A DNA stretch of 64,000 nucleotides, taken from NCBI GenBank assembly GCA_021738485.1, contig JAIPBX010000001.1, positions 4,702 through 68,701 of the forward strand. Direction: 5' to 3'. Shown one piece after another: positions 1 through 64,000 of this stretch (position 1 is the stretch's first letter; the number at the start of each line of letters is the position of its first letter). Made by a program: the position numbers and the translations under genes. The stretch is from Bacteroidales bacterium (GTDB lineage: Bacteria > Bacteroidota > Bacteroidia > Bacteroidales > JAIPAH01). A model generated the notes under the pieces. The model was not told the origin of the DNA. It was given only the letters and a program-made list of their open reading frames with translations, and did no database searches.

Positions 1-1339
1 CCGTGGAATGTCTTCGATAATCACCGGTGGCCGGCAGGGGAACGGTCCGGCTATACATAGCTTTCCGGTTTTTGAGGAAGGAGAGCTTTTCTTCGCGACT
101 CATGCGTTTAGTGAGCCATTCGCCGTCGGGACTCAGCCGGATAATCCGGGTGTGAAGCTCATCGACATTGCGGTAAGAGACCGAGGCGGGGAAAGGCCCT
201 CCGGGGAGGTTGCCGTATTCCACATCGACACTCAGGTTTTTTCGGAGAATCTGTTGCTTCAATCCTTCCGCCTTTTTAGCGCCGTACGTTCCGGGATATT
301 TTTCAATGGCCATTTCGCAATGTTTCATGGCTTTTTTGGGGTCTCCGAAAGTCTGTTCAGATTTGTAGGGAACCTGCCTTCCCGGTGAATAATAAAGCTC
401 AGCGATTTTATACTGAACCAGCGCCCATTCTGGGCTATCCTCCACTTTCGAAGCAAAGCCTTCGAGCGATTCCAGGTAACGCTCTTCCTTATCCGGGCGG
501 GTGTAATTCTCATAAACAAACTCCAGGCGCTGGAGATTGGCTTCGGAAAGTGCTTTGGGGGCATCTTTGTGAATCTCCAACAATTTCTGGTAAACATGAA
601 GCGGCAGCAAGCGGCTGTTCTTTTTATCCAAATCCAACTTTGCAAACGCTTCGATATCACTGAAATATTTTGAATCATTATAATAAACCTCCAGGTTCGC
701 CTCCGTTAACAGGTAGTCGGAGCTCTTCATAAACCTCAGCGAGCGGTATGCCAGGAAGTCATAGAGGGTAGGCCGCAACCCTTCGGTGTAATCCTCTTCT
801 TTAAGAATTTCGGAATACACATCCAGGGAGATTCCGGCAAGTTTTTCTGAATTTTGGATAGATTGCAGATAGTGCTTTTTCGCTTCAGCAAGAATAGTGC
901 GGATATCCCAGGTCGAAAGACGGGACGAGTCTACATCCACCTGGCTGCGGTTGCTGATTTGATAACGGTTTTGCTTGTAGTAATTCCAGTACAGCTCGCC
1001 AAGCACAGAGTGGAGAATGGCCTTTCGAACGGGCTTTTGAGTTTTTTCTACTTCCTCAGAGATGTCACTGATTGCCTTTTCGTTGTAGTTCACCTCAAAC
1101 TGCGACCGGAAAGAAATTTTATTAATCACGGCCTTGATGAACTGGGGCGTGTTGTTGTCCTTTTTGGCTTGCTTGTAGATTTCGTTAACCACTTCGAGGG
1201 CCGAACGTGGCAAGCCCTGGTCGGCATATTTTTCAACTAATTTCCATTGTTTCTTATAATCTTTGTCCTGCGGTTGATTCGCAAAAGCGGAGAGCAATAC
1301 CACCACAGCCAAAATAAGCGAGATCCAAAGATATTTCAT
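1..1339 (-). CDS. alpha-2-macroglobulin/MG2-domain family lipoprotein, N-terminal ~446 aa (partial, continues past left edge)
   Basis: It is absent from the ORF track because it has no stop codon inside the window. My own translation from ATG 1339..1337 stays open to position 2: MKYLWISLILAVVVLLSAFANQ (signal peptide) ...KKQWKLVEKYADQGLPRSALEVVNEIYKQAKKDNNTPQFIKAV...LGELYWNYYKQNRYQISNRS. I recall this N-terminal pattern from the very large Bacteroidota alpha-2-macroglobulin-like proteins. Track ORFs 8..388, 325..678, 385..663 and 854..1240 are shadow frames of it. Confidence 0.6.
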   Translation of the reverse strand, partial: MKYLWISLILAVVVLLSAFANQPQDKDYKKQWKLVEKYADQGLPRSALEVVNEIYKQAKKDNNTPQFIKAVINKISFRSQFEVNYNEKAISDISEEVEKTQKPVRKAILHSVLGELYWNYYKQNRYQISNRSQVDVDSSRLSTWDIRTILAEAKKHYLQSIQNSEKLAGISLDVYSEILKEEDYTEGLRPTLYDFLAYRSLRFMKSSDYLLTEANLEVYYNDSKYFSDIEAFAKLDLDKKNSRLLPLHVYQKLLEIHKDAPKALSEANLQRLEFVYENYTRPDKEERYLESLEGFASKVEDSPEWALVQYKIAELYYSPGRQVPYKSEQTFGDPKKAMKHCEMAIEKYPGTYGAKKAEGLKQQILRKNLSVDVEYGNLPGGPFPASVSYRNVDELHTRIIRLSPDGEWLTKRMSREEKLSFLKNRKAMYSRTVPLPATGDYRRHST

Positions 1340-1601
1340 GATTATTTAAGTTTGATTTCCGTTAAAATAACAAATTTTATTCCGAAAAGGTGGTGAGATT
1401 TTGGATTAAATTTTTTAATTGGTGGATGGTTTCAGTCGGGCTTAGATCTACCTGCATCCGGTAATGCCGCCGATTAAAATCACATCTTTGCGCAGCAAGA
1501 GGCGTTTCATACAAAAAAACCGCTGGCTCTCACACCCCATTACAAAGCTCCGGGAGGTCTCTCGCTTCGCTCGAAAACCGTATTGGTGTAAATGAGGAGG
1601 C

Positions 1602-1638
1602 CCCCGCCCGTACCGAATGCCGGTACATTCGGGCGGGG
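1602..1638. repeat. GC-rich palindromic hairpin mini-element (CCCCGCCCG...CGGGCGGGG)
   Basis: The 9-nt arms ccccgcccg (1602..1610) and cgggcgggg (1630..1638) are perfectly complementary. The inner part taccgaatgccggtacatt can form alternative stems. It is a reverse-complement relative of the insert at 11534..11565. Confidence 0.8.
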
Positions 1639-2025
1639 ACCTCCCAATTTATCGTAATGCGTTTAGCAACAATGCCTTGAACCAAATCCTCGGAAGTGTC
1701 GACTGAAGCGCGCCCTTATCGAATCCACGAATCTTCGGGATTAGGGAGGGGATCTCCCAATTTACCGTAATACGACCGGCAAAAATGATTTAAACCACAA
1801 TCCCAAGTGCAACGATTAAAGCCCGCCCGAATCCCAAGGCATTGGGGGTTAATTACAAATGGTAAAAATACATAGCTTTTCCAAAAAAATAATAATGGAA
1901 TCAAATTATCGATCATGAGCGCCCTTTTTAAAAAAGCTTGAAGTTTTTCAAACAAGATTCTACAGCAAAGTTGCTTTGTCAATAAAAAATAATTAACTTT
2001 GGCGTTAGTAACGTAATGCGTAATT

Positions 2026-2304
2026 ATGATTGTCTCCTTCGGCTCAAAGGATACTGAAAGAATTTGGAATGGGGTACGTGTAAAGTCGCTTCCACAGGAG
2101 ATACAGCAAGCAGGAAGAAGAAAACTGAGAATGTTAAACAACTCACAGGATTTAAATGATTTAAGAATACCGCCTTCCAACCGGCTTGAAAAGCTTAAAG
2201 GCACCGATTATTTCAGTATTCGAATAAATGACCAGTGGAGAATCATATTTAAATGGAATGACGATAAAGCATACGAAGTAGAAATCATTGATTATCATCA
2301 ATAA
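2026..2304 (+). CDS. higB: HigB-type (RelE/ParE superfamily, 'killer protein') toxin
   Basis: 92 aa. The sequence SFGSKDTERIWNG...LRMLNNSQDLNDLRIPPSNRLEKLKGTDYFSIRINDQWRIIFKWNDDKAYEVEIIDYH matches the HigB/killer-protein pattern (LxxLkGdr..wSirin.qwRi.F....g.a..v...DYH). The toxin lies upstream of the antitoxin, as in higBA. Confidence 0.85.
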   Translation: MIVSFGSKDTERIWNGVRVKSLPQEIQQAGRRKLRMLNNSQDLNDLRIPPSNRLEKLKGTDYFSIRINDQWRIIFKWNDDKAYEVEIIDYHQ

Positions 2305-2317
2305 AGGAAAGTAGAAA

Positions 2318-2620
2318 ATGGAACGATTACAAAATGTTCATCCAGGGGAAGTTTTACAAGAGGATTTTTTAAAGCCATTGAAAGTCTCAGCTTATAGAGT
2401 AGCTAAAGATATCGATATTCCACAAACACGTGTTTCTCAAATAATAAAAGGCAGACGTCGCATTACTGCCGATACGGCATTAAGGTTGAGTGCTTATTTT
2501 GGTAATTCCCCAAAATTTTGGCTGGGATTGCAAAATGATTATGATATTGAAGAAGAAAAACGTGAAAAGGCGGAAGTCTTTAGCCGAATCAAAAATAAAG
2601 TAAAACAGATTGGCGATTAA
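2318..2620 (+). CDS. higA: HigA-type antitoxin, XRE-family HTH
   Basis: 100 aa. HPGEVLQEDFLKPLKVSAYRVAKDIDIPQTRVSQIIKGRRRITADTALRLSAYFGNSPKFWLGLQNDYD is the canonical HigA/VapI HTH signature. It starts 14 nt after higB. Confidence 0.85.
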   Translation: MERLQNVHPGEVLQEDFLKPLKVSAYRVAKDIDIPQTRVSQIIKGRRRITADTALRLSAYFGNSPKFWLGLQNDYDIEEEKREKAEVFSRIKNKVKQIGD

Positions 2621-2702
2621 TAACGGCATCTTAGTTTTTTTTGCCTTTAATTACCTACTTCCTCTATTCATCCATTTCCCGTTTTATAGGTTATTATAAT
2701 GG

Positions 2703-3626
2703 ATGATCTACAAAACAAATCTTATCTTTGAAAAAAAGAAGTGTATGATTGCCGACTCGACCAAAAACAGTATTGAATCTTACCTTAGAGAGGTTCACGA
2801 CCGCGTGGTTAAAATAACTTATCATACCGATTTGCAATTGGGCACTTTCAATCGTACCTGCCTGATAGAAACGTCGGTGGGTAAATATTTCCTTAAGCAC
2901 AATCAAAATGCTGAGTACCCAGCTATTTTTGAAAAAGAAGCCAAAGGCCTCAAGCTCCTCCGCGCTACTGAAACTATACATGTGCCTGAAGTCATTTTCT
3001 ACGACCAAACCAGCAGTGAAGCATTCATCTTGCTTGAGTATATCGAACCTTCTACCGAAAATGATGAATTCTGGGATAACTTCGGCAGAGCTTTAGCCCG
3101 GTTACATCAACGCAGCAATGATTACTTCGGCCTGGACTACGACAACTACATCGGCCCAATGCAACAGGTCAATAGCCCTCACGAATCGTGGACCGACTTT
3201 TTCGTGCAAGAGCGGCTGGAACGACTCGTAAAAATGGCCCGCGATGCAAAAATCATAGGAAAAGATATCGTTTCGGGTTTTGAGAATCTTTATCCGCAAC
3301 TCACCAAATTTTTCCCACCCGAGCCTCCTGCACTACTGCACGGTGACCTATGGGATAAAAACTATATCGTTTCCCAGGACAACCAGGTCAGCCTTATAGA
3401 CCCGGCCGTTTATTATGGTCACCGCGAAATGGATGTTGCTATGACAAGGCTTTTTGACCCGTTTGATGAGCGTTTTTATGAGGCCTATAATGAAGAATTT
3501 CCCCTTGAGAAAAACTGGAAAGAGCGCGTAGATATCTACAATCTTTATCCATACCTGGTGCAGATAAACTTATTCGGGGAAGAACATATCAAACCCGTAA
3601 AAAAAATAGTGAAACGTTTTTCATAA
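2703..3626 (+). CDS. fructosamine/ketosamine-3-kinase family protein
   Basis: It has a kinase-like fold with YFLKHN...FEKEAKGLKLL and the catalytic region PALLHGDLWDKNYIV...LIDPAVYYGHREMDVAM. The real start may be the internal ATG at 2745 (MIADST...). Confidence 0.8.
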   Translation: MIYKTNLIFEKKKCMIADSTKNSIESYLREVHDRVVKITYHTDLQLGTFNRTCLIETSVGKYFLKHNQNAEYPAIFEKEAKGLKLLRATETIHVPEVIFYDQTSSEAFILLEYIEPSTENDEFWDNFGRALARLHQRSNDYFGLDYDNYIGPMQQVNSPHESWTDFFVQERLERLVKMARDAKIIGKDIVSGFENLYPQLTKFFPPEPPALLHGDLWDKNYIVSQDNQVSLIDPAVYYGHREMDVAMTRLFDPFDERFYEAYNEEFPLEKNWKERVDIYNLYPYLVQINLFGEEHIKPVKKIVKRFS

Positions 3627-3683
3627 ATTGCCTGTCATAAAATTATTAAGTAATTGAATTTCCAAAATTTTAATAACTATTCT

Positions 3684-5036
3684 ATGAAGAAGTTCAGATT
3701 ATTTATCCTTTTGGGTATTTTTTGTTTTTCATTTAGCGACCTTGCCGCGCAGCCTGCCGGCAAATGGGAAGGAAGTATAGACGTTGCAGGACAACAAATA
3801 GATATAGAAATCCAATTTTCAAACAGCAAAAATAACTTGGGCGGAGTCCTAAGTATCCCCTCGCAAGGTGCTTATGGGTTAAAGCTCAACTCGGTGGAGT
3901 GGAAAAATCCTCAAATATCTTTCAAGGTCGACACCGCAACTACACATCTCACATTCGAAGGCGAACTAGCTAATGATTCCATTACAGGAAAGTTCCTTCA
4001 ATCAGGCTACGAGGGCACATTTTGCCTTACGAAAAAGCAACAAAAGAAAACCCCGTGGGTGGACCGGGAAGTCACATTTAAGAGCGGTGACCTGACACTC
4101 GCAGGAACTTTAAGCCTACCCGATTCAACAGGAACGTATCCGGGTGTCGTCCTGGTCAGTGGCAGCGGCGGTCAGGACCGTTCGGAAAATGTGGGCGGGT
4201 TTAAGGTTTTTGATAAGCTGGCTGCGGCCTTGCTGAAAAAAGGAATTGCCGTTATCCGCTACGACGACCGTGGCACAGGAGAATCGGAGGGAAAGGATGT
4301 AATGAATTACACCACCCCCGAGCTGGCGAAAGATGCAGAAGCCGCTTTCCAAAAATTGATTTCCAACGCGCATGTTAATAAAGCAAAATCCGGAATCATA
4401 GGCCATAGCGAAGGAGCTATCATTGCAGGAGATGTGGCCCGGAATAACCCGGAAGTTGATTTTATTCTTCTTATGGCCGGAAGCGCAGTACGAGGCGATA
4501 AATTGCTTTTGGCTCAATCGAAGGCGATCATGAAAACCCAGGGTATGGATGAGAATTATGTGAAAAGCATTATCGAGCTCAACAAAAAAATATATTCCCG
4601 CCTAATGAAGGAAAAAGTGGATTGGGATAAGCTAAAAGATGAACTCTGGCAGGGATTTGCAGGCTTGAAGAAGAAAGAGGAATTGACTGCTATGGACTCG
4701 GCTACAATAAAAAAACAGGTGAACGCCCAGATGACTTCCATGCGAAAACCGTGGTTCAGGCATTTTGTGAAGCTTAATCCCATAGAGATTTACAAAGACG
4801 TAGGTGTTCCGGCTATGGCGATGTTTGGCGGAAAAGACAGCCAGGTTCCTGCCCGCCAGAATGCGCGGGCAATAGAAAAAATGGGGAAAGAGAATTTTGA
4901 AATCAAACTTTTCCCTGACGCTAATCACCTTTTTCAGAAAGCTGAAACGGGCTCACCCATGGAATATGGCTCGCTGGATAAAGAGTTTGTAAACGGTTTT
5001 ACGAATTTTATTGTCGAGTGGATTAAGGAACAGTAA
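3684..5036 (+). CDS. secreted alpha/beta-hydrolase (S9/dienelactone-hydrolase-like)
   Basis: The signal peptide MKKFRLFILLGIFCFSFSDLAAQ begins at ATG 3684; the track start at 3654 is a TTG. A nucleophile elbow GHSEGA is present, along with PGVVLVSGSGGQDR and a C-terminal FPDANH motif. Confidence 0.7.
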   Translation: MKKFRLFILLGIFCFSFSDLAAQPAGKWEGSIDVAGQQIDIEIQFSNSKNNLGGVLSIPSQGAYGLKLNSVEWKNPQISFKVDTATTHLTFEGELANDSITGKFLQSGYEGTFCLTKKQQKKTPWVDREVTFKSGDLTLAGTLSLPDSTGTYPGVVLVSGSGGQDRSENVGGFKVFDKLAAALLKKGIAVIRYDDRGTGESEGKDVMNYTTPELAKDAEAAFQKLISNAHVNKAKSGIIGHSEGAIIAGDVARNNPEVDFILLMAGSAVRGDKLLLAQSKAIMKTQGMDENYVKSIIELNKKIYSRLMKEKVDWDKLKDELWQGFAGLKKKEELTAMDSATIKKQVNAQMTSMRKPWFRHFVKLNPIEIYKDVGVPAMAMFGGKDSQVPARQNARAIEKMGKENFEIKLFPDANHLFQKAETGSPMEYGSLDKEFVNGFTNFIVEWIKEQ

Positions 5037-5435
5037 ATATTTCAATACCATCCAAAGAATAGGGGTTTTCTGCTAATGTGAGCTAGACAGCTCTACTTCT
5101 ACCTGAGAGACGGGGTAGGATTGAGAGACGTAAAAACTAATGATGCCGAAGGCATCACATGTGTGATAAATTGAAAATTCCCATTAAATCCTGACGACCT
5201 CAGGAGGTCGAATATTTCAGCGGTTAATCAATTCTGCTCCTATAAGGTTCCTCTCAAGTCGAATTGCACAATTTGCGCGATGAGGGGTTTGGTTTTTGAG
5301 ATTTGAAATTTGGAATTTTTTCTACGTATCCCTTTGCGTAAATTTTGAACTTTAATTTTCAGCAGAAAACCATATTAATCATTATCTTGGCTAAAGAAAA
5401 CAATTCGGGCAAACCGGATCATTAAAAAAGCAAAA

Positions 5436-7430
5436 ATGAGTACGAATCAACCCATTTGGAAAACCGACCCATGGCTCGAGCCTTACAAAGAGACCATTGA
5501 CGGACGGGCAGAAGCTGCTGAAGACAAGGAAAAAGAACTTCTGACGACGGCTAAAAGCATGTACGATTTTGCCAACGGGCATCATTTCTTCGGGCTTCAT
5601 CGCACTGAAAGCGGCTGGGCTTTCAGGGAATGGGCCCCGAATGCCACAGCTATATTCCTGATAGGAGACTTCAACAACTGGGAAGAAAGGGAGGACTACA
5701 AGCTTGAGCGAAGAGACAATGGCGTGTGGGAGCTTGAACTAGACAAAGATAAAATCCACCATGAAGACCAGTATAAGCTCTCAATGCATTGGGATGGCGG
5801 CAGCGGCGAACGCATTCCGGCATATGCCAATAGAGTAGTGCAGGACGAGCAGACCAAAATTTTCAGCACACAGGTATGGGACCCGGAAAAGAAATACAAA
5901 TGGAAAAACGATCCGGAAAACGCTTTCGATGAATCGCCGCTGATTTACGAAGCTCATGTGGGAATGGCCACGGAGAAAGAGGATGTGGGTTCGTTTGAGG
6001 AGTTCCGAACAAAGATACTTCCCCGAATCAAAAAAGCGGGCTACAATGTCATCCAGCTTATGGCTATCCAGGAACATCCGTATTACGGATCGTTTGGGTA
6101 TCACGTCTCTAACTTTTTTGCGGTTTCTTCACGTTTCGGTACGCCTGAAGAATTTAAAAAACTGGTAGATGAAGCCCATGGCATGGGGATCCGCATTATC
6201 ATCGATTTGATTCATTCCCACTCGGTCAAGAATGTCAACGAAGGGCTGAACCTTTTTGACGGAACGCCTTACCAGTATTTCCATGAAGGCGACCGCCGTG
6301 AGCACCCAGCGTGGGACTCGCTGTGTTTCAACTACGGCAAAAATGAAGTTATCCACTTCCTGCTTTCCAACATCAAATTCTGGATGGAAGAATACCACGT
6401 CGACGGATTCCGCTTTGACGGGGTAACCAGCATGCTGTACTACGACCATGGTCTGGAACGTTCCTTCGACCACTACGATAAGTACTTTGACGGCACCCAG
6501 GATGAAGACGCGCTGACTTACCTGAAGCTGGCCAATAAATTAATCCACAAGGTGCATGAGGATGCGATTTCGGTAGCCGAAGATATGAGTGGCTATCCGG
6601 GACTGGCGGCACCGGTGAAGGCCGGCGGACTGGGATTTGACCACCGCCTGGCAATGGGCGTTCCCGATTACTGGATAAAAACAATTAAAGAACAAAATGA
6701 TGAGGACTGGAGTGTGGGCAACATTTTCTGGGAACTCACCAACAAACGGCCCGAAGAAAAGACCGTAAGCTACGCTGAATCCCATGACCAGGCGCTGGTG
6801 GGTGATAAAACGATCATTTTCCGGCTCATCGATAAAGAAATGTACTGGCACATGAACAAAGCCAGCCAAAGTATCGTAGTAGATCGTGGCATTGCGCTCC
6901 ATAAGATGATTCGGTTGATTACGATCGCTACATCAGGGGGTGGCTACCTCAACTTCATGGGCAATGAGTTCGGGCACCCCGAATGGATTGACTTTCCACG
7001 GGAAGGGAATAACTGGTCGTATAAGTATGCCCGCCGCCAGTGGAGCCTGGTGGATAACGACGAGCTTCGTTACCAGGAGCTAGATAAGTTTGATAAGGCC
7101 ATGGTTGAGCTTATCCGCGAGAACTTCCACCTGGATGAATCCCGACCTGATTCCTACTACGAACATGAGGATGACCAGGTCCTGGTGTTTTACCGCGAAG
7201 GATTTGTATTTGTGTTCAATTTCAACCCAGATGAGTCGTTTGAAGATTACAAGATTCCGGCAGAAAAAGGGAGTTACGAGATTGTCCTGAATTCAGATGC
7301 CAAAGATTTCGGTGGTTTCGGGCGAGTGGATGATTCGTTGGAATACAAAACGATTGAGGAAGGAATGACCAGCCCGTTGATGCTCTACATCCCGAATCGA
7401 ACGGCGATGGTTTTAAAGAAGAAAGAGTAG
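5436..7430 (+). CDS. glgB: 1,4-alpha-glucan branching enzyme (GH13, eukaryote-like subfamily)
   Basis: 664 aa. GH13 conserved regions are DLIHSH, GFRFDGVTSM, AEDMSGYP and SHDQALVGD. An N-terminal CBM48-like region is present (FREWAPNATAIFLIGDFNNW). Confidence 0.85.
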   Translation: MSTNQPIWKTDPWLEPYKETIDGRAEAAEDKEKELLTTAKSMYDFANGHHFFGLHRTESGWAFREWAPNATAIFLIGDFNNWEEREDYKLERRDNGVWELELDKDKIHHEDQYKLSMHWDGGSGERIPAYANRVVQDEQTKIFSTQVWDPEKKYKWKNDPENAFDESPLIYEAHVGMATEKEDVGSFEEFRTKILPRIKKAGYNVIQLMAIQEHPYYGSFGYHVSNFFAVSSRFGTPEEFKKLVDEAHGMGIRIIIDLIHSHSVKNVNEGLNLFDGTPYQYFHEGDRREHPAWDSLCFNYGKNEVIHFLLSNIKFWMEEYHVDGFRFDGVTSMLYYDHGLERSFDHYDKYFDGTQDEDALTYLKLANKLIHKVHEDAISVAEDMSGYPGLAAPVKAGGLGFDHRLAMGVPDYWIKTIKEQNDEDWSVGNIFWELTNKRPEEKTVSYAESHDQALVGDKTIIFRLIDKEMYWHMNKASQSIVVDRGIALHKMIRLITIATSGGGYLNFMGNEFGHPEWIDFPREGNNWSYKYARRQWSLVDNDELRYQELDKFDKAMVELIRENFHLDESRPDSYYEHEDDQVLVFYREGFVFVFNFNPDESFEDYKIPAEKGSYEIVLNSDAKDFGGFGRVDDSLEYKTIEEGMTSPLMLYIPNRTAMVLKKKE

Positions 7431-7526
7431 GTGGAAGAAGTTGGCAGTGGGCACAATGCAGTTGGCAATTAGTTTTGCCTTCTACTTATTATCAAACAAA
7501 TCTCTACACAAAAGCATCAATATTTA

Positions 7527-9230
7527 ATGAAAACCACCAAACCTTACATATACCAGATTTTCACCCGGTTATTCGGGAATAAACAGGAAAAAATGACTTT
7601 CAACGGGAGCCGCGAGGAAAACGGCACGGGGAAGTTTGATGACATTACCCAAAAAGCCCTTGAGATGATTAAAGAACTAGGGATTACCCATGTTTGGTAT
7701 ACCGGCATCATCGAACATGCCTTGGTTCAGGGTTATCCTGAGCACGGCATTCCCGACGGAAATCCGGTGGTGATCAAGGGCAAGGCCGGGTCACCCTATG
7801 CGATTAAGGATTACTACGATGTCAACCCGGATTTGGCTGTGGATGTTTCCAAAAGAATGAGTGAATTCGAGGCGCTGGTGGAACGTACGCACGAGTCGGG
7901 GATGAAAGTCATCATTGATTTCGTACCCAATCACCTGGCGCGGATTTACCATTCGGATGTTAAGCCCGAAGGAGTGAAAGATTTTGGGGAAGATGATAAT
8001 GCAGAGAAAGCCTTTGATCCGCAAAACAACTTTTACTACATCCCGGGCGAGAAACTAATCCTTCCCGAAGAACTGCATCAGCGATTTCCGGGCGTCCTTT
8101 ACGAAGAATTCCCGGCCAAAGCCACCGGGAACGATCAGTTTACCCACCAACCCGGCATAAACGATTGGTATGAAACCGTAAAGCTGAACTATGGAGTCGA
8201 TTATGAAAATGATCACCAAAAGCATTTCGACCCGATTCCGGATACCTGGAAAAAAATGGAGCACATCCTGAAGTACTGGGCGGGTAAAGGAGTGGATGGT
8301 TTTCGGTGCGATATGGCTGAAATGGTCCCTGTGGAATTCTGGGAATGGGTGATTCAACAGGTAAAAGCCGATAATCCTGAAATCATATTCATTGCAGAAA
8401 TATACAATCCGGATGCCTATAGCGAATACATTCGTCGCGGTGGATTTGATTATTTATACGACAAAGTGGATTTGTACGATACGCTGAAGGGTGTGATGCG
8501 AGGTGAACAGCCGGCCAGCGAAATTACCGGCTGCTGGCAATCTTTGCAAGGCAATGATGCCTGCATGCTGCGATTTTTGGAAAACCATGACGAACAGCGA
8601 ATCGCCTCAAGGTTTTTTGCCGGCGACCCGTGGAAAGCCATTCCGGCGATGCTGGTATCGGCCACAATAAACAAAGGTCCCGCCATGCTCTATTTTGGTC
8701 AGGAAGTCGGAGAACCTGCCGAAGGTGCTTCCGGATTCAGCGGCGACGACGGCCGAACCACGATTTTTGACTACTGGCGCGTACCGGAGCATCAGAAGTG
8801 GATGAACAATGGAAACTTCGATGGCGGAAAACTCTCAAATGACCAACAAGCGCTCAGAGAAAAATACAGGGAAATTGGAGAAATAGCCCAAGAAGAAGCC
8901 ATTGTAAATGGACACTTCTATGATTTAATGTATTTCAATGAGGACAGCCCGCAGTTTGATTCCAAAAAAATCTACGCATACATCAGATACACCGGAAATC
9001 AAAAGTTGCTGTTTTTAGCAAATTTTTCCGGGGAGGAAAAACAGATCCGGGTGAAGATCCCAAAACATGCTTTTGAGATGATGGGGATGAAAGATGTCTC
9101 AGAAATTACTTTCAAAAAGCCTGGGGATGATGAATTCCATGCGAATTTAGGTGTTGAGAAAGTGGTTGAGAGTGGGGTGGAGATTGAAGCAGAAAGAAAT
9201 GATTATAAGATTTTAAGAATTAACTCATAG
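7527..9230 (+). CDS. GH13 alpha-amylase family protein
   Basis: 567 aa. GH13 regions are DFVPNH, GFRCDMAEMV, FIAEIY and ENHDEQR. It lies directly downstream of glgB. Confidence 0.8.
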   Translation: MKTTKPYIYQIFTRLFGNKQEKMTFNGSREENGTGKFDDITQKALEMIKELGITHVWYTGIIEHALVQGYPEHGIPDGNPVVIKGKAGSPYAIKDYYDVNPDLAVDVSKRMSEFEALVERTHESGMKVIIDFVPNHLARIYHSDVKPEGVKDFGEDDNAEKAFDPQNNFYYIPGEKLILPEELHQRFPGVLYEEFPAKATGNDQFTHQPGINDWYETVKLNYGVDYENDHQKHFDPIPDTWKKMEHILKYWAGKGVDGFRCDMAEMVPVEFWEWVIQQVKADNPEIIFIAEIYNPDAYSEYIRRGGFDYLYDKVDLYDTLKGVMRGEQPASEITGCWQSLQGNDACMLRFLENHDEQRIASRFFAGDPWKAIPAMLVSATINKGPAMLYFGQEVGEPAEGASGFSGDDGRTTIFDYWRVPEHQKWMNNGNFDGGKLSNDQQALREKYREIGEIAQEEAIVNGHFYDLMYFNEDSPQFDSKKIYAYIRYTGNQKLLFLANFSGEEKQIRVKIPKHAFEMMGMKDVSEITFKKPGDDEFHANLGVEKVVESGVEIEAERNDYKILRINS

Positions 9231-9273
9231 AAAACGTGAAAATTGTGAGCTTGAAAACAAGTGCAGTGGATAT

Positions 9274-9298
9274 AAAAAAACCTGGAGTAAATTCCAGG
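9274..9298 (-). terminator. rho-independent terminator downstream of the minus-strand tRNA-Gly cluster
   Basis: The hairpin cctgga-gtaaat-tccagg (9281..9298) is followed on the minus strand by T7 (the complement of a7 at 9274..9280). Confidence 0.5.
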
Positions 9299-9309
9299 CA
9301 TTTCAATAG

Positions 9310-9382
9310 AGCGAGAAACGGGGCTCGAACCCGCGACCCTCAGCTTGGGATCCGCCTGAGGCGGACTAACACTGAGCTACAG
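9310..9382 (-). pseudogene. tRNA-Gly-like remnant (D-arm to 3' end) with hairpin replacing part of D/anticodon arms
   Basis: Positions 9310..9350 are identical to the 3' part of the intact tRNA-Gly. Then the hairpin tccgcc-tga-ggcgga (9351..9365) replaces agctgatgctcta. The 5' acceptor strand is missing. Confidence 0.75.
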
Positions 9383-9462
9383 AAAACAAGAAAAATACAC
9401 CTCTTGTAGTAGAATGCCATTCGACTAAAAACCCGGAAATTCTTCATGGCAATTCGTCTCTG

Positions 9463-9534
9463 AGCGAGAAACGGGGCTCGAACCCGCGACCCTCAGCTTG
9501 GGAAGCTGATGCTCTACCACTGAGCTACTCTCGC
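9463..9534 (-). tRNA. tRNA-Gly (anticodon CCC)
   Basis: The reverse complement GCGAGAGTAGCTCAGTGGTAGAGCATCAGCTTCCCAAGCTGAGGGTCGCGGGTTCGAGCCCCGTTTCTCGCT folds into a full cloverleaf. The anticodon loop is TTCCCAA and the T-loop is TTCGAGC. No CCA end is encoded. Confidence 0.9.
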
Positions 9535-9556
9535 TTGTTTTTTTTATTTTACCTTT

Positions 9557-9600
9557 GCTTGGGATCCGCCTAGGGCGGACTTCCACTGAGCTACTCTCGT
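9557..9600 (-). pseudogene. tRNA-Gly-like remnant (5' end to anticodon loop) with the same type of hairpin
   Basis: The reverse complement is ACGAGAGTAGCTCAGTGG + AAGTCCGCCCTAGGCGGA + TCCCAAGC, after which homology is lost. The hairpin is at 9565..9579. Confidence 0.7.
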
Positions 9601-9692
9601 TTTTACTGCTTCAAATTTATTTAAACTTGATGGATTATCAAACAACTTCTTTAATGATAATCATTAATTTTTGTTGTTTCAAATTCCTTTCA

Positions 9693-10880
9693 TTAGTCAG
9701 GAGTATTTATCAGCTCCATAAACTCCTTTCTTATGCTTCTCCAGTTTCTGATTTTTATAGTTTTGTAGGAAAACTCGATATTACCACCGTAGATAAGTAA
9801 AAGATTTTTGGCTGGAAGCCCTGACAACTCACTCCAATACATTAGCGTATCTGTAAATTCTTTGCGAAAAGTCTGAGAGGACTTAATCTCAAGAGCCCTA
9901 ACTCTGATTCCTGCATCTATGACAAGATCGATTTCTTTCTTGTGATTATTCCGCCAAAAGTAAAAGGAAAATCCGCTGTTTTGGTTGTGATTTGCTTTAA
10001 TGAACTCACTGATAACCATGTTCTCAAAAAGATTTCCTCTCGCAAAATGCAATACCAGGCTGTCTTTATCTCTTAAACCAAGCAAGTAAGCTGCTAATCC
10101 CGTATCATAGAAGTAGATTTTTGGCTGTTTGACCACTCTTTTATTAAAGTTTTTAAACCAAGGCTGCAGACGGTAGACTATATAAGATGCTTCAAGCATT
10201 GATATCCAATTTTCAACTGTAACATGTGAAACCCCCGTCTCTACTGCTAATTCATGTTTGTTTAATAGCTGACCTATCCGTCCGGCCAGTAAGCTCAGCA
10301 TTTTACGAAAGCGACTTAAATCGCTTATATTAAATACTCTTCTGAGGTCTCTTTCCACATAGGTTTCCAGGTAGGTCGAATAAAAGGAATAGGGCCGTAT
10401 GTTTCTGTCGTAAATAGGAGGATAACTCCCCTTCAGTATGTAGGCATTGTCCTCTTCAAAACTTTCAGTGAAATGATTTGCAATTTCATCATAAGAAAAA
10501 GGCAAAAGGGTTGCTATTCCAACCCGTCCTGCCAAAGACTGGCTTATTTGCTCTAAAACCAGGTAGTTCTGCGAGCCTGTCAGGATGTATTTCCCCATTT
10601 GGTCCGTTGAATCTGCCAGGCCCTGTAAGTGAGAAAAAAGCTCAGGCACGTTTTGTACTTCATCTATAATGATGTTTCCATTGAATCGTTTAAAAAAGCC
10701 ATTCGGGTCCTCTTCTGCAAGTGTCCTGAATTCTGGCTCTTCAAGAGATACATAATCATGATTAGGGAATACCATTTTAGATAAAGTGGTCTTGCCTGAT
10801 TGTCTGGGCCCGTTAATAACGACAATAGGAAACTCTTTGGCCAATATGAGGAGTTCCTTTTCAATATTTCTTTGAATCAT
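9693..10880 (-). CDS. AAA+ ATPase with C-terminal DUF4143 domain
   Basis: 395 aa. It has Walker A (INGPRQSGKTTL) and Walker B (IIIDEVQ), and the typical AAA_14/DUF4143 tail (...FENMVISEF...FWRNNHKKEIDLVI). Confidence 0.85.
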   Translation of the reverse strand: MIQRNIEKELLILAKEFPIVVINGPRQSGKTTLSKMVFPNHDYVSLEEPEFRTLAEEDPNGFFKRFNGNIIIDEVQNVPELFSHLQGLADSTDQMGKYILTGSQNYLVLEQISQSLAGRVGIATLLPFSYDEIANHFTESFEEDNAYILKGSYPPIYDRNIRPYSFYSTYLETYVERDLRRVFNISDLSRFRKMLSLLAGRIGQLLNKHELAVETGVSHVTVENWISMLEASYIVYRLQPWFKNFNKRVVKQPKIYFYDTGLAAYLLGLRDKDSLVLHFARGNLFENMVISEFIKANHNQNSGFSFYFWRNNHKKEIDLVIDAGIRVRALEIKSSQTFRKEFTDTLMYWSELSGLPAKNLLLIYGGNIEFSYKTIKIRNWRSIRKEFMELINTPD

Positions 10881-10988
10881 TGCTGTACAATTTGAAAGTG
10901 ACGTTTACATACTGTACAAAGATAATGTATTTTAGTGCAAAAAGAAAGGGCGTTTTGAGCAAGGGAATACATTGAAAAGCATGAAAAG

Positions 10989-11075
10989 TAGCCCCGCCAG
11001 GACTCCCCGCCCGAACTACTGACGTCATTCAGTCGGGCAGGGAACCTGGATCTAAGGTTTAGGAAACCTCTATTC
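10989..11075 (-). pseudogene. 3' fragment of tRNA-Arg(CCT) (nt 22 to discriminator) carrying a T-loop hairpin insert
   Basis: The reverse complement is GAATAGAGGTTTCCTAAACCTTAGATCCAGGTTC[36-nt insert]GAGTCCTGGCGGGGCTA. It is collinear with the intact gene from G22 onward. The first 6 nt overlap the stop of the GIY-YIG ORF. Confidence 0.8.
11006..11041. repeat. GC-rich hairpin mini-element, subtype B, in the T-loop of the tRNA-Arg fragment
   Basis: The sequence cccgcccgaactactgacgtcattcagtcgggcagg is inserted between the C and G that are adjacent in the intact gene (ggactc|gaacc). Confidence 0.8.
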
Positions 11076-11318
11076 TTTCTTAATCTTTTTAGTTAAATAC
11101 CTTCTACCGGCGGCAGTCTTAAAATATTTTTCACGCTTTATTGCTTCTTGCCGGGTTGAAAAAACCTCATAATAATATAACTTCCACGGTATAAAAGCTT
11201 TTGTGGATTTTGTCTTTCCTTTGTTATGCTCATCAATCCGGTCTTCCAGGTTTTCACAATGACCTTTGTAATATCTTTTATGGCTCCGACTATATAAAAC
11301 ATATGCATAGAAAGGCAT
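11070..11318 (-). CDS. small GIY-YIG nuclease family protein (UPF0213-like)
   Basis: 82 aa. FYAYVLYS...YYKGHCENLEDRIDEHN...EAIKREKYFK carries the GIY / YIG / R / E motif series. It starts 19 nt downstream of tRNA-Arg on the same strand. Confidence 0.8.
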   Translation of the reverse strand: MPFYAYVLYSRSHKRYYKGHCENLEDRIDEHNKGKTKSTKAFIPWKLYYYEVFSTRQEAIKREKYFKTAAGRRYLTKKIKKE

Positions 11319-11337
11319 ATCGGGTTAGTTTTATTAG

Positions 11338-11409
11338 TAGCCCCGCCAGGACTCGAACCTGGATCAAAGGTTTAGGAAACCTCTATTCTATCCCTTGAAC
11401 TACGGGGCC
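11338..11409 (-). tRNA. tRNA-Arg (anticodon CCT)
   Basis: The reverse complement GGCCCCGTAGTTCAAGGGATAGAATAGAGGTTTCCTAAACCTTTGATCCAGGTTCGAGTCCTGGCGGGGCTA gives a 72-nt cloverleaf. The anticodon loop is TTCCTAA and the T-loop is TTCGAGT. Confidence 0.9.
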
Positions 11410-11533
11410 AAATTTTTACGTAAAATTAAGAACTTTTGCTAGCAACCTTAAGATCTGCTATTTCTTATCGTTACCTTACCTGGATTCTTTTACTCAAACC
11501 TGGTAAAGTATTTAACAAATCCCGCCAGGACTC

Positions 11534-11565
11534 CCCGCCCGAACGTACCGTTCGGTACGGGCGGG
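11534..11565. repeat. GC-rich hairpin mini-element, subtype A, in the T-loop
   Basis: The sequence cccgcccgaacgtaccgttcggtacgggcggg has perfect 8-nt terminal arms. It sits at the same C|G site as 11006..11041. Confidence 0.8.
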
Positions 11566-11599
11566 GAACCTGGATCAAAGGTTTAGGAAACCTCTATTC

Positions 11600-11635
11600 C
11601 CTGCCCGAACGACTGATGTCATTCAGTCGGGCGGG
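11600..11635. repeat. GC-rich hairpin mini-element, subtype B, at the D-loop/D-stem junction
   Basis: The sequence cctgcccgaacgactgatgtcattcagtcgggcggg is near-identical to 11006..11041. It is inserted between ctctattc and tatccc. Confidence 0.8.
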
Positions 11636-11716
11636 TATCCCTTGAACTACGGGGCCAAATTGGCGCTGCAAAATTCTAAAAAATATCGCGCTAATGCAAG
11701 CGACCTTATGGTTTAT

Positions 11717-13783
11717 CTAACGGACTTCCGATCCGTTATCCAGATTCTTATCCGGCTGGATGAAGCTAAGCTGACCGTTGGCATCTTCGGCCATGAGTAT
11801 CATCCCTTTCGATTCGATACCTTTGATTTTCTTGGGCTCCAGGTTGACCAGGATGCTTACTTTCTTCCCGACAATCTCTTCCGGTTTGTAATATTCGGCA
11901 ATCCCCGAAACGACCGTTCGCTGATCAATACCGGTATCGATTTTCAGTTTCAGTAATTTCTTGGTTTTCGGGACTTTTTCGGCCTCCAGGACCTCTCCTA
12001 TCCGAACATCCATTCCGCTAAAGGTCTCGAAATCAATATTCTCTTTCGCCGGTTTGACTTTTGCATTGGTTTTTTCATTCGCCTTGCGGGCCTCGATGAG
12101 TTTGTTTTTCTGGCCGGTGACCACCTCATCTTCGATTTTTTCAAACAAATGCTCCGGCTTGTTAAACTGATGCCCTTCAGAAATGATGTCTATCCGTCCG
12201 GCATCATCCCATTCAAGCATTTCAATATTCAGCATTCTTCTGAGGCGTTCGGCTGTGTATGGGATAAATGGCTCAGCCAGCGTACTCAGGTTGGCACATA
12301 TCTGCAGTGAAAGATTCATTATGGTCTTCACCCGTTCCGGATTGGTTTTCTGCAATTTCCAGGGTTCGTTATCCGTCAGGTATTTATTTCCGAGACGTGC
12401 CAGCATCATCATTTCGTTGAGCGCTTCCCTGAGCTTGTAGTTTTCTATTTTATCAGCGATCCGCTCCGGGAATGTTTTAACTTCTTCGCTCACTTGCTTG
12501 TCTTCCTCCGTCCATTCACCGGCTTGGGGCATTGTTCCGTCGTAATACTTTTTAGTCAGCACCATGGAGCGGTTGACGAAGTTGCCGAAAATGGCCAGCA
12601 ATTCGTTGTTGTTTCGTGCCTGAAAATCTTTCCAGGTGAAATCATTGTCTTTTGCTTCCGGGGCATTCGCAGTAAGCACATACCTTAACGTATCTTCCTT
12701 TCCTGGAAGTTCTTCCAGGAACTCATGCAGCCATACGGCCCAGTTGCGGGATGTCGAAATCTTATCGTTTTCCAGGTTCAGGAACTCGTTAGCCGGAACG
12801 TTATCCGGGAGGATGTAACTGCCTTCCGCCTTCATCATCACAGGAAAGATGATGCAATGAAAAACAATGTTGTCTTTCCCTATAAAATGGACAAGCTTAC
12901 TATCCTCGCTTTTCCAGTATGGCTCCCAATCGATGCCTTTTTCCTCCGCCCACTCCTTGGTGGCAGAAATATAACCAATTGGTGCATCGAACCATACATA
13001 CAGGACCTTGCCTTCCGCTCCGGCACCCTCTACCGGAACTTTCACACCCCAATCAAGATCGCGGGTCACCGCCCGCGGCTTGAGGCCCGTATCAATCCAC
13101 GACTTCACCTGCCCATAAACATTACTTTTCCAGTCGTGCTTGTGTCCCTCCAGAATCCATTTACGAAGCCAGCCCTCATACTGTTCGAGCGGCAGATACC
13201 AATGCTTGGTTTTGCGCAGCACCGGCTTGTTTCCACTTATCATCGAAACCGGGTTAATCAATTCTCGCGGACTTAGCGCCGTTCCACAGCTTTCGCATTG
13301 GTCGCCATAAGCTTTGTCATAACTACACTGAGGACAAGTCCCCATGATGTACCGGTCTGCCAAAAACTGCTGATTCTCCTCATCAAAATAATTTTCCTCT
13401 TCCTTTTCTATAAACTTGTCTTTGTCGTAAAGTTTCTTGAAAAAATCAGCCGCCGTCTCGTGGTGGATAGGCTTGGAAGTACGCGAATACACATCAAAGG
13501 AAATCCCCAGCTTTTCGAATGATTCATAATTCAGTTTATGATAGCGATCTACGATTTCCTGCGGCGAAACCCCTTCCTTCTTGGCCTTCAAGGTAATAGG
13601 CACCCCATGCTCATCCGAACCGCAGATGAAAGCCACATCCCGGCCTTTGGCCCTGAGATAACGGGAATAAATATCCGCCGGGACATACACACCGGCAAGG
13701 TGCCCGATGTGAATCGGACCGTTAGCATATGGCAGTGCTGCCGTAACCGTATAACGCTTTGGCTGTTTTTTTTCCATGTTCAA
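11717..13783 (-). CDS. metG: methionine--tRNA ligase
   Basis: 688 aa. It has the HIGH motif ([14 protein letters not shown]), a KMSKS-like motif (KISTSRN), a Zn knuckle ([18 protein letters not shown]) and a C-terminal Trbp111-like tRNA-binding domain. Confidence 0.95.
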
Positions 13784-13877
13784 TGCTTTTCCTTACTGAT
13801 TTGATGTCCGCAAAGGTAAGAATTTGTAGGGAGATATAATTTTTATAGTTATCTAACTTTTATCCTAAGCTAATGGA

Positions 13878-14375
13878 TTATAAAATTTTAAATACACAAA
13901 TAACAACGAAAGCAACTAACTGTATACCAATAAATATCCCTGATTTATTATAATATCTGAATTTTTTATCTGCTATTTTTGATACCTCATAAACCTGGTA
14001 TAGAACATCATCCAAAAACTCGTTTTCTTCAGTCTCTTTGAAATCGGTACGATATTCCAGCGCTTTGTTCCGTTGAGAGACATGATGATGATAAATTAAT
14101 TTTGGCACTGACATGTCCGTATTGGAAGCATAACGTGGGTAAATGGTTAAAAGAGCAAAAACAATAAACAAAAGAAATGCTATCAGAAACACACCAATTA
14201 AGATTTGTGCAGGTAAACCAATTAATAAAAGCGAATTGAAATTAGTCAAAACATAGGTTGTCGATATACCACTGATCACTAACAAGAATTTGATTTTAGA
14301 ATCAGCAAATTTTACCATATCCTGGTTATTTATCAGGATTTTCCAGGCGAAATCTATTTTATCTTTATCATTCAT
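13878..14375 (-). CDS. small membrane protein with DUF5706 / Pycsar-effector-like domain
   Basis: 165 aa. NNQDMVKFADSKIKFLLVISGI is followed by two TM helices, a soluble stretch (YPRYASN...LYQVYEVSKIADKKFRYYN) and a last TM helix. This matches my recollection of the DUF5706 layout (..L..ADnKAn + TM ... KY..l). Confidence 0.55.
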   Translation of the reverse strand: MNDKDKIDFAWKILINNQDMVKFADSKIKFLLVISGISTTYVLTNFNSLLLIGLPAQILIGVFLIAFLLFIVFALLTIYPRYASNTDMSVPKLIYHHHVSQRNKALEYRTDFKETEENEFLDDVLYQVYEVSKIADKKFRYYNKSGIFIGIQLVAFVVICVFKIL

Positions 14376-14440
14376 GTAAATTTATTATAATTTGGTTTAT
14401 TAAAATTAATACTTTCAGATAGTAAAATTCCATAAAATAA

Positions 14441-14908
14441 TTGAATTTGAATAAGGAGAATCACTATATTTTCATGGCAGATATTATTAAAAGCCGAAGC
14501 AGAGAAGGTTCTGAACTTATGAAAGGCTTCAGGTATATGGTCGAAGAAACCACCGTTCAATACAAGTCCAAATTCATTTCCCCATTAACCATTACCCTTG
14601 GCGACGAATTTCAAAGCATCGTGCAATCCCTTCAAGACGGAATAGATCTGATTTTTCTAAAAGACAAAAAACTAACCGATTACCTCAATCAGCTCTTTTT
14701 TATCTACCACTCCATAATCAGCCACTGGAGCAGAAAAGATTATGAAATAATTGGCTACTTTATGCAATTAAAAGACTATAAAAAAGTAGCTGAATGGGCC
14801 GGAAGAGATGTTTCTTCTGCCTGGCGAAAACAAAAGACCCTAAGAATGAAAGAATACTTCACCGTTAAAAACCTTATACAATCAATGACCTATGAATCCT
14901 TTGAATGA
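14441..14908 (+). CDS. SatD-like protein (short form: N-terminal DIxxSR...GDEFQ module plus C-terminal HTH-like region)
   Basis: HYIFMADIIKSRS and LTITLGDEFQSIV are the two hallmark SatD motifs. The tail (YEIIGYFMQLKDYKKVAEWAGRDVSSAWRKQKTL) looks like an HTH. The frame opens at TTG 14441, right after an in-frame stop; the first ATG is at 14474. The protein is shorter than the roughly 200 aa I recall for typical SatD. Confidence 0.5.
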   Translation: MNLNKENHYIFMADIIKSRSREGSELMKGFRYMVEETTVQYKSKFISPLTITLGDEFQSIVQSLQDGIDLIFLKDKKLTDYLNQLFFIYHSIISHWSRKDYEIIGYFMQLKDYKKVAEWAGRDVSSAWRKQKTLRMKEYFTVKNLIQSMTYESFE

Positions 14909-15023
14909 AATGTTTATCAAAATCGGGGTCATAATAATTGGAGAGCTTTTGCTTTTCCCTACTTTCTGATTTTTCAGTAAATTATTTCTATCTTGTGAAC
15001 AAAACAAACAGAACCTCAATATC

Positions 15024-15800
15024 ATGATAGCATTGCCAATCAAATTAACTTATCTTGTTTTTAGTTTTTATTTCCTGCTAGGGAATTCTCTCTTTGCCCA
15101 AGATTATACTAGAGCTATAAATGCCAGAATAAAAACTCAAACAACTACAACCAAAGTAAAGACTATCAATAAGTTAGCCTATAATCAAAAAAGGACTTCA
15201 CTGGCTAAACCTCGAATTAAAGAAGAAAAAGAACGACTTAAAAATTCCAATGAGAAAAATAACAACCTCTTAGAAGCAGTTAATCAACGATATAGAGTCT
15301 TGAGAGTCCTTTGGCTAAGCATTATAATTCTTTTCCTAATTACCATAGCCTATTTTCTGAAAAAGAAAGAAAAACAACAAAACATATTTCGCAATACTTT
15401 TGCTAAAGATGGAAAAAGTGAGTTGATCCAACGAATGCGAAATGAACATAATGCACAGGTTATAAGAAACAATTTAAAGGAGAAAGCAGACGGAGCTACT
15501 ATCGATAAAGTCATTAAGGATTTACAACTTAGCAGTAACAATACTTTTGATGAAGATTTCCTGATGATTTATCATAAAGTAGATGAGGAATTTTTTCCAA
15601 AACTCCGCAAGAAACACCCCAGCCTTACTAAACACGACCAAGTCCTTTGTGGAATGATTAAAATGGGACTTGATTCCAAACAGATAGCCCACATCACCTT
15701 TCGCAGCCCCGAAAGCATCCACGTAGCCCGCAGCCGACTAAGAAAAAAGCTAGCCATTATGGCAAAAGAAGATTTGGGGCTGTACATTCAGCGTATCTAG
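15024..15800 (+). CDS. membrane-anchored LuxR/GerE-type HTH regulator
   Basis: It has an N-terminal signal/TM segment, a central TM segment (VLWLSIIILFLITIAYFL) and a C-terminal LTKHDQVLCGMIKMGLDSKQIAHITFRSPESIHVARSRLRKKL. Confidence 0.6.
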   Translation: MIALPIKLTYLVFSFYFLLGNSLFAQDYTRAINARIKTQTTTTKVKTINKLAYNQKRTSLAKPRIKEEKERLKNSNEKNNNLLEAVNQRYRVLRVLWLSIIILFLITIAYFLKKKEKQQNIFRNTFAKDGKSELIQRMRNEHNAQVIRNNLKEKADGATIDKVIKDLQLSSNNTFDEDFLMIYHKVDEEFFPKLRKKHPSLTKHDQVLCGMIKMGLDSKQIAHITFRSPESIHVARSRLRKKLAIMAKEDLGLYIQRI

Positions 15801-16080
15801 TTTTTGAAAGTGTAGTATCAAATGAATAGTTTTTTCGTCATGTTAAGGTCGTGTTAAGGTAAATTTTTTCTTCTGCTTCGATTGTTTTAATATATTTCGA
15901 GCCATAGTAAGGATAATTAAAATCTATTATCTCCACTGCTATCAAGCCACAAGACAGGTGATTAAGATTAACAAATCATAGAACCAAGTGGAGCAGAAAC
16001 CACTATAAAAACTGAGCGATACCGAAAAGCTTTATGAGTAGGATAACCAAATACCATTTATTCACTTAAAATCAATTATT

Positions 16081-16539
16081 ATGAGAACATTAGGTAACAT
16101 TTTGTGGCATGTGCCCTTTTTAGGATTCTTAAATGCACTGGGAACCTTTCTTATCGGGGGATTATTTGTTATAACAGTAATTGGAGCTCCAATAGGCTTA
16201 GGCCTAATACAGTTATCAAAATTTTTGTTGACTCCTTTCTCAAGCGGAATGATTAATAAAAAAGACCTTAATGCAGAACAAAACCAGGCATGGCAAACTT
16301 TTGGGATAATAGTTAGAATTCTTTATTTCCCCTTTGGATTATTATTGGCTGTTGTGACAGTTTTCCAAATTGCAGGCCTTTTTGTTACAATTGTTGGAAT
16401 CCCGGTAGCATTAGTATTGGCTAAATCATTAAGTACCTTCTTTAATCCTGTAAACAAAACTTGCGTTTCCAAAGCAGTGGCTGATGAAGTAGCTTCCAGA
16501 AAAGCAAAAGCCGAGGTTGATAGGGCGTTTGCTAAATAA
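16081..16539 (+). CDS. yccF: YccF-domain inner membrane protein
   Basis: NILWHVPFLGFLNALGTFLIGGLFVITVIGAPIGLGLIQLSKF is followed by a second repeat, IVGIPVALVLAKS. This is the typical DUF307/YccF pattern. Confidence 0.8.
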   Translation: MRTLGNILWHVPFLGFLNALGTFLIGGLFVITVIGAPIGLGLIQLSKFLLTPFSSGMINKKDLNAEQNQAWQTFGIIVRILYFPFGLLLAVVTVFQIAGLFVTIVGIPVALVLAKSLSTFFNPVNKTCVSKAVADEVASRKAKAEVDRAFAK

Positions 16540-16574
16540 AAAATAACCAGTATTAATACATACAATAAATTAAT

Positions 16575-16609
16575 AAAGGGTTTAACCATAAAGAGTTAAA
16601 CCTTTTTTT
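16575..16609 (+). terminator. rho-independent terminator after yccF
   Basis: The hairpin aaagggtttaac-cataaaga-gttaaaccttt is followed by a T-run. Confidence 0.6.
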
Positions 16610-16692
16610 GCTCTATCCTTACGTTACTTTTGAAAACAGTATGATTCAGTTAAGCCATGCTATTTTTCTGATGCATATTCTCCATGGATGCT

Positions 16693-19119
16693 TTACTCCC
16701 ACTTCACCGCATCCACCATATTGCCATTAGCGGCTCGTACGGTATGGTAGCTGATAGATAACAATCCGATAACTACAGAAGCAATTCCGGCTATGGCAAA
16801 GGCAGGCCAGGAGATATCTATCGCATACACGAAGTTGTTTTGCAGCCAGTTATCAAGCCCCCACCAGGTAAGTGGAGCGGCCAGAGCAAACCCGATGAGA
16901 ATAAGCATGGCGAATTCTTTATACAGCAAAACCAGGATATTGGGAACCGACGCCCCCACCACTTTGCGTATGCCGATTTCTTTTGTTTTTTGCTCGGCAA
17001 TGAAGGATGACAGTCCGAGTAACCCGATGAGTGCTATGAGCACCGTGATTACCGTGGCAATGTGGAAGATGACGCCGGTTTTTTGTTCGGTTTCATACAT
17101 CTCGTCCAGCGACTGGTCAAGAAACTGGTATTCAAAGGGCCTTTTCGCTCCCATTTCATGCCATTTTTCTTCGATAAAGCTCAGGGTAGATGCGTTGTTT
17201 CTGCCGTTGGTTTTTACGGTGATTAGACCCTTCGAAATGTCGTCGTGGATAAACATCATCAGCGGCTGAACCTTGTTGTGGAGTGAGTTGTAGTGATAGT
17301 CTTCGATAACGCCGATGACCTTCAGCACACGGCCACCCTCCCCCTGCGGGTTGAACCCCCAATGAATTTTTTTACCAATAGGCTCTTCCCAGCCATACTG
17401 TTTTACCGTGGTTTCATTCACGACCACTGCCTCAGTGGCATCGGTGCCCATGTCCTTCCTGAAAAAGCGTCCTTTTACCACGTCAATATCATAGGTCTCC
17501 AGGTAATCGTAATCCGGAATGCAGATGATCATGGCATCATCAATCATTTCCGTCTCTTTTTCCATTCGGACCACCTGAATCCAGCCGGTTTGCCCCGGTA
17601 CGCCGGTTGCCGTGGTTGCATTCACAATGTTCGGATGACTCAGCAGCTCTTTTTTGAAGGTTTCGCCGCGACTTCGGAAGGTGGAGTCCTGCAGCTCCAT
17701 AACGATCATGTTTTCTTTCTGGAAGCCTAGGTCTTTATTGCGCAGGAAGCTTAACTGGTTGGAAATAACCAGCGTCCCTATAATCATCATAATGGCAATC
17801 CAGAATTGGATGACGACGAGCAGTTTACGCAACCGGCCACTTCCTCCGGCTTTACCCGACATGGTTCCTTTAAGCACTTTAGACGGATTGAAGGACGACA
17901 GGTAGAAAGCGGGATAACTGCCCGCCATTAATCCGATAATCAATGCCGTCCCAATGACTTCCAGCCACAGGCCGATGTTAAACAATGCCGAATATTCCAG
18001 CTCTTTACCTATCAGCGTCTGGAAACTCGGGAACAAAAGGTAAACCACTAAAAAGGCAATGACCAGTCCAACTGCCGTAAGGATAACCGATTCGCTGAGA
18101 AACTGGTTGATGAGTTGTTTGCGGTGTGCCCCCGCCACTTTCCGGATGCCCACTTCTTTAGCTCGCTTCACCGAACGGGCCGTAGCCATGTTCATGTAGT
18201 TGATAGCTGCGATAATCAAAATAAAAAGTCCGACTGCCGAAAAAATGTAGAGATACATTTTATTTCCCTTGGGCTCATCGGCCGAATAATTACCTTCGAA
18301 GTGCGTATCGGCCAGGGGCGTAGACATCAACGTGAAGGATGAGTTGATTTGGTCGCCGATAGATTTCATGTACTTATCATAAAACGAAGGGAACTTATTG
18401 TGAATGGCATCGATGGATGTATTTTCCTTTAGCAGGACATACGCGTAGACTCCAATGTTCCAGAAACTAACAGGCTCCGTGGTGTTGAAACGTTCTTCGC
18501 CCATACGTGCAGCCAGGGTGGTAGCCGAAAAAAGCCCGTCGAATTTCAGGTGGGAATTGGCCGGTAAGTCTTCGATTACACCGGTAACCTTAAACTGATT
18601 GTTCTCTGCATCCAGCAGGATTTTACCCAGTGGATTTTCATCTTCAAAATATTTCTTTGCCTTTGATTCGGTCAGCACTACCGTATTGGGTTCGACCAGG
18701 GCGGTTTTAGGATTTCCCAGAATCATCGGGTGCGAAAAAACAGCAAAAATTGTAGAGTCGGCAAAAAAGAAATCCTTTTCGTACGATTCCTTGTTTTCGT
18801 ATCGAAGGAGTTGATTACCGGCATCCGAAAACCTGACAAAACTTTCTATTTCCGGGAATTCTGTCTTCAGCGTCGGGGCCATGGGGATGGGCACGATACC
18901 AAACTGATCGTTCTTGCCGGAGATGGTAAAATTGGATTCCAGCCGGTGAATGCGGTCATGTTTTTCATGATATTGGTCATAACTGGCTTCGGTTCGCACA
19001 TAAATCAGAATTAAAATAAAGGCTGCCAGGCCGACCGTAAGGCCGATAATATTCAGAAAAGAGTAAAACTTGTTTTTGGTGAGACCTCTCAGGGCGGTTT
19101 TCAGATAGCTGATAATCAT
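16693..19119 (-). CDS. ABC transporter permease, double FtsX/MacB-type
   Basis: 808 aa. It has two FtsX modules (KEVGIRKVAGA..., KEIGIRKVVGAS...) and MacB-like periplasmic domains. An N-terminal TM follows LTKNKFYSFLNIIGLTVG. Confidence 0.85.
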   Translation of the reverse strand: MIISYLKTALRGLTKNKFYSFLNIIGLTVGLAAFILILIYVRTEASYDQYHEKHDRIHRLESNFTISGKNDQFGIVPIPMAPTLKTEFPEIESFVRFSDAGNQLLRYENKESYEKDFFFADSTIFAVFSHPMILGNPKTALVEPNTVVLTESKAKKYFEDENPLGKILLDAENNQFKVTGVIEDLPANSHLKFDGLFSATTLAARMGEERFNTTEPVSFWNIGVYAYVLLKENTSIDAIHNKFPSFYDKYMKSIGDQINSSFTLMSTPLADTHFEGNYSADEPKGNKMYLYIFSAVGLFILIIAAINYMNMATARSVKRAKEVGIRKVAGAHRKQLINQFLSESVILTAVGLVIAFLVVYLLFPSFQTLIGKELEYSALFNIGLWLEVIGTALIIGLMAGSYPAFYLSSFNPSKVLKGTMSGKAGGSGRLRKLLVVIQFWIAIMMIIGTLVISNQLSFLRNKDLGFQKENMIVMELQDSTFRSRGETFKKELLSHPNIVNATTATGVPGQTGWIQVVRMEKETEMIDDAMIICIPDYDYLETYDIDVVKGRFFRKDMGTDATEAVVVNETTVKQYGWEEPIGKKIHWGFNPQGEGGRVLKVIGVIEDYHYNSLHNKVQPLMMFIHDDISKGLITVKTNGRNNASTLSFIEEKWHEMGAKRPFEYQFLDQSLDEMYETEQKTGVIFHIATVITVLIALIGLLGLSSFIAEQKTKEIGIRKVVGASVPNILVLLYKEFAMLILIGFALAAPLTWWGLDNWLQNNFVYAIDISWPAFAIAGIASVVIGLLSISYHTVRAANGNMVDAVKWE

Positions 19120-19146
19120 GGGTAAATGGTTTTAATGCAATGGATT

Positions 19147-19830
19147 TTAAAGCGCTTGTTTGATGTTTTCGGTGACGATCTGGCCGTCAAACAGGTTGAT
19201 GGTTCTTCGGGCGTATTCGGCATCTGATGGGGAGTGGGTCACCATGACGATGGTGGTGCCGTTCTGGTTGAGCTGATCGAGAAGATTCATCACTTCTTCG
19301 CCATGGGCTGAGTCCAGGTTACCGGTAGGCTCGTCGGCAAGAATCAGTTTCGGACGGGCCACGATGGCTCGGGCTACGGCCGTTCGCTGCTGCTGCCCTC
19401 CGGAAAGCTGCAGCGGGTAATGCTTGCGGCGGTGCAGCATGCCCATTTGCTCCAGCACATCATCCACCCGCTTTTTCCGTTCTGAACCTTTAATTCCAAG
19501 GTAGATTAGCGGAAGCTCCACATTTTCGAAAACAGTCAATTCATCAATCAGATTAAAATTCTGAAAAACAAAACCAATGTTCGATTTACGTTTTTTGGCC
19601 CGTTGTTTCTCCCTTAGATTTGACACTTTTTCTTCCATAAAATAATACTCCCCGGTGGTGGGATTATCCAGCAGTCCCAGCAGGTTCAGAAGGGTGGATT
19701 TCCCGCATCCCGAAGGGCCCATAACGGCAACAAATTCTCCTTCGTCAACGCCAAACGAGACCTCGTTGAGAGCTGTGGTCTCCACCTCATCGGTGCGGAA
19801 TACTTTGGTCAGTTTATTGGTTTGAATCAT
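19147..19830 (-). CDS. ABC transporter ATP-binding protein (MacB/LolD-like)
   Basis: It has Walker A (GPSGCGKST), the signature LSGGQQQR, Walker B ([11 protein letters not shown]) and an H-loop (VTHS). Confidence 0.9.
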
Positions 19831-19917
19831 GGTTATTTAGGTTTTTTCAATTCGACGATGATCCTTCGTTAAAGTTACATCCCGTCTCACAAAAAATCAT
19901 TTATTTTCGTAATTTTT

Positions 19918-20685
19918 CTACTCATATTTCAGCACGCTGCCGGGATTTAAGCGGCTTACGTTATAGGCTTTGACCGAAGTGATGATTAAAGTAAGCACAG
20001 CGGCAATACTTCCGCTCAGCAAATAAACCCAGAAATTCATACTGGTATGGTATGCAAAGTTTTTCAGCCAGTTGCTAAGCACAAGATAAGCCGCCGGCCA
20101 GGCTATAAAATTGGCTATCAGTACCAGCCACATGAATTCGCCGGTGATGATGCGGATTATATTACTAAGGGTGGCACCCAAAGTCCGGCGGATGCCAATT
20201 TCGCGGGTTCGCTGATCAGCCATAAAGGAAACCAATCCAAAAAGCCCGAGCACAGCAATAAGAATGGTTAAAAAAGTAAGTATTCCGGAAAGCGTGCTAA
20301 CTTTCTCCTCGTTGCTGTAAAGTTTGTCGATTTCCTGATCAAGAAATGTATAGTCAAACGGTCTTGAGGGTGCAAAGGCTTTCCATTTTTCTTCCAGGAA
20401 AGCAAGAATTTCTTTTTCGGATCCGGGAAGATACTTTACAGCAACCCATGCTGCAAAATACCTGATCTCCCAGTCATTCTCCTTCATGTTCAACACAAAA
20501 GGCTTTCGTTGACTGTGGAGGGATTTAACATTAAAATTTTTGAATACTCCCACAACTCGCTCCTGACCCCGCAGGGAGTGAAACTTTTTACCTATCGCCG
20601 ACTGATTATCGGGCCAGCCCATGTATTCCACCATGGCTTCATTGATAACTCGTAAACATTTTTTTAATCTTGTTTTAGTTTTCAA
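19918..20685 (-). pseudogene. C-terminal third of an FtsX/MacB-type permease (truncated paralog)
   Basis: 255 aa. It aligns by eye with the last ~250 aa of the 808-aa permease (VINEAMVEYMGW..IGKKF / PFDYTFLDQEIDKLY / REIGIRRTLGA). No room is left upstream for the missing ~550 aa. Confidence 0.6.
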
Positions 20686-20813
20686 AAAAGCTTCTATTTT
20701 TGTACCAATTTTTATAAAATGCAGCTAAAGAGAGGTTTAAGCGTTTCAGGATCATAAGCTCATGTACGTTATAAGTCAGTTGTACGTCCACAAGCGAACA
20801 CAGGGATAAAATC

Positions 20814-21125
20814 ATGAATAACGAGATTTTTTGGATCATTCTTTTACTTGCCAATTTTGGACTCATACTTTTATCCTACCGGATATTCGGAAAAACGAGA
20901 TTGTTTATCTGGGTGCCTATCGCAGCCATTGTGGCTAACATCCAGGTTATTCAAACCATACATCTTTTCGGATTTACAGCCATTGCTTTTATTGGCGTTT
21001 ATCCTACCGGCGTGCTTATAGAAATATTATTTACTACCTATTTTCTGAAATGGATAGTAGCTGCTGCGGATACCCCGTCTGTTTACGTTGCCAATATTAT
21101 CAAGTCCAGAAAATACGTCGGCTAA
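20814..21125 (+). pseudogene. yhhQ: queuosine-precursor transporter (YhhQ/VUT family) with large internal deletion
   Basis: The N-terminal ~55 aa (MNNEIFWIILLLANFGLILLSYRIFGKTRLFIWVPIAAIVANIQVIQTIHLFGFTA) and the C-terminal ~40 aa (..FLKWIVAAADTPSVYVANIIKSRK) resemble the two ends of ~220-aa VUT proteins. The middle is absent. Confidence 0.5.
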
Positions 21126-21214
21126 CGCAATTGCTCAAAGCCGGCATTGAGTTGATAGATTTTTTTCATGAAGGTAAAAGTCGGCTGTTTTGAATTCAGG
21201 ATTGTTTTATTTTT

Positions 21215-21550
21215 GTGAAAAAGCGCTTCATGAGTAAATCGAAAATCAAATTTAAATTCAACAAGAGCGAGGTTAAAGCGCTGTTTGATTTGTTAACGGC
21301 AGTCGATTTCAACCGCATCGAAGACCCGTCGAAACGAATCATGATTCGCTTTATCCTTGAAAAAGTTTACTTTAAGCTGGCCAAAAGGCTTACCCGTCAG
21401 TTTGACGAGACTTCCGTCAGCTTTAATGAGGCCGAATCCGTAGCCCTTTTTGAAGTACTCACCACCCTCGACGACCTCGATCTTCCCGATTATGAAAGAA
21501 TTGTAAAACACAATATTGTTACGGAGATTCATTCGAAGATGATTGTGTAG
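21215..21550 (+). CDS. hypothetical protein with internal duplication
   Basis: The frame opens at GTG 21215; the first ATG is at 21230. It has two ~45-aa repeats (FNKSEVKALFDLLTAVDFNRIEDPSKRIMIRF... and FNEAESVALFEVLTTLDDLDLPDYERIVKHN...). I did not recognise a family. Confidence 0.4.
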   Translation: MKKRFMSKSKIKFKFNKSEVKALFDLLTAVDFNRIEDPSKRIMIRFILEKVYFKLAKRLTRQFDETSVSFNEAESVALFEVLTTLDDLDLPDYERIVKHNIVTEIHSKMIV

Positions 21551-21575
21551 CTTTGCACCCATTTTTAATTTGAAG

Positions 21576-22931
21576 ATGATGAGTTTCCAAACCTATCTGC
21601 CATTTTACAAGAGAAACCTAAAAGTTGCCCTGCCGGTCATGCTTTCTCAAGCCGGTCAGGTTATGGTGCAACAGGTAGATAATATGATGGTAGGTAGGGT
21701 TGGAACGACCGAATTAGCGGCCGCCTCCTTTGCTAACTCGATTTTTATCATCGGCATGGTGATGGGCATGGGTTTTACTTTCGGGCTTACCCCACTGGCC
21801 GGTCATGCCTGGGCTGCCGGAAACCACAGGAAAGCCGCCTCGCTTTTCCGAAATTCTTTTCTAACGAACTTTGTGATGGCCATAGCACTTGCCGTCGTGC
21901 TTTACGGTTTGTCATTTTTTATGGAACACATGGGTCAGCCCCCGGAAGTGGTGGATGAAGCGGTGCCGTATTTCCGCATCCTGGTGATTTCGATGGTTCC
22001 TTTCCTGATGTATTTTACGTTTAAGCAATTTGTCGAAGGACTGGGCAACACGGCCATAGCCATGTACATCACACTATCGGCCAACCTGATCAACATCGGG
22101 TTGAATTACATTCTAATTTTCGGAAAGTTAGGTTCTCCGGCATTTGGTTTAAACGGAGCCGGCTACGCCACACTGATAGCCCGTGTTCTGATGCCAGCAT
22201 TCTTCCTGGTGGTTTTTCTCAAAAGAGATTGGCTTAAACGCTATTTTATTTTGATGCGGGATGCGATATTCCTGAAAAAGGAAATCCGAAATTTAATCCA
22301 TGTGGGGTACCCGATTTCCGGGCAAATGCTGCTGGAAGTGTCGGCATTTGCGCTAAGCGGAATTATGATGGGCTGGATAGGCGAAGTCCCGCTGGCAGCC
22401 CACCAGATCGCCCTGGGGCTGGCGAGTGTGACGTTTATGATCGTTACCGGAATTGCTTCAGGGACTACCATTCGGGTGTCGCACCAGTATAGCCGTGGAG
22501 ATTACAAAAACATGTACAAGGCGGCTATGGCCTCCGTCCATTTGGTGCTTGCGTTTATGGGTACTACAGCCCTGGCCTTTCTGATTTTCCGCGGATTTCT
22601 TCCGAAGATTTATACCCCCAATCCCGAAGTGATTGCCCTGGCGGCTCAGCTACTGATTATGGCCGCCATATTCCAGGTTTTTGACGGTATGCAGGTGGTG
22701 ATGCTAGGAGCTTTAAGGGGATTGGCAGACGTGAAAAAAGCTATGGTTCATGCCTTTTTTGCCTACCTGGTGGTGAATTTGCCGCTGGGATACTTGCTGA
22801 CATTTACGGCCAATGTAGGACCGGTGGGAATATGGATCGGTTTTGTTGCCGGATTGGGCATAGCGGCAGTTTTGTTTTTCATCCGTTTCAGAAAGCAGTA
22901 CCAGGTTCTTATCGGAAAAAATGTTCACTGA
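21576..22931 (+). CDS. MATE family efflux transporter
   Basis: It has 12-TM character. LKVALPVMLSQAGQVMVQQVDNMMVGRVG is the typical MatE N-terminus, and the motif recurs in the second half (GYPISGQMLLE). ATG 21576 is preferred over the track start at TTG 21543. Confidence 0.85.
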   Translation: MMSFQTYLPFYKRNLKVALPVMLSQAGQVMVQQVDNMMVGRVGTTELAAASFANSIFIIGMVMGMGFTFGLTPLAGHAWAAGNHRKAASLFRNSFLTNFVMAIALAVVLYGLSFFMEHMGQPPEVVDEAVPYFRILVISMVPFLMYFTFKQFVEGLGNTAIAMYITLSANLINIGLNYILIFGKLGSPAFGLNGAGYATLIARVLMPAFFLVVFLKRDWLKRYFILMRDAIFLKKEIRNLIHVGYPISGQMLLEVSAFALSGIMMGWIGEVPLAAHQIALGLASVTFMIVTGIASGTTIRVSHQYSRGDYKNMYKAAMASVHLVLAFMGTTALAFLIFRGFLPKIYTPNPEVIALAAQLLIMAAIFQVFDGMQVVMLGALRGLADVKKAMVHAFFAYLVVNLPLGYLLTFTANVGPVGIWIGFVAGLGIAAVLFFIRFRKQYQVLIGKNVH

Positions 22932-23060
22932 CGTACGATAAGTGTCTCACCTCGCACATAAATTATTTAGCCCCCGAGTTGCAACTTATTGTTTATTAGA
23001 CCGTTACGTAAAACGGTATAATCTCTGTATTTTTACATTCAAACTTAAAATCAAAAAATT

Positions 23061-23504
23061 ATGAAACAGATTATTGCAGCCCTCGCCGTATTAATTTCAT
23101 TTACAAGCGTTGCTCAAGATTTATCGAAGAAGCAGGAAGCCGTTAAGCAAGTTATTGAATCCGCTTATGTGAAGGCTATCCATAACAACGGAGAAATTGC
23201 AGCCATTGATGAAGGATTTCATCCGGGATTTGAAATGTTGATTAAAAACCGGAACGACGGCCTCTCTAAATACCCGATTTACAATTGGAGAGAAAGCGCT
23301 AAAAAGCGCAAGGCTAAAAATCCTGAAGGCCCTAAAGAAGAAACCACTGCCAAATACCCCATGATTGATGTCACCGACGACGCCGCAGTGGTTAAGGTGG
23401 AGCTCTACAAAAAGGATAAAAAGATTTTTACCGACTATATCAGCCTGTACAAATTCAAAGATGGCTGGAAAATCGTCGGAAAGATTTACCACAAGCATAG
23501 TTAA
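23061..23504 (+). CDS. secreted NTF2-like (putative lumazine-binding family) protein
   Basis: It has a signal peptide plus VIESAYVKAIHNNGE...IDVTDDAAVVKVELY...FTDYISLYKFKDGWKIVGKIY, the pattern of the SnoaL/lumazine-binding-like fold. Confidence 0.5.
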   Translation: MKQIIAALAVLISFTSVAQDLSKKQEAVKQVIESAYVKAIHNNGEIAAIDEGFHPGFEMLIKNRNDGLSKYPIYNWRESAKKRKAKNPEGPKEETTAKYPMIDVTDDAAVVKVELYKKDKKIFTDYISLYKFKDGWKIVGKIYHKHS

Positions 23505-23527
23505 TTCGGGGTTGATTTGATTTGGCT

Positions 23528-23575
23528 AACCCGCATGAGTGAGCATGGCGCTCTTCTTGTGCGGGTTTTTTATTT
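23528..23575 (+). terminator. rho-independent terminator
   Basis: The stem aacccgca / tgcgggtt is followed by ttttttatttg. Confidence 0.6.
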
Positions 23576-23687
23576 GATTATTGTTTGAAATTTGGGTATT
23601 GTTATTTGATATTTTTGAAAAGAAGGGTGAGATAAACATCTTAACCAATTAAATGTTAACAAAATGTGAAATTAAACCCAAAAAATT

Positions 23688-24677
23688 ATGGAATACATTA
23701 AAATACCCCGACTCGATATGGAAGCTTCCCGCATAGGCCTTGGAACCTGGGCCATAGGTGGCTGGATGTGGGGAGGCACCGATGAAAAGCAATCTATAGA
23801 AACTATTCATGCTGCTTTAGAAAAAGGAATAAATTTGATTGACACGGCAGCAGTTTACGGCTTCGGCAAATCGGAGGAAATTGTTGGAAAAGCCTTACAA
23901 CAAGGGAAAAAACCCAGAAATGAAATTATCCTGGCCACTAAAGGAGGGCTGGAATGGAAAGAGGATGAAAGCATCGTAAGAAATTCCTCCAAAGACCAGA
24001 TAAAAAAAGAAGTTGAAGACTCATTAAAACGACTGCAGACCGATTACATTGACATTTATCAAATCCACTGGCCGGACCACAACACCTCATTTGAGGAAAC
24101 GGCGTCTACACTTAAAGAGTTACAGAAGGAAGGTAAAATCAGAGCGATTGGGGTTAGTAATTACTCCGTGGAACAGATGGAGGAATTCCGTAAAACCGCG
24201 GAACTGGATACCCTGCAACCGCCCTACAATCTTTTTGAGAGAGAAGTGGAAAACAATGAGCTCCCATACTGCGAAAAGAACAACATCACCACCTTACTTT
24301 ACAGCAGCCTGTGCCGGGGATTGCTCACCGGTAAAATGAAGCCCGATTCAAAATGGGAAGGCGATGATCTGAGAAACGTGGATCCGAAGTTCCAAAACCC
24401 GCGATATGACCAATACCTTTACGCGGTACAGCAACTGGATGATTATGCCCGTCAGCATCACGCCAAGCGTGTGATTCACCTGGCAATACGTTGGATACTT
24501 CAGCAGCCCGGAGCGCATATTCCTCTTTGGGGCGGCCGGAAACCCGAACAAATGAGCCCGCTGGATGAAATGTTCGGCTGGGAACTGAATGAAACCGACC
24601 TTAAAGAAATCGATAAAATCATCGGGAATACCGTAAAAGACCCGGTAGGGCCGGAGTTTATGGCACCTCCGAAGTAG
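23688..24677 (+). CDS. aldo/keto reductase
   Basis: 329 aa. GLGTWAIGG, IDTAAVYGFGKSEEIVGKAL, YIDIYQIHWPD, IRAIGVSNYS and LQPPYNLFER form the classic AKR motif series. Confidence 0.9.
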   Translation: MEYIKIPRLDMEASRIGLGTWAIGGWMWGGTDEKQSIETIHAALEKGINLIDTAAVYGFGKSEEIVGKALQQGKKPRNEIILATKGGLEWKEDESIVRNSSKDQIKKEVEDSLKRLQTDYIDIYQIHWPDHNTSFEETASTLKELQKEGKIRAIGVSNYSVEQMEEFRKTAELDTLQPPYNLFEREVENNELPYCEKNNITTLLYSSLCRGLLTGKMKPDSKWEGDDLRNVDPKFQNPRYDQYLYAVQQLDDYARQHHAKRVIHLAIRWILQQPGAHIPLWGGRKPEQMSPLDEMFGWELNETDLKEIDKIIGNTVKDPVGPEFMAPPK

Positions 24678-24695
24678 GTTGGCAGAAGGCAGTTG

Positions 24696-24730
24696 GCAGT
24701 TGGCAGCCATTTTGAAAGGTTGCCGACTGC
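24696..24730 (+). terminator. 13-bp stem-loop immediately after the AKR gene (terminator-like, no clear U-tract)
   Basis: gcagttggcagcc-attttgaaa-ggttgccgactgc. The two non-Watson-Crick positions are G-U pairs only when read as plus-strand RNA. Confidence 0.4.
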
Positions 24731-24885
24731 ATATTGCCAACTCAAACACATGTAGATTTCCAAAAAAAACTTTCACTAACCCAAAAAACGACTATCTAAC
24801 CAATTCTTAATCTCTTCCTGCATCGATTGCATAAATATTTCATTATTTTTAAGATTTTAGTCTGATTTTTAAGAAATAATTGCTA

Positions 24886-24893
24886 TAATTTTG
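24886..24893 (+). promoter_or_regulatory. Bacteroidota -7 box (TAnnTTTG) upstream of the GH133 gene
   Basis: taattttg is an exact match to the consensus, 48 nt upstream of ATG 24941. Confidence 0.4.
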
Positions 24894-24940
24894 CATTTAA
24901 AAATAACGCTTTCAGAAAAATATAACGAACCAAAACCATC

Positions 24941-26887
24941 ATGAGCTACATCAATTTTGATAAAAACCAACTTATCAACCTGGAGTATTCCCTCAGCAAG
25001 GAGATGCTAAGAACCAGCCGTTCAGGAGCATATGCCTGCACTACCATTATCAACTGCAACACCCGAAAATACCACGGATTACTTGTGGCTCCTCAACCCA
25101 ACATCGACAACGAGCTACATGTGTTACTCTCCGCTTTTGACGAAACCATTATCCAGCGCGATACGGCTTTTAACCTGGGTATCCATAAATTTCCGGGAGG
25201 ATTTTACAAACCCGGAGGCCATAAATACATCCGGGACTTTGATTCCGAACCCATTCCGACGTTGATATATCGCGTAGGAGGTGTGGTTCTTAAAAAAGAA
25301 AGTCTTTTTACATTTAACACTTCCCGGTTAATGATTCGGTATACATTAATGGATGCTCATTCCGATACATATCTTCAGTTCAGACCTTTCATGGCATTCA
25401 GAGGAAGGCATTCGCTGAGCAAGGCAAACACCTACGTCAATAAAAAATTCCATCCGGCAAAAAACGGAATTCAATTGCAATTATACGACAGCTATACGCC
25501 TGTTTTCCTGCAATTTTCCAAAAACCCCGAATATGTGCATGTCCCTGATTGGTATTATAACATCGAATATTTCCGCGAGCAGGAACGGGGTTACGACTAT
25601 CAGGAGGACCTTTATGTACCGGGTTATTTTGAAATACCTATTAAAAAAGGGGAAAGTATTGTATTTACAGCCAGCCTGGATGAGGTGAATCCGGCTTCCC
25701 TGAAAAACATGTTCTACCGGGAAAAAAATAAGCGCATTCCCAGGGATAGCTTTGAGCACTGCCTCGAAAATTCGGCGGAACAATTCATTATCCAGGAGAA
25801 AGACAAGGCGGAAGTGGTGGCCGGATACCCTCGTTTTGGTATCAGGGGAAGAGATACTTTCATAGCCCTTCCGGGATTGACCCTTTCCCTTGATCGTCCC
25901 GCCATTTTCCACAAAGTGGTTAAGACAATGGTCAAAGCAATGAAAGGTCCTTTGTTTCCCAATGTCGGAGGGGTGTTAAAAGAAAAATTTGATTCAGCCG
26001 ATGCTCCGTTGTGGTATATTCGAAGCCTTCAGCAGCTTGCCGAGTACACCGGCGATGCCGCCAAAGTATGGAAAGATTACAAAAAACCAATTCAAACAGT
26101 TTTGAACGGTTACCTGGAAGGTACCGACTTTGACATTAAGGTACAGGAGGATGGTTTGGTATGGGCCGGTATTCAGGGAAAAGCAGTAACATGGATGGAT
26201 GCTTACGCAGAAGGCCAACCCGTTACTCCCCGCACAGGAATGACGGTTGAAATCAACGCCTTGTGGTACAACGCCCTGAAATTTGCCCTGGAGGCCGCCG
26301 AGAAAGCGGGCGACAAAACCTTTGTCAATCAATGGAAAGAGCAGGCGGAGACCTTCCCGGAAAGGTTTATGAATACGTTCTGGAACCAGGAGAAAGGGTA
26401 TCTTGCCGACTTTGTGGACCACCAGGAGTCCCACTGGGAAATCCGGCCCAATATGGTTATTGCTACCTCTCTGCCTTATACGCCGATTGATGAAGGCAAA
26501 AGAAGAGCCATTTTGCATGTAGTCCATGACCATTTGGTAACTCCAAGAGGCTTACGAACGCTTTCGCCGCGAAACCGAAATTACAAAGGTGAATACAAAG
26601 GAAATCAAAACCAGCGTCATCGGGCCTATCACCAGGGAACGGCCTGGCCCTGGATGCTGACACATTTTGCACAAGGGTATCTTAAAATTAACGGAGAACA
26701 GGGATTACCGCTCATAAAAGAATTATATCACGGATTTGAAGATGAGATGATTAATCATGGTATTGGAACAATTTCGGAGGTGTATTCCGGGAATCCCCCG
26801 CATGAAAGTGGCGGAAACATTTCACAAGCATGGAATGTCGCCGGACTGTTAAGAATCAGGGATTTGATTGAACAATATGAAAAATAA
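24941..26887 (+). CDS. glycogen debranching enzyme family protein (N-terminal GDE domain + amylo-alpha-1,6-glucosidase, GH133-like)
   Basis: 648 aa. TRKYHGLLVAP is typical of the bacterial GDE N-terminal domain. The C-terminal (alpha/alpha)6 part carries TWMDA...VEINALWYNAL and AYHQGTAWPW. Confidence 0.8.
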   Translation: MSYINFDKNQLINLEYSLSKEMLRTSRSGAYACTTIINCNTRKYHGLLVAPQPNIDNELHVLLSAFDETIIQRDTAFNLGIHKFPGGFYKPGGHKYIRDFDSEPIPTLIYRVGGVVLKKESLFTFNTSRLMIRYTLMDAHSDTYLQFRPFMAFRGRHSLSKANTYVNKKFHPAKNGIQLQLYDSYTPVFLQFSKNPEYVHVPDWYYNIEYFREQERGYDYQEDLYVPGYFEIPIKKGESIVFTASLDEVNPASLKNMFYREKNKRIPRDSFEHCLENSAEQFIIQEKDKAEVVAGYPRFGIRGRDTFIALPGLTLSLDRPAIFHKVVKTMVKAMKGPLFPNVGGVLKEKFDSADAPLWYIRSLQQLAEYTGDAAKVWKDYKKPIQTVLNGYLEGTDFDIKVQEDGLVWAGIQGKAVTWMDAYAEGQPVTPRTGMTVEINALWYNALKFALEAAEKAGDKTFVNQWKEQAETFPERFMNTFWNQEKGYLADFVDHQESHWEIRPNMVIATSLPYTPIDEGKRRAILHVVHDHLVTPRGLRTLSPRNRNYKGEYKGNQNQRHRAYHQGTAWPWMLTHFAQGYLKINGEQGLPLIKELYHGFEDEMINHGIGTISEVYSGNPPHESGGNISQAWNVAGLLRIRDLIEQYEK

Positions 26888-26908
26888 ACAAATAAAAAGA
26901 GTGTCCTG

Positions 26909-28207
26909 ATGAAAATACTGATGTTTGGCTGGGAGTTTCCTCCCCACATCACCGGTGGATTGGGTACGGCATGTTTCGGGCTGACAAACGGACTGGCAGC
27001 TAATGAAGTGAATATCCGCTTCGTGGTGCCCAAGGCCTATGGCGACGAAGACGAAACCAATGTACGGATAGTCAATGCCTCGGATGTGGAGGTCAACTAC
27101 AACGATCTCATTTTTAAAGATTATTGGAACCGGGTATCCTATGTCGAAGTAGGCTCCAACCTTGTACCCTATGTCTCCCCCGAAGAATATTATGACATTG
27201 TCAATAAAGAAGAAAAGCGAACGGAACAAGAGGGCGAAAAGACCTTCACTACCCGCTATGATTTCTCGGGAAGTTACGGCAAAGACCTGCATGAAGAGAT
27301 CATGCGTTACGCTATCGTTGCCTCCGAAATTGCCAAAAAAGAACCGCATGATTTGATTCATGCTCATGACTGGCTTACCTACCCTTCGGGAATCGCCGCT
27401 GCGGAAGCCTCGGGCAAACCACTTGTAATCCACATCCATGCCACGGAGTTTGACCGATCGGGGAGGGACAATATCAACCACCTGGTTTATGATATCGAAA
27501 AACGAGGCTTTGAAGCTGCCGACCGAATTATTGCCGTAAGCCAGCTTACCAAAAACATATTGATTAACGATTATGGCATTCGGGAGGATAAAATTGATGT
27601 GGTACACAACGCTGTCATTCCCAAGGCCAAAGAAATTACAGAAGCCGAAAAAGCATTCCCCGAAAAAATCGTTACTTTTCTGGGAAGAGTAACCTTTCAG
27701 AAGGGACCGGAGTATTTTGTGGAAGCCGCCTACAAAATCCTGCAACGCGATAAAAATGTTCGTTTCGTTATGGCCGGTTCTGGCGATATGCTACGAAAAA
27801 TCATCCGTAGAGCTGCTGCCTTGCGCATTGCCGATCGGTTTCATTTTACCGGATTTCTGAAAAGTCCGGATGTCGACACGATGTTTGCCCTCAGCGATGT
27901 GTATGTCATGCCTTCGGTATCGGAGCCTTTCGGTATTTCGCCTTTGGAGGCGATGCGCTCGAATGTGCCGGTAGTAATCTCCAAACAATCAGGCGTTTCC
28001 GAAATTCTGAAACATGCCCTGAAGGTGGATTTTTGGGACGTCGACGCCTTGTCCAATGCCATATACGGATTGCTGCATTACGATGCCTTATCGATAATGT
28101 TCAGGAAATACGGCAAAACAGAAGTCGACAACTTAAAATGGGAAAAGGCAGCCATGCATGTCAAAGAAGTGTACAAAAAAGTATTGAATTCAAAAACAAA
28201 CCACTAG
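26909..28207 (+). CDS. GT4 glycosyltransferase (glycogen-cluster associated)
   Basis: MKILMFGWEFPPHITGGLGTAC is the N-terminus, and the GT-B C-terminal region carries PSVSEPFGISPLEAM (E-x7-E). Confidence 0.8.
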   Translation: MKILMFGWEFPPHITGGLGTACFGLTNGLAANEVNIRFVVPKAYGDEDETNVRIVNASDVEVNYNDLIFKDYWNRVSYVEVGSNLVPYVSPEEYYDIVNKEEKRTEQEGEKTFTTRYDFSGSYGKDLHEEIMRYAIVASEIAKKEPHDLIHAHDWLTYPSGIAAAEASGKPLVIHIHATEFDRSGRDNINHLVYDIEKRGFEAADRIIAVSQLTKNILINDYGIREDKIDVVHNAVIPKAKEITEAEKAFPEKIVTFLGRVTFQKGPEYFVEAAYKILQRDKNVRFVMAGSGDMLRKIIRRAAALRIADRFHFTGFLKSPDVDTMFALSDVYVMPSVSEPFGISPLEAMRSNVPVVISKQSGVSEILKHALKVDFWDVDALSNAIYGLLHYDALSIMFRKYGKTEVDNLKWEKAAMHVKEVYKKVLNSKTNH

Positions 28208-28208
28208 T

Positions 28209-29738
28209 ATGAGAGCCATTAGTTTCTATTTTCAGGTGCATCAACCCAACAGGTTAAGAACCTACCGATTTTTCGATATCGGTAAACGGCATGATTATTA
28301 CGACGAGTATCTCAATCGCCATATTGCCCAAAAGGTGGCCCAAAAATGTTACCTCCCGGCCAATGAAATGATGCTCGATTTAATTAAAAAACACGGAAAA
28401 GACTTCTCCATTGCCTATTCCATATCGGGAATAGCCCTGGAACAATTTGAGAAATATACCCCTGAAGTTATCGACTCCTTTAAAAAACTGGCCGATACAG
28501 GGCAGGTGGAATTCTTAGCCGAAACCTATGCCCATTCCCTGGCCACGCTGAAAAGCAAAGAAGAATTTAAGCGGCAGGTAGAGTTGCATCGTCACAAAAT
28601 CAAAGAGTTATTCAATTACGATCCTAAGGTTTTCAGAAACACCGAGCTTATCTATTCTGATGAAATCGGGGCTATGGTAGGCGAACTCGGATATAAAACT
28701 ATGCTTACCGAAGGAGCCAAACACGTGCTGGGCTGGAAGAGCCCAAACTACCTGTATGCCAACAGTATTAATCCGAAACTGAAGGTTCTGTTAAAAAACT
28801 ATAAGCTTAGTGACGATATTGCTTTTCGGTTCTCTGATCAATCGTGGGAGGAATGGCCGCTTACGGCAGAAAAATTTGTCTCGTGGCTCCATAGTATCGA
28901 TACCTCGGATGAAGTGGTGAATCTGTTTATGGACTATGAGACTATTGGCGAGCACCAGTGGGCTGATACTGGTATTTTTGAATTCATGAAAGCGCTACCA
29001 AAGGCCGTTTTCGATAACTCCGATTTCAAATTTCAAACACCGGGACAGGTAGCCGAACAACTGCAACCTGTGTCGGCGGTACACGTGCCTTACCCCATTT
29101 CATGGGCCGATGAAGAACGTGATTTGACTGCATGGGTGGGCAACGAACTTCAGGATGAAGCATTTGACAAACTATACGCCCTGGAGGAAAAAGTACATCA
29201 GTGCCAAGACAATGAAATTCTGAACGATTGGATGAGTTTGCAGACCAGCGACCATTTTTACTACATGTGTACCAAATGGTTCTCCGACGGCGATGTGCAC
29301 AGCTACTTCAACCCTTACGGAAGTCCCTACGATGCCTTTATCAATTACATGAATATCCTGAGCGATTTTATTCTTAGGGTTAATCAAAAATGCAGCGAAA
29401 AAAGCCCTGACCATCAGTCGAAAAAAGAAAAACCCACTGAAAAACAAATGAACCCGGAAGTAAAAAAAGACCGGCGTAGAGCCAAAAAGCCCGATACGTT
29501 TGATGATTTAAGAAAGGCGCCGAAAACCGTACTCAAAAAAGCGCTGCGACAGGTTACAACAAAAACAGTAGCAACGGCACTGCACAACTCCGATGAGGAA
29601 CTAAAACAACGAATACTTTCAAACCTGGGCAAAAGAGCGCTTAAAGAATATGAAATGTTAAGCAAAGACAAACCCAATAACGAAATGCGCAACCAGTGCA
29701 GGCAGGAAATTCTGGATTTAGTGCAATACCAGTATTAA
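28209..29738 (+). CDS. GH57 alpha-glucan-active enzyme with K/E-rich linker and FliG_C/MgtE_N-like C-terminal domain
   Basis: The GH57 N-terminus is FYFQVHQPNRLR...YLPAN..., with ...FLAETYAHSLA and MDYETIGEHQW. The last ~80 aa (29493..29735) read ALRQVTTKTVATALHNSDEELKQRILSNLGKRALKEYEML. Confidence 0.8.
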   Translation: MRAISFYFQVHQPNRLRTYRFFDIGKRHDYYDEYLNRHIAQKVAQKCYLPANEMMLDLIKKHGKDFSIAYSISGIALEQFEKYTPEVIDSFKKLADTGQVEFLAETYAHSLATLKSKEEFKRQVELHRHKIKELFNYDPKVFRNTELIYSDEIGAMVGELGYKTMLTEGAKHVLGWKSPNYLYANSINPKLKVLLKNYKLSDDIAFRFSDQSWEEWPLTAEKFVSWLHSIDTSDEVVNLFMDYETIGEHQWADTGIFEFMKALPKAVFDNSDFKFQTPGQVAEQLQPVSAVHVPYPISWADEERDLTAWVGNELQDEAFDKLYALEEKVHQCQDNEILNDWMSLQTSDHFYYMCTKWFSDGDVHSYFNPYGSPYDAFINYMNILSDFILRVNQKCSEKSPDHQSKKEKPTEKQMNPEVKKDRRRAKKPDTFDDLRKAPKTVLKKALRQVTTKTVATALHNSDEELKQRILSNLGKRALKEYEMLSKDKPNNEMRNQCRQEILDLVQYQY

Positions 29739-29876
29739 TGCATGAGCTCAGTTTAAAAAGCCATATTACCCCTAAATCCCCTAAAGGGGACTTTTTCAAA
29801 CCGTTGGTATTTTGGGATCAGGGGTAAAAACACTAAAAATCAACAGTTTGAAGGCTTTTTAGACCGGACTCATGCA
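29739..29876. repeat. ~138-nt nested inverted-repeat element
   Basis: The outer arms are tgcatgag...taaaaagcc (29739..29762) and ggcttttta...ctcatgca (29853..29876). The inner arms are ttacccct / aggggtaa and atccc / gggat, with a central tcccc-taaa-gggga hairpin. Confidence 0.6.
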
Positions 29877-30054
29877 GCAAAAGCCCGTTTAAAACGTTTG
29901 TGGAAGATTTATCGGGCGATTTTGTTACATTCGTCTACGCTTTTTAAAATGGAAAATGCAACCATAAAAAAACTTAACCTTCAGGTAAGTGTTATTTTTG
30001 GGCTTGATAGTGAGGAGTATTGAAATTATATTATTTTAGAAAATAACAAAACTA

Positions 30055-33000
30055 ATGAATAAACATATGCAACCTGATTTCCTATTTGAAACCAGTTGGG
30101 AAATCTGCAACATGATGGGCGGTATCTACACGGTGCTTTCCACAAAAGCAAAAACACTCAAAGAAAATTTAGGAGACCAGCTTATAATGATAGGCCCGGA
30201 GGTCTGGAAAGAAACTTCCGGGAACCCCGATTTTGAAGAAGACAAGACCCTTTTGAGTCATTGGGTGGAAAAAGCACATGAAGATGGATTAAATTTTCGC
30301 ATCGGGCGATGGAAAATAGCAGGTGAACCGATCGTCATCCTGGTCGATTTTACTCAATACTTTTCCAAAAAAGATGAGATTTTTAAAGAATATTGGGAAA
30401 CCTTCAGGCTCGATTCCCTGCAGGGGGGATGGGACTATGTTGAACCGGCTATGTTCGGATATGCTGCCGCAAAAGTCATTGAGCATTTCTACGAGTATAA
30501 TGTGACCGCTTACGATAAAATCAGCGCCCATTTCCATGAATGGATGACCGGGCTTGGATTGCTTTACCTGAAAAAAAACACCCCGCAGGTAGCTACGGTA
30601 TTCACTACCCACGCGACTACTCTGGGAAGAAGCATTGCCGGAAGAGGCCTGCCGCTGCAAAGCAAGCTAGAAGATTACAACCCGGAGGAAATGGCCCGCC
30701 GTCTGGGGATTCCATCCAAATTTTCGATGGAGCGCCTGGCCGTGCAGGAAGCGGATGCTTACACTACCGTTAGCGATACAACAGCCCGCGAATGCCATGC
30801 CTTTTTCGGCAGGGAAGTGGACGAGGTGACCCCGAATGGGTTTGATGAAGCCTTTGCCCCCTCAGATAAAGAACTTGATGAACATCGCAGTATCTCCCGG
30901 GAAGCATTGATTAAACTATCCAAAGCCACCAAAGGAAAAGAACCTGACAAAGATGCTTTCTTTGTAGCCACCAGCGGACGGTATGAATATACCAATAAAG
31001 GCATTGACGTATTTTTGGAAGCGCTCAATGCTCTGCGCAATGAGCAACCTTCCAGGGAAATATGGGGGTATGTGCTTGTGCCTGCCGGTCACAAGGGACC
31101 TGATAAAAAAGTGCTGGAACGCTGGAACAACATAACAGAGACATCCGAGGAATCCCTTCTTGCTACCCACGAACTCGATAACCCCAATAATGATCCAGTC
31201 GTTAATTTCCTGAGAAATAATGATTTCACTAACGGGAAAGATGAAAAAGTACATATTGTTTTTGTACCGGCATATCTGAATGGAAAAGATGGTTTGTTAA
31301 ATCTGACCTATTATCAGCTCTTATCGGGTTTCGACCTGACCATCTTCCCATCTTACTATGAACCATGGGGATATACGCCCCTGGAGAGCCTGGCCTACCG
31401 GGTGCCGACAGTTACCACCTCCCTTACGGGGATGGGGCAATGGGTCAAGGAGCGTTATCCTGATAATTCTCCGGGAATACAGGTCATTGATCGCGATGAG
31501 TCTAACCACAATGAAGTGATTCGGCAGATAGCCGATACCATAAAAGAAATCCTGGCTTATCCGCAGGAAGATATTGAGGAATTGAAACGGAATGCCTGGG
31601 AAATTTCGAGGATAGCTCTCTGGAGCCACCTTATCAACCATTACTTTAATGCTTACAACAGGGCGCTTGAAGAGGCGGCAAAAAGATTTGAACAGTATGA
31701 ATTCAAAGAAATCCCCAAAGACCAAACGGCCCTCAGTAAAAAGGCAATTTATGAGCCCCAGTGGAAAAAAATTCTTATTGAACCTACACTCCCGCAGAAC
31801 CTTGAAAAACTGCGTGAGCTGACGCGTAACATCTGGTGGACATGGGATCATCAGGCTAAAAAACTTTTAGCTTCTATAGAAAACGGTTTGTGGGAAAAAT
31901 ACAACTATAATCCAATCTATTTGCTCGAAAGAATGACCTATGAGCAACTCAATAACCTGGCCAATGATCAGGATTTTCTTGAGCGACTGGACAAAGTTTA
32001 TGACCGGTTCAAAACCTATATGGATGCCCGAAAAGAGCAAGACCCCCGAACCATTGCCTATTTCAGTATGGAATATGGCCTGCATGATACTATTAAGACT
32101 TATTCAGGGGGCTTGGGTATGCTGGCCGGTGATTATATCAAAGAAGCCAGTGATTCAAATGTAAATATGGTCGCTGTGGGTTTACTATACAGGTATGGAT
32201 TTTTTGTTCAGAAAATCAATCGCAATGGAGAACAACAAGCCGAATATATCCCGCAAAAGTTCACCCACTTGCCAATGATCCCGGTGCGGGATGAAAACGA
32301 CGAATGGCTGACCATTAACCTTGCTTTACCCGGGCGAAACGTCATAGCTAAGATATGGAAGCTAAACGTAGGGCGTGTCCCGCTCTATTTACTGGACACA
32401 GACATCGAGGAAAACCAGGAAAGTGATCGGTTTATTACTCATCAGCTTTATGGCGGGGACAATGAAAACCGCTTCAAACAGGAATTCCTTCTTGGCATTG
32501 GAGGAATAAGAATGTTGGATTTGCTCGATATTCATCCCACGCTATATCATATCAATGAAGGTCATGCGGCTTTTATTGGTCTGGAGCAGTTAAGAAAGTT
32601 AATCCAGGAACATAATCTGAGTTTTTATCAGGCCCGGGAAGTGGTCCGCGGTTCAAATTTATTCACAACCCATACGCCCGTACCTGCCGGGCATGATGCT
32701 TTTGAGGAGGATATCCTGCGCAGATATATTCCGCACTATGCTACCCGGCTAAACCTCAATTGGGAAGCTTTTATGGGCCTCGGAAGAAGAAATCCCGAAG
32801 ATACAAGCCAAAAATTTTCTATGAGCGTACTGGCGCTCAATCTCTCCCAGGAAGTAAACGGCGTAAGCAAGTTGCATGGCGAAATAAGCCGTGATATGTT
32901 TAAAGATATGTATCCCGGTTATCTGGCCGAGGAATTACACATCGGTTATGTCACAAACGGCGTCCATTACGCTAACTGGACATCCGGATCATGGAGAAGA

Positions 33001-34290
33001 TTACATAATGAAACCTTTGGCAGGGATTGGAAAAAAGACATGGCCAACCCTGAAATATGGAAAAATATCTACAAGGTCACAGACAAAAAAATCTGGGAGA
33101 TAAGAAATTATCAGAGGGATAAATTGGTGCACTATCTGAAGAAACGCTTAAGAAGCAGTATGATGATGCACCAGGAGAGCCCCCGAATGTTCAGGAAAAT
33201 TGAAAACGAATTATCTCCGCATAAACTTACGGTTGGATTTGCCAGAAGGTTTGCCACCTACAAAAGAGCACATTTGCTCTTTAAAAATCTCGAACGTCTT
33301 TCCGCTATCGTCAATAGTTCGGAGCGTCCCGTTCAATTCGTCTTTGCCGGGAAAGCCCATCCTAATGATAAGGAGGGGCAGGACTTGTTAAAATGGATTA
33401 TAGAAATTTCAAGAAGGGAGGAGTTTGCCGGTAAGATTCTTTTTGTGGAAGATTATGATATCCGGCTGGGCCGAAAGATGGTTCAAGGGGTGGATTTATG
33501 GTTAAATACTCCCACCCGTCCCCTGGAAGCCTCAGGCACCAGCGGAGAAAAAGCCGCATTAAACGGTGTCCTTAACTGCAGCGTCCTCGATGGATGGTGG
33601 GCCGAGGGTTATGTGGAAGGAGCCGGCTGGGCACTACCTGTAGAAAAGGCATTTCATAATCAGAATATTCAGGATGAACTTGATTCCGAAACGTTGTATG
33701 ATTTGCTTGAAGAAGAAATTATTCCTTCTTTTTATAATAGGGATGATAAGGGCATTCCTGAAAAATGGGTAAAGGCTGTTAAAAAGAATATTGCCGAGAT
33801 AGCCCCGCATTATACGACACGAAGAATGCTTAATGATTACTTTGAAAGTTTTTATAACAAGCTTTTCAGCCAGAATGAGGCTCTTACTTCGGAAAATTAT
33901 GACGGCGCAAAAGAACTCGTAAGATGGAAACGTAAAGTCTGGAATGTCTGGGAACAGATAAAAGTATACGACATGCACTTACCTGATTCTTATGACCGTC
34001 CGCTTAAGCTGGGGGATCATTTCCAGGCCGAAATAAAGCTAAACCTGCCGGGTTTATCGCCTGAAGAGATGGGGATAGAAATTGTTTTTGGCCATAAAGA
34101 ACAAGACAAGGTAAAGGAATTTGTGCAGGTACAAAGTATGGTTGTAAAGGAAGTAAACGGAAATATCGTTACCTATTCCTGTGATATCCCTGTTACTAAA
34201 GCGGGTGTATTTGATTATGCCTTCAGGCTATATCCCAAACATCATTTGCTACCCCATCGTCAATCTTTCAACCTGGTAAAGTGGTTGTAG
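30055..34290 (+). CDS. fusion protein: GT3 eukaryote-type glycogen synthase (N) + GT35 alpha-glucan phosphorylase (C)
   Basis: 1411 aa in one uninterrupted frame. The N-terminus FETSWEICNMMGGIYTVLSTKA resembles the animal/fungal glycogen synthase start. From ~aa 575 there is a DUF3417-type phosphorylase N-terminus (NIWWTWDHQA), then GGLGMLAGD, and the PLP-lysine context EASGTSGEKAALNG. Confidence 0.85.
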   Translation: MNKHMQPDFLFETSWEICNMMGGIYTVLSTKAKTLKENLGDQLIMIGPEVWKETSGNPDFEEDKTLLSHWVEKAHEDGLNFRIGRWKIAGEPIVILVDFTQYFSKKDEIFKEYWETFRLDSLQGGWDYVEPAMFGYAAAKVIEHFYEYNVTAYDKISAHFHEWMTGLGLLYLKKNTPQVATVFTTHATTLGRSIAGRGLPLQSKLEDYNPEEMARRLGIPSKFSMERLAVQEADAYTTVSDTTARECHAFFGREVDEVTPNGFDEAFAPSDKELDEHRSISREALIKLSKATKGKEPDKDAFFVATSGRYEYTNKGIDVFLEALNALRNEQPSREIWGYVLVPAGHKGPDKKVLERWNNITETSEESLLATHELDNPNNDPVVNFLRNNDFTNGKDEKVHIVFVPAYLNGKDGLLNLTYYQLLSGFDLTIFPSYYEPWGYTPLESLAYRVPTVTTSLTGMGQWVKERYPDNSPGIQVIDRDESNHNEVIRQIADTIKEILAYPQEDIEELKRNAWEISRIALWSHLINHYFNAYNRALEEAAKRFEQYEFKEIPKDQTALSKKAIYEPQWKKILIEPTLPQNLEKLRELTRNIWWTWDHQAKKLLASIENGLWEKYNYNPIYLLERMTYEQLNNLANDQDFLERLDKVYDRFKTYMDARKEQDPRTIAYFSMEYGLHDTIKTYSGGLGMLAGDYIKEASDSNVNMVAVGLLYRYGFFVQKINRNGEQQAEYIPQKFTHLPMIPVRDENDEWLTINLALPGRNVIAKIWKLNVGRVPLYLLDTDIEENQESDRFITHQLYGGDNENRFKQEFLLGIGGIRMLDLLDIHPTLYHINEGHAAFIGLEQLRKLIQEHNLSFYQAREVVRGSNLFTTHTPVPAGHDAFEEDILRRYIPHYATRLNLNWEAFMGLGRRNPEDTSQKFSMSVLALNLSQEVNGVSKLHGEISRDMFKDMYPGYLAEELHIGYVTNGVHYANWTSGSWRRLHNETFGRDWKKDMANPEIWKNIYKVTDKKIWEIRNYQRDKLVHYLKKRLRSSMMMHQESPRMFRKIENELSPHKLTVGFARRFATYKRAHLLFKNLERLSAIVNSSERPVQFVFAGKAHPNDKEGQDLLKWIIEISRREEFAGKILFVEDYDIRLGRKMVQGVDLWLNTPTRPLEASGTSGEKAALNGVLNCSVLDGWWAEGYVEGAGWALPVEKAFHNQNIQDELDSETLYDLLEEEIIPSFYNRDDKGIPEKWVKAVKKNIAEIAPHYTTRRMLNDYFESFYNKLFSQNEALTSENYDGAKELVRWKRKVWNVWEQIKVYDMHLPDSYDRPLKLGDHFQAEIKLNLPGLSPEEMGIEIVFGHKEQDKVKEFVQVQSMVVKEVNGNIVTYSCDIPVTKAGVFDYAFRLYPKHHLLPHRQSFNLVKWL

Positions 34291-34308
34291 GCAAAAAATA
34301 AAAATAAT

Positions 34309-34360
34309 TTGCCCCGAATACACGGATAATATAAATTCTCCATTCGTGCATTCGGGGCAA
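34309..34360. terminator. long hairpin between convergent genes (bidirectional terminator)
   Basis: ttgccccgaatacacg (34309..34324) pairs with cgtgcattcggggcaa (34345..34360) with one mismatch. A T-rich run follows on the minus strand. A second small hairpin, ctgaca-gcgacgt-tgtcag, lies at 34375..34393. Confidence 0.6.
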
Positions 34361-34394
34361 TCCTATTTGATTAACTGACAGCGACGTTGTCAGG

Positions 34395-36155
34395 CTATTC
34401 CTTTTTTTCGTCTTTGCTGATTTGAATATTTAGCTCTTTTAACTGCTCCTCGCTAATGGTCGAAGGAGAATCGATCATAATATCACGACCGGCGTTGTTT
34501 TTCGGGAAGGCAATAACATCCCTGATAGACTCCCTTCCGGCAAACAAGGACACCCAACGGTCAAAACCAAATGCTATACCTCCATGTGGTGGGGCGCCAT
34601 ATTCAAAGGCTTCCAGCAGAAACCCGAACTGTTGGTGTGCTTCTTCTTTTGAAAAACCGAGAGCAGAAAACATTCTGTCCTGAAGTTCCCGGTCATGAAT
34701 ACGTATGGAACCACCCCCGATTTCCACGCCGTTTATTACCATATCATAGGCATTGGCCCTGACTTTTTCGGGGGATTCTTCCAGGAGGTGGATATCTTCA
34801 TCTTTTGGAGAGGTAAAGGGGTGGTGCATAGCATGATAGCGTTTTGTTTCTTCATCCCATTCAAGCAAAGGAAAATCCACCACCCATAATCCCTTGAATA
34901 CATTCGGATCACGCAGTCCAAGCTGATTACCCATTTCCAAACGTAGTTCGTTCAGGGCCGTTCTTGTCGGACCTGCTTCTCCGGCCAGAATAAGCATTAA
35001 ATCACCAGGTTTTGCCTCAAACTGCTGTGCCCACGCTTTGAAATCCTCTTCGCTGAAAAATTTATCGACCGAAGACTTAAAAGAACCATCTTCATTATAT
35101 TTCAGGTAAACCAAGCCTTTAGCGCCTATCTGAGGCTTCTTCACAAAATCTGTCAAACTATCAAGTTGTTTCCTCGTATAACCCGTACTGCCTTCAGCTT
35201 TAATCCCCACCACTAATTCTGCACTGTCAAAAACTTTAAAACCTTTGCCCTGAGCTACCGCATTAAGCTCAACGAATTGCATACCAAACCGTATATCCGG
35301 TTTATCAGAACCATAGAGCCTTATAGCTTCCTCATATGGCATTCGCGGAAAATCTTCCATTTCCACATTTTTAATCACCTTAAACAGATGTTTGGAAAGG
35401 CCTTCAAAGTGATTCAGGACATCATCCTGTTCAACAAAGGACATCTCACAATCAATCTGGGTAAATTCAGGCTGGCGATCAGATCGAAAATCCTCATCTC
35501 TGAAACATTTTACCAGTTGAAAATATTTGTCATACCCGGAAATCATTAATAGCTGCTTGAAGGTTTGAGGTGACTGAGGAAGTGCATAAAATGCCCCTTT
35601 GGTCAAGCGGGAAGGAACTACAAAATCTCTGGCTCCTTCGGGGGTGGATTTTATCAGATAAGGTGTTTCAATCTCCACAAAGTTAAGATTGTTCAGGTAT
35701 TTCCTTGTTTCAATCGACATCTTATGCCGTAAAACAAGGCTGTCTTGATTCACCTTCCTGCGCAGGTCAAGGTAGCGGTACTTCATTCTTAATTCTTCCC
35801 CGCCATCGGTTTCATCTTCAATGGTGAAAGGAGGTACTTTTGATTTGTTAAGAATGGTGAGTGAGTCTGCCAAAACCTCAATATCCCCTGTAGAAATCTG
35901 TTTGTTTTTATTGCTTCTTTCGGCAACGTTCCCTTTTACCTGTATCACAAACTCCCGTCCCAGTTTCCGGGCCTTTTCCGCCAATTTGCTATCGGCTTTC
36001 ACATCAAAAACCAACTGTGTGATACCGTAGCGATCACGAAGATCAATAAAGGTCATCCCTCCCAAATCGCGGGAGCGTTGTACCCAACCGGTCAGGGTTA
36101 CTTTTTCATTCTCATTTTCCAGACGTAATTCTCCACAGGTGTGAGTTCTGAGCAT
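34395..36155 (-). CDS. aspS: aspartate--tRNA ligase
   Basis: 586 aa. It has an N-terminal OB fold ([10 protein letters not shown]...[19 protein letters not shown]) and class II motifs ([34 protein letters not shown]). Confidence 0.95.
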
Positions 36156-36267
36156 TTTTTCGTTGTTTATTGATTCGCCGCGAAATTACAAAAAAATGGG
36201 TCGATACCCCGTAAAGGGCTCCGTATTCAAAACCATTTTCCAGGATAACTGGATCATCAGAATCATC

Positions 36268-37512
36268 CTACACCGAACGCATAGCCTCCACAGGGTCGAG
36301 ACGTGAAGCCTGAAAAGCCGGGATAAGACCTGCCATTAGCCCAATAATCCCCGACACACCAATTGCCAGGATAATATTACCGGCTGTCAAAACAAAATGA
36401 ATCCCTGCATCGAAGGAGTTAGCCAACACGGCTCCCAGGAATACAAAAAGCAATCCGAACATCCCCCCAATTAATGACAAAAACACAGCTTCAAACAAAA
36501 ACTGCAACAGAATAAAATATTTTTTTGCCCCTAATGATTTCTGGATACCTATTTGGCTGATGCGTTCTTTAACCGACACAAACATTATATTAGCTATCCC
36601 GAAGCCCCCTACTAACAGCGAGAATCCACCAATCAACCATCCCACCATAGAAACAACCCCAAAAAACTGGTCAAATCCTTGTGTTAGAATACTTGTTTCG
36701 TTTACAGCAAAATTATCTTCCGCGCCCGGTTTGAGCCTTCGGGCAGAACGCATTATTCCTCTTATTTCCGCTTTCATTTCCTCTATGGAAACCCGGTCTT
36801 TTCCCTTCACCATAATGGTAGAACCCACATCTCTGAGATCGGCCAGCCTGCGCAAGTAGTTAACCGGCACAAGCACTTGCCAGTCATGCGATTCGCCAAA
36901 AGGGTCTTCCCCTTCTTCTTTGAGCACGCCAATAACTGTCACTTTTCTGCCCGACACCTTGATTTCCTTGCCTACGGCCTCTACATCCCCAAAAAGGGCA
37001 TTCTTAATTTTACTTCCGATAAGCGCTACATTTCTCCCTGCATTTGTTTCTAATCGTGTAAAATACCTGCCTCTTTGAACATCAAAGGCCATGACCTCAG
37101 AATACTGATAAGAAACTCCGGAAATCATCGTACTCTCAACAGCAGCACTGCCCAGTTCAACATTCCGATCCACATTCGTCATAAAAGCTGCATATTTAAC
37201 TGTAGCGGCCTGGTTGATTATTCGTTCTTGTTCTTCAACAGAAGGTTGAGGTCGATTCATATATTTCCACCATGGGTAATCGGATTGCCCTACCGACCAG
37301 GGCCACTTTTGAATAAACAGCACTTTCGTACCAAACTGGTTGATTGAAGAACGAAGTTCACGTTCCAGGGAATCAAATACCGTAAAAACAGATATAACGG
37401 CAAATATCCCTATGGTAATGCCTAAAAGGGTAAGAATTGTTCGTACCTTATTAGACAAAATGGCCTGTATTGCAAACAAATAACTCTCTCGGAAAAGACG
37501 AAGGAAAAGCAT
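36268..37512 (-). CDS. ABC transporter permease (MacB_PCD + FtsX)
   Basis: 414 aa. The N-terminal TM follows SNKVRTILTLLGITIGIFAV. It has a periplasmic domain and a C-terminal FtsX module (ERISQIGIQKSLGAKK). Confidence 0.8.
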   Translation of the reverse strand: MLFLRLFRESYLFAIQAILSNKVRTILTLLGITIGIFAVISVFTVFDSLERELRSSINQFGTKVLFIQKWPWSVGQSDYPWWKYMNRPQPSVEEQERIINQAATVKYAAFMTNVDRNVELGSAAVESTMISGVSYQYSEVMAFDVQRGRYFTRLETNAGRNVALIGSKIKNALFGDVEAVGKEIKVSGRKVTVIGVLKEEGEDPFGESHDWQVLVPVNYLRRLADLRDVGSTIMVKGKDRVSIEEMKAEIRGIMRSARRLKPGAEDNFAVNETSILTQGFDQFFGVVSMVGWLIGGFSLLVGGFGIANIMFVSVKERISQIGIQKSLGAKKYFILLQFLFEAVFLSLIGGMFGLLFVFLGAVLANSFDAGIHFVLTAGNIILAIGVSGIIGLMAGLIPAFQASRLDPVEAMRSV

Positions 37513-37700
37513 AATTTCCAGATTATTTTATCTCATTTTTGTTGAGTTCCAAAATTATGATAAATTAACCTAAATAAATAAAAAATATATTGTTTCTTGG
37601 CTGGAATTTAATTAAAATTGCACCTTTGGAAAAGAAGCAGCCTTTCCTGCGGAAACAATTGACTTTAAATAATTTGCAAAAGGATAAAGAGTACGTTAAT

Positions 37701-39230
37701 ATGGCGGAGGAAAAAACAATTCAGAGGGCATTAATCTCAGTCTATCATAAAGAAGGATTAGATAAAATATTAGAGAAGCTCCATGCGCTAAAAGTAGAAC
37801 TTATCTCGACCGGAGGGACTTATGAATATATCACTCAAAAAGGTTATGAAGCCCGCCGCGTAGAAGACCTAACGTCCTACCCTTCCATTCTTAACGGCAG
37901 GGTCAAAACACTACATCCCAAAATTTTCGGTGGTCTGCTGGCTAATCAGGAAAAAAATGAAGATCAACAAGATATTAAAGAATATGACATTTTACCCGTT
38001 GATATGGTGGTTGCAGATTTATACCCTTTTGAAGCCACCCTCAAATCAACATCCAAAGAAGATGAGATTATTGAAAAGATAGACATTGGAGGTATTTCGC
38101 TAATAAGGGCCGGGGCAAAAAATTATGAGCATGTCCTCACCATTTCTTCTATGAGTCAATACGATGGTTTACTGAATCTTCTTGAAAAAGGCGAAGGCAG
38201 CACAACACTTGAAGAAAGGCGCCGCTATGCAGCTGAGGCATTTTCTGTATCATCTCATTATGATACGACCATTTTTAATTACTTTAACAGAGAGGAAAGT
38301 ATTCACCAATTCCGTCATTCCGAAATAAAACACACGCCTTTGCGCTATGGAGAAAATCCCCACCAGGCCGCCTCATTCTATGGAGATATGGAAAATGTTT
38401 TTACCCAGCTATACGGTAAAGAGATCTCCTATAACAATTTACTGGATATAGATGCAGGCATTAATCTTATACAGGATTTTGGTGAGGACCCTACTTTTGC
38501 CATTTTAAAGCATAATAACGCTTGTGGCATGGCTATTCGACCCGAGCTACCGGAAGCCTGGAAAGACGCCCTTGCCGGAGACCCTGTGTCAGCTTTCGGA
38601 GGAATTCTAATAACCAATACGGTTATTGATGAAGAAACGGCTTCACAAATTCATAAGGTCTTCTTTGAAGTTATTTTGGCCCCCGGCTATGACGACAAGG
38701 CTCTGGAGATTTTAAAACAAAAAAAGAAACGGGTGATTCTGAAAAAAAATAATTACCAGTTCCCCACGGCCCAGTTTCGGACGCTGATGAACGGCGTTAT
38801 AAAGCAGGACAAGGACCTTAAATCTGAAACGGAAGAAAATTTACAAACCGTTACCGATGCCCAAGCCACAGAAGAACAAACTGAAGATCTTATCTTTGCC
38901 AATAAATTGGTAAAACACGCGAAATCCAATGCAATAGTTTTAGCCAAAAACAATCAGCTTCTGGCAAGCGGAGTAGGACAAACATCCAGGGTGGATGCAT
39001 TAAAGCAGGCCATTGATAAGGCCTTGCATTTCAATCATAATTTACAGGGAGCCGTGATGGCTTCTGATGCATTTTTCCCTTTTGCCGATTCGGTGGAGCT
39101 TGCTAAGAACGCAGGTATCACTGCTATCATCCAGCCGGGAGGATCGATCAGAGACCAGGAGTCGATTGATTACTGTAATGAAAACGGACTAGCAATGGTC
39201 TTCACGGGAGTTCGCCATTTTAAACATTAA
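37701..39230 (+). CDS. purH: bifunctional AICAR formyltransferase / IMP cyclohydrolase
   Basis: From ATG 37701 the sequence reads MAEEKTIQRALISVYHKEGL...LISTGGT...GRVKTLHPKIFGG...KHNNACG...MASDAFFPF...IQPGGSIRD...FTGVRHFKH. The track start at TTG 37590 adds a non-conserved extension. Confidence 0.95.
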   Translation: MAEEKTIQRALISVYHKEGLDKILEKLHALKVELISTGGTYEYITQKGYEARRVEDLTSYPSILNGRVKTLHPKIFGGLLANQEKNEDQQDIKEYDILPVDMVVADLYPFEATLKSTSKEDEIIEKIDIGGISLIRAGAKNYEHVLTISSMSQYDGLLNLLEKGEGSTTLEERRRYAAEAFSVSSHYDTTIFNYFNREESIHQFRHSEIKHTPLRYGENPHQAASFYGDMENVFTQLYGKEISYNNLLDIDAGINLIQDFGEDPTFAILKHNNACGMAIRPELPEAWKDALAGDPVSAFGGILITNTVIDEETASQIHKVFFEVILAPGYDDKALEILKQKKKRVILKKNNYQFPTAQFRTLMNGVIKQDKDLKSETEENLQTVTDAQATEEQTEDLIFANKLVKHAKSNAIVLAKNNQLLASGVGQTSRVDALKQAIDKALHFNHNLQGAVMASDAFFPFADSVELAKNAGITAIIQPGGSIRDQESIDYCNENGLAMVFTGVRHFKH

Positions 39231-39252
39231 TTTATAACAAACTTTTCAGGAA

Positions 39253-40275
39253 ATGGGATTATTTTCATTTTTAACCAGAGAGATAGCCATAGACCTTGGA
39301 ACAGCAAATACCATTATCATCCACAATGATAAAGTAGTTGTAGATGAGCCTTCTATAGTCGCTATTGAAAGAAGCACAGGAAAAATTATAGCTTTCGGGA
39401 AGAAAGCCCTGATGATGCATGGGAAAACCCATGAAAATATTAAAACGGTACGACCCTTACGGGATGGAGTCATCGCTGATTTTCAATCGGCTGAGTATAT
39501 GATTCGGGAGATGATCAAAATGATAGGATCACAGAACACTCTCTTCCCACCAGCTTTAAAGATGGTGATTTGTATTCCTTCCGGGATCACCGAAGTGGAA
39601 GAAAGAGCGGTAAAAGATTCTGCCGAACAAGCCGGAGCTAAGGAGGTACGTCTGATCCATGAGCCTATGGCGGCAGCGATAGGTATTGGTATTGACGTGC
39701 TTGAACCCACCGGCAATATGATTATCGATGTGGGTGGAGGCACCAGCGAAATAGCAGTCGTGGCTCTCGGGGGAATTGTTAATAACAAGTCCATACGCAT
39801 TGCCGGAGACGACTTTACCAGCGATATTGTAGAATACATGCGTAAACAGCATAATATCAATATCGGAGAGCGCACCGCCGAGCGTATTAAACGGGAAGTG
39901 GGAGCAGCAGTAACAGATTTGGAAAATCCTCCGGAGGATTTTGCCGTACACGGAAGAGACATGCTCACGGGGATTCCGAAAGAAATAAAGGTCAATTATG
40001 CTGAAATTGCTCATGCCCTTGATAAATCGATTTCAAAAATTGAAGCTGCCGTATTAAATGCCCTGGAGATGACGCCCCCGGAATTATCAGCGGATATTTT
40101 CAGGACGGGAATATACCTGGCCGGCGGTGGGGCTTTACTAAGAGGTTTTGACCGGCGTTTGAATATGAAAACCAAACTACCTGTACATATGGCAGAAGAC
40201 CCGCTCAGGGCCGTTGCCAGGGGAACAGGAATTGCTTTGAAGAATTTTGATAAATTTACTTTCTTGATAAAATAG
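39253..40275 (+). CDS. mreB: rod shape-determining protein MreB
   Basis: 340 aa. It has actin-like motifs: IAIDLGTANT, IDVGGGTSEIAV and YLAGGGALLRGFD. Confidence 0.95.
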   Translation: MGLFSFLTREIAIDLGTANTIIIHNDKVVVDEPSIVAIERSTGKIIAFGKKALMMHGKTHENIKTVRPLRDGVIADFQSAEYMIREMIKMIGSQNTLFPPALKMVICIPSGITEVEERAVKDSAEQAGAKEVRLIHEPMAAAIGIGIDVLEPTGNMIIDVGGGTSEIAVVALGGIVNNKSIRIAGDDFTSDIVEYMRKQHNINIGERTAERIKREVGAAVTDLENPPEDFAVHGRDMLTGIPKEIKVNYAEIAHALDKSISKIEAAVLNALEMTPPELSADIFRTGIYLAGGGALLRGFDRRLNMKTKLPVHMAEDPLRAVARGTGIALKNFDKFTFLIK

Positions 40276-40289
40276 GGTAAGCCATTTTT

Positions 40290-41147
40290 ATGCAATACCT
40301 AATAGCTTTTCTGAAGCGTCATACGTTCTTTTTCCTGTTTCTGTTGCTGGAAGGTATTGCATTAATTTGGGTTGTCCAGCACCATAACTATCAAAGAAGC
40401 GTAGTGAATCAATACACCAACCAATTGACAGGTTCGGTATATATGCTATTTAACAACGCCTCTGAATATTTTAAACTGGTTACTATCAATGAAGAGTTGC
40501 AGCAGGAGAATGCAGCCCTCAGAAATATACTGAAGAGCTCTGTTATTATTAACGACACATCTACAGCAAAAAAACAGGACACGCTTTCGTTTATGAGCAT
40601 GGATTCTTCTTATCGCCAGTACTACGTATACGAACCGGTTAAAATCATCCACAATTCCATACATAAAGCCAACAATTATATCATGATTAATAAAGGCCAA
40701 AAACATGGGATTGAACAAGATATGGGCCTTATGGGCGCTGATGGCATCATGGGAATCGTTGTTAGTACATCCCCCCATTTCAGCTGGGCTATGTCAATGC
40801 TTCACAGCAACGTAAGAATAAGTGCCATGCTGAAGAAAAACAATCAAATGGGCACGGTTAGCTGGGAGGGCAACGATTTTAAAACCGGTACGTTGAGTGA
40901 TATCCCCACACATATCAATGTGGCATCCGGAGATACTATAATAACCAGCGGTTTTTCCAATATTTTTCCCGAAGGCCTTTTGATAGGAAAGGTTACTCAG
41001 GCCAGTGTGGATAAAAAACAAAATAATTACGATATTACATTTCGCTTTGCCGAAGATTTTAACGCTCTGCAATATGGTTATGTTATTAAAAATCTTTACA
41101 GAAAAGAGCAACAAAATCTTATTGAAGAATCAAAAATAACTAAATAG
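40290..41147 (+). CDS. mreC: rod shape-determining protein MreC
   Basis: It lies directly after mreB. It has an N-terminal TM, a coiled coil (EELQQENAALRN) and C-terminal beta-barrel motifs (DTIITSGFSNIFPEGLLIGKV). Confidence 0.85.
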   Translation: MQYLIAFLKRHTFFFLFLLLEGIALIWVVQHHNYQRSVVNQYTNQLTGSVYMLFNNASEYFKLVTINEELQQENAALRNILKSSVIINDTSTAKKQDTLSFMSMDSSYRQYYVYEPVKIIHNSIHKANNYIMINKGQKHGIEQDMGLMGADGIMGIVVSTSPHFSWAMSMLHSNVRISAMLKKNNQMGTVSWEGNDFKTGTLSDIPTHINVASGDTIITSGFSNIFPEGLLIGKVTQASVDKKQNNYDITFRFAEDFNALQYGYVIKNLYRKEQQNLIEESKITK

Positions 41148-41653
41148 TGTATCTTAAACATGTCATAAGGTTTTTCTTACTTATCCTCCTCCAGGTAATT
41201 ATCCTCAACCAGGTAAACCTGAACGGCTATATAGATCCCTATTTATACCTTCTTTTTATATTATTATTACCCTTCGAAACTCCCAGGTGGTTGTTACTAG
41301 TTATGGGTTTCTTTACAGGAAGTATAATTGATATTTTCAGTAATACAGGGGGCATACATGCTGCTGCCACTACTTTTATGGCTTTTGCCCGTCCGGGAGT
41401 GATCAATCTCATCTCAAAAAAGTCAGAATTCGATACCGGGAGTGAGCCCTGCATTACTGATATGGGTTCTAAATGGTTTTATCTTTATTCTCTTTATCTT
41501 ATTCTTCTACACCATGCGCTTTTGTTTACGCTTGAAATTTTCCGGTTTAATAAACCGGTCGAATTAATTTACCGTATTACTTTAAGCGCCCTGGTCACTC
41601 TCATGCTTGTTATCTTAAGTCAATATCTTTTCCCAAAACGTCCAAAAAAGTAA
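41147..41653 (+). CDS. mreD: rod shape-determining protein MreD
   Basis: It is a 168-aa polytopic membrane protein whose start overlaps the mreC stop. The call rests on its position in the mreBCD operon. Confidence 0.7.
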   Translation: MYLKHVIRFFLLILLQVIILNQVNLNGYIDPYLYLLFILLLPFETPRWLLLVMGFFTGSIIDIFSNTGGIHAAATTFMAFARPGVINLISKKSEFDTGSEPCITDMGSKWFYLYSLYLILLHHALLFTLEIFRFNKPVELIYRITLSALVTLMLVILSQYLFPKRPKK

Positions 41654-41773
41654 TCTATAAGGTAATTATCAAATAGGTATTCAGTGAGCTTTATTTTAAC
41701 AGGACCTTAACACAAAAACGAATATTTTTTTATATTTTCACAGCCGACAAAAAGTAAAACACATAAGAAGAAA

Positions 41774-42868
41774 ATGATGAAAAAACTGGTTTATCTCTCA
41801 TTACTCATTGCTATTGCGGTATCATGCACGGACAATGCCGACACCTACAAAATAGAGGGAAACATAAAAGGTCTGGACAATCAGCGGGTTTACCTGAAAG
41901 GTCCGGCGAATGACGGTTATCAAGTTATTGATTCCGTCAAATCGGAAAACGGAAATTTTGTTTTTACAGGAGAAATAAACGTTCCCACACGACACAAAAT
42001 ATCTTTCGATAATTTGGATGCTGAAATCAGCCTTTTTACAGAAGCTGCGGAAATCCAAATTGACGGAAAAGTTGATTCTCTGAAAAAGACTACAGTAAAA
42101 GGTTCTGAAACTCAAAAAATTTATGAAAAATATCAAACAAGGCTTAACCAGCTTCAGGAACAGCAGCGCGATATTTATTACAAATACCAGGAAGCTCAAA
42201 AGCAAGGCAACAAAGATAGCATGAAGCTATATGAAAACCAGTACAGAAAGCTGGACAGCCTAAGGAACAGCTACAGTGATGATTTCATAGAAAAGCACCC
42301 TGCCAGTGTGGTATCTGCTTATGTGGCTAACCGTGTGGCCTTTAACTATGACCTGGATGAACTTAAAAAAACAGTCAATCGCTTCGACCCCTCCATTGAA
42401 CCTTCTTATTTTGTCCAGCGCCTGAAAAACCGGGTTGAGAAGTTAGAACAAACCCAAGTGGGCAAAAAAGCACCTGATTTTACTATGAAAAATACCAAAG
42501 GAGAACCTGTTTCTCTTTCCGATTTCAGGGGACAATATGTTTTGCTGGATTTTTGGGCGGCCTGGTGCAGTCCTTGCCGGGCAGAGAATCCCAATGTAGT
42601 AAAAGCTTACCAAAAATACAAAGACGAAGGCTTCACTGTGCTTGGGGTTTCCCTTGACCGGAATAAAGAGAACTGGCTTAAAGCGATTAAAAAAGACAGC
42701 CTTACCTGGACCCATCTATCGGACTTAAAAGGCTGGGACAACAAAGCCAGTAATAAATACGGTGTTATGTCTATACCTCAAAACTATCTCCTTGATGAAG
42801 AAGGTGTTATCGTAGCAAAAAACCTCAGGGGAGAAGAACTACACAATAAGCTTGAAGAGATTTTATAA
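41774..42868 (+). CDS. TlpA-like thiol:disulfide oxidoreductase lipoprotein (DUF4369 + thioredoxin/redoxin domain)
   Basis: It has a lipobox (IAVSC), a DUF4369-like N-terminus (YKIEGNIKGL...VYL) and a redoxin domain with FWAAWCSPC. Confidence 0.8.
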   Translation: MMKKLVYLSLLIAIAVSCTDNADTYKIEGNIKGLDNQRVYLKGPANDGYQVIDSVKSENGNFVFTGEINVPTRHKISFDNLDAEISLFTEAAEIQIDGKVDSLKKTTVKGSETQKIYEKYQTRLNQLQEQQRDIYYKYQEAQKQGNKDSMKLYENQYRKLDSLRNSYSDDFIEKHPASVVSAYVANRVAFNYDLDELKKTVNRFDPSIEPSYFVQRLKNRVEKLEQTQVGKKAPDFTMKNTKGEPVSLSDFRGQYVLLDFWAAWCSPCRAENPNVVKAYQKYKDEGFTVLGVSLDRNKENWLKAIKKDSLTWTHLSDLKGWDNKASNKYGVMSIPQNYLLDEEGVIVAKNLRGEELHNKLEEIL

Positions 42869-42899
42869 CGAGTTTACCGGATCTTAATTTAAGTATGAA

Positions 42900-42940
42900 A
42901 AAGGGCATGGATGCGTGTTGCAAATCTATGCCCTTTTTCT
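42900..42940 (+). terminator. rho-independent terminator
   Basis: The stem aaagggcat / atgcccttt runs into a T-tract. Confidence 0.6.
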
Positions 42941-42979
42941 ATCATTAAAAAGCTTTAATTTTGTCAAAAAACAGGTCTA

Positions 42980-43450
42980 ATGAAACATTTAAGAGTTCTC
43001 TTTTTATTATTCACCGTAGCCTTAGTACAATGTTCCGGCCCTGACCCAATTTATGAAGAGCACCGGTATTTTGAAAATGATACATGGCACCGTTTTGATA
43101 AGCTAAATTTCGCTATTCCTGTGGATAATACAGACAAAAATTATGACATCATATTTTCAATGGTTTATACTTCAGAATATCAATATGATAGAATTCCGGT
43201 TCATATAATTATGAATACGCCGGCCGGTGAAAAACGCATCAATGAGTTTAAAATTAATGTCAGAAACAAGGCGGATGATTTCATCGGAAAAAAAAGGGGA
43301 GATTCTATTCATCTAAAAAAAACCCTGTGGGGAGGCTTTACTTTCAATAAAGCAGGAAAAGCTAAATTATCTATAGAGCAGCTTATTCCCAAATATAATA
43401 CACCTCATATCAAAAGCGCCGGAATCATGCTGAAACAAACGAGGGATTAA
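42980..43450 (+). CDS. gldH: GldH-like gliding-motility lipoprotein
   Basis: It is a 156-aa lipoprotein (VALVQC). The pattern F.NDTWHRFDKLNF....D..KNYDI......SEYQYDRIP....NTPAG...NEF...V resembles what I recall of GldH. The call rests on memory only. Confidence 0.5.
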   Translation: MKHLRVLFLLFTVALVQCSGPDPIYEEHRYFENDTWHRFDKLNFAIPVDNTDKNYDIIFSMVYTSEYQYDRIPVHIIMNTPAGEKRINEFKINVRNKADDFIGKKRGDSIHLKKTLWGGFTFNKAGKAKLSIEQLIPKYNTPHIKSAGIMLKQTRD

Positions 43451-43485
43451 TCCGGCAAAAACATTCCAGCTAAACATCCTGCAAC

Positions 43486-44427
43486 TTATTCTATGCTCTC
43501 CAAAAACTGAAGGGCTGTCTCTTTATCACGAGCAATCTGATTTTCCAGTTCCTGAAGACTCTCAAAGCGCTTCTCGTCTCTTATGCGCTCCAAAAAATAA
43601 ACGGTCAGGTAGTCATGATAAATATCATGATGAAAATCAAATAAATGCACTTCAAATGTGAAGTGACTTTTGTTGATAGTGGGCCGTATACCGATGTTTG
43701 ACATTCCGTAATAATCATAGCCATTCCAGTTGACTTTAACAATATAAACCCCATTGCAAGGAAGCATTTTGCGGGTATCCTTAACTTCAATATTAGCTGT
43801 GGGAAAACCTATTGATTTCCCAATTCGGTTTCCAAAGACCACTCTCCCGAAAACAAAATATTCGTAACCCAGCAAATAGTTGGCTTCCTTAATATTTCCT
43901 GTAGCCAGCCGGTCACGAATAAGCGAAGAGGAAATAATACGTTCCTGATCTTTCAAAGGTTTGACCCTTTCAAAATTAAAACCTAAACGTTCCGATAATG
44001 CCTGAAATACACTGTCGTCGTGTAACTGATCACTTCCCAGCCGATTATCATAACCCAACACAAGATAATTCATACCCAGCCTATCAATAAGATATTTCTG
44101 TATGAACTCCTCTCCTCTGAGCTTCGCCAATCGTTTATCAAATTTTAAAACCACCAGGTGATCAATTTTGTACTGATAAAAGAGGGTTATTTTATCAAGA
44201 TGTGTAGTGAGGGTTTTAAAAGTATTATCCTGCGGTTTAAGAACAACACGGGGATGAGGCTGAAAGGTAATGATAACAGTTTCACCTTTGATATTGTGAG
44301 CCTTCTGCTTAACATGTTCAACAATTTTTTGATGCCCTTTATGAAGGCCGTCAAAAGTACCTACCGTAACAACCGGGTTCTTTATTTCTAACGCACTTAA
44401 GTCCTGTTTCTCTGTATGAAGTCTCAA
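43486..44427 (-). CDS. ribF: bifunctional riboflavin kinase / FAD synthetase
   Basis: 313 aa. VVTVGTFDGLHKGHQ marks the FAD synthetase part. GRVVFGNRIGKSIGFPTANI....PCNGVY...RPT...EVHLFDF marks the riboflavin kinase part. Confidence 0.9.
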   Translation of the reverse strand: MRLHTEKQDLSALEIKNPVVTVGTFDGLHKGHQKIVEHVKQKAHNIKGETVIITFQPHPRVVLKPQDNTFKTLTTHLDKITLFYQYKIDHLVVLKFDKRLAKLRGEEFIQKYLIDRLGMNYLVLGYDNRLGSDQLHDDSVFQALSERLGFNFERVKPLKDQERIISSSLIRDRLATGNIKEANYLLGYEYFVFGRVVFGNRIGKSIGFPTANIEVKDTRKMLPCNGVYIVKVNWNGYDYYGMSNIGIRPTINKSHFTFEVHLFDFHHDIYHDYLTVYFLERIRDEKRFESLQELENQIARDKETALQFLESIE

Positions 44428-44430
44428 ATT

Positions 44431-45426
44431 TTAAACTAATTTATTCGAAATCAGATATTCAGCAATCTGTACGGCATTAGTAGCCGCTCCTTTTCTCAAA
44501 TTATCCGCAACAATCCAAAAGTTGAGTATTTTTTCATTAAAAAGATCCTTCCGTAATCGACCTACAAAAACATCATCCTTTCCGCCGGCATATCGGGGCA
44601 TTGGGTAAATATTCTGAGAAGGGTTATCCTGCATGGTTATCCCTTTAGTAACTGCCAATACATCGCGCACATCGCGCACATCAAAATCTTTCTCAAACTC
44701 CGCTGAAACCGCTTCTCCATGCCCACCCTTTACCGGCACTCTAACCACCGTGGCCGTTATTTCCAAATCCGGTAGCACCATGATTTTCTGCGTCTCGTTT
44801 ACAAGTTTCATTTCCTCCTTCGTATATCCGTTTTCGAGAAAATCCCCCCCATGCGGCAAAACATTCAAATCAATCTGATGAGGATAAAACTCAACACTAT
44901 AATCCCCTTTTCGTTCATTTTCCAACTGTTCCACTGCTTTTACCCCCGACCCGGTAACCGATTGGTAGGTGGACACAACCAGGCGCTTTAAGTTCAGGGA
45001 TTGATGAAGAGGGGCCAGAGCTGCAACCAGTTGAATAGTGCTGCAGTTGGGATTAGCTATAATTTTATTAGCAGGGCCGATCTTCTCGGCATTAATTTCA
45101 GGAACAATTAAAGGAACATCTTCCTCCATACGCCACGCCGAAGAATTATCAATAACTACAGCTCCTTTTTCTACAAACTTCGAAGCATACGTTTTACTAA
45201 ATTTAGCGCCGGCAGAAAAAATAGCAATATGGGGGTTTTTTTCCAGAGCCTGATCCACACTTTGCACTTCCCAATCTTTATGGAAAAACGTAATCTTTTT
45301 CCCGACAGATTTTGAAGATGCAACAGGTATCAACTCGGAAACCGGGAAATTATACTCCTCCAACACTCGCAATATCACCTTCCCCACAAGACCCGTTGCC
45401 CCCACAACAGCTATTTTATATTTCAT
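44431..45426 (-). CDS. asd: aspartate-semialdehyde dehydrogenase
   Basis: 331 aa. It has VVGATGLVG, IANPNCSTIQLV (active-site Cys) and a C-terminal DNLRKGAATNAVQIAE. Confidence 0.95.
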   Translation of the reverse strand: MKYKIAVVGATGLVGKVILRVLEEYNFPVSELIPVASSKSVGKKITFFHKDWEVQSVDQALEKNPHIAIFSAGAKFSKTYASKFVEKGAVVIDNSSAWRMEEDVPLIVPEINAEKIGPANKIIANPNCSTIQLVAALAPLHQSLNLKRLVVSTYQSVTGSGVKAVEQLENERKGDYSVEFYPHQIDLNVLPHGGDFLENGYTKEEMKLVNETQKIMVLPDLEITATVVRVPVKGGHGEAVSAEFEKDFDVRDVRDVLAVTKGITMQDNPSQNIYPMPRYAGGKDDVFVGRLRKDLFNEKILNFWIVADNLRKGAATNAVQIAEYLISNKLV

Positions 45427-45539
45427 GATTGATTTTTCTTTAATAAACAGTCACCCAAAATTGTAATCATTAAACAAAATTACTATATTTATTCCATCTG
45501 TTTAACCTAAATAGCACTCAATATTAATCTACTACAACC

Positions 45540-48500
45540 ATGAAAAACCTTCTGATATTAATCGTTCTACTCCCAGCTATCGCGACTGCTCAATTCGAAG
45601 ATTTTTTTACCGATGGCAACATTACGGAAAATCCCCAATGGATAGGTAATACTTCCCTGTTTAAGGTAAATGATGATAAACGGTTACAACTTGATGATGA
45701 TGAAGAAAGCAGCGCTTATCTCTCAACGGCCTCTACACGATTGGACAGCACGGAGTGGCACTTCTGGATTCGTCTCGGCTTTTCTCCCTCCTCAAACAAT
45801 AATGCCAGGGTGTATCTAGCCGCCGACCAGGGCAACCCGAACAATCCCGGAAAAAGTTATTTTCTTCAATTCGGTGAAAGTGGATCGGATGATGCTATCA
45901 CCCTTTTTGAACGAACCGAAACAGGCGATAGTATGATTTGCCGGGGCACAGAGGGATTGATTAGCAGTTCATTCTCTATGGCCGTTAAAGTCACCTGTAA
46001 CAGCTCAGGGGTATGGAAAATATTCACTGACCCTGTGAATAGTGGGTTATATCAGTTGGAGGCTAGCGGTCACTCGGAGGGGAGTTTTGAAGCCACTCAT
46101 TTTTCGGTATTCTGCAACTACACTATCAGTAATAGCGATAAATTTTTCTTTGATGATTTTATTGTCAAACCGCTGGAAAAAGACACTACTCCCCCGGCTT
46201 TGGAAGAAGTGGAAACACCGGCTGAAAATGAAATCATAGTACATTTTGATGAAGTTGTTTCTGAGACCTCGGCTCAGAATCCGGCTAATTTTCACCTAAA
46301 CCAGGGTATCGGCCAGCCAGACTCTTCAATGCGCAACCCGTTAACTTCGAACCAGGTACATCTCTATTTTTCCGAAATATTTCAAAATCAAACCACTTAT
46401 GTGTTATCGGTTGAAAACATTGAAGACCTTAGCGGTAACCAATCCTCACAAGAAGAAATTTCTTTTGAATATTTAAAACCGCAGGTCCCGGAAGCATTTG
46501 ATGTGGTGATCAATGAAGTTTTGGCGGATGTCAACCCCGAACCCAATAATTTACCCCCTTATGATTATGCAGAGCTTTTTAACAGAACGAATAACCTGGT
46601 TGATCTTTCGGGAGCCACTTTAAGCTTTGGCGCTCACAACAAAACATTTCCACCCGAAACGTATATCCGGCCCAACTCTTACTTATTGATTACCGATGAT
46701 GATTCGCCATTGAATATTTCATCCCTGATTTATTTCAACAGCTTCCCGGTCAACAATGAAACCCGAATGACATTAAAATCAGCAGAAAAAAATATTATAC
46801 ATACCATTAACTACCAGAAGAAATGGTATGGCGATGAAAATAAGGAAGAGGGAGGATGGTCCCTGGAAATCATCGACCCGGATAATCCCTGCGGATGCGC
46901 TGATAACTGGGGAGGCTCTGTAGATGAAAAAGGGGGTACACCAGGAAACATCAACTCCATAGATTCGGAAAACCCCGATAATACTGCTCCTGAAATCACT
47001 TACCTCAAAATACAAAATGATTCTTCCCTGAAAGTCACTTTCTCCGAAAGTATGGATAGCATAAGCATTTCCGGAACCGAACTATACAAGGTGGAAAATC
47101 TTAATCTCCAGCCTCAAACAGCGGCCCCTTTGCCTCCTGACTATTCTTCTGTCATTCTATCTTTTGAAAAGGGAACTTTTAGAGATGAAGAAATATATGT
47201 TTTGACTATATCCGGAACAGCCCTCGATTGCAGCGGAAACCAAATCGATACGACTTCGCAATCTTTTGCTAATTATGACCCCCACTACGGAGACCTGATA
47301 ATTCAGGAAATCATGGCAGATATTAATCCGCAACCACGGGAACTTCCTCCGGCAGAATATCTTGAAATTTATAACAGAAGTGATTTTCCGGTAGATTTGA
47401 CTTCCATTTCCGTAAATATTGGAGATAAACAGATTTCGTTTGAAGAAGGAAAAGCCATTGAAGCAGGAGGCTATCTTGTCGTTTCTGAAGAACATGCCAA
47501 CTTGAGCAGCAGTAAAGACCTGTACCTGGTTCCCTCGCTAAGAATCACTAATGCAGGCGATGCGATAACGCTCCGCAAAAAGCATGGTGAGATTATCTTC
47601 TATACAGATTTCGAGCTATTTTGGTATGACGACGAAACGAAACAAGAGGGGGGGTGGAGCCTGGAAATGATTGATCCTAATAACTTTTGCTCCAAGAGCA
47701 GTAACTGGAGTGCTTCGACAAACCCATCCGGGGGCACCCCCGGATTTGAAAATTCGGTTAAAACCGAAAATGCTGACATCCACTCCCCTGACATTTATCG
47801 TATTGCCGTCGTTTCTCCGAGCACCGTCCGACTGTATTTCAACGAAAGGATAGATAGTGCCACTCTGATGAATACAAACGCATATTCAGTGAATCCATCA
47901 TTGGGGGCTTTAACCGCCATTAATCCTGTTGACCCAGCTTTCGAAGCGGTGGAACTAAGCTTTGAAGATGAAATCCAATCCGATATAATATATTCTATTA
48001 CAGCATCAAACAGCATAAAAGACTGTATGAACAACGGATTGCTAGTGCCGGAAGCCCTGAAATTTTCCTATCCAATTCTGGCTGATACCAACGATGTAGT
48101 CATCAATGAAATATTATTCAATCCCCGGGAACAGGGTGTAGACTTTTTGGAGCTCTATAACAAATCAAGTCATGCCATTGATCTTTCTTCCCTTTTCGTA
48201 GAACTAAATGATCCTTTAAGCGGTGAAACGGAAAAAAAAGTATCCTTAACGCAAGAGAGACTAATATTTGTCAAAAACAGCTATCTTGCATTAACACAAA
48301 ACCCCGAAGTTATTAGAGCGCATTATCCGAAAGCTGTAGCCAAAAATTTACTGAAAGTGGATGACCTACCCAATTTTCCTAATTCCGGCGGTCAAATTCA
48401 AATATCGGATGTAAAAGGAACAATGCTGGATAGGATGATCTATAAAGAAGACATGCACTTTCCTCTCATCAGAAATACCAATGGCGTTTCTTTGGAACGG

Positions 48501-48929
48501 GTAAGCACTGATAAATCATCGAATGACGAAGATAACTGGCATTCGGCCTCCGAGACTGCCGGGTTTGCCACACCAGGGTATGCAAACTCCCAATCTGTTA
48601 CCTCGGAAATCCAAAATATGGATGTAACCGTTTCTCCGGAAATCGTTACGCCAAACAATGACGGTCAAAATGACCAGGTACAAATCAGCTACAAGCTGCC
48701 AAAACCTGGTTATTCAGCTAATGTAATTATATACGATGCGCGTGGGAGGGAGGTTATAAAACTTTTCAGCAATAAACAACTAGCCACATCCGGCCGGTTT
48801 TTTTGGGATGGAACTAATGCCGATAAAAAGCAGGTTCAAACCGGACATTACATTATTTTGATAGAATTATTTGATTTAGAAGGAAATATTGAACACTATA
48901 AAAAAACCGTGATCATAGCCGGCCATTGA
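45540..48929 (+). CDS. large secreted protein with three lamin-tail (LTD) domains, Ig-like spacers and T9SS type-B-like C-terminal domain
   Basis: It has a signal peptide. The LTD signature occurs three times (VVINEVLADVNPEP...YAELFNRTN..VDLSG; LIIQEIMADINPQP..EYLEIYNRSDFPVDL; VVINEILFNPREQGVDFLELYNKSSHAIDLS). The C-terminus is TPNNDGQNDQV...FWDGTN. Confidence 0.7.
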   Translation: MKNLLILIVLLPAIATAQFEDFFTDGNITENPQWIGNTSLFKVNDDKRLQLDDDEESSAYLSTASTRLDSTEWHFWIRLGFSPSSNNNARVYLAADQGNPNNPGKSYFLQFGESGSDDAITLFERTETGDSMICRGTEGLISSSFSMAVKVTCNSSGVWKIFTDPVNSGLYQLEASGHSEGSFEATHFSVFCNYTISNSDKFFFDDFIVKPLEKDTTPPALEEVETPAENEIIVHFDEVVSETSAQNPANFHLNQGIGQPDSSMRNPLTSNQVHLYFSEIFQNQTTYVLSVENIEDLSGNQSSQEEISFEYLKPQVPEAFDVVINEVLADVNPEPNNLPPYDYAELFNRTNNLVDLSGATLSFGAHNKTFPPETYIRPNSYLLITDDDSPLNISSLIYFNSFPVNNETRMTLKSAEKNIIHTINYQKKWYGDENKEEGGWSLEIIDPDNPCGCADNWGGSVDEKGGTPGNINSIDSENPDNTAPEITYLKIQNDSSLKVTFSESMDSISISGTELYKVENLNLQPQTAAPLPPDYSSVILSFEKGTFRDEEIYVLTISGTALDCSGNQIDTTSQSFANYDPHYGDLIIQEIMADINPQPRELPPAEYLEIYNRSDFPVDLTSISVNIGDKQISFEEGKAIEAGGYLVVSEEHANLSSSKDLYLVPSLRITNAGDAITLRKKHGEIIFYTDFELFWYDDETKQEGGWSLEMIDPNNFCSKSSNWSASTNPSGGTPGFENSVKTENADIHSPDIYRIAVVSPSTVRLYFNERIDSATLMNTNAYSVNPSLGALTAINPVDPAFEAVELSFEDEIQSDIIYSITASNSIKDCMNNGLLVPEALKFSYPILADTNDVVINEILFNPREQGVDFLELYNKSSHAIDLSSLFVELNDPLSGETEKKVSLTQERLIFVKNSYLALTQNPEVIRAHYPKAVAKNLLKVDDLPNFPNSGGQIQISDVKGTMLDRMIYKEDMHFPLIRNTNGVSLERVSTDKSSNDEDNWHSASETAGFATPGYANSQSVTSEIQNMDVTVSPEIVTPNNDGQNDQVQISYKLPKPGYSANVIIYDARGREVIKLFSNKQLATSGRFFWDGTNADKKQVQTGHYIILIELFDLEGNIEHYKKTVIIAGH

Positions 48930-49003
48930 ATTTTATAGTTTTTCATGAATCATTAACAAATATTAACAGTACGATTTTTTATAAAACATTATTATTGTAA
49001 AAT

Positions 49004-49666
49004 ATGGAAAGGAGCCCTGTTCAATATATCGCGATTATATTTTATGTTCTGGCGTTAATGGATGCCCATGCACAAAATGAATCCGGAGATACCACTTTTA
49101 TTTTTAAAGGGAAGGTTGTTAATGCCAGGAAGATGGAAGGAATTTATAATGCTCATATAGTAAATACAACAAAAAATATCGGGGCTGTCAGTTTTTTTGA
49201 CGGAAGTTTTAAAATTCATACCTCACCTAGCGATAGCTTAAAAATATCATTGGTGGGCTATCAAACGAAAACCCTAGAAGTAACAAACTCCCACCGCAAC
49301 CTTCAGGTGCCGGTAATCATTCCGCTAAAATTCAGACCATTAAGTATGGAAAGAGTTACTATTTACGGAAAAACTTATGAGCAATTCAAAAGAGATTTCG
49401 TTCAATTAGACATTAAACCCATCCCTGTTAACACGGAAGCATTAAAATCTATTGATGAAGAATTAGACTTACTGGGGCCAGCTTCTCCAAGCGGGTTTAA
49501 AGGACCTATTCAAATGTTGTATGACCGATTTAATGAAAATGAACGCTTACGTCGAAAAATTTTAAGAAATAGGAGAAAACATGGGAATCCTGAAGCATAT
49601 GAGGGTTTTCCGGTTTATCCGTCGAATATCGGTAAAGATACCATTCCTTCTAATGACTCGCAATAG
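49004..49666 (+). CDS. CarboxypepD_reg-like domain protein
   Basis: It has a signal peptide plus FKGKVVNARKMEGIYNAHIVNTTKNIGAVSFFDGSFKI...ISLVGYQTKTLEV. Confidence 0.5.
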   Translation: MERSPVQYIAIIFYVLALMDAHAQNESGDTTFIFKGKVVNARKMEGIYNAHIVNTTKNIGAVSFFDGSFKIHTSPSDSLKISLVGYQTKTLEVTNSHRNLQVPVIIPLKFRPLSMERVTIYGKTYEQFKRDFVQLDIKPIPVNTEALKSIDEELDLLGPASPSGFKGPIQMLYDRFNENERLRRKILRNRRKHGNPEAYEGFPVYPSNIGKDTIPSNDSQ

Positions 49667-50351
49667 CTAACGTAGCTATCCCCACCCGGGATTTTGCATC
49701 CTCTGTTAATACTTTTGCGCATGCTTCCAGCGTTGCCCCGGTGGTTACCACATCATCCACAAGTATGACTTTCTTGTTCGCTAAAGATTTCTTTTCAGCT
49801 ACTTCAAAAATTTCTTTGACATTTTCCCAGCGACTATACCTGGTTTTTTTCGTTTGGGTTTCTGAAAATTTCTTTCTCAGCAGATTCTCTGTATTTACGG
49901 GGATCTCCATAACCTCACCCATGCCTCGGGCTATCATATAACTTTGATTGTATCCTCTTTTTTTCTCCTTGCCGGGATGCAGGGGTACCGGGATGAGCAT
50001 ATCCGCTGAAGAAAAAAAGGGGGCTTTTTCCAGCTCAATTCCAAATAATCGACCAAGATACTCACCAATTTCACGCTCCCCCTTATACTTTAGCTGATGT
50101 ACCAGATTCTGAACCGATCCACCCTTCCTGAAATAAAGAAATGCAGTAGCGGCTTTAATATCAGCTCTTCCCCAAAAAATCTGACTTACCACATTATCAG
50201 GATCGGAATGGAAGCGTGTTCGGGGCAAATTAACTTCGCATGAAATACATAACACTTCTTCGCCCTCAACAAGACTATTACCACAATTCAGGCAAATTTC
50301 CGGATAAAGAAGGTATAGAAGGCTTTCTAATATTTTTTTCATGGCAGGCAC
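49650..50351 (-). CDS. comF: ComF family protein (phosphoribosyltransferase-like)
   Basis: It has an N-terminal Zn-ribbon (CLNCGN...CISCE) and a PRTase motif (VILVDDVVTTGATL). Its 3' end overlaps the convergent gene by 17 nt. Confidence 0.8.
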   Translation of the reverse strand: MPAMKKILESLLYLLYPEICLNCGNSLVEGEEVLCISCEVNLPRTRFHSDPDNVVSQIFWGRADIKAATAFLYFRKGGSVQNLVHQLKYKGEREIGEYLGRLFGIELEKAPFFSSADMLIPVPLHPGKEKKRGYNQSYMIARGMGEVMEIPVNTENLLRKKFSETQTKKTRYSRWENVKEIFEVAEKKSLANKKVILVDDVVTTGATLEACAKVLTEDAKSRVGIATLAIASH

Positions 50352-50446
50352 TTATTATTGCCTCTAAGTTAGTCCATTTTCATAAAAAAAGAAAGCCCCT
50401 TCACAATAAATGAGGGGGCTCTCAAAACAAATATTACCCTATTTAA

Positions 50447-52159
50447 TTAATGTCCTTCGCCTTCCGGAACTTTAAACTTATCACCGGTTTGCTTGATAAT
50501 TTTTCTATACCATTCCTCACCATAACCGGGTTGATTGGGATGTTTGAGCACACCATGACCATTCGTAAGAAATTTCCTTCCTTCGGTTTTTTTGATATTC
50601 CCATCCATATATTTCATAAAGAGGAAATGATAAAACTCTTTCCAGTCATTCACCAGCTTATTAGCAGCCGTTACAGAAAAATTCGTCACAAATTCCAAGG
50701 CTGTTTGCTTATCATTATCATACATTTTCTTTGCTGCTTCATCGACGCCATCAACGTAATTTACGAACCTGTCTTCGTATTTCGCCTGCAAATCGGCAAT
50801 ATGGGGATGTATTTCATTATAGCGGGTATAAGCCAGGTTAGAGACCTGGTTAAAAGTCCAAAAAGCTGAATTATCAGACCACTCGCTTAAAGAACCGTTT
50901 CCTTCAGCGTAAGTCTCCGGCACCTCCTGTATTCCGCAATACATAGGCACATAAACCGAAGAAGCGGCATCATCAACACCAAACCAGTTGATACCACCAA
51001 TTTCATCGGGAAGCCAGTTTCGTGATTGGGTTACAAAAGAAAAGCCTGTTTGTTGGGTAGCCACAGCACGCTCATTGCAGTACTGCTCACCATCAACTTC
51101 CCAATAAAGGGGGCGCCAGCGATACGGCAAATCAAATGGTCCGGCCCCGATATCCTGGGTCATATCCAGTGGCGTATTTTCGAAATGGTCTCTCATAAAA
51201 CCAAACATATCCTGAACAGAAATTTTCTCTTCAGGCTTAATCCAAAGCGGCATGCGATTATCCAGGTCGTGTCCTTTCACATAATCGGTATATTTATCCA
51301 TACCACTCTTTACTTTCCTGAACATGGACCACACTCTAGCCTCACAAAAACGGGCTCCCCCAAAAGATACGGGAGCATAAGTGTCGGAGAAGCTGAAATT
51401 TTTATCTTTTCCATCGAAATACCCTTTTTTACGGGCAAAAGAAATGACATCTTCGTGATATACCGTTGAGACACCCTTGTTATAAATATCTTCTAAATGC
51501 GCAGAAGATATCGAGCTTTTATTACCTTCCTGCGGGAAGGTGGTTATTCTTGCCTGATTAGCGTGTCCTGATACGTATCCGTCGGGGATTTTTCGCGCAA
51601 CCCAAACAGCACCTTTTTCGCCTTCACCTTTGCCGATCATCTCCATAATCCATACTTCATTTTTATCAGAAATGGAAAAGGACTCACCCGAGCTATAATA
51701 GCCATATTCTTCTACCAGCTCAGCCATTGTTTTTATAGCATCGCGGGCTGATTTAGCACGCTGCAGAGCAACATACATGAGGGAACCATAATCCATGATG
51801 GCATCGGGTTGATTCTGTAATTCTTCCCGGCCACCATAGGTGGTTTCTCCAATAGCTACCTGGTGTTCATTGATGTTTCCAACTACTGTATATGTTTCAC
51901 TAGCCTGATCAATTTTCCCCAGAAATTTACCGGTATCCCATTCATGAATCTCTAACTTCTCCCCTTCTTCATAGGTGGCAGCCGGCCAATAATACAGCTC
52001 ACCATATAATACATGCGAGTCAGCGGCATAGCTTATCATGGTAGACCCATCAGTGCTAGCCCCCTTTGTTATAAGAAAATTAGTACATGCTTTGCCGGTA
52101 TTCGCAGAAAATAAAAAAAGGAATCCCAGCATAAAAAAACTCCACTTGACTTGTTTCAT
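50447..52159 (-). CDS. C69 family dipeptidase
   Basis: The signal peptide is followed by the catalytic CTNFLITKGASTDGS. The length of 570 aa is typical of the family. Confidence 0.8.
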   Translation of the reverse strand: MKQVKWSFFMLGFLFLFSANTGKACTNFLITKGASTDGSTMISYAADSHVLYGELYYWPAATYEEGEKLEIHEWDTGKFLGKIDQASETYTVVGNINEHQVAIGETTYGGREELQNQPDAIMDYGSLMYVALQRAKSARDAIKTMAELVEEYGYYSSGESFSISDKNEVWIMEMIGKGEGEKGAVWVARKIPDGYVSGHANQARITTFPQEGNKSSISSAHLEDIYNKGVSTVYHEDVISFARKKGYFDGKDKNFSFSDTYAPVSFGGARFCEARVWSMFRKVKSGMDKYTDYVKGHDLDNRMPLWIKPEEKISVQDMFGFMRDHFENTPLDMTQDIGAGPFDLPYRWRPLYWEVDGEQYCNERAVATQQTGFSFVTQSRNWLPDEIGGINWFGVDDAASSVYVPMYCGIQEVPETYAEGNGSLSEWSDNSAFWTFNQVSNLAYTRYNEIHPHIADLQAKYEDRFVNYVDGVDEAAKKMYDNDKQTALEFVTNFSVTAANKLVNDWKEFYHFLFMKYMDGNIKKTEGRKFLTNGHGVLKHPNQPGYGEEWYRKIIKQTGDKFKVPEGEGH

Positions 52160-52220
52160 ATTTTAGTTCATTTAGTTTTAATTAAGCCACAAATATAATT
52201 TTTTAAATTTTTTTAATACA

Positions 52221-52268
52221 ATAAAAAAAGGCTTAAAAAAGGCGATAATATTTCCTCTCTTAAGCCTT
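52221..52268 (-). terminator. rho-independent terminator after the tyrosine-kinase gene
   Basis: The stem aaggcttaa (52228..52236) / ttaagcctt (52260..52268) is followed on the minus strand by T7. Confidence 0.6.
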
Positions 52269-52291
52269 CATTAGGTATTTATTAACCGATT

Positions 52292-54754
52292 TTAGCGGTT
52301 AAACAACTTTTTCCAGAAAGAATTATTTTCTTCCTCATTATCATCCGAATAATAGCCATAACCGTAACCATAACCGTAGCCGTAACCATAGCCGTAACCA
52401 TAACCACCTTTTTTAAAACGAATATCATTTATCAGCACATTAACGTTTTTAATACCCTGATTTGTAACATCATTAACAGCATTAGCAAAGCCCTTGGCAT
52501 GAGATAAATCCTGGCGTGCTACAAAAATGCTGGCATCCACATTTTTCATCAAAAGCAGCGCATCGGTTACAAGCCCGATTGGAGGCGAGTCAATAATTAT
52601 ATAGTCATACTTTTCCCGTAGCTTTTTCATCATTTCATCGGTTTCGTCGGATGCAATGATTTCAGCGGGATTAGGTGGCACCGGGCCTGCCATGATAACA
52701 TCAAAATTCTCTATATCTGTATGTTGTATTACATCCTCCATTTTGTCCTTATGGACAAGGTAAGTTGATAAACCCTGAAGATTATTAAGACCAAAATCCT
52801 GATAGATCTTAGGCTTCCTGAGATCAAAGCCAACTAATAACGTGCTTTTACCATAAGAAGCATATGACAAGGCCAGATTTTCCGCTACAAAGGTTTTTCC
52901 TTCTCCCGGAAAAACGGATGTAACAAGTATCACAGATTTCTCTCTCGACTTGGTTACAAATTCAAGATTCGTTCTTACCGACCTGAAAGATTCGGATATT
53001 GAAGATTTTGGTGATTTATGAACTACAAGATTGGTGTCTTTATTATTATGTAGCACCTGCCCAATCATGGAGGCCTGTTGCAGATTATCCTCAATATCTT
53101 TCCGGTCCTGAACCTTATCATTAAAATAATCCTTACCGAATACATAACTTACCGGGATAATCAATCCCAACAGCAATGCAATCAAATAATTTAATGTCGT
53201 TTTGGGGAAAACTTTCTCCGCTGCTTCTACCCGGGCCTCATCTACAACCTCATTATCAGGCAGGTTGGAGGCCCTGGTGATTTGTGCATCGGAACGCTTT
53301 TCCATTAAGAAGGTATAAATATTATCCAGGAGCTTAAATTGCCTTTCTATGTTAAAAAGTTTTCGTTGTGTCCCCGGCAAACTGTTCAACCGACTTGATA
53401 GCTTTTCAATCCGTTGATTAATATCAGAAATAGAAATCTCAGAAGTATTAATCATGTTGTTGACATTTTCTAACAAAGTTTGCTTTGTAAGCTTAATCTT
53501 GTTGTTGATCTGGCCAATCAACACATTTTGCTTTTTCGTGCTGAAAGCCAATTTGGACTTTTCTTCATAGAGCTCCGTCAGTTTCTCAACCAATCCAGCT
53601 AGCACAGGATCCTCTATCCCCAAGGCCGATGGAACGATAACATCATCCATATTAACCGACTCATTATTTTTTATATAGTTTTTAAGATGATGATAATACT
53701 GCGATTTAACCATTAATTCGGCTTTCTTATTCTGAAGCTCTTTCATCTGCTCGAAAAGCTGTTGCGATTGATGCTCCAGGTTCATCACTTCATTTTTGGA
53801 ACGAAACTTTTGCAGTTTTTGTTCCGATTTATTCAGCGAATCTTTAATATCCTTCAACTGATCGTCAATGAAATCAATAGTTTTGGAAGCTATTTGATTT
53901 TTCTTTTCAAGGCCCCTATCCAAATATTCATCCGTCAAAGTATTAAGAAAATCCACAGCTTTTTGCTTGTTATTCCCTTGCATGGATAAGCGAACTATAG
54001 AAGCCTCCCGGTTGATTGGCTCAATACTAAAGCCTTGAAATCGCTTTGTAAGGGAATTAAGATTATTAAATTGAAAAAATAATCTGTTGTTTTTTATTTT
54101 TTCGAGCTGTTCTTCATCCTCAAACCTCAATGAATCGATCTTAAACTTAAAATATTCGGTTTCCACCCATTCACCAAAACCTATTTCTTTCTTAAAATTG
54201 AAAGGTTCCTCAACTTCTTTTAAGCTGCTATTGTTTTTATAATCATAGGTGGAAAATTTTTCCGCCTCAATATCTATCCGATATTTATTTGGTGAAATAA
54301 CTTCGATATTTATGGGAACTCCTGTCATCTGGGGATGAGACGCATCAAAAGCAACTTTAAACGGCGGGTTATCATACAATTCTTTAACGATGAAATTATC
54401 TTCCTGAAAATAAGAAACCTCAAAATCAAGATTTTTTATAGCCCTGTTGGCTACTGCGTATGATTTGAGAATTCCGATCTCATTTTCAAGATTTTGCTTA
54501 TCCCCCGACATCTCAATACCAATAAGTTCCTGGGTGGAAAGGGTTCCTTTTTCGTCCTGAACAAGGACGGTTGTGGATACCTCATAGACCGTTTTACTAT
54601 ATTTATTGAAAAGAAATGCAATAACTAAAGCTACAAAAACTGTTATTACAAATAGATACCAGTTATTTATCAACTTGAAGAAAATTGCTTTAAAATCAAT
54701 ACTTTCTTCCTGCTGTTGTTGAAACTCGTTAAATTGTCTTAAATCTTCGGCCAT
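52292..54754 (-). CDS. polysaccharide co-polymerase / BY-type tyrosine autokinase (Wzc/GumC-like)
   Basis: 820 aa. It has a Wzz-type N-terminus with two TM helices and a long coiled coil. Walker A is SVFPGEGKTFVAENLA and Walker B-like is IIIDSPP. The C-terminal tail is GGYGYGYGYGYGYGYGYGYY. Confidence 0.85.
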   Translation of the reverse strand: MAEDLRQFNEFQQQQEESIDFKAIFFKLINNWYLFVITVFVALVIAFLFNKYSKTVYEVSTTVLVQDEKGTLSTQELIGIEMSGDKQNLENEIGILKSYAVANRAIKNLDFEVSYFQEDNFIVKELYDNPPFKVAFDASHPQMTGVPINIEVISPNKYRIDIEAEKFSTYDYKNNSSLKEVEEPFNFKKEIGFGEWVETEYFKFKIDSLRFEDEEQLEKIKNNRLFFQFNNLNSLTKRFQGFSIEPINREASIVRLSMQGNNKQKAVDFLNTLTDEYLDRGLEKKNQIASKTIDFIDDQLKDIKDSLNKSEQKLQKFRSKNEVMNLEHQSQQLFEQMKELQNKKAELMVKSQYYHHLKNYIKNNESVNMDDVIVPSALGIEDPVLAGLVEKLTELYEEKSKLAFSTKKQNVLIGQINNKIKLTKQTLLENVNNMINTSEISISDINQRIEKLSSRLNSLPGTQRKLFNIERQFKLLDNIYTFLMEKRSDAQITRASNLPDNEVVDEARVEAAEKVFPKTTLNYLIALLLGLIIPVSYVFGKDYFNDKVQDRKDIEDNLQQASMIGQVLHNNKDTNLVVHKSPKSSISESFRSVRTNLEFVTKSREKSVILVTSVFPGEGKTFVAENLALSYASYGKSTLLVGFDLRKPKIYQDFGLNNLQGLSTYLVHKDKMEDVIQHTDIENFDVIMAGPVPPNPAEIIASDETDEMMKKLREKYDYIIIDSPPIGLVTDALLLMKNVDASIFVARQDLSHAKGFANAVNDVTNQGIKNVNVLINDIRFKKGGYGYGYGYGYGYGYGYGYYSDDNEEENNSFWKKLFNR

Positions 54755-55236
54755 GCGTTGTATTCATTTAGAATTAGTAGTATAAGTGACTTTATCATTG
54801 AGAAAAACTTGGTATGAGAAAACTTTCTGAACACATATATCTTGCCTTATTTCTCCCCGAAATAGCGAATGAGAAAAACAATACCTCTACCTCCGGCTTA
54901 TTTAAATATTCGTGCTCTGTTGTCATAAAACTAATTATTAAAAATGCGTTTTTGTTTATAAGAGTGAAGTTTATCTGATGCACAAAAGTATATCAAAAAA
55001 CTTATTCAACAAAAATAGTAGTTTTGTAATTAACATCAAATTAATTTACTTTCTATTAGATTATGACCCGGTTCAATACTTCTAACTTTCATGTTCTAAC
55101 TCCATTTTCAGTTTTCTCCGTATAAATGAATCCACATTCTCCACAACTTTATGAGTAAAAACATTACTCAATATTGTGTGCTATACAAAATATTGTAAGC
55201 ATAAACTCTATAAGGGTACCATTTGTTTGAAAGTTT

Positions 55237-55244
55237 TACTTTTG
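55237..55244 (+). promoter_or_regulatory. Bacteroidota -7 box (TAnnTTTG) upstream of topA
   Basis: tacttttg is an exact match, 26 nt upstream of ATG 55270. Confidence 0.4.
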
Positions 55245-55269
55245 CATAAAATAACACAGGGGAAACACC

Positions 55270-57594
55270 ATGGCTAAAAATCTGGTAATCGTCGAGTCAC
55301 CGGCAAAAGCAAAAACGATAGAAAAATTTCTTGGAAAAGATTATCTGGTCAAATCCAGTTATGGACATGTACGGGATCTGGCCAAAAAGAATCAGGGTAT
55401 TGAAATAGAAAATGATTTCAAACCCGTATACGAAATAGATTCTGACAAAAAGAAAGTAGTTACGGAATTAAAAAAGCTGGCCAAAAATGCTGAAACTATA
55501 TGGCTGGCTTCTGATGAAGACCGTGAAGGAGAGGCTATCTCCTGGCATTTGGTAAAGGCGCTCAACCTTGATCAAAACAAAACCAAAAGAATTGTATTCC
55601 ACGAAATCACCAAGCAAGCGATAACGGAAGCTATAAAAAATCCCCGGGGCATTGATGAAAACTTGGTTAATGCCCAGCAAGCCAGACGGATTTTGGATCG
55701 ATTGGTCGGTTTCGAGCTTTCACCTCTATTATGGAGGAAAATAAAACCCTCCTTGTCGGCAGGCAGGGTGCAATCCGTTGCAGTGCGCCTGATTGTAGAG
55801 CGGGAACAGGAAATCAAAAAATTCAAACCCGAATCATCATATAAAGTGACGGCTATTTTCCATCTTTCAAAAGACGGAAAAAACCATCAGATTAAAGCCG
55901 AACTTCCAAAACGTTTTAAAACAGAGCAAGCCGCTTACAATTTCCTGGAAAAATCCAAAGAAGCAGAATTCACCATTGCTTCCATTGAGAAAAAGCCCGG
56001 TAAAAAATCTCCGGCCCCTCCTTTTACAACTTCCACGCTTCAGCAGGAAGCTTCAAGGAAACTCAGCTTCCCGGTTTCAAAAACAATGGTTGTTGCCCAG
56101 CAGCTATATGAATCGGGGCAAATAACCTATATGCGTACCGATTCCACCAATCTATCAAACATGGCTTTAAGCCAGGCCAAAAAAGAAATCATCAAAGACT
56201 TTGGTGAAAAATATTCTAAAACGCGTCAATTTGCTACAAAAGCTAAGGGAGCTCAGGAAGCTCACGAAGCTATCCGGCCCACATTTCTAAACCATCGCGA
56301 AGCTTCGGGAAGTCAGGATCAGAAACGACTCTATGAATTGATCTGGAAGCGAACCATAGCCTCGCAGATGGCTGACGCCCAATTGGAGCGAACCACCGTT
56401 AAAATTGATGTTTCCAGGGCCAAAGAGCAATTCATCGCTAAAGGGGAAATCGTTAAATTTGACGGCTTTCTTAAAGTTTATCTTGAGTCGAGGGAAGAGG
56501 ATGACGATGGAGAAGAAGAAAAAGGACTACTACCCCCCATCAAAGAAGGTGAGAAACTAGGGCTCGAAGAAATGAATGCTATCCAGCGTTTTACTTCTCC
56601 ACCGCCCCGATATTCGGAAGCGAGTCTTGTGAAAAAGCTGGAAGATCTCGGCATCGGGCGGCCCTCAACCTATGCGCCAACAATTTCCACCATCCAAAAA
56701 CGACAATATGTCACGAAAGGTGTCAGTGAAGGAACGCAGCGCACCTACCAGGTTTATACGCTGAAAGGCAATGAAATACAAAAAGACCCTTCTTCCGAGA
56801 AAACGGGAGCAGACAAGGGCAAACTAATCCCTACGGATATTGGAACCCTGGTCACCCAATTCTTATTAGAATATTTTGATAATATCATGGATTATAATTT
56901 CACTGCAAAAGTGGAAAAGGAGTTCGATGAAATTGCCAATGGGCTGAAAAAGTGGAATGAAATGATTCGGGAATTTTACGGACCATTTCATGAAAAAGTG
57001 GAAACCACCCTCCAAAACAGCGAAAGGGTGAAAGGGGAGAGACACCTCGGGATAGATCCCAAAAGCGGTCGTAATATTTATGTAAAGCTCGGCCGTTACG
57101 GACCCATGGCTCAGATAGGCGACAGGGAAGAAGAAGAAAAACCCAAATTTGCCGGCTTGCGAAAAAACCAAAGTATAGAGTCAATCACTCTTGAAGAAGC
57201 TTTGGAGCTTTTCAAATTTCCCCGCGAGCTAGGTGAATTTGAAGAATCCCCTGTCACCGTTTCAATAGGACGTTTTGGCCCTTATGTGAGGCATAACAAC
57301 AAGTTTGTCTCTTTAAAGAAAGAAGACGATCCGGCTACTATCACCAAAGAGCGGGCAATAGAGCTAATAAAGGAAAAAAGAGAAAAGGATAAGAATAAAT
57401 ATATCAAAACCTTTGAAGAGGAAGGCATCCAAGTGTTAAACGGTCGCTGGGGCCCTTATATCTCCCATAAAAAGAAAAACTATAAAGTTCCAAAAGACAA
57501 AGAGCCCAAAGATCTTACGCTGGAAGATTGTAAAAAAATTATCAGTGAAGCAGGAACAAAAAAGAAAAATTCCCGTACAAAGAAGAAAAAGTAA
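55270..57594 (+). CDS. topA: DNA topoisomerase I
   Basis: 774 aa. It has a TOPRIM domain (LVIVESPAKAKTI, SDEDREGE), the active-site region (ITYMRTDS) and a K-rich C-terminus. Confidence 0.95.
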   Translation: MAKNLVIVESPAKAKTIEKFLGKDYLVKSSYGHVRDLAKKNQGIEIENDFKPVYEIDSDKKKVVTELKKLAKNAETIWLASDEDREGEAISWHLVKALNLDQNKTKRIVFHEITKQAITEAIKNPRGIDENLVNAQQARRILDRLVGFELSPLLWRKIKPSLSAGRVQSVAVRLIVEREQEIKKFKPESSYKVTAIFHLSKDGKNHQIKAELPKRFKTEQAAYNFLEKSKEAEFTIASIEKKPGKKSPAPPFTTSTLQQEASRKLSFPVSKTMVVAQQLYESGQITYMRTDSTNLSNMALSQAKKEIIKDFGEKYSKTRQFATKAKGAQEAHEAIRPTFLNHREASGSQDQKRLYELIWKRTIASQMADAQLERTTVKIDVSRAKEQFIAKGEIVKFDGFLKVYLESREEDDDGEEEKGLLPPIKEGEKLGLEEMNAIQRFTSPPPRYSEASLVKKLEDLGIGRPSTYAPTISTIQKRQYVTKGVSEGTQRTYQVYTLKGNEIQKDPSSEKTGADKGKLIPTDIGTLVTQFLLEYFDNIMDYNFTAKVEKEFDEIANGLKKWNEMIREFYGPFHEKVETTLQNSERVKGERHLGIDPKSGRNIYVKLGRYGPMAQIGDREEEEKPKFAGLRKNQSIESITLEEALELFKFPRELGEFEESPVTVSIGRFGPYVRHNNKFVSLKKEDDPATITKERAIELIKEKREKDKNKYIKTFEEEGIQVLNGRWGPYISHKKKNYKVPKDKEPKDLTLEDCKKIISEAGTKKKNSRTKKKK

Positions 57595-57612
57595 GTTTTA
57601 AAAAAGGCAGAA

Positions 57613-58782
57613 ATGGACATATCCATTTATTTTCAGCCAACTGATATTTCGTGGTTTCAATTTGATGAAAAGCGTCCGAGATTTGGGGACTCTATAGCTG
57701 TTTTTTCAGAAAAAGGTTATTTTCCTGAAATCAGTGACTTTGACCTGGCTATTATTGGTGTAGAGGAGTCGCAAAAAAGCAAAGGCAACGAAGGCTGTAA
57801 AGATGCTCCTGAAGCAATCAGGAAATATTTTTACCGGCTTTTTCCCGGTGACTATCGCCCGAAAATCGTCGACCTGGGGAATATTATCCAGGGCAATACA
57901 ATCAATGACACCTATTTTGCTCTTAGCTCAGCCATTTCAGAATTGCTGGAAAATAATGTTATCCCTTTGATTATAGGAGGAAGTCAGGACCTTACTTTTG
58001 CCAATTACAGAGCTTATGAAAATAACGGCCAAATCATTAACATAGCCGCCATTGATTCGCGGTTTGACATTGGCAATGCCGAAGAAGAGTTATCCGCTCA
58101 CTCATACCTCAGCAAAATTATTTTACATCAGCCCAATTACCTCTTCAATTACTCTAACATTGGCTACCAGAGCTATTTTATTGATCAGGAAGCCATAGAA
58201 TTGATGAACAACCTGCTTTTTGACGTTTACCGTCTTGGAGATATCAGGGCAGACATGAAACAAGTGGAGCCTATCCTGCGCAATGCCGATATGATTAGTT
58301 TCGATGTTTCCGCCATTCGTCAGCCCGATGCTCCGGGCAATGGTCACGCATCCCCAAATGGTTTCTATGGCGAGGAAGCTTGTCAGCTATGCTGGTACGC
58401 CGGACTTTCCGACAGGGTAACCTCTTTTGGTTTATACGAAATAAGCCCTCTGCTTGATTTTAATGGCCAAACGTCCCATTTAGCGGCCCAAATGATCTGG
58501 TATTTTATTGAAGGCTTCTACCATCGACGAAATGAGTTTCCTCATCAAAATGAAAAAGGCTTTATCAAATACAAAGTACAGATGGAAGATTTCAATGAAG
58601 ACCTGCTATTTTATAAAAGCAAATATAGCGACCGATGGTGGATGCAAGTGATGGCCCCTGACAATATCCAGTTAAAATATGAAAGACACTACATTGTGCC
58701 ATGTTCTCTGGATGATTACAAAAAAGCCACATCCAATGAGCTACCCGACAAGTGGTGGCAGGCCTATAAGAAACTGATGTAA
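57613..58782 (+). CDS. arginase/formimidoylglutamase-fold protein with degenerate metal-binding motifs
   Basis: It is collinear with ureohydrolases: LIIGGSQDLT for GGDHS, IAAIDSRFD for DAHxD, ISFDVSAIRQPDAPG for SxDxDxxDP, and YEISP for E.DP. Confidence 0.65.
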   Translation: MDISIYFQPTDISWFQFDEKRPRFGDSIAVFSEKGYFPEISDFDLAIIGVEESQKSKGNEGCKDAPEAIRKYFYRLFPGDYRPKIVDLGNIIQGNTINDTYFALSSAISELLENNVIPLIIGGSQDLTFANYRAYENNGQIINIAAIDSRFDIGNAEEELSAHSYLSKIILHQPNYLFNYSNIGYQSYFIDQEAIELMNNLLFDVYRLGDIRADMKQVEPILRNADMISFDVSAIRQPDAPGNGHASPNGFYGEEACQLCWYAGLSDRVTSFGLYEISPLLDFNGQTSHLAAQMIWYFIEGFYHRRNEFPHQNEKGFIKYKVQMEDFNEDLLFYKSKYSDRWWMQVMAPDNIQLKYERHYIVPCSLDDYKKATSNELPDKWWQAYKKLM

Positions 58783-58798
58783 CCTGCCGGGGCTTTCT

Positions 58799-60955
58799 TT
58801 AAACTATGAGAAAATCCATCTGTTTTTTTGGGAGATCGATACTCTTCACCTTAACACGAATCGGATCACCCAGCTTATAGACTTGCTTATACCTTTTTCC
58901 GACAACCTGGTAATTTTCATCATCCAGGATATAAAAATCATCATTCATATCTGCCATAGAAACCAGGCCCTCAGCCTTGGTTTCATTCAACTGAACAAAA
59001 ATCCCCCATTTACTGACACCGGAAATAAGCCCTTCGAATTCTTTACCCACTTTATCGAGCATATATTCAGCTTGCTTGTACTTAATAGAAGCTCGCTCGG
59101 CCTCAATGGCTTTACGTTCCATCTCAGATGAATGAATGCAATGCTCCTCAAACTCCTGCGGGTTCACCGATGGTTTCTTTTCAAGATACTGCTGCAATAA
59201 GCGGTGAGTCATCAAATCCGGGTAGCGGCGAATGGGAGACGTAAAGTGCGTATAATAATTAAATGCCAAACCATAATGGCCTATATTTTGAGTAGAGTAC
59301 TCCGCTTTGGCCATCGTTCGTATGGCAATGGTTTCAATCATCACTTCCTCGCCTTTCCCTTCTACCTGGCGAAAAAGATCGTTGAATGACCGCGCCAGCC
59401 CGGATCGCGAGCCCAGGCGCATTTTATAACCAAGCCGGTTTACAAAATCGGTAAACTGCTGAAGCTTATCAGGATTAGGCTCATCATGCACTCTGTAAAT
59501 AAATGTTTTGGGGTCCTGCTTCCCTCTTTTGCGTCCGATGCGTTCCGCTACTTTCCTGTTAGCCAGCAGCATAAACTCTTCGATCAATTGGTTAGACTCC
59601 TTTTGCTCCTTAATATGGGCTGAAAGAGGCTTCCCGTTTTCATCCAGCTCAAAGGCCACTTCCGATGATTTAAAATTTATCGCCCCTTTTTTAAATCTCC
59701 GATCTCTCAAAATAGAAGCCAAATGCTGTAAAACATTAATCTCCCGGCTATTTTCTCCTTCACCTGTTTCGATAATATCCTGTACTTCCGCGTAATTATA
59801 TCTGCGGTTCGAGCGTATCAATGTTTTACCATACCAATCGGAGTGCACTTTCGCATCCTCATCCATTTCAAAAACAGCTGAAAACGCCAGTTTATCTTCA
59901 TCGGGACGTAAAGAGCAAACTTCATTTGAAAGTTTTTCGGGAAGCATAGGCACTACACGGTCAACCAGGTAAACAGAGGTGGCCCGTTTCAGCGCTTCTT
60001 CATCAATAGCTGATCCGGGTTTCACATAATGAGAAACATCGGCAATATGTACTCCCACTTCCCAATTACCATTATCCAGTTTTCTTATCGATAAGGCATC
60101 GTCAAAATCTTTGGCATCTTTAGGGTCTATTGTACAGGTGAAAACCTCTCTGAAGTCTTTTCTCTTTTTCTTTTCGCCGGGAGGAACCTTCCCGGAAATT
60201 CCCTCCGCTTCTTTTTCCACTTTCTGTGGAAAACGCAAAGGAAAATCAAATTCCGAAAGTATGGAATTCATTTCAACTTCGTTATTTCCCGGCTCACCGA
60301 GCACCTCAATAATCTCCCCAATAGGATTATTCATGTGCTTCGGCCAGTTGGTTATTCTGGCTACAGCTTTATCACCATCCCGCACATTATTAATTTTTTC
60401 TCCCGGTATATAAATGTCAACAGGCATATTTTTCACATCGGGAATCAAAAAAGCAAACTTATCGTTCATTTCTACATTCCCGACAAATTCGGTTTTTGCC
60501 CTTTTCAATATCTCCGTAATCTGCCCTTCGAGTTTACGACCTTTGCGCTTGGGGAAAAGCTGCACTTTTACTTCATCGCCGTTAAGGGCATGGTTGGTAT
60601 TATTTGGGGCAATAAAAACATCCTGCTCTACCTCGTTGCTGATTATGTAGGCTTTCCCGGTTTGTTTCATGTCCACTTTTCCCTGTATAACGGAGTGTGT
60701 TAGTCCGGGAGCAATATAATCCGAATTTAGTTTATATTTTCCTCTTTTTACGGCCATAATGGCTCCCATGTCGACAAGCTTATTAAGCATCTCTTTGACA
60801 AGATCCCTGCTGGGCTTATCATGTATGTTTAAAGCATGGGAGACCTGTTTAAAATTAAAACTTTCAAATGGATGATACGCAAAAACTGAAAGTACCGTAT
60901 CAATAAATGAATTTTTATCAATATTCTGCTTTTTTCTTTTCTTTTTCGATCCCAT
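58799..60955 (-). CDS. rnr: ribonuclease R
   Basis: 718 aa. It has N-terminal wHTH/cold-shock-like domains, an RNB domain (TIDPKDAKDFDDAL...HYGLAFNYYTHFTSPIRRYPDL) and a C-terminal S1 domain (GLISGVSKWGIFVQL). Confidence 0.9.
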   Translation of the reverse strand: MGSKKKRKKQNIDKNSFIDTVLSVFAYHPFESFNFKQVSHALNIHDKPSRDLVKEMLNKLVDMGAIMAVKRGKYKLNSDYIAPGLTHSVIQGKVDMKQTGKAYIISNEVEQDVFIAPNNTNHALNGDEVKVQLFPKRKGRKLEGQITEILKRAKTEFVGNVEMNDKFAFLIPDVKNMPVDIYIPGEKINNVRDGDKAVARITNWPKHMNNPIGEIIEVLGEPGNNEVEMNSILSEFDFPLRFPQKVEKEAEGISGKVPPGEKKKRKDFREVFTCTIDPKDAKDFDDALSIRKLDNGNWEVGVHIADVSHYVKPGSAIDEEALKRATSVYLVDRVVPMLPEKLSNEVCSLRPDEDKLAFSAVFEMDEDAKVHSDWYGKTLIRSNRRYNYAEVQDIIETGEGENSREINVLQHLASILRDRRFKKGAINFKSSEVAFELDENGKPLSAHIKEQKESNQLIEEFMLLANRKVAERIGRKRGKQDPKTFIYRVHDEPNPDKLQQFTDFVNRLGYKMRLGSRSGLARSFNDLFRQVEGKGEEVMIETIAIRTMAKAEYSTQNIGHYGLAFNYYTHFTSPIRRYPDLMTHRLLQQYLEKKPSVNPQEFEEHCIHSSEMERKAIEAERASIKYKQAEYMLDKVGKEFEGLISGVSKWGIFVQLNETKAEGLVSMADMNDDFYILDDENYQVVGKRYKQVYKLGDPIRVKVKSIDLPKKQMDFLIV

Positions 60956-61292
60956 AGATTCCTACCTCACTATCATCAATAGCATAATAATTTTTGATAT
61001 AAACGAAAACCTTCTTTTCAAATTTCCAAGTGTAATGTGAAAAGGCTGTATTTTCTATCTGTCCATATCAATAATTGTTCCTAAAATAATTCATTTAAGA
61101 GGTTTTTGCAAGTGAAAAGATAGTTCCTTTTCTGACAAAGAAACAAAATTTTAAACTACGATATATTTTACTGTATATAACAACATTTGGTTGGGAATAA
61201 AGTTTTTATCAATTATTATTTGCATTAGGTTCAAATAATCTATTAACGCATATTATTAAAATTTTTTTGAATTTACTATTTGATTTTTTTTA

Positions 61293-61300
61293 TATTTTTG
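61293..61300 (+). promoter_or_regulatory. Bacteroidota -7 box (TAnnTTTG)
   Basis: tatttttg lies 38 nt upstream of ATG 61338, in an AT-rich divergent intergenic region. Confidence 0.35.
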
Positions 61301-61337
61301 CCTATATTACAATGTCTTATTAAAAAGTTATTAAAAA

Positions 61338-62276
61338 ATGGCCGAACAACAGAATGCATCAGGCAACCAAGAGCAACAAAATAAAAAGAAAAAAAGCAGT
61401 CTCCTGTGGATCATATTATTCATAGTGGCTTTAGCTCTCTTTATAGTAAGTGGTATTTTATACATGAACACCTCTTCTGAAGTCAAAAAACTTAAAGAAG
61501 ATAAACAACAACAAAGAGTATATTTCAAACAAGAGTTAGATTCTTTAATGACAGAACATAATGAAGTAAAATCGGAGTACAGCAAGCTTACCGACTCCCT
61601 TCAGAAAAAAGACAGCGTCATTAAAGAAAATGCAAAGCAAATTGATCAATTGCTGGACACCAAATGGAAGTATCAAAAAGTCCAGAAAAAACTTAGCAAA
61701 CTTCGCGAAATTGCCCAGGGTTACCTGACACAAATCGATTCGCTTTACCGGGTCAATAAGGAGTTGAAGGAAGAAAATAAAGAAATCAAAACCAAGTTCC
61801 GCAAAGAACAGCAAATGACTCAGGAGCTTACGCGTGAAAAAGAAGAGCTGAATAAAAAAGTCAATAAAGCGGCTCAGCTTAATGTCCATAACATTGATGC
61901 GACTGGGATTAAGATTACCTGGTTCAATAATGAAAAAGAAACGGACAAAGCCCGCCGTACGGATAAATTTAACATCTGCTTTACTGTAGGCGAGAATGAA
62001 TTGACGGAAAAAGGCGAAAAGACCCTCTATTTCAGAGTGGCTACTCCCTCAGGCAAAATTATGACGCCTACCAAGAGTAGTGCCTACACTTTTGAATATG
62101 ACGAACAAAAAATGCAGTATACAATCAAATATGATTTTGACTATGACGGCGAAAGTTTCAGAAAATGCATAGACTGGAAAGCTCCTGAAGACAAGGATTT
62201 ACCTGAAGGGCAGTATACGGTTGATGTATACTCCAAAAATGGAAAACTTAGCCAGACATACGTAGATCTTCGATAA
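61338..62276 (+). CDS. hypothetical membrane-anchored coiled-coil protein
   Basis: It has a Q/K-rich N-terminus, one TM (LLWIILFIVALALFIVSGILY), ~130 aa of heptad-like K/E/Q-rich sequence and a beta-rich C-terminal domain. I did not recognise a family. Confidence 0.5.
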   Translation: MAEQQNASGNQEQQNKKKKSSLLWIILFIVALALFIVSGILYMNTSSEVKKLKEDKQQQRVYFKQELDSLMTEHNEVKSEYSKLTDSLQKKDSVIKENAKQIDQLLDTKWKYQKVQKKLSKLREIAQGYLTQIDSLYRVNKELKEENKEIKTKFRKEQQMTQELTREKEELNKKVNKAAQLNVHNIDATGIKITWFNNEKETDKARRTDKFNICFTVGENELTEKGEKTLYFRVATPSGKIMTPTKSSAYTFEYDEQKMQYTIKYDFDYDGESFRKCIDWKAPEDKDLPEGQYTVDVYSKNGKLSQTYVDLR

Positions 62277-62322
62277 ATACGATTTTACATCATCAACGAT
62301 AACCGGATGGATTTATTCAAAT

Positions 62323-63006
62323 TCATCCGGTTTTTTGTTGCAGGTACGTTTCAGCCCACTTTAAATCAGTCAGTGTCGTTAGTTTAATATTCTCCCGGTT
62401 GCCTTCCACCATATGAATTTTATATCCGTAGTGTTCAACCACCGAGGCATCATCCGTAAATGAACGAATAAAGGGCGTTTGATAAGCATTTTTTAACAGA
62501 TCGGATTTAAACACTTGGGGGGTTTGCACAAGCACATACTCATCCCGGCTAACGGGAAAATTATTATGACCGGATTTTTCTATCTTGCGAAGCGATTCCT
62601 GTAGGGAAATTACCGGAACAACGGCCTCATACTTTAAAGCCTGGGAAAATGTGTTGATAATCACATCTGAAGAAATTAACGGTCTCACACCATCATGTAC
62701 CCCTACAAGACTATCCTCAGGTATTCTTTGAAGGCCATTTTTTACAGAATGAAAACGTGTTTCTCCGCCTTCTGTAATAATGTGAGGAATATTAAAATAA
62801 AATGTTTTACACAGACGCTGCCAGTAATTAATTTGTCCGGAGGGTAAAACAAGTACGACGGGTTGGTCAAATAAGTCGCAGCTATAAATACGTTCCATGG
62901 TATGCATAAGGAGAGGCTTCCCATTTAGAGGAAGAAATTGTTTTGGAACAGAGGAGTTCATTCTCTCCCCTTTACCACCGGCTACTATAATCACATACTT
63001 TTTCAT
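62323..63006 (-). CDS. ispD: 2-C-methyl-D-erythritol 4-phosphate cytidylyltransferase
   Basis: From ATG 63006 the sequence reads MKKYVIIVAGGKGERM...PKQFLPLNGKPLLMHT...VHDGVRPL. The track ORF adds 21 non-conserved residues upstream. Confidence 0.9.
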   Translation of the reverse strand: MKKYVIIVAGGKGERMNSSVPKQFLPLNGKPLLMHTMERIYSCDLFDQPVVLVLPSGQINYWQRLCKTFYFNIPHIITEGGETRFHSVKNGLQRIPEDSLVGVHDGVRPLISSDVIINTFSQALKYEAVVPVISLQESLRKIEKSGHNNFPVSRDEYVLVQTPQVFKSDLLKNAYQTPFIRSFTDDASVVEHYGYKIHMVEGNRENIKLTTLTDLKWAETYLQQKTG

Positions 63007-63105
63007 AATCAATAAAAAAGGCCGGAATTTATATGAAAAAAACAGTATCTCTACTCCCTCTGACACCATGCATATAAATCCGGCCTTAAAATAAACTTAT
63101 TAACC

Positions 63106-64000
63106 TTAAATTATCAACATAGCATCCCCATATGAAAAAAACCGATATTCTTTTTTAACAGCCTCTTCATAAGCTTCCATTACAAAATCATATCCACCAA
63201 AAGCAGCTACCATCATAAGCATGGAGGATTTGGGTAAATGAAAGTTGGTGATCATGGAGTTGGCTACGCTAAAATCATAGGGAGGAAAGATAAATTTATT
63301 CGTCCATCCCTTGTACGGTTTCAGCATTCCTGATATAGAGACTGAAGATTCAATACCTTTCATGGTAGTCGTCCCCACAGCACATACATTTTTTTTCTTT
63401 TTCTTGGCTTCGTTCACTGCATCAGCCGTTCCCTGGCTAATATGAACCTCCTCCGAGTCCATTTTATGTTTTGTAAGATCTTCTACTTCTATATTTCGGA
63501 AGTTCCCCAAGCCTGCATGAAGGGTAATTTCAGCAAAACTAACTCCTCCCAGCTCAAGGCGTTTCATCAGTTCGCGACTAAAATGCAACCCAGCTGTCGG
63601 GGCTGCCACAGCCCCTTCATGCTTAGCATAGATAGTCTGATATCTTTCCCTGTCTTCATCGGTGATGCCCCTTATACGCTGTATTTCCGGGGGCACAGGT
63701 GTTTTACCCAATGTTTCAATGGTTTGTTTAAAATCCTCATAAGGGCCGTCAAACAAAAACCGAAGGGTTCGACCACGAGAAGTGGTATTATCGATAACCT
63801 CCGCTACCAATGAATCATCTTCTCCAAAATATAATTTATTCCCTATACGAATCTTACGTGCCGGATCCACCAGAACATCCCATAACCTGGCATCAGGGTT
63901 TAATTCCCGAAGCAAAAACACGGTGATTTTAGCTCCTGTCTTTTCTTTCTCCCCTGTTAACAGTGCAGGAAATACTTTGGTATTGTTCAGCACGAAAACA
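63106..64000 (-). CDS. queA: S-adenosylmethionine:tRNA ribosyltransferase-isomerase (partial, N-terminus beyond right edge)
   Basis: [29 protein letters not shown]...AAPTAGLHF...[10 protein letters not shown]...VCAVGTTTM...[13 protein letters not shown] is the QueA signature. The frame stays open to position 64000. Confidence 0.9.

Follow-up and report, generated by a model that had tools for sequence, protein, structure and literature searches.

Among the described systems closest to the locus studied here, the mobile GC clusters and palindromic repeats known from the organelle genomes of fungi and algae are, as the available text of two studies portrays them, very short GC-rich hairpins in AT-richer DNA which occupy sequence-specific sites alongside GIY-YIG and LAGLIDADG genes (PMC7218506, PMC2670323). 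For phage T4, the accessible part of the corresponding account places the free-standing GIY-YIG gene segB among tRNA genes, with flanking tRNA that is partly duplicated or co-converted (PMC2330249). The bacterial UPF0213/Slx1-like proteins were described as a family in a 2006 survey, which demonstrates no function for them (PMC1564403). REP sequences, i.e. imperfect palindromes of 20-40 nt repeated in intergenic DNA, are marked by a conserved tetranucleotide tag, GTAG or CGTC, at one of their ends (PMC3733652). In the 64,000-nt stretch of Bacteroidales DNA analyzed here, referred to as the window, we find four copies in 64 kb of an imperfect palindrome of 32-36 nt that is repeated in intergenic DNA; the GTAG/CGTC tag is absent both from its consensus (CCCGCCCGAACGTACCGTTCGGTACGGGCGGG) and from its flanks. 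MITEs combine terminal inverted repeats with a target-site duplication, and the hairpin possesses 7-bp termini but no duplication.

At the tRNA-Arg locus of the window, two copies interrupt one and the same tRNA-Arg pseudo-copy, the first, of the consensus subtype, in its T-loop (11534..11565, plus strand; 58.8 bits; junction after nt 55) and the second, with the inner stem GACTGA/TCAGTC, in its D-loop (11600..11635, plus strand; 39.5 bits; junction after nt 21). Exact removal of both yields a 72-nt tRNA-Arg(CCT) recognized by ARAGORN. Neither junction shows duplication or loss, in agreement with the hairpin-free paralogue, an intact tRNA-Arg(CCT) at 11337..11409 (minus strand; ARAGORN; Rfam tRNA, 62.5 bits), which the restored host, itself defective in the acceptor stem, adjoins. 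A third copy, read from the sequence and scoring 36.8 bits, is found at 11006..11041 (plus strand) in a partial duplicate that retains the 3' portion of tRNA-Arg, again within the T-loop; all three tRNA-Arg insertions have 7-bp inverted termini with neither duplication nor deletion. The view of the earlier note that the hairpins are insertions is thereby supported through precise excision, and comparison of the tRNA-Arg paralogues shows that the element family inserts precisely. The partial duplicate is situated downstream of a gene for an 82-aa stand-alone Slx1-like GIY-YIG nuclease (11070..11318, minus strand; Pfam PF01541, 7.7e-14), which has hairpin-bearing tRNA fragments on both flanks. 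Its product is a minimal GIY-YIG domain with no extra domains, as in stand-alone Slx1-like/UPF0213 proteins, and the family profile matches the UPF0213 structures 1zg2 (3e-14) and 1ywl (6e-14) as well as SLX1 (1e-5); NCBIfam holds no name for this nuclease. Beyond these three copies and a fourth described below, the covariance model finds no match in the window that rises above noise. Rfam 15 places only tRNA and DUF805 above the gathering threshold in the window and tRNA alone in 10950-11700; its best matches to the hairpin, mir-642 (30 bits) and mraW (23 bits), fall below the respective cut-offs of 90 and 50.

The 32-nt core of the family reads CCCGCCC-GAAC-GTACCG-TT-CGGTAC-GGGCGGG, and the element of 32-36 nt is built from an outer stem of 7 bp (CCCGCCC/GGGCGGG), a bulge of 4 nt on one side (GAAY) and an inner stem of 6 bp capped by a small loop. 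The search pattern used to collect foreign copies keeps the inner stem fixed, and counts refer to the matches listed; hereunder, an exact 23-base pattern occurs in more than 118 genome stretches of Bacteroidota, Patescibacteria, Planctomycetota and Bdellovibrionales, isolates included. The core is almost unchanged across these four groups, several MAGs carry many copies each, and the inner stem covaries (GTACCG/CGGTAC, GACTGA/TCAGTC, GGCCGA/TCGGTC). A looser pattern (CCCCGCCCGAAY..GGGCGGGG) was abandoned for the inner-stem-specific one because all of its 25 matches in viral contigs come from a single phage group, whose terminator-like hairpin is unrelated; the specific pattern gave 0 matches in 2.9 million viral contigs and none in plasmids. 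Often, the host is a redundant tRNA fragment flanking a small Slx1-like GIY-YIG gene, with the copy in the D- or T-loop of the fragment. Nested and adjacent copies are present at the loci L145, L150 and L143. In none of 118 foreign loci did removal of the hairpin recreate a complete tRNA, the hosts being fragments. At one tRNA D-loop site both orientations are seen. A tRNA intron (archaeal BHB or group I), for which a fixed orientation and a functional gene copy are characteristic, was rejected, as the hairpin occurs in both orientations and in pseudo-copies. An assembly or binning artefact was likewise rejected, given that the hairpin is found well within long contigs and also in the genomes of isolates. 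Selfish DNA in decay does not usually keep a 32-mer nearly identical from phylum to phylum; this counts against the reading preferred below and hints at some constraint.

Among 100 non-redundant target sites, 66% have T at position -2 (p = 7e-16) and 56% have A at position +2 (p = 9e-10). The flanks of the hairpins are also more complementary than random sites in the same loci (-7.24 vs -5.74 kcal/mol, z = -4.7), with 17% at or below -12 kcal/mol compared to 5% of random sites. In contrast, the junction falls into a predicted hairpin loop in 22% of cases versus 26.5% for random positions, i.e. without enrichment. Because of this loop test, the structural target preference that had been proposed from the window is lowered to an effect in a subset of the family, for which the flank complementarity speaks; the sequence preference (T-N^N-A) is stronger than the structural one. 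The family as a whole shows no target duplication, both orientations and a T-N^N-A site preference.

In the 1 kb around the 143 copies listed, no ORF family other than GIY-YIG is enriched; it is represented by 22 ORFs at 20 loci. Hereof, 23 of the 143 hairpins among the matches listed are located less than 400 nt from a GIY-YIG ORF, and about 84% of the hairpins among these matches are not beside such a gene. When metagenome loci were picked by the protein alone, 15 of 80 contained a model match (E < 1e-3), in each case no farther than about 110 nt from an end of the ORF, and more hairpin variants, missed by the model, were seen by eye at the same positions. The family is closely and reciprocally linked to Slx1-like GIY-YIG genes and tRNA fragments. 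This link is correlational, and the nuclease may be the enzyme that moves the hairpin. To our knowledge, GIY-YIG nucleases form no covalent intermediate and are therefore not known to act as transposases. Tentatively, we propose that the hairpin, the gene for an 80-aa Slx1-like (UPF0213) GIY-YIG protein and the hairpin-disrupted tRNA fragments could together constitute an undescribed mobile system of Bacteroidota, Patescibacteria, Planctomycetota and Bdellovibrionales, in which the nuclease, structure- and sequence-specific, would excise and insert the 32-nt hairpin at T-N^N-A, and solo copies would be its non-autonomous progeny; we regard this as a serious possibility rather than as the expected outcome. 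It appears unlikely to us that the hairpins are instead REP-like elements moved by a tyrosine transposase of the IS200/IS605 type (RAYT) encoded elsewhere, the GIY-YIG association being a by-product of both gathering in dispensable tRNA-fragment DNA. The size of 32-36 nt, the imperfect palindrome, the one-sided strand-defining bulge, the lack of a target duplication and the extragenic solo copies are REP-like, but the hairpin ends carry neither a GTAG nor a CGTC tag (PMC3733652). Moreover, no transposase-like ORF cluster is found within 1 kb of the 143 listed copies, whereas GIY-YIG is strongly enriched there, the hairpins of protein-picked loci stay within about 110 nt of the GIY-YIG ORF ends, and REP families are species-specific while the 32-mer is nearly invariant across phyla.

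The remaining copy of the window, at 1603..1637 (minus strand; covariance model R1, 54.2 bits, E 2e-10; pattern match; BLAST), is an intact solo bulged GC hairpin with the minus-strand sequence CCCGCCC-GAAT-GTACCG-GCATT-CGGTAC-GGGCGGG, for which BLAST finds more than 100 matching foreign copies. Hence this copy belongs to the hairpin family, and the covariance model supports its earlier description as a reverse-orientation relative of 11534-11565 (58.8 bits). It lies in a non-coding 686-bp spacer bounded by a divergent MG2/A2M-like gene, whose product has its closest homologue at 49% identity, and by higBA, for which an exact-sequence HigB lookup matched no contig. The window contains no second GIY-YIG gene, the sole one being 9.4 kb away from this hairpin, and no GIY-YIG remnant was found in 1300-2100. 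The hairpin is embedded in an imperfect flanking stem of 18 bp in three helices, supported by fold and duplex energy, in which the left arm (1580..1600, plus strand; CGTATT..GTAAAT..GGAGG) pairs with the right arm (1640..1660, plus strand), the latter being at the same time the first 21 nt of a 60-nt unit. The pairing of ggagg (1596-1600) with cctcc (1640-1644) noticed before is a part of this stem. The flank duplex amounts to -20.9 vs -11.1±2.7 kcal/mol (p about 0.001), and the region 1560-1700 folds with -56.3 kcal/mol (z = -4.8 vs shuffles). The reconstructed empty site folds as well, and the junction is placed exactly in the middle of its 4-nt loop (CC^GA). In line with the earlier note, the element thus sits mid-loop in a pre-existing hairpin whose stem is significant.

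Two units of about 60 nt had been noticed by eye in this spacer, and their similarity is confirmed: 1626-1689 vs 1739-1803 scores 56 in local alignment, compared to 14.8±2.2 for shuffles (maximum 24), and a repeat search gives 58 nt at 78% identity with a spacing of 113. The ungapped alignment extends 13 nt into the 3' arm of the hairpin (ATTCGGGCGGGGACCTCCC vs ATTAGGGAGGGGATCTCCC, 16/19). Repeat search and alignments together resolve the array into about 2.3 tandem repeats of a block made up of hairpin, 60-nt unit and linker with a period of 106-113 nt, namely copy A (1601..1710, plus strand) with the intact hairpin and unit 1, copy B (1711..1821, plus strand) with a decayed hairpin and unit 2, and the truncated copy C (1822..1848, plus strand; CCCGCCCGAATCCCAAGGCATTGGGGG), found by pattern, repeats and alignment, in which the 5' arm is intact and the remainder degenerate. 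Across 110 nt, A and B are identical at 73 of 108 positions, which divide into 26/36 (72%) for the hairpin segment and 47/72 (65%) for the remaining unit. Tandem Repeats Finder gave no report on 1300-2100 because the copy identity is below about 70%, its range. Neither the metagenome contigs searched nor any of the fetched hairpin loci contain a match to the 60-nt unit.

The decayed hairpin of copy B (1709..1751, plus strand; alignments) consists of CGCGCCC..TTATCGAATCCACGAATCTTCGGG, a 7-nt duplication (ATTAGGG) and AGGGG. Hereof, 29 nt (1711-1739) are 72% identical to the hairpin body (1605-1633) at an offset of 106, global alignment to the intact copy yields z = 4.4 (p about 0.002-0.0025), and MAFFT sets the segment beneath the intact hairpin with a single 7-nt gap. 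The 3' arm in unit 2, GGGAGGGG, is aligned with GGGCGGGG, and the tails 1676-1740 and 1790-1860, including the 5' arm of the next hairpin, align at z = 7.2. The covariance model gives no score to 1709-1751 and 1822-1848 (E > 10), their homology resting on context-dependent alignment to the intact copy. According to these alignments, the tandem homology of the array includes the hairpin itself. The earlier note had taken unit 2 as hairpin-free and preceded by a pre-existing small hairpin, gggag-gggat-ctccc (1744-1758). Formal alignment finds the units significantly similar, but unit 2 is not precisely hairpin-free: it keeps a decayed hairpin with both arms recognizable plus a 7-nt slippage duplication, and gggag-gggat-ctccc is made from the degenerate 3' arm of that hairpin. 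Of two proposed half-copies, cccgcccgaa (1822-1831) turns out to be the beginning of copy C. The other, ttcagtcgggc (1431..1441, plus strand; read from the sequence), is a possible remnant: it has an exact match of 11 nt to the second hairpin subtype (11600-11635), within the 3' half (TTCAGTCGGGC), a given 11-mer being expected about 0.03 times in 64 kb, but its surroundings give no full copy and the covariance model no score.

We consider it probable that the array started from a solo, non-autonomous miniature palindromic insertion element, presumably served by a nuclease in trans, which was later tandem-duplicated with its block and whose copies then decayed. The element would first have entered the middle of the tetraloop of the existing imperfect 18-bp stem-loop without target duplication; the block, which measures about 110 bp and comprises hairpin, 60-nt unit and linker, would then have been tandem-duplicated to about 2.3 copies, and substitutions, the 7-nt slippage duplication and truncation would finally have worn the downstream copies. 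This order of events, like a lack of host function of the array, is presumed. The small GIY-YIG nuclease (11070-11318) would act in trans by cutting the hairpin base and target sites, and host repair or ligation would finish the insertion.

It is distinctly unlikely that each of the three hairpin-like sites arose by an insertion of its own into a repeated target, rather than by one insertion followed by tandem duplication. The family does have a site preference, and nested or adjacent copies exist elsewhere (L145, L150, L143). However, hairpin and unit diverge similarly between A and B (72% and 65%) with the register kept, the degenerate copies share substitutions and one linker-to-arm junction (AAGCGCGCCC, AAGCCCGCCC), and independent insertions of recent date should be as intact as 1603-1637. 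The contrast of a filled and an empty unit, which had been offered as independent evidence of insertion, fails for the same similarity of hairpin segment and remainder. Because unit 2 carries a decayed hairpin and the hairpin segment is as similar as the rest, duplication of the block of about 110 nt, which covers all three sites, displaces the suggestion that the region is a repeated landing pad.

Very improbable, in our estimation, is a functional RNA, in which the array would belong to the higBA or the MG2-like transcript as a 5' leader, sRNA or processing/stability element and the hairpin would act as RNA. The folding of 1560-1700 far better than shuffles (z = -4.8), the covarying inner stem and the recurrence of a 13-nt motif of the 60-nt unit directly 5' of higB (12/13) would agree with such a role. 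Against it, one tRNA D-loop site is occupied by the element in either orientation, which argues for recognition at the DNA level. The hairpin 1603-1637 is followed by ACCTCCC and not by the T-run of an intrinsic (rho-independent) terminator, 1300-2100 contains 0 terminator-like sites, no Rfam family is matched, and the downstream copies are decaying in a region that is not structured (1690-1870, z = +0.5 vs shuffles). Furthermore, TAACTTTG at 1994..2001 (plus strand; pattern match), 25 nt 5' of the higB start, matches the Bacteroidota -7 promoter consensus; judging by what is established for Bacteroidota promoters, it may be a promoter, and the array would be upstream of the higBA promoter because this promoter-like site lies downstream of it. 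More improbable still is the presence/absence pair of the earlier note, in which unit 2 is the empty site (gggag-gggat-ctccc) and unit 1 its counterpart occupied by a 37-nt insertion: 1603-1637 does occupy a stem loop and the left arm ...AAATGAGGAGG resembles ...GATTAGGGAGG 5' of unit 2 at 7/11 positions, but the unit alignment runs 13 nt into the hairpin 3' arm, 1711-1739 resembles the hairpin body (72%), the left flank 1560-1600 has no counterpart 5' of unit 2 (vs 1700-1748, z = -0.3), and unit 2 lacks flank complementarity (z about -0.3).

The array hence corrects a tempting misreading, in which a decayed paralogue is mistaken for an empty site, and illustrates how a palindromic insertion is carried along through tandem duplication. 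The 32-nt hairpin itself, almost invariant across distant phyla, is absent from Rfam, and no account of it turned up in our literature searches. For annotation, it is relevant that the hairpins interrupt tRNA and 5S-like sequences and yield spurious ORFs with the recurring translation ...PARTERYVRAG... If the link to the nuclease is true, it would account for the frequent tRNA-adjacent genes annotated as "GIY-YIG nuclease family protein", provide a testable function for bacterial Slx1-like (UPF0213) proteins and add one more nuclease class to the few enzymes known to propagate miniature palindromes.

Compared to known systems, the hairpin shares with organellar GC clusters, as far as the available accounts of these describe them, shortness, GC-richness, site specificity and the company of GIY-YIG genes, whereas those clusters are organellar and lineage-specific; we know of no link of theirs to tRNA D-/T-loops or to Slx1-like stand-alone nucleases. 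T4 segB, in the accessible account, resembles the window locus in being a GIY-YIG gene amid tRNA genes with partial duplication of flanking tRNA. However, Seg proteins are larger and contain DNA-binding modules, while the present protein is a minimal 80-aa UPF0213/Slx1-like domain, and the present system, with 0 matches in 2.9 million viral contigs, is cellular and has a hairpin dedicated to it. The bulge-helix-bulge introns at non-canonical positions of archaeal tRNAs are likewise short D-/T-loop insertions, apparently transposed between tRNA genes, but they are RNA introns of fixed orientation which EndA splices from functional tRNAs, whereas the hairpin occurs in both orientations and the hosts examined are without exception redundant fragments or pseudo-copies beside an intact tRNA. 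Rickettsia palindromic elements and bacterial MITEs are, like the hairpin, small non-autonomous palindromes that form stable hairpins and can enter genes including RNA genes; they measure 100-150 nt or more instead of 32-36 nt, and MITEs usually have target duplications and a recognizable parent IS, both of which the hairpin lacks. With REP/REPIN and RAYT (REPtrons), the family has in common a GC-rich imperfect palindrome of 20-40 nt, solo intergenic copies, no target duplication, and a small nuclease gene between hairpin copies (at L184, L151, L144 and in the present window). The hairpin differs in lacking the GTAG/CGTC tag, in often residing in tRNA-derived sequence and in being near-identical across phyla where REP is species-specific, and the gene linked to it, within 1 kb of the listed copies, encodes an 80-aa Slx1-like GIY-YIG nuclease in place of the Y1 HUH transposase of the REPtron. 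The proposed system would thus be analogous to RAYT with REP, but with GIY-YIG chemistry.

A covariance model built from 21 variants of the palindromic hairpin family and run unfiltered across the entire window matches exactly four copies, at 11534-11565 (58.8 bits), 1603-1637 (54.2 bits), 11600-11635 (39.5 bits) and 11006-11041 (36.8 bits), with all else at noise. At 10989-11660 the minus strand carries, in this order, a full-length tRNA-Arg(CCT) look-alike containing two hairpins (about 11656-11517), an intact tRNA-Arg(CCT) (11409-11337), an 82-aa Slx1-like GIY-YIG ORF (11318-11070) and a partial tRNA-Arg copy (3' part, about 11075-10989) whose T-loop contains a hairpin; the stop codon TAG of the ORF falls within this partial copy (GAATAGAGG). 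Exact removal of CCCGCCC...GGGCGGG at 11534-11565 and 11600-11635 leaves a 72-nt tRNA-Arg recognised by ARAGORN, with junctions after nt 21 (D-loop, GGATA^GAAT) and after nt 55 (T-loop, GGTTC^GAGTCC). Compared to the intact paralogue, no base is duplicated or lost at either junction. This precise excision bears out the proposal of an earlier note that the hairpins are insertions.

The copy at 1603-1637 reads, on the minus strand, CCCGCCC-GAAT-GTACCG-GCATT-CGGTAC-GGGCGGG, with a stem of 8+6 bp and a one-sided bulge of 4 nt. It is enclosed by a larger stem, in which 1580-1600 pairs with 1640-1660 in three helices (6, 6 and 5 bp). The fold of a 141-nt segment comprising hairpin and flanks reaches -56.3 kcal/mol (z = -4.8), and the duplex of the flanks alone amounts to -20.9 kcal/mol compared to -11.1 ± 2.7 kcal/mol in shuffles (p about 0.001). 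When the site is reconstructed minus the element, it forms a hairpin with the 4-nt loop CC^GA, the insertion point being the exact middle of the loop, so that the hairpin does sit in the loop of a surrounding stem, as had been proposed.

Two ~60-nt repeats, unit 1 (about 1636-1698) and unit 2 (about 1748-1810), had been read as a site filled by the hairpin and its empty counterpart. Their similarity is real: 1626-1689 aligns locally to 1739-1803 with a score of 56 (shuffles 14.8 ± 2.2, maximum 24), and a repeat search returns 58 nt at 78% identity with a spacing of 113. The presence/absence reading fails, since the similarity runs into the hairpin and 1709-1751 aligns as a decayed copy of it. 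Hereby, the ungapped alignment starts 13 nt inside the 3' arm (ATTCGGGCGGGGACCTCCC vs ATTAGGGAGGGGATCTCCC), a further diagonal, shifted by 7 nt, joins 1605-1633 to 1711-1739 (72%), and MAFFT aligns 1709-1751 to the intact hairpin with one 7-nt gap, which corresponds to a local duplication (CTTCGGG/ATTAGGG). In semi-global alignments, with significance from 2000 shuffles, the hairpin region resembles 1700-1753 (z = 4.4, p about 0.0025), as do the tails 3' of the units one another, including the 5' arm of the next hairpin (AAGCGCGCCC, AAGCCCGCCC; z = 7.2); the left flank of the hairpin shows no similarity to the sequence 5' of unit 2 (z = -0.3), and no flank complementarity was found at unit 2. 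The small hairpin gggag-gggat-ctccc thus appears to be a decayed 3' arm (GGGAGGGG, once GGGCGGGG) paired with CTCCC rather than an empty target. As judged from sequence comparison, the region comprises a head-to-tail array, about 2.3 copies long, of a block made up of hairpin, 60 nt and linker: an intact copy A (1601-1710), a decayed copy B (1711-1821) and a truncated copy C (1822-1848). Copies A and B are identical at 26/36 positions of the hairpin part and at 47/72 of the other positions. The decayed copies B and C receive no score from the covariance model, and their identification therefore depends on the alignment to copy A. The element may first have inserted into the tetraloop, whereupon ~110 bp would have been duplicated in tandem and then decayed. 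Locally, this is a solo mobile hairpin within a decaying tandem duplication, ordinary in kind. Of the earlier interpretation, the insertions and the mid-loop site stand and the empty unit 2 does not; the observation itself is partly confirmed.

The spacer that contains the array spans 686 bp and separates two divergently oriented genes, that of an MG2/alpha-2-macroglobulin-like protein (minus strand, N-terminus, start at 1339; closest database relative 49% identity) and higB (2026-2304; PF05015, 1.4e-18), which is followed by higA (2318-2620; HTH_3). Searches of 1340-2025 for an ORF, a tRNA or an Rfam family gave nothing convincing. At 1994-2001, 25 nt before higB and 3' of the array, TAACTTTG matches the -7 promoter consensus of Bacteroidota; the array is thus unlikely to belong to the higBA leader. 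Directly 5' of the higB start codon, TAACGTAATGCGT (2009-2021) shares 12/13 positions with TATCGTAATGCGT of unit 1 (1650-1662), the counterpart in unit 2 being CGTAATACG; this motif could be HigA operator-like or due to chance (by a rough estimate, ~0.15 such matches in the spacer). Elsewhere, a DUF805 RNA motif (Rfam RF03081, 71.6 bits) occupies 15983-16048, upstream of an ORF at 16081-16539.

In a collection of species-representative genomes, the exact pattern GCCCGAAYGTACCG-N2-8-CGGTACGGGC occurs in at least 118 stretches. Hosts among the matches listed are Bacteroidota, many Patescibacteria lineages, Planctomycetota (Scalindua), Bdellovibrionales and one Gammaproteobacteria MAG, including the isolates Lacibacter sp. 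MH-610, Cecembia lonarensis LW9, Mesonia profundi MT50 and Winogradskyella sp. A3E31. The 32-nt core CCCGCCCGAACGTACCGTTCGGTACGGGCGGG is close to invariant, and alternative inner stems (GACTGA/TCAGTC, GGCCGA/TCGGTC) keep the pairing. The element was found neither in 2.9 million viral contigs nor in plasmids; a conserved 36-nt hairpin, CCCCGCCCGAACAGTGCGAAACCTAATCGGGCGGGG, at the same locus of ~20 related phage contigs (L003-L024) is terminator-like and unrelated to the family. At six loci from Scalindua and Planctomycetota (L038, L047, L071, L095, L106, L118) the hairpin forms the centre of a larger repeat, AATTGAGCGATTTGTG-element-TAAGCCGCCCCCATTCC, with conserved flanks, present in several copies and both orientations. 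In several Bacteroidota MAGs (L101, L113, L037, L069, L096, L132) it lies within arrays of 6-8-nt tandem repeats, e.g. GACTGNN, CTCACT or CAATGCAA, which resume on either side of it.

About a fifth of 100 non-redundant insertion sites are tRNA-like, mostly at D-loop A21^G22 or T-loop C56^G57 and some at 9/10. One D-loop position holds the element in both orientations, pointing to insertion at the level of DNA. Two further copies reside in 5S-rRNA-like sequence (L100, about 161-314; L122, 640-671), the hosts being an Antarcticibacterium and a Moraniibacteriota MAG (e.g. AGCGCCGA-element-TGGTAG). In the site flanks, position -2 is T in 66% and position +2 is A in 56% of cases, compared to a background of 27% (p = 7e-16 and 9e-10). 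The suggested structural target preference holds in part: flank complementarity exceeds that of random sites of the same loci (z = -4.7; strong duplex in 17% vs 5%), but junctions are not enriched within predicted hairpin loops (22% vs 26.5% for random positions). Only a subset of the copies, among them that at 1603-1637, thus shows structural targeting.

Of the ORF families found within 1 kb of 143 hairpins, one alone is enriched, a small GIY-YIG protein (22 ORFs, 20 loci), and no transposase cluster appears. In the reverse test, on 80 metagenome loci picked solely by similarity to this protein family, 15 contain a covariance model match at E < 1e-3, in every case no farther than about 110 nt from an ORF end, and in some loci on either side of the ORF; some hairpins at GIY-YIG loci are variants missed by the model. 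A same-strand tRNA gene accompanies the ORF in 37 of the first 60 loci, many abutting directly. ARAGORN tRNAs in GIY-YIG loci lie on the strand of the ORF; in L148 and L153 (1501-1809) the GIY-YIG match ends at 1737, where tRNA-Arg(CCT) starts. In the loci read, the recurrent layout places an intact tRNA on one side of the ORF and a 5' or 3' partial duplicate, which carries the hairpin, on the other. At L145, long variants of 61-64 nt with a ~30-nt AT-rich loop (1269-1394, 1789-1914) form back-to-back inverted pairs on both sides of a GIY-YIG ORF. Matches to the protein family are the structures 1zg2 and 1ywl of UPF0213 (about 1e-14) and SLX1 (1e-5), which place it among the stand-alone Slx1-like GIY-YIG nucleases, for which a 2006 survey reported no demonstrated function (PMC1564403).

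Taken together, the data show that a structurally constrained palindrome inserts precisely, without duplication and in either orientation, at T-N^N-A sites, that it persists in dispensable DNA only, and that hairpin and Slx1-like nuclease genes are in tight reciprocal linkage. The nuclease may be a trans-acting enzyme whose substrates are the hairpin (or cruciform) and the target sites, the move being finished by host repair or ligation; solo copies such as 1603-1637 would then be non-autonomous progeny.

With respect to known systems, the hairpin fails the tests for a terminator and for a known Rfam family, and a MITE is ruled out because target duplication is absent. Full-text literature searches, with limited coverage of subscription journals, returned no published account of the element, nor of any association between GIY-YIG, tRNA and hairpin. 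REP/RAYT comes closest among known systems, but its defining GTAG/CGTC tag is absent from the hairpin, and the gene linked to the hairpin is from another nuclease superfamily. Both the element family and its association with the nuclease seem to be new and merit follow-up.

Follow-up and report, generated by a model that had tools for sequence, protein, structure and literature searches.

An orphan PycTM gene and a decaying satD-satE operon, probably neighbours by chance, upstream of metG in a Bacteroidales genome

Introduction

A 64-kb stretch of DNA from a Bacteroidales genome, here called the window, carries a gene for a stand-alone DUF5706 (PycTM) membrane protein back to back with a gene for a SatD-like protein. 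A preliminary description of this sequence had proposed that the two genes, a cyclase-like sensor or regulator and a Pycsar-type transmembrane effector, make up a minimal two-gene signalling or abortive-infection module. Are the two genes functional partners, or have they come to lie side by side by chance? The PycTM family consists of three-transmembrane (3TM) effectors that are activated downstream of the cyclases PycC or PucC, and a Pucsar member assembles into a channel-like hexamer with a central channel (bioRxiv 10.64898/2026.08.12.744502). No mention of SatD or of orphan effectors was found in the PycTM literature, and nothing was found in the literature on the function of SatD or on a link between SatD and cyclases.

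Results and Discussion

Organization of the locus

The two genes belong to a variable region that extends from metG to an ABC-permease gene (Table 1). The open reading frames, their strands and the divergent arrangement over 65 bp were found as first described. The AT-rich islet is also real, and it is larger than the 13.9 to 15.8 kb originally given: from about 13.8 to 16.6 kb the GC content is 0.30-0.37, against 0.45-0.50 in the flanks formed by metG and the downstream permease gene. Taken gene by gene, the GC content is 0.305 for PycTM and 0.475 for metG. In relatives, IS activity is seen at this rearrangement-prone spot.

A near-identical relative of the window is L004, whose DNA is 96-98% identical at the nucleotide level and which encodes an intact SatD of 214 aa (P0002). 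The 65-bp spacer has the same sequence in L004, whereas satD in L014 and L001 is preceded by unrelated sequence. The window copy of satD has a replaced upstream region and a TTG start, both of which it has in common with L004.

Table 1. Features of the metG-proximal locus (positions in the window)
Feature	Position	Strand	Context or evidence
metG (methionyl-tRNA synthetase)	11717..13783	-	conserved anchor gene of the variable locus
PycTM / DUF5706, intact, stand-alone, 165 aa, ATG start	13878..14375	-	94 bp upstream of metG, same strand; no cyclase adjoining
AT-rich divergent intergenic spacer, 65 bp	14376..14440	.	between PycTM and satD remnant
satD deletion allele, 155 aa, TTG start	14441..14908	+	Pfam SatD; alignment with 214-aa homologues
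satD deletion junction	14646..14655	+	blastn block overlap against L004; reading of junction sequence
satE-position partner remnant, 25-codon ORF overlapping satD stop	14892..14969	+	tblastn and sequence
AT-rich segment of ~1.75 kb in place of satE-like gene body	14945..16693	.	synteny breakpoints against L014
LuxR-type membrane-anchored regulator gene	15024-15800		in ~1.75-kb segment; Pfam, NCBIfam
DUF805 RNA motif	15983-16048		in ~1.75-kb segment; Rfam
YccF-domain gene	16081-16539		in ~1.75-kb segment; Pfam, NCBIfam

The PycTM gene is intact and conserved

The 165-aa protein is a PycTM protein, as had been supposed. It matches the Pfam PycTM family PF18967 with 42.6 bits (cut-off 27.2) and the PADLOC PycTM model PDLC02364 with an E value of 3e-28, residues 3-164 being aligned to profile positions 2-154 of 160, and it also matches several PADLOC CBASS/Pycsar '2TM effector' models. 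The AF2 model (pLDDT 92.1) is all-helical, with long hydrophobic helices at residues 3-44, 54-78 and 117-164 and a soluble insert of short helices (residues 96-114) between TM2 and TM3; the three helices of the model correspond to hydrophobic stretches in the sequence. A beta-barrel cNMP-binding domain is absent from this model. In a Foldseek search of the model against the PDB no significant match was obtained (best E 1.2), hence there is no solved relative in the PDB copy that was searched.

In its full-length HMM match, its size, which is close to the ~166 aa of relatives that adjoin PycC, and its predicted three hydrophobic helices with a helical soluble insert, the window protein resembles the Pycsar/Pucsar TM effectors ('pJV1-spdB3 family 3TM'). 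It differs from them in its surroundings: its neighbours are metG and the satD remnant, with no PycC-type class III cyclase gene to form an operon, its neighbourhood upstream of metG is a housekeeping one, and a PycC or PucC gene lies neither beside it nor elsewhere in the 64 kb, where a PycC HMM detected no PycC-like ORF.

All family-invariant residues are kept in the window protein. The comparison with the orthologue in the diverged relative L006 gave a dN/dS of 0.106, and the gene is AT-rich in both lineages. The window PycTM is therefore an undamaged gene on which purifying selection acts (dN/dS about 0.1). Synonymous divergence from L006 is comparably saturated for PycTM (pS 0.69) and metG (pS 0.75), which would fit a long co-inheritance of the two genes without SatD and without an adjoining cyclase, and the inheritance of PycTM appears to be vertical.

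More than 120 stand-alone homologues of ~166 aa exist, and the survey of the PycTM side covered about 20 loci. About 10 of the relatives adjoin a true PycC gene, as detected with our own PycC HMM (L009/L010, L011-L013, L094-L097, L100-L102 and L104). These PycC genes lie on the same strand as PycTM and abut it with gaps of 0-44 bp; representative ones match PADLOC PycC (5e-59 and 6e-53) and score above the Pfam cut-off for Guanylate_cyc. The PycTM proteins encoded next to them are 41-51% identical to that of the window, whose closest non-orthologous relatives are encoded directly beside pyrimidine cyclases. These are canonical Pycsar loci, some of them with two cyclases, an arrangement that is on record in the literature. 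Compared with such an operon, the window contains one component, PycTM, in intact form, while the gene in the place of the partner is not PycC, is divergent and is broken.

Other members of the family are orphans as well. In L006 the orphan PycTM adjoins metG, in L007 it has IS66 on both sides, and in L098, L099 and L103, which are Ignavibacteria-type contigs, it adjoins a 2-oxoacid dehydrogenase E1 gene. The synteny of orphan PycTM genes is conserved in other phyla. A link between PycTM and metG in L098 and L099 was considered and rejected, the neighbour of 660-696 aa being the E1 subunit and not MetG. The window PycTM is best read as a conserved orphan effector.

The window carries an internal-deletion allele of satD

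The 155-aa protein is SatD-like, as first described, with 37.3 bits against Pfam SatD (PF16264, cut-off 29), and the match falls into two separate stretches. Our own SatD HMM gave 197 bits, again in two domains (profile positions 2-68 and 128-209), positions 69-127 of 210 being missing. This agrees with the earlier remark that the second half of the N-terminal domain is lacking. The homologues at 81-95% identity are all 214 aa long, and the alignment with P0002 (95% identical) shows that one contiguous block of 61 aa, residues ~70-130 of P0002, is missing from the window protein. At the DNA level this corresponds to 183 bp of satD, at about 976-1148 of L004, removed in frame. The blastn blocks between the window and L004 overlap by 10 bp at the junction, which on direct reading of the sequences lies between the imperfect direct repeats ATGATTTT(C) and ATGGTTTTT. 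Such a direct-repeat junction is the signature of a presumptive slippage deletion.

The window copy keeps the N-terminal MADIxxSR and TITLGDEFQ motifs, beta1-alpha1-beta2-beta3, part of alpha2 and the C-terminal helical domain of the SatD family. It differs by the internal deletion, by which beta4, alpha3 and beta5 of the cyclase-like domain are lost. Of 33 positions conserved at 95% or more among 113 SatD proteins, 13 fall in the deleted block, and the lost residues include R86, G92, N99, M106, G108, G110 and R115. The complete architecture of ~210 aa with its R86 / N99 / G108-x-G110 / R115 block is consequently not present in this allele. With half of the cyclase-like domain deleted, a complete domain of this type presumably cannot be formed; therefore the window SatD would not act as a signal generator for PycTM, and the remnant is probably non-functional.

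An assembly artefact was rejected as the cause of the deletion because the allele recurs: at least two MAGs have it, and so does a Logan contig. It is represented by MCF8230551.1, found in an NCBI MAG contig and in a Logan contig of 110.6 kb, and by MCF8333344.1 from a second MAG. In both cases the accession number directly follows that of the identical PycTM protein (MCF8230550.1 and MCF8333343.1, respectively). The NCBI start calls differ from ours, giving 153 aa from the TTG at 14447 or 144 aa from the ATG at 14474. The 61-aa deletion agrees with the suspicion that SatD is decaying. The TTG start, which had also been taken to point to decay, does not: L004 has an identical start region together with an intact SatD. 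Over the remaining codons the comparison of satD between the window and L004 gave a dN/dS of 0.135 with only ~17 substitutions, and no excess of non-synonymous changes. Two PADLOC matches of the window SatD, to PDC-S26 (1e-3) and CARF3 (0.02), were set aside as spurious, since the PDC-S26 match does not recur with intact SatD homologues.

The partner of satD is reduced to a remnant

A scan of GTDB species genomes yielded at least 572 SatD-encoding species, mostly Bacteroidota, and the analysis used the best 80 loci. About 70 of them have, downstream of satD and on the same strand, a membrane ORF of 105-130 aa, at a distance of -28 to +27 bp, with the conserved motifs KGxxER, FGALKxxTRL and NDYxLxGN. 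This satE-position partner is intact in L014, L001/L002 and L015, and it is 109-114 aa long in L014, L001 and L015. The satD-satE type operon therefore exists in its complete two-gene form in close relatives at the same locus, whereas the partner is reduced in the window. There, as in L004, only the first ~18 codons are recognizable by tblastn, and the window ORF comprises 25 codons, so that satD is left without a translationally coupled membrane partner. Since synteny with L014 resumes at position 16694 of the window, the ~1.75-kb segment takes the place of the body of this gene. The partner fits no consistent Pfam or PADLOC family; the idea that it is a cryptic PycTM or a known effector was rejected, hhalign against PycTM giving a probability of 0.1%.

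Fold of the SatD family

The resemblance of SatD to the palm of class III cyclases and GGDEF domains, which had been suggested from two motifs, holds for the fold of the intact homologue. The model of P0002 (pLDDT 92.4, pTM 0.90) has a beta-alpha-beta-beta-alpha-beta-alpha-beta domain at residues 1-131, followed by a five-helix tail. Its best Foldseek match in the PDB is the adenylyl cyclase Ma1120 (4wpa_B; E 7e-5, probability 1.00, TM 0.57, rmsd 2.6 A over 122 columns). The top 50 matches are mostly catalytic domains of class III adenylyl and guanylyl cyclases; Ma1120 is followed by Rv1900c, RhoGC and soluble guanylyl cyclase, and then by GGDEF domains and GTP cyclohydrolase III. The palm-like fold was found for the intact P0002 only, and the resemblance does not extend to the window allele, which is without beta4-alpha3-beta5.

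For class III cyclases and GGDEF domains it is established where the metal-binding Asp pair and the GGDEF signature lie. In the P0002 model, D12 ends beta1 and G52-D53-E54-F55 lies in the beta2-beta3 hairpin, and both the Asp and the GDEF sites are invariant. Topologically, D12 and G52-D53 may therefore correspond to that Asp pair and signature.

At the sequence level, SatD gave no Pfam match to PF00211 or PF00990, its profile had 0 matches among PDB sequences at E<=10, and a relationship with PycC was rejected at an hhalign probability of 0.06%. No PycC match was found for SatD in PADLOC, nor was a relationship to any other PADLOC model detected. These results support the view that the SatD family is class III cyclase- or GGDEF-like at the level of the predicted fold, without a sequence-level relationship. 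In its modelled fold, intact SatD resembles the cyclases Ma1120, Rv1900c and RhoGC and, after these, GGDEF domains, and it has the invariant Asp at the end of beta1 and the invariant G-D-E-F. It differs in that it is fused to a helical domain, a putative HTH, and not to sensor domains, and in that its catalysis is putative. As for the HTH-like tail of the preliminary description, the five-helix C-terminal domain is present in the model; it is probably an HTH, a label supported by HTH matches that are all below threshold.

PycTM and satDE vary independently at the metG locus

The survey of the pairing comprised 80 of the at least 572 SatD-bearing species and the ~20 PycTM loci. With a narrow HMM and a broad 120-sequence HMM (E<=10), PycTM was found within +-4 kb of SatD in 0 of the 80 loci from other species. 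The same HMMs detected no PycTM within +-4 kb of SatD in L001-L003, L005, L014 and L015. Among the contexts examined, PycTM has a SatD neighbour elsewhere only in the near-identical L004.

Three states of the locus were observed. In L014 and L001 the order is metG-satD-satE, with merely 109-167 bp at the position of PycTM. In L006 it is metG-PycTM-Vut_1, and satDE is absent. In the window and in L004 it is metG-PycTM-satD, the SatD of L004 being intact beside PycTM while its satE-like partner is already truncated. PycTM and satDE thus vary independently at the metG locus.

Origin of the PycTM-satD pair

Taken together, these features make it probable that the PycTM-satD pair is a chance juxtaposition, beside metG, of an orphan PycTM gene and a decaying satDE operon, and not a new defence module. 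Two cassettes would have met here. The first would be the orphan PycTM, which stands alone just upstream of metG both here and in L006. Its product is most likely still a nucleotide-gated, membrane-permeabilising effector whose cyclase would be encoded elsewhere, or else it may have been domesticated for another membrane role. The second cassette would be an ancestral satD-satE operon, encoding SatD and a translationally coupled membrane protein of ~110 aa. Before the window and L004 diverged, an insertion with the luxR-type and yccF genes would have cut the membrane partner to ~25 codons; later, in the window lineage, slippage between short direct repeats would have removed the 183 bp of satD.

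It is conceivable, if unlikely, that after the loss of satE the SatD protein became coupled to PycTM, as a signal generator or as an HTH regulator of the shared promoter, and that the window allele represents a recent loss of function or a trimmed regulator that still acts on PycTM by way of its helical C terminus. The situation in L004 would suit this explanation, and so would the dN/dS of 0.135 for satD against L004 and the deletion in the window: it is in frame, it leaves the C-terminal helical domain whole, and it is kept in at least two MAGs. Given the intact SatD beside PycTM in L004, a functional coupling of the two may have existed for a period, and the truncated SatD, with its predicted C-terminal helical domain, could bind DNA in the shared 65-bp promoter region. 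However, the arrangement occurs in a single species-level lineage, one deletion in three would be in frame by chance, and the substitutions in satD are too few to speak for constraint. Moreover, PycTM is equally maintained in L006, where SatD is absent, and the HTH matches are below threshold.

It is likewise improbable that both genes are decaying relics, PycTM being a non-functional leftover of a Pycsar system that has lost its cyclase. No cyclase adjoins PycTM, and this AT-rich gene lies, as a relic might, at a site that is prone to rearrangement and shows IS activity in relatives. But its ORF is of full length with every family-invariant residue, its dN/dS of ~0.1 was obtained over a saturated synonymous divergence from L006, where it is also an orphan, and the synteny around orphan PycTM genes is conserved in other phyla.

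A broader proposal is that SatD is an active, divergent cyclase- or GGDEF-like generator, that satD and its small 3-TM partner form a widespread, undescribed signalling module, and that in the lineage of L004 and the window this partner was replaced by a captured PycTM, the window showing a later collapse. We regard it as quite doubtful.

Finally, a working SatD-PycTM module in the window is very improbable. In its favour are the divergent arrangement over 65 bp, the cyclase-like predicted fold of intact SatD with its invariant Asp pair, the membership of PycTM in a genuine family of nucleotide-activated effectors, and the presence of the pair, with an intact SatD, in L004. Against it, the window SatD has lost half of the cyclase-like domain with 13 near-invariant residues, the pairing is missing in the 80 other SatD loci and in all other PycTM loci examined, relatives carry either gene alone at the same locus, and SatD has neither sequence similarity to PycC nor a PADLOC match. 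The preliminary description had itself listed three findings that would speak against the module, and the claim fails because two of them were made, namely a pairing that other genomes do not conserve and a SatD-like gene truncated in the lineage of the window.

The chance juxtaposition favoured here removes a false lead, since the pair no longer qualifies as a candidate new defence system. TM effectors of the Pycsar type do, however, occur as orphans that selection has kept for a long time among housekeeping genes, beside metG here and beside the E1 dehydrogenase gene in Ignavibacteria. For such orphans, either cyclic-nucleotide signals arrive in trans or the family has roles outside defence. 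This matters for the annotation of defence systems: because orphan PycTM genes exist, a lone PycTM match is no proof of a Pycsar system.

As for the widespread SatD family, its cyclase/GGDEF-like predicted fold, its Asp/GDEF signature, its helical C-terminal domain, probably an HTH, and its small membrane partner provide a testable biochemical hypothesis, for which the damaged copy of the window is the wrong one to use. If satD and its small 3-TM partner do form a signalling module, its architecture would be analogous to that of Pycsar, a cyclase plus a TM protein.

Orphan PycTM genes and Pycsar loci with two cyclases

The gene for PycTM, the Pycsar-type membrane effector, lies without a cyclase partner in the window and also in L098, L099 and L103 (see table), where the encoded proteins share 38% identity with the window PycTM. 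At each of these three loci, located on large Ignavibacteria-type contigs, the PycTM gene is adjoined by a fused 2-oxoacid dehydrogenase E1 gene, and no cyclase was found near it. They make up a second case, independent of the window's, in which a conserved PycTM lacking a cyclase sits among housekeeping genes. At three other loci, L011, L094 and L101, PycTM is followed by two consecutive PycC-like cyclase genes. Multi-cyclase Pycsar-1 loci have been remarked on in a 2026 preprint. A GmrSD gene adjoins the Pycsar loci L011 and L012.

The small membrane partner of satD

Immediately 3' of satD, a small membrane protein gene is present in L014, a relative with the metG-satD-satE order, and in about 70 other loci (alignment A5). 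Its products form a well-conserved family of 105-130 aa with invariant residues E18, G46, E49, R50, K72, T75, G93, N94 and S97, which matched none of the Pfam and PADLOC models. In the more distant Bacteroidales relative L005, whose SatD is 64% identical, no coupled satE-like ORF was called after satD; a convergent 174-aa ORF without Pfam match takes its place.

Rearrangement and flanking elements

The membrane-anchored product of the "LuxR-type" gene gave a GerE match of 19.1 bits, below the 23.5 threshold, and its C-terminus resembles BT3442-family regulators. In the relative L001, a TPR-GerE protein of 613 aa is encoded downstream of satDE, and the part of its gene that specifies the C-terminus aligns with the LuxR-type gene at 71% nucleotide identity. 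In L004, which is 96-98% identical to the window, the luxR-type gene is split by an IS element at a site equivalent to window position ~15112, which shows that rearrangement is ongoing at the locus.

The tRNA-Arg(CCT) gene is flanked on both sides by partial copies of itself (10993-11661). It looks like small GIY-YIG cassettes were inserted in this region, the tRNA end being duplicated in the process.

Directly 5' of the YccF-domain membrane protein gene, Rfam identified a DUF805 RNA motif (RF03081), a candidate cis-regulatory RNA preceding a membrane gene other than DUF805. The motif scored 71.6 bits, where the gathering cut-off of the model is 51.1.

Coordinates of the features in the window and related loci
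Feature	Locus	Position	Strand	Remark
Orphan PycTM	L098	3989-4465		
Orphan PycTM	L099	3974-4456		
Orphan PycTM	L103	3501-4004		
Two PycC-like genes	L011	834-2181		
Two PycC-like genes	L094	1988-3335		
Two PycC-like genes	L101	4004-5351		
Small membrane protein gene	L014	2966-3310		
174-aa ORF	L005	6748-7272	-	
LuxR-type gene	window	15024-15800	+	
IS element	L004	1616-2811		HTH_29/HTH_32 + DDE_3 transposase
tRNA-Arg(CCT)	window	11337-11409	-	
42-nt repeat	window	11034-11075, 11347-11388, 11558-11599		three copies
26-nt repeat	window	11389-11414, 11636-11661		exact
24-nt repeat	window	10993-11016, 11521-11544		exact
GIY-YIG ORF	window	11070-11318	-	82 aa; between tRNA-Arg copies
DUF805 RNA motif	window	15983-16048	+	
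YccF-domain gene	window	16081-16539
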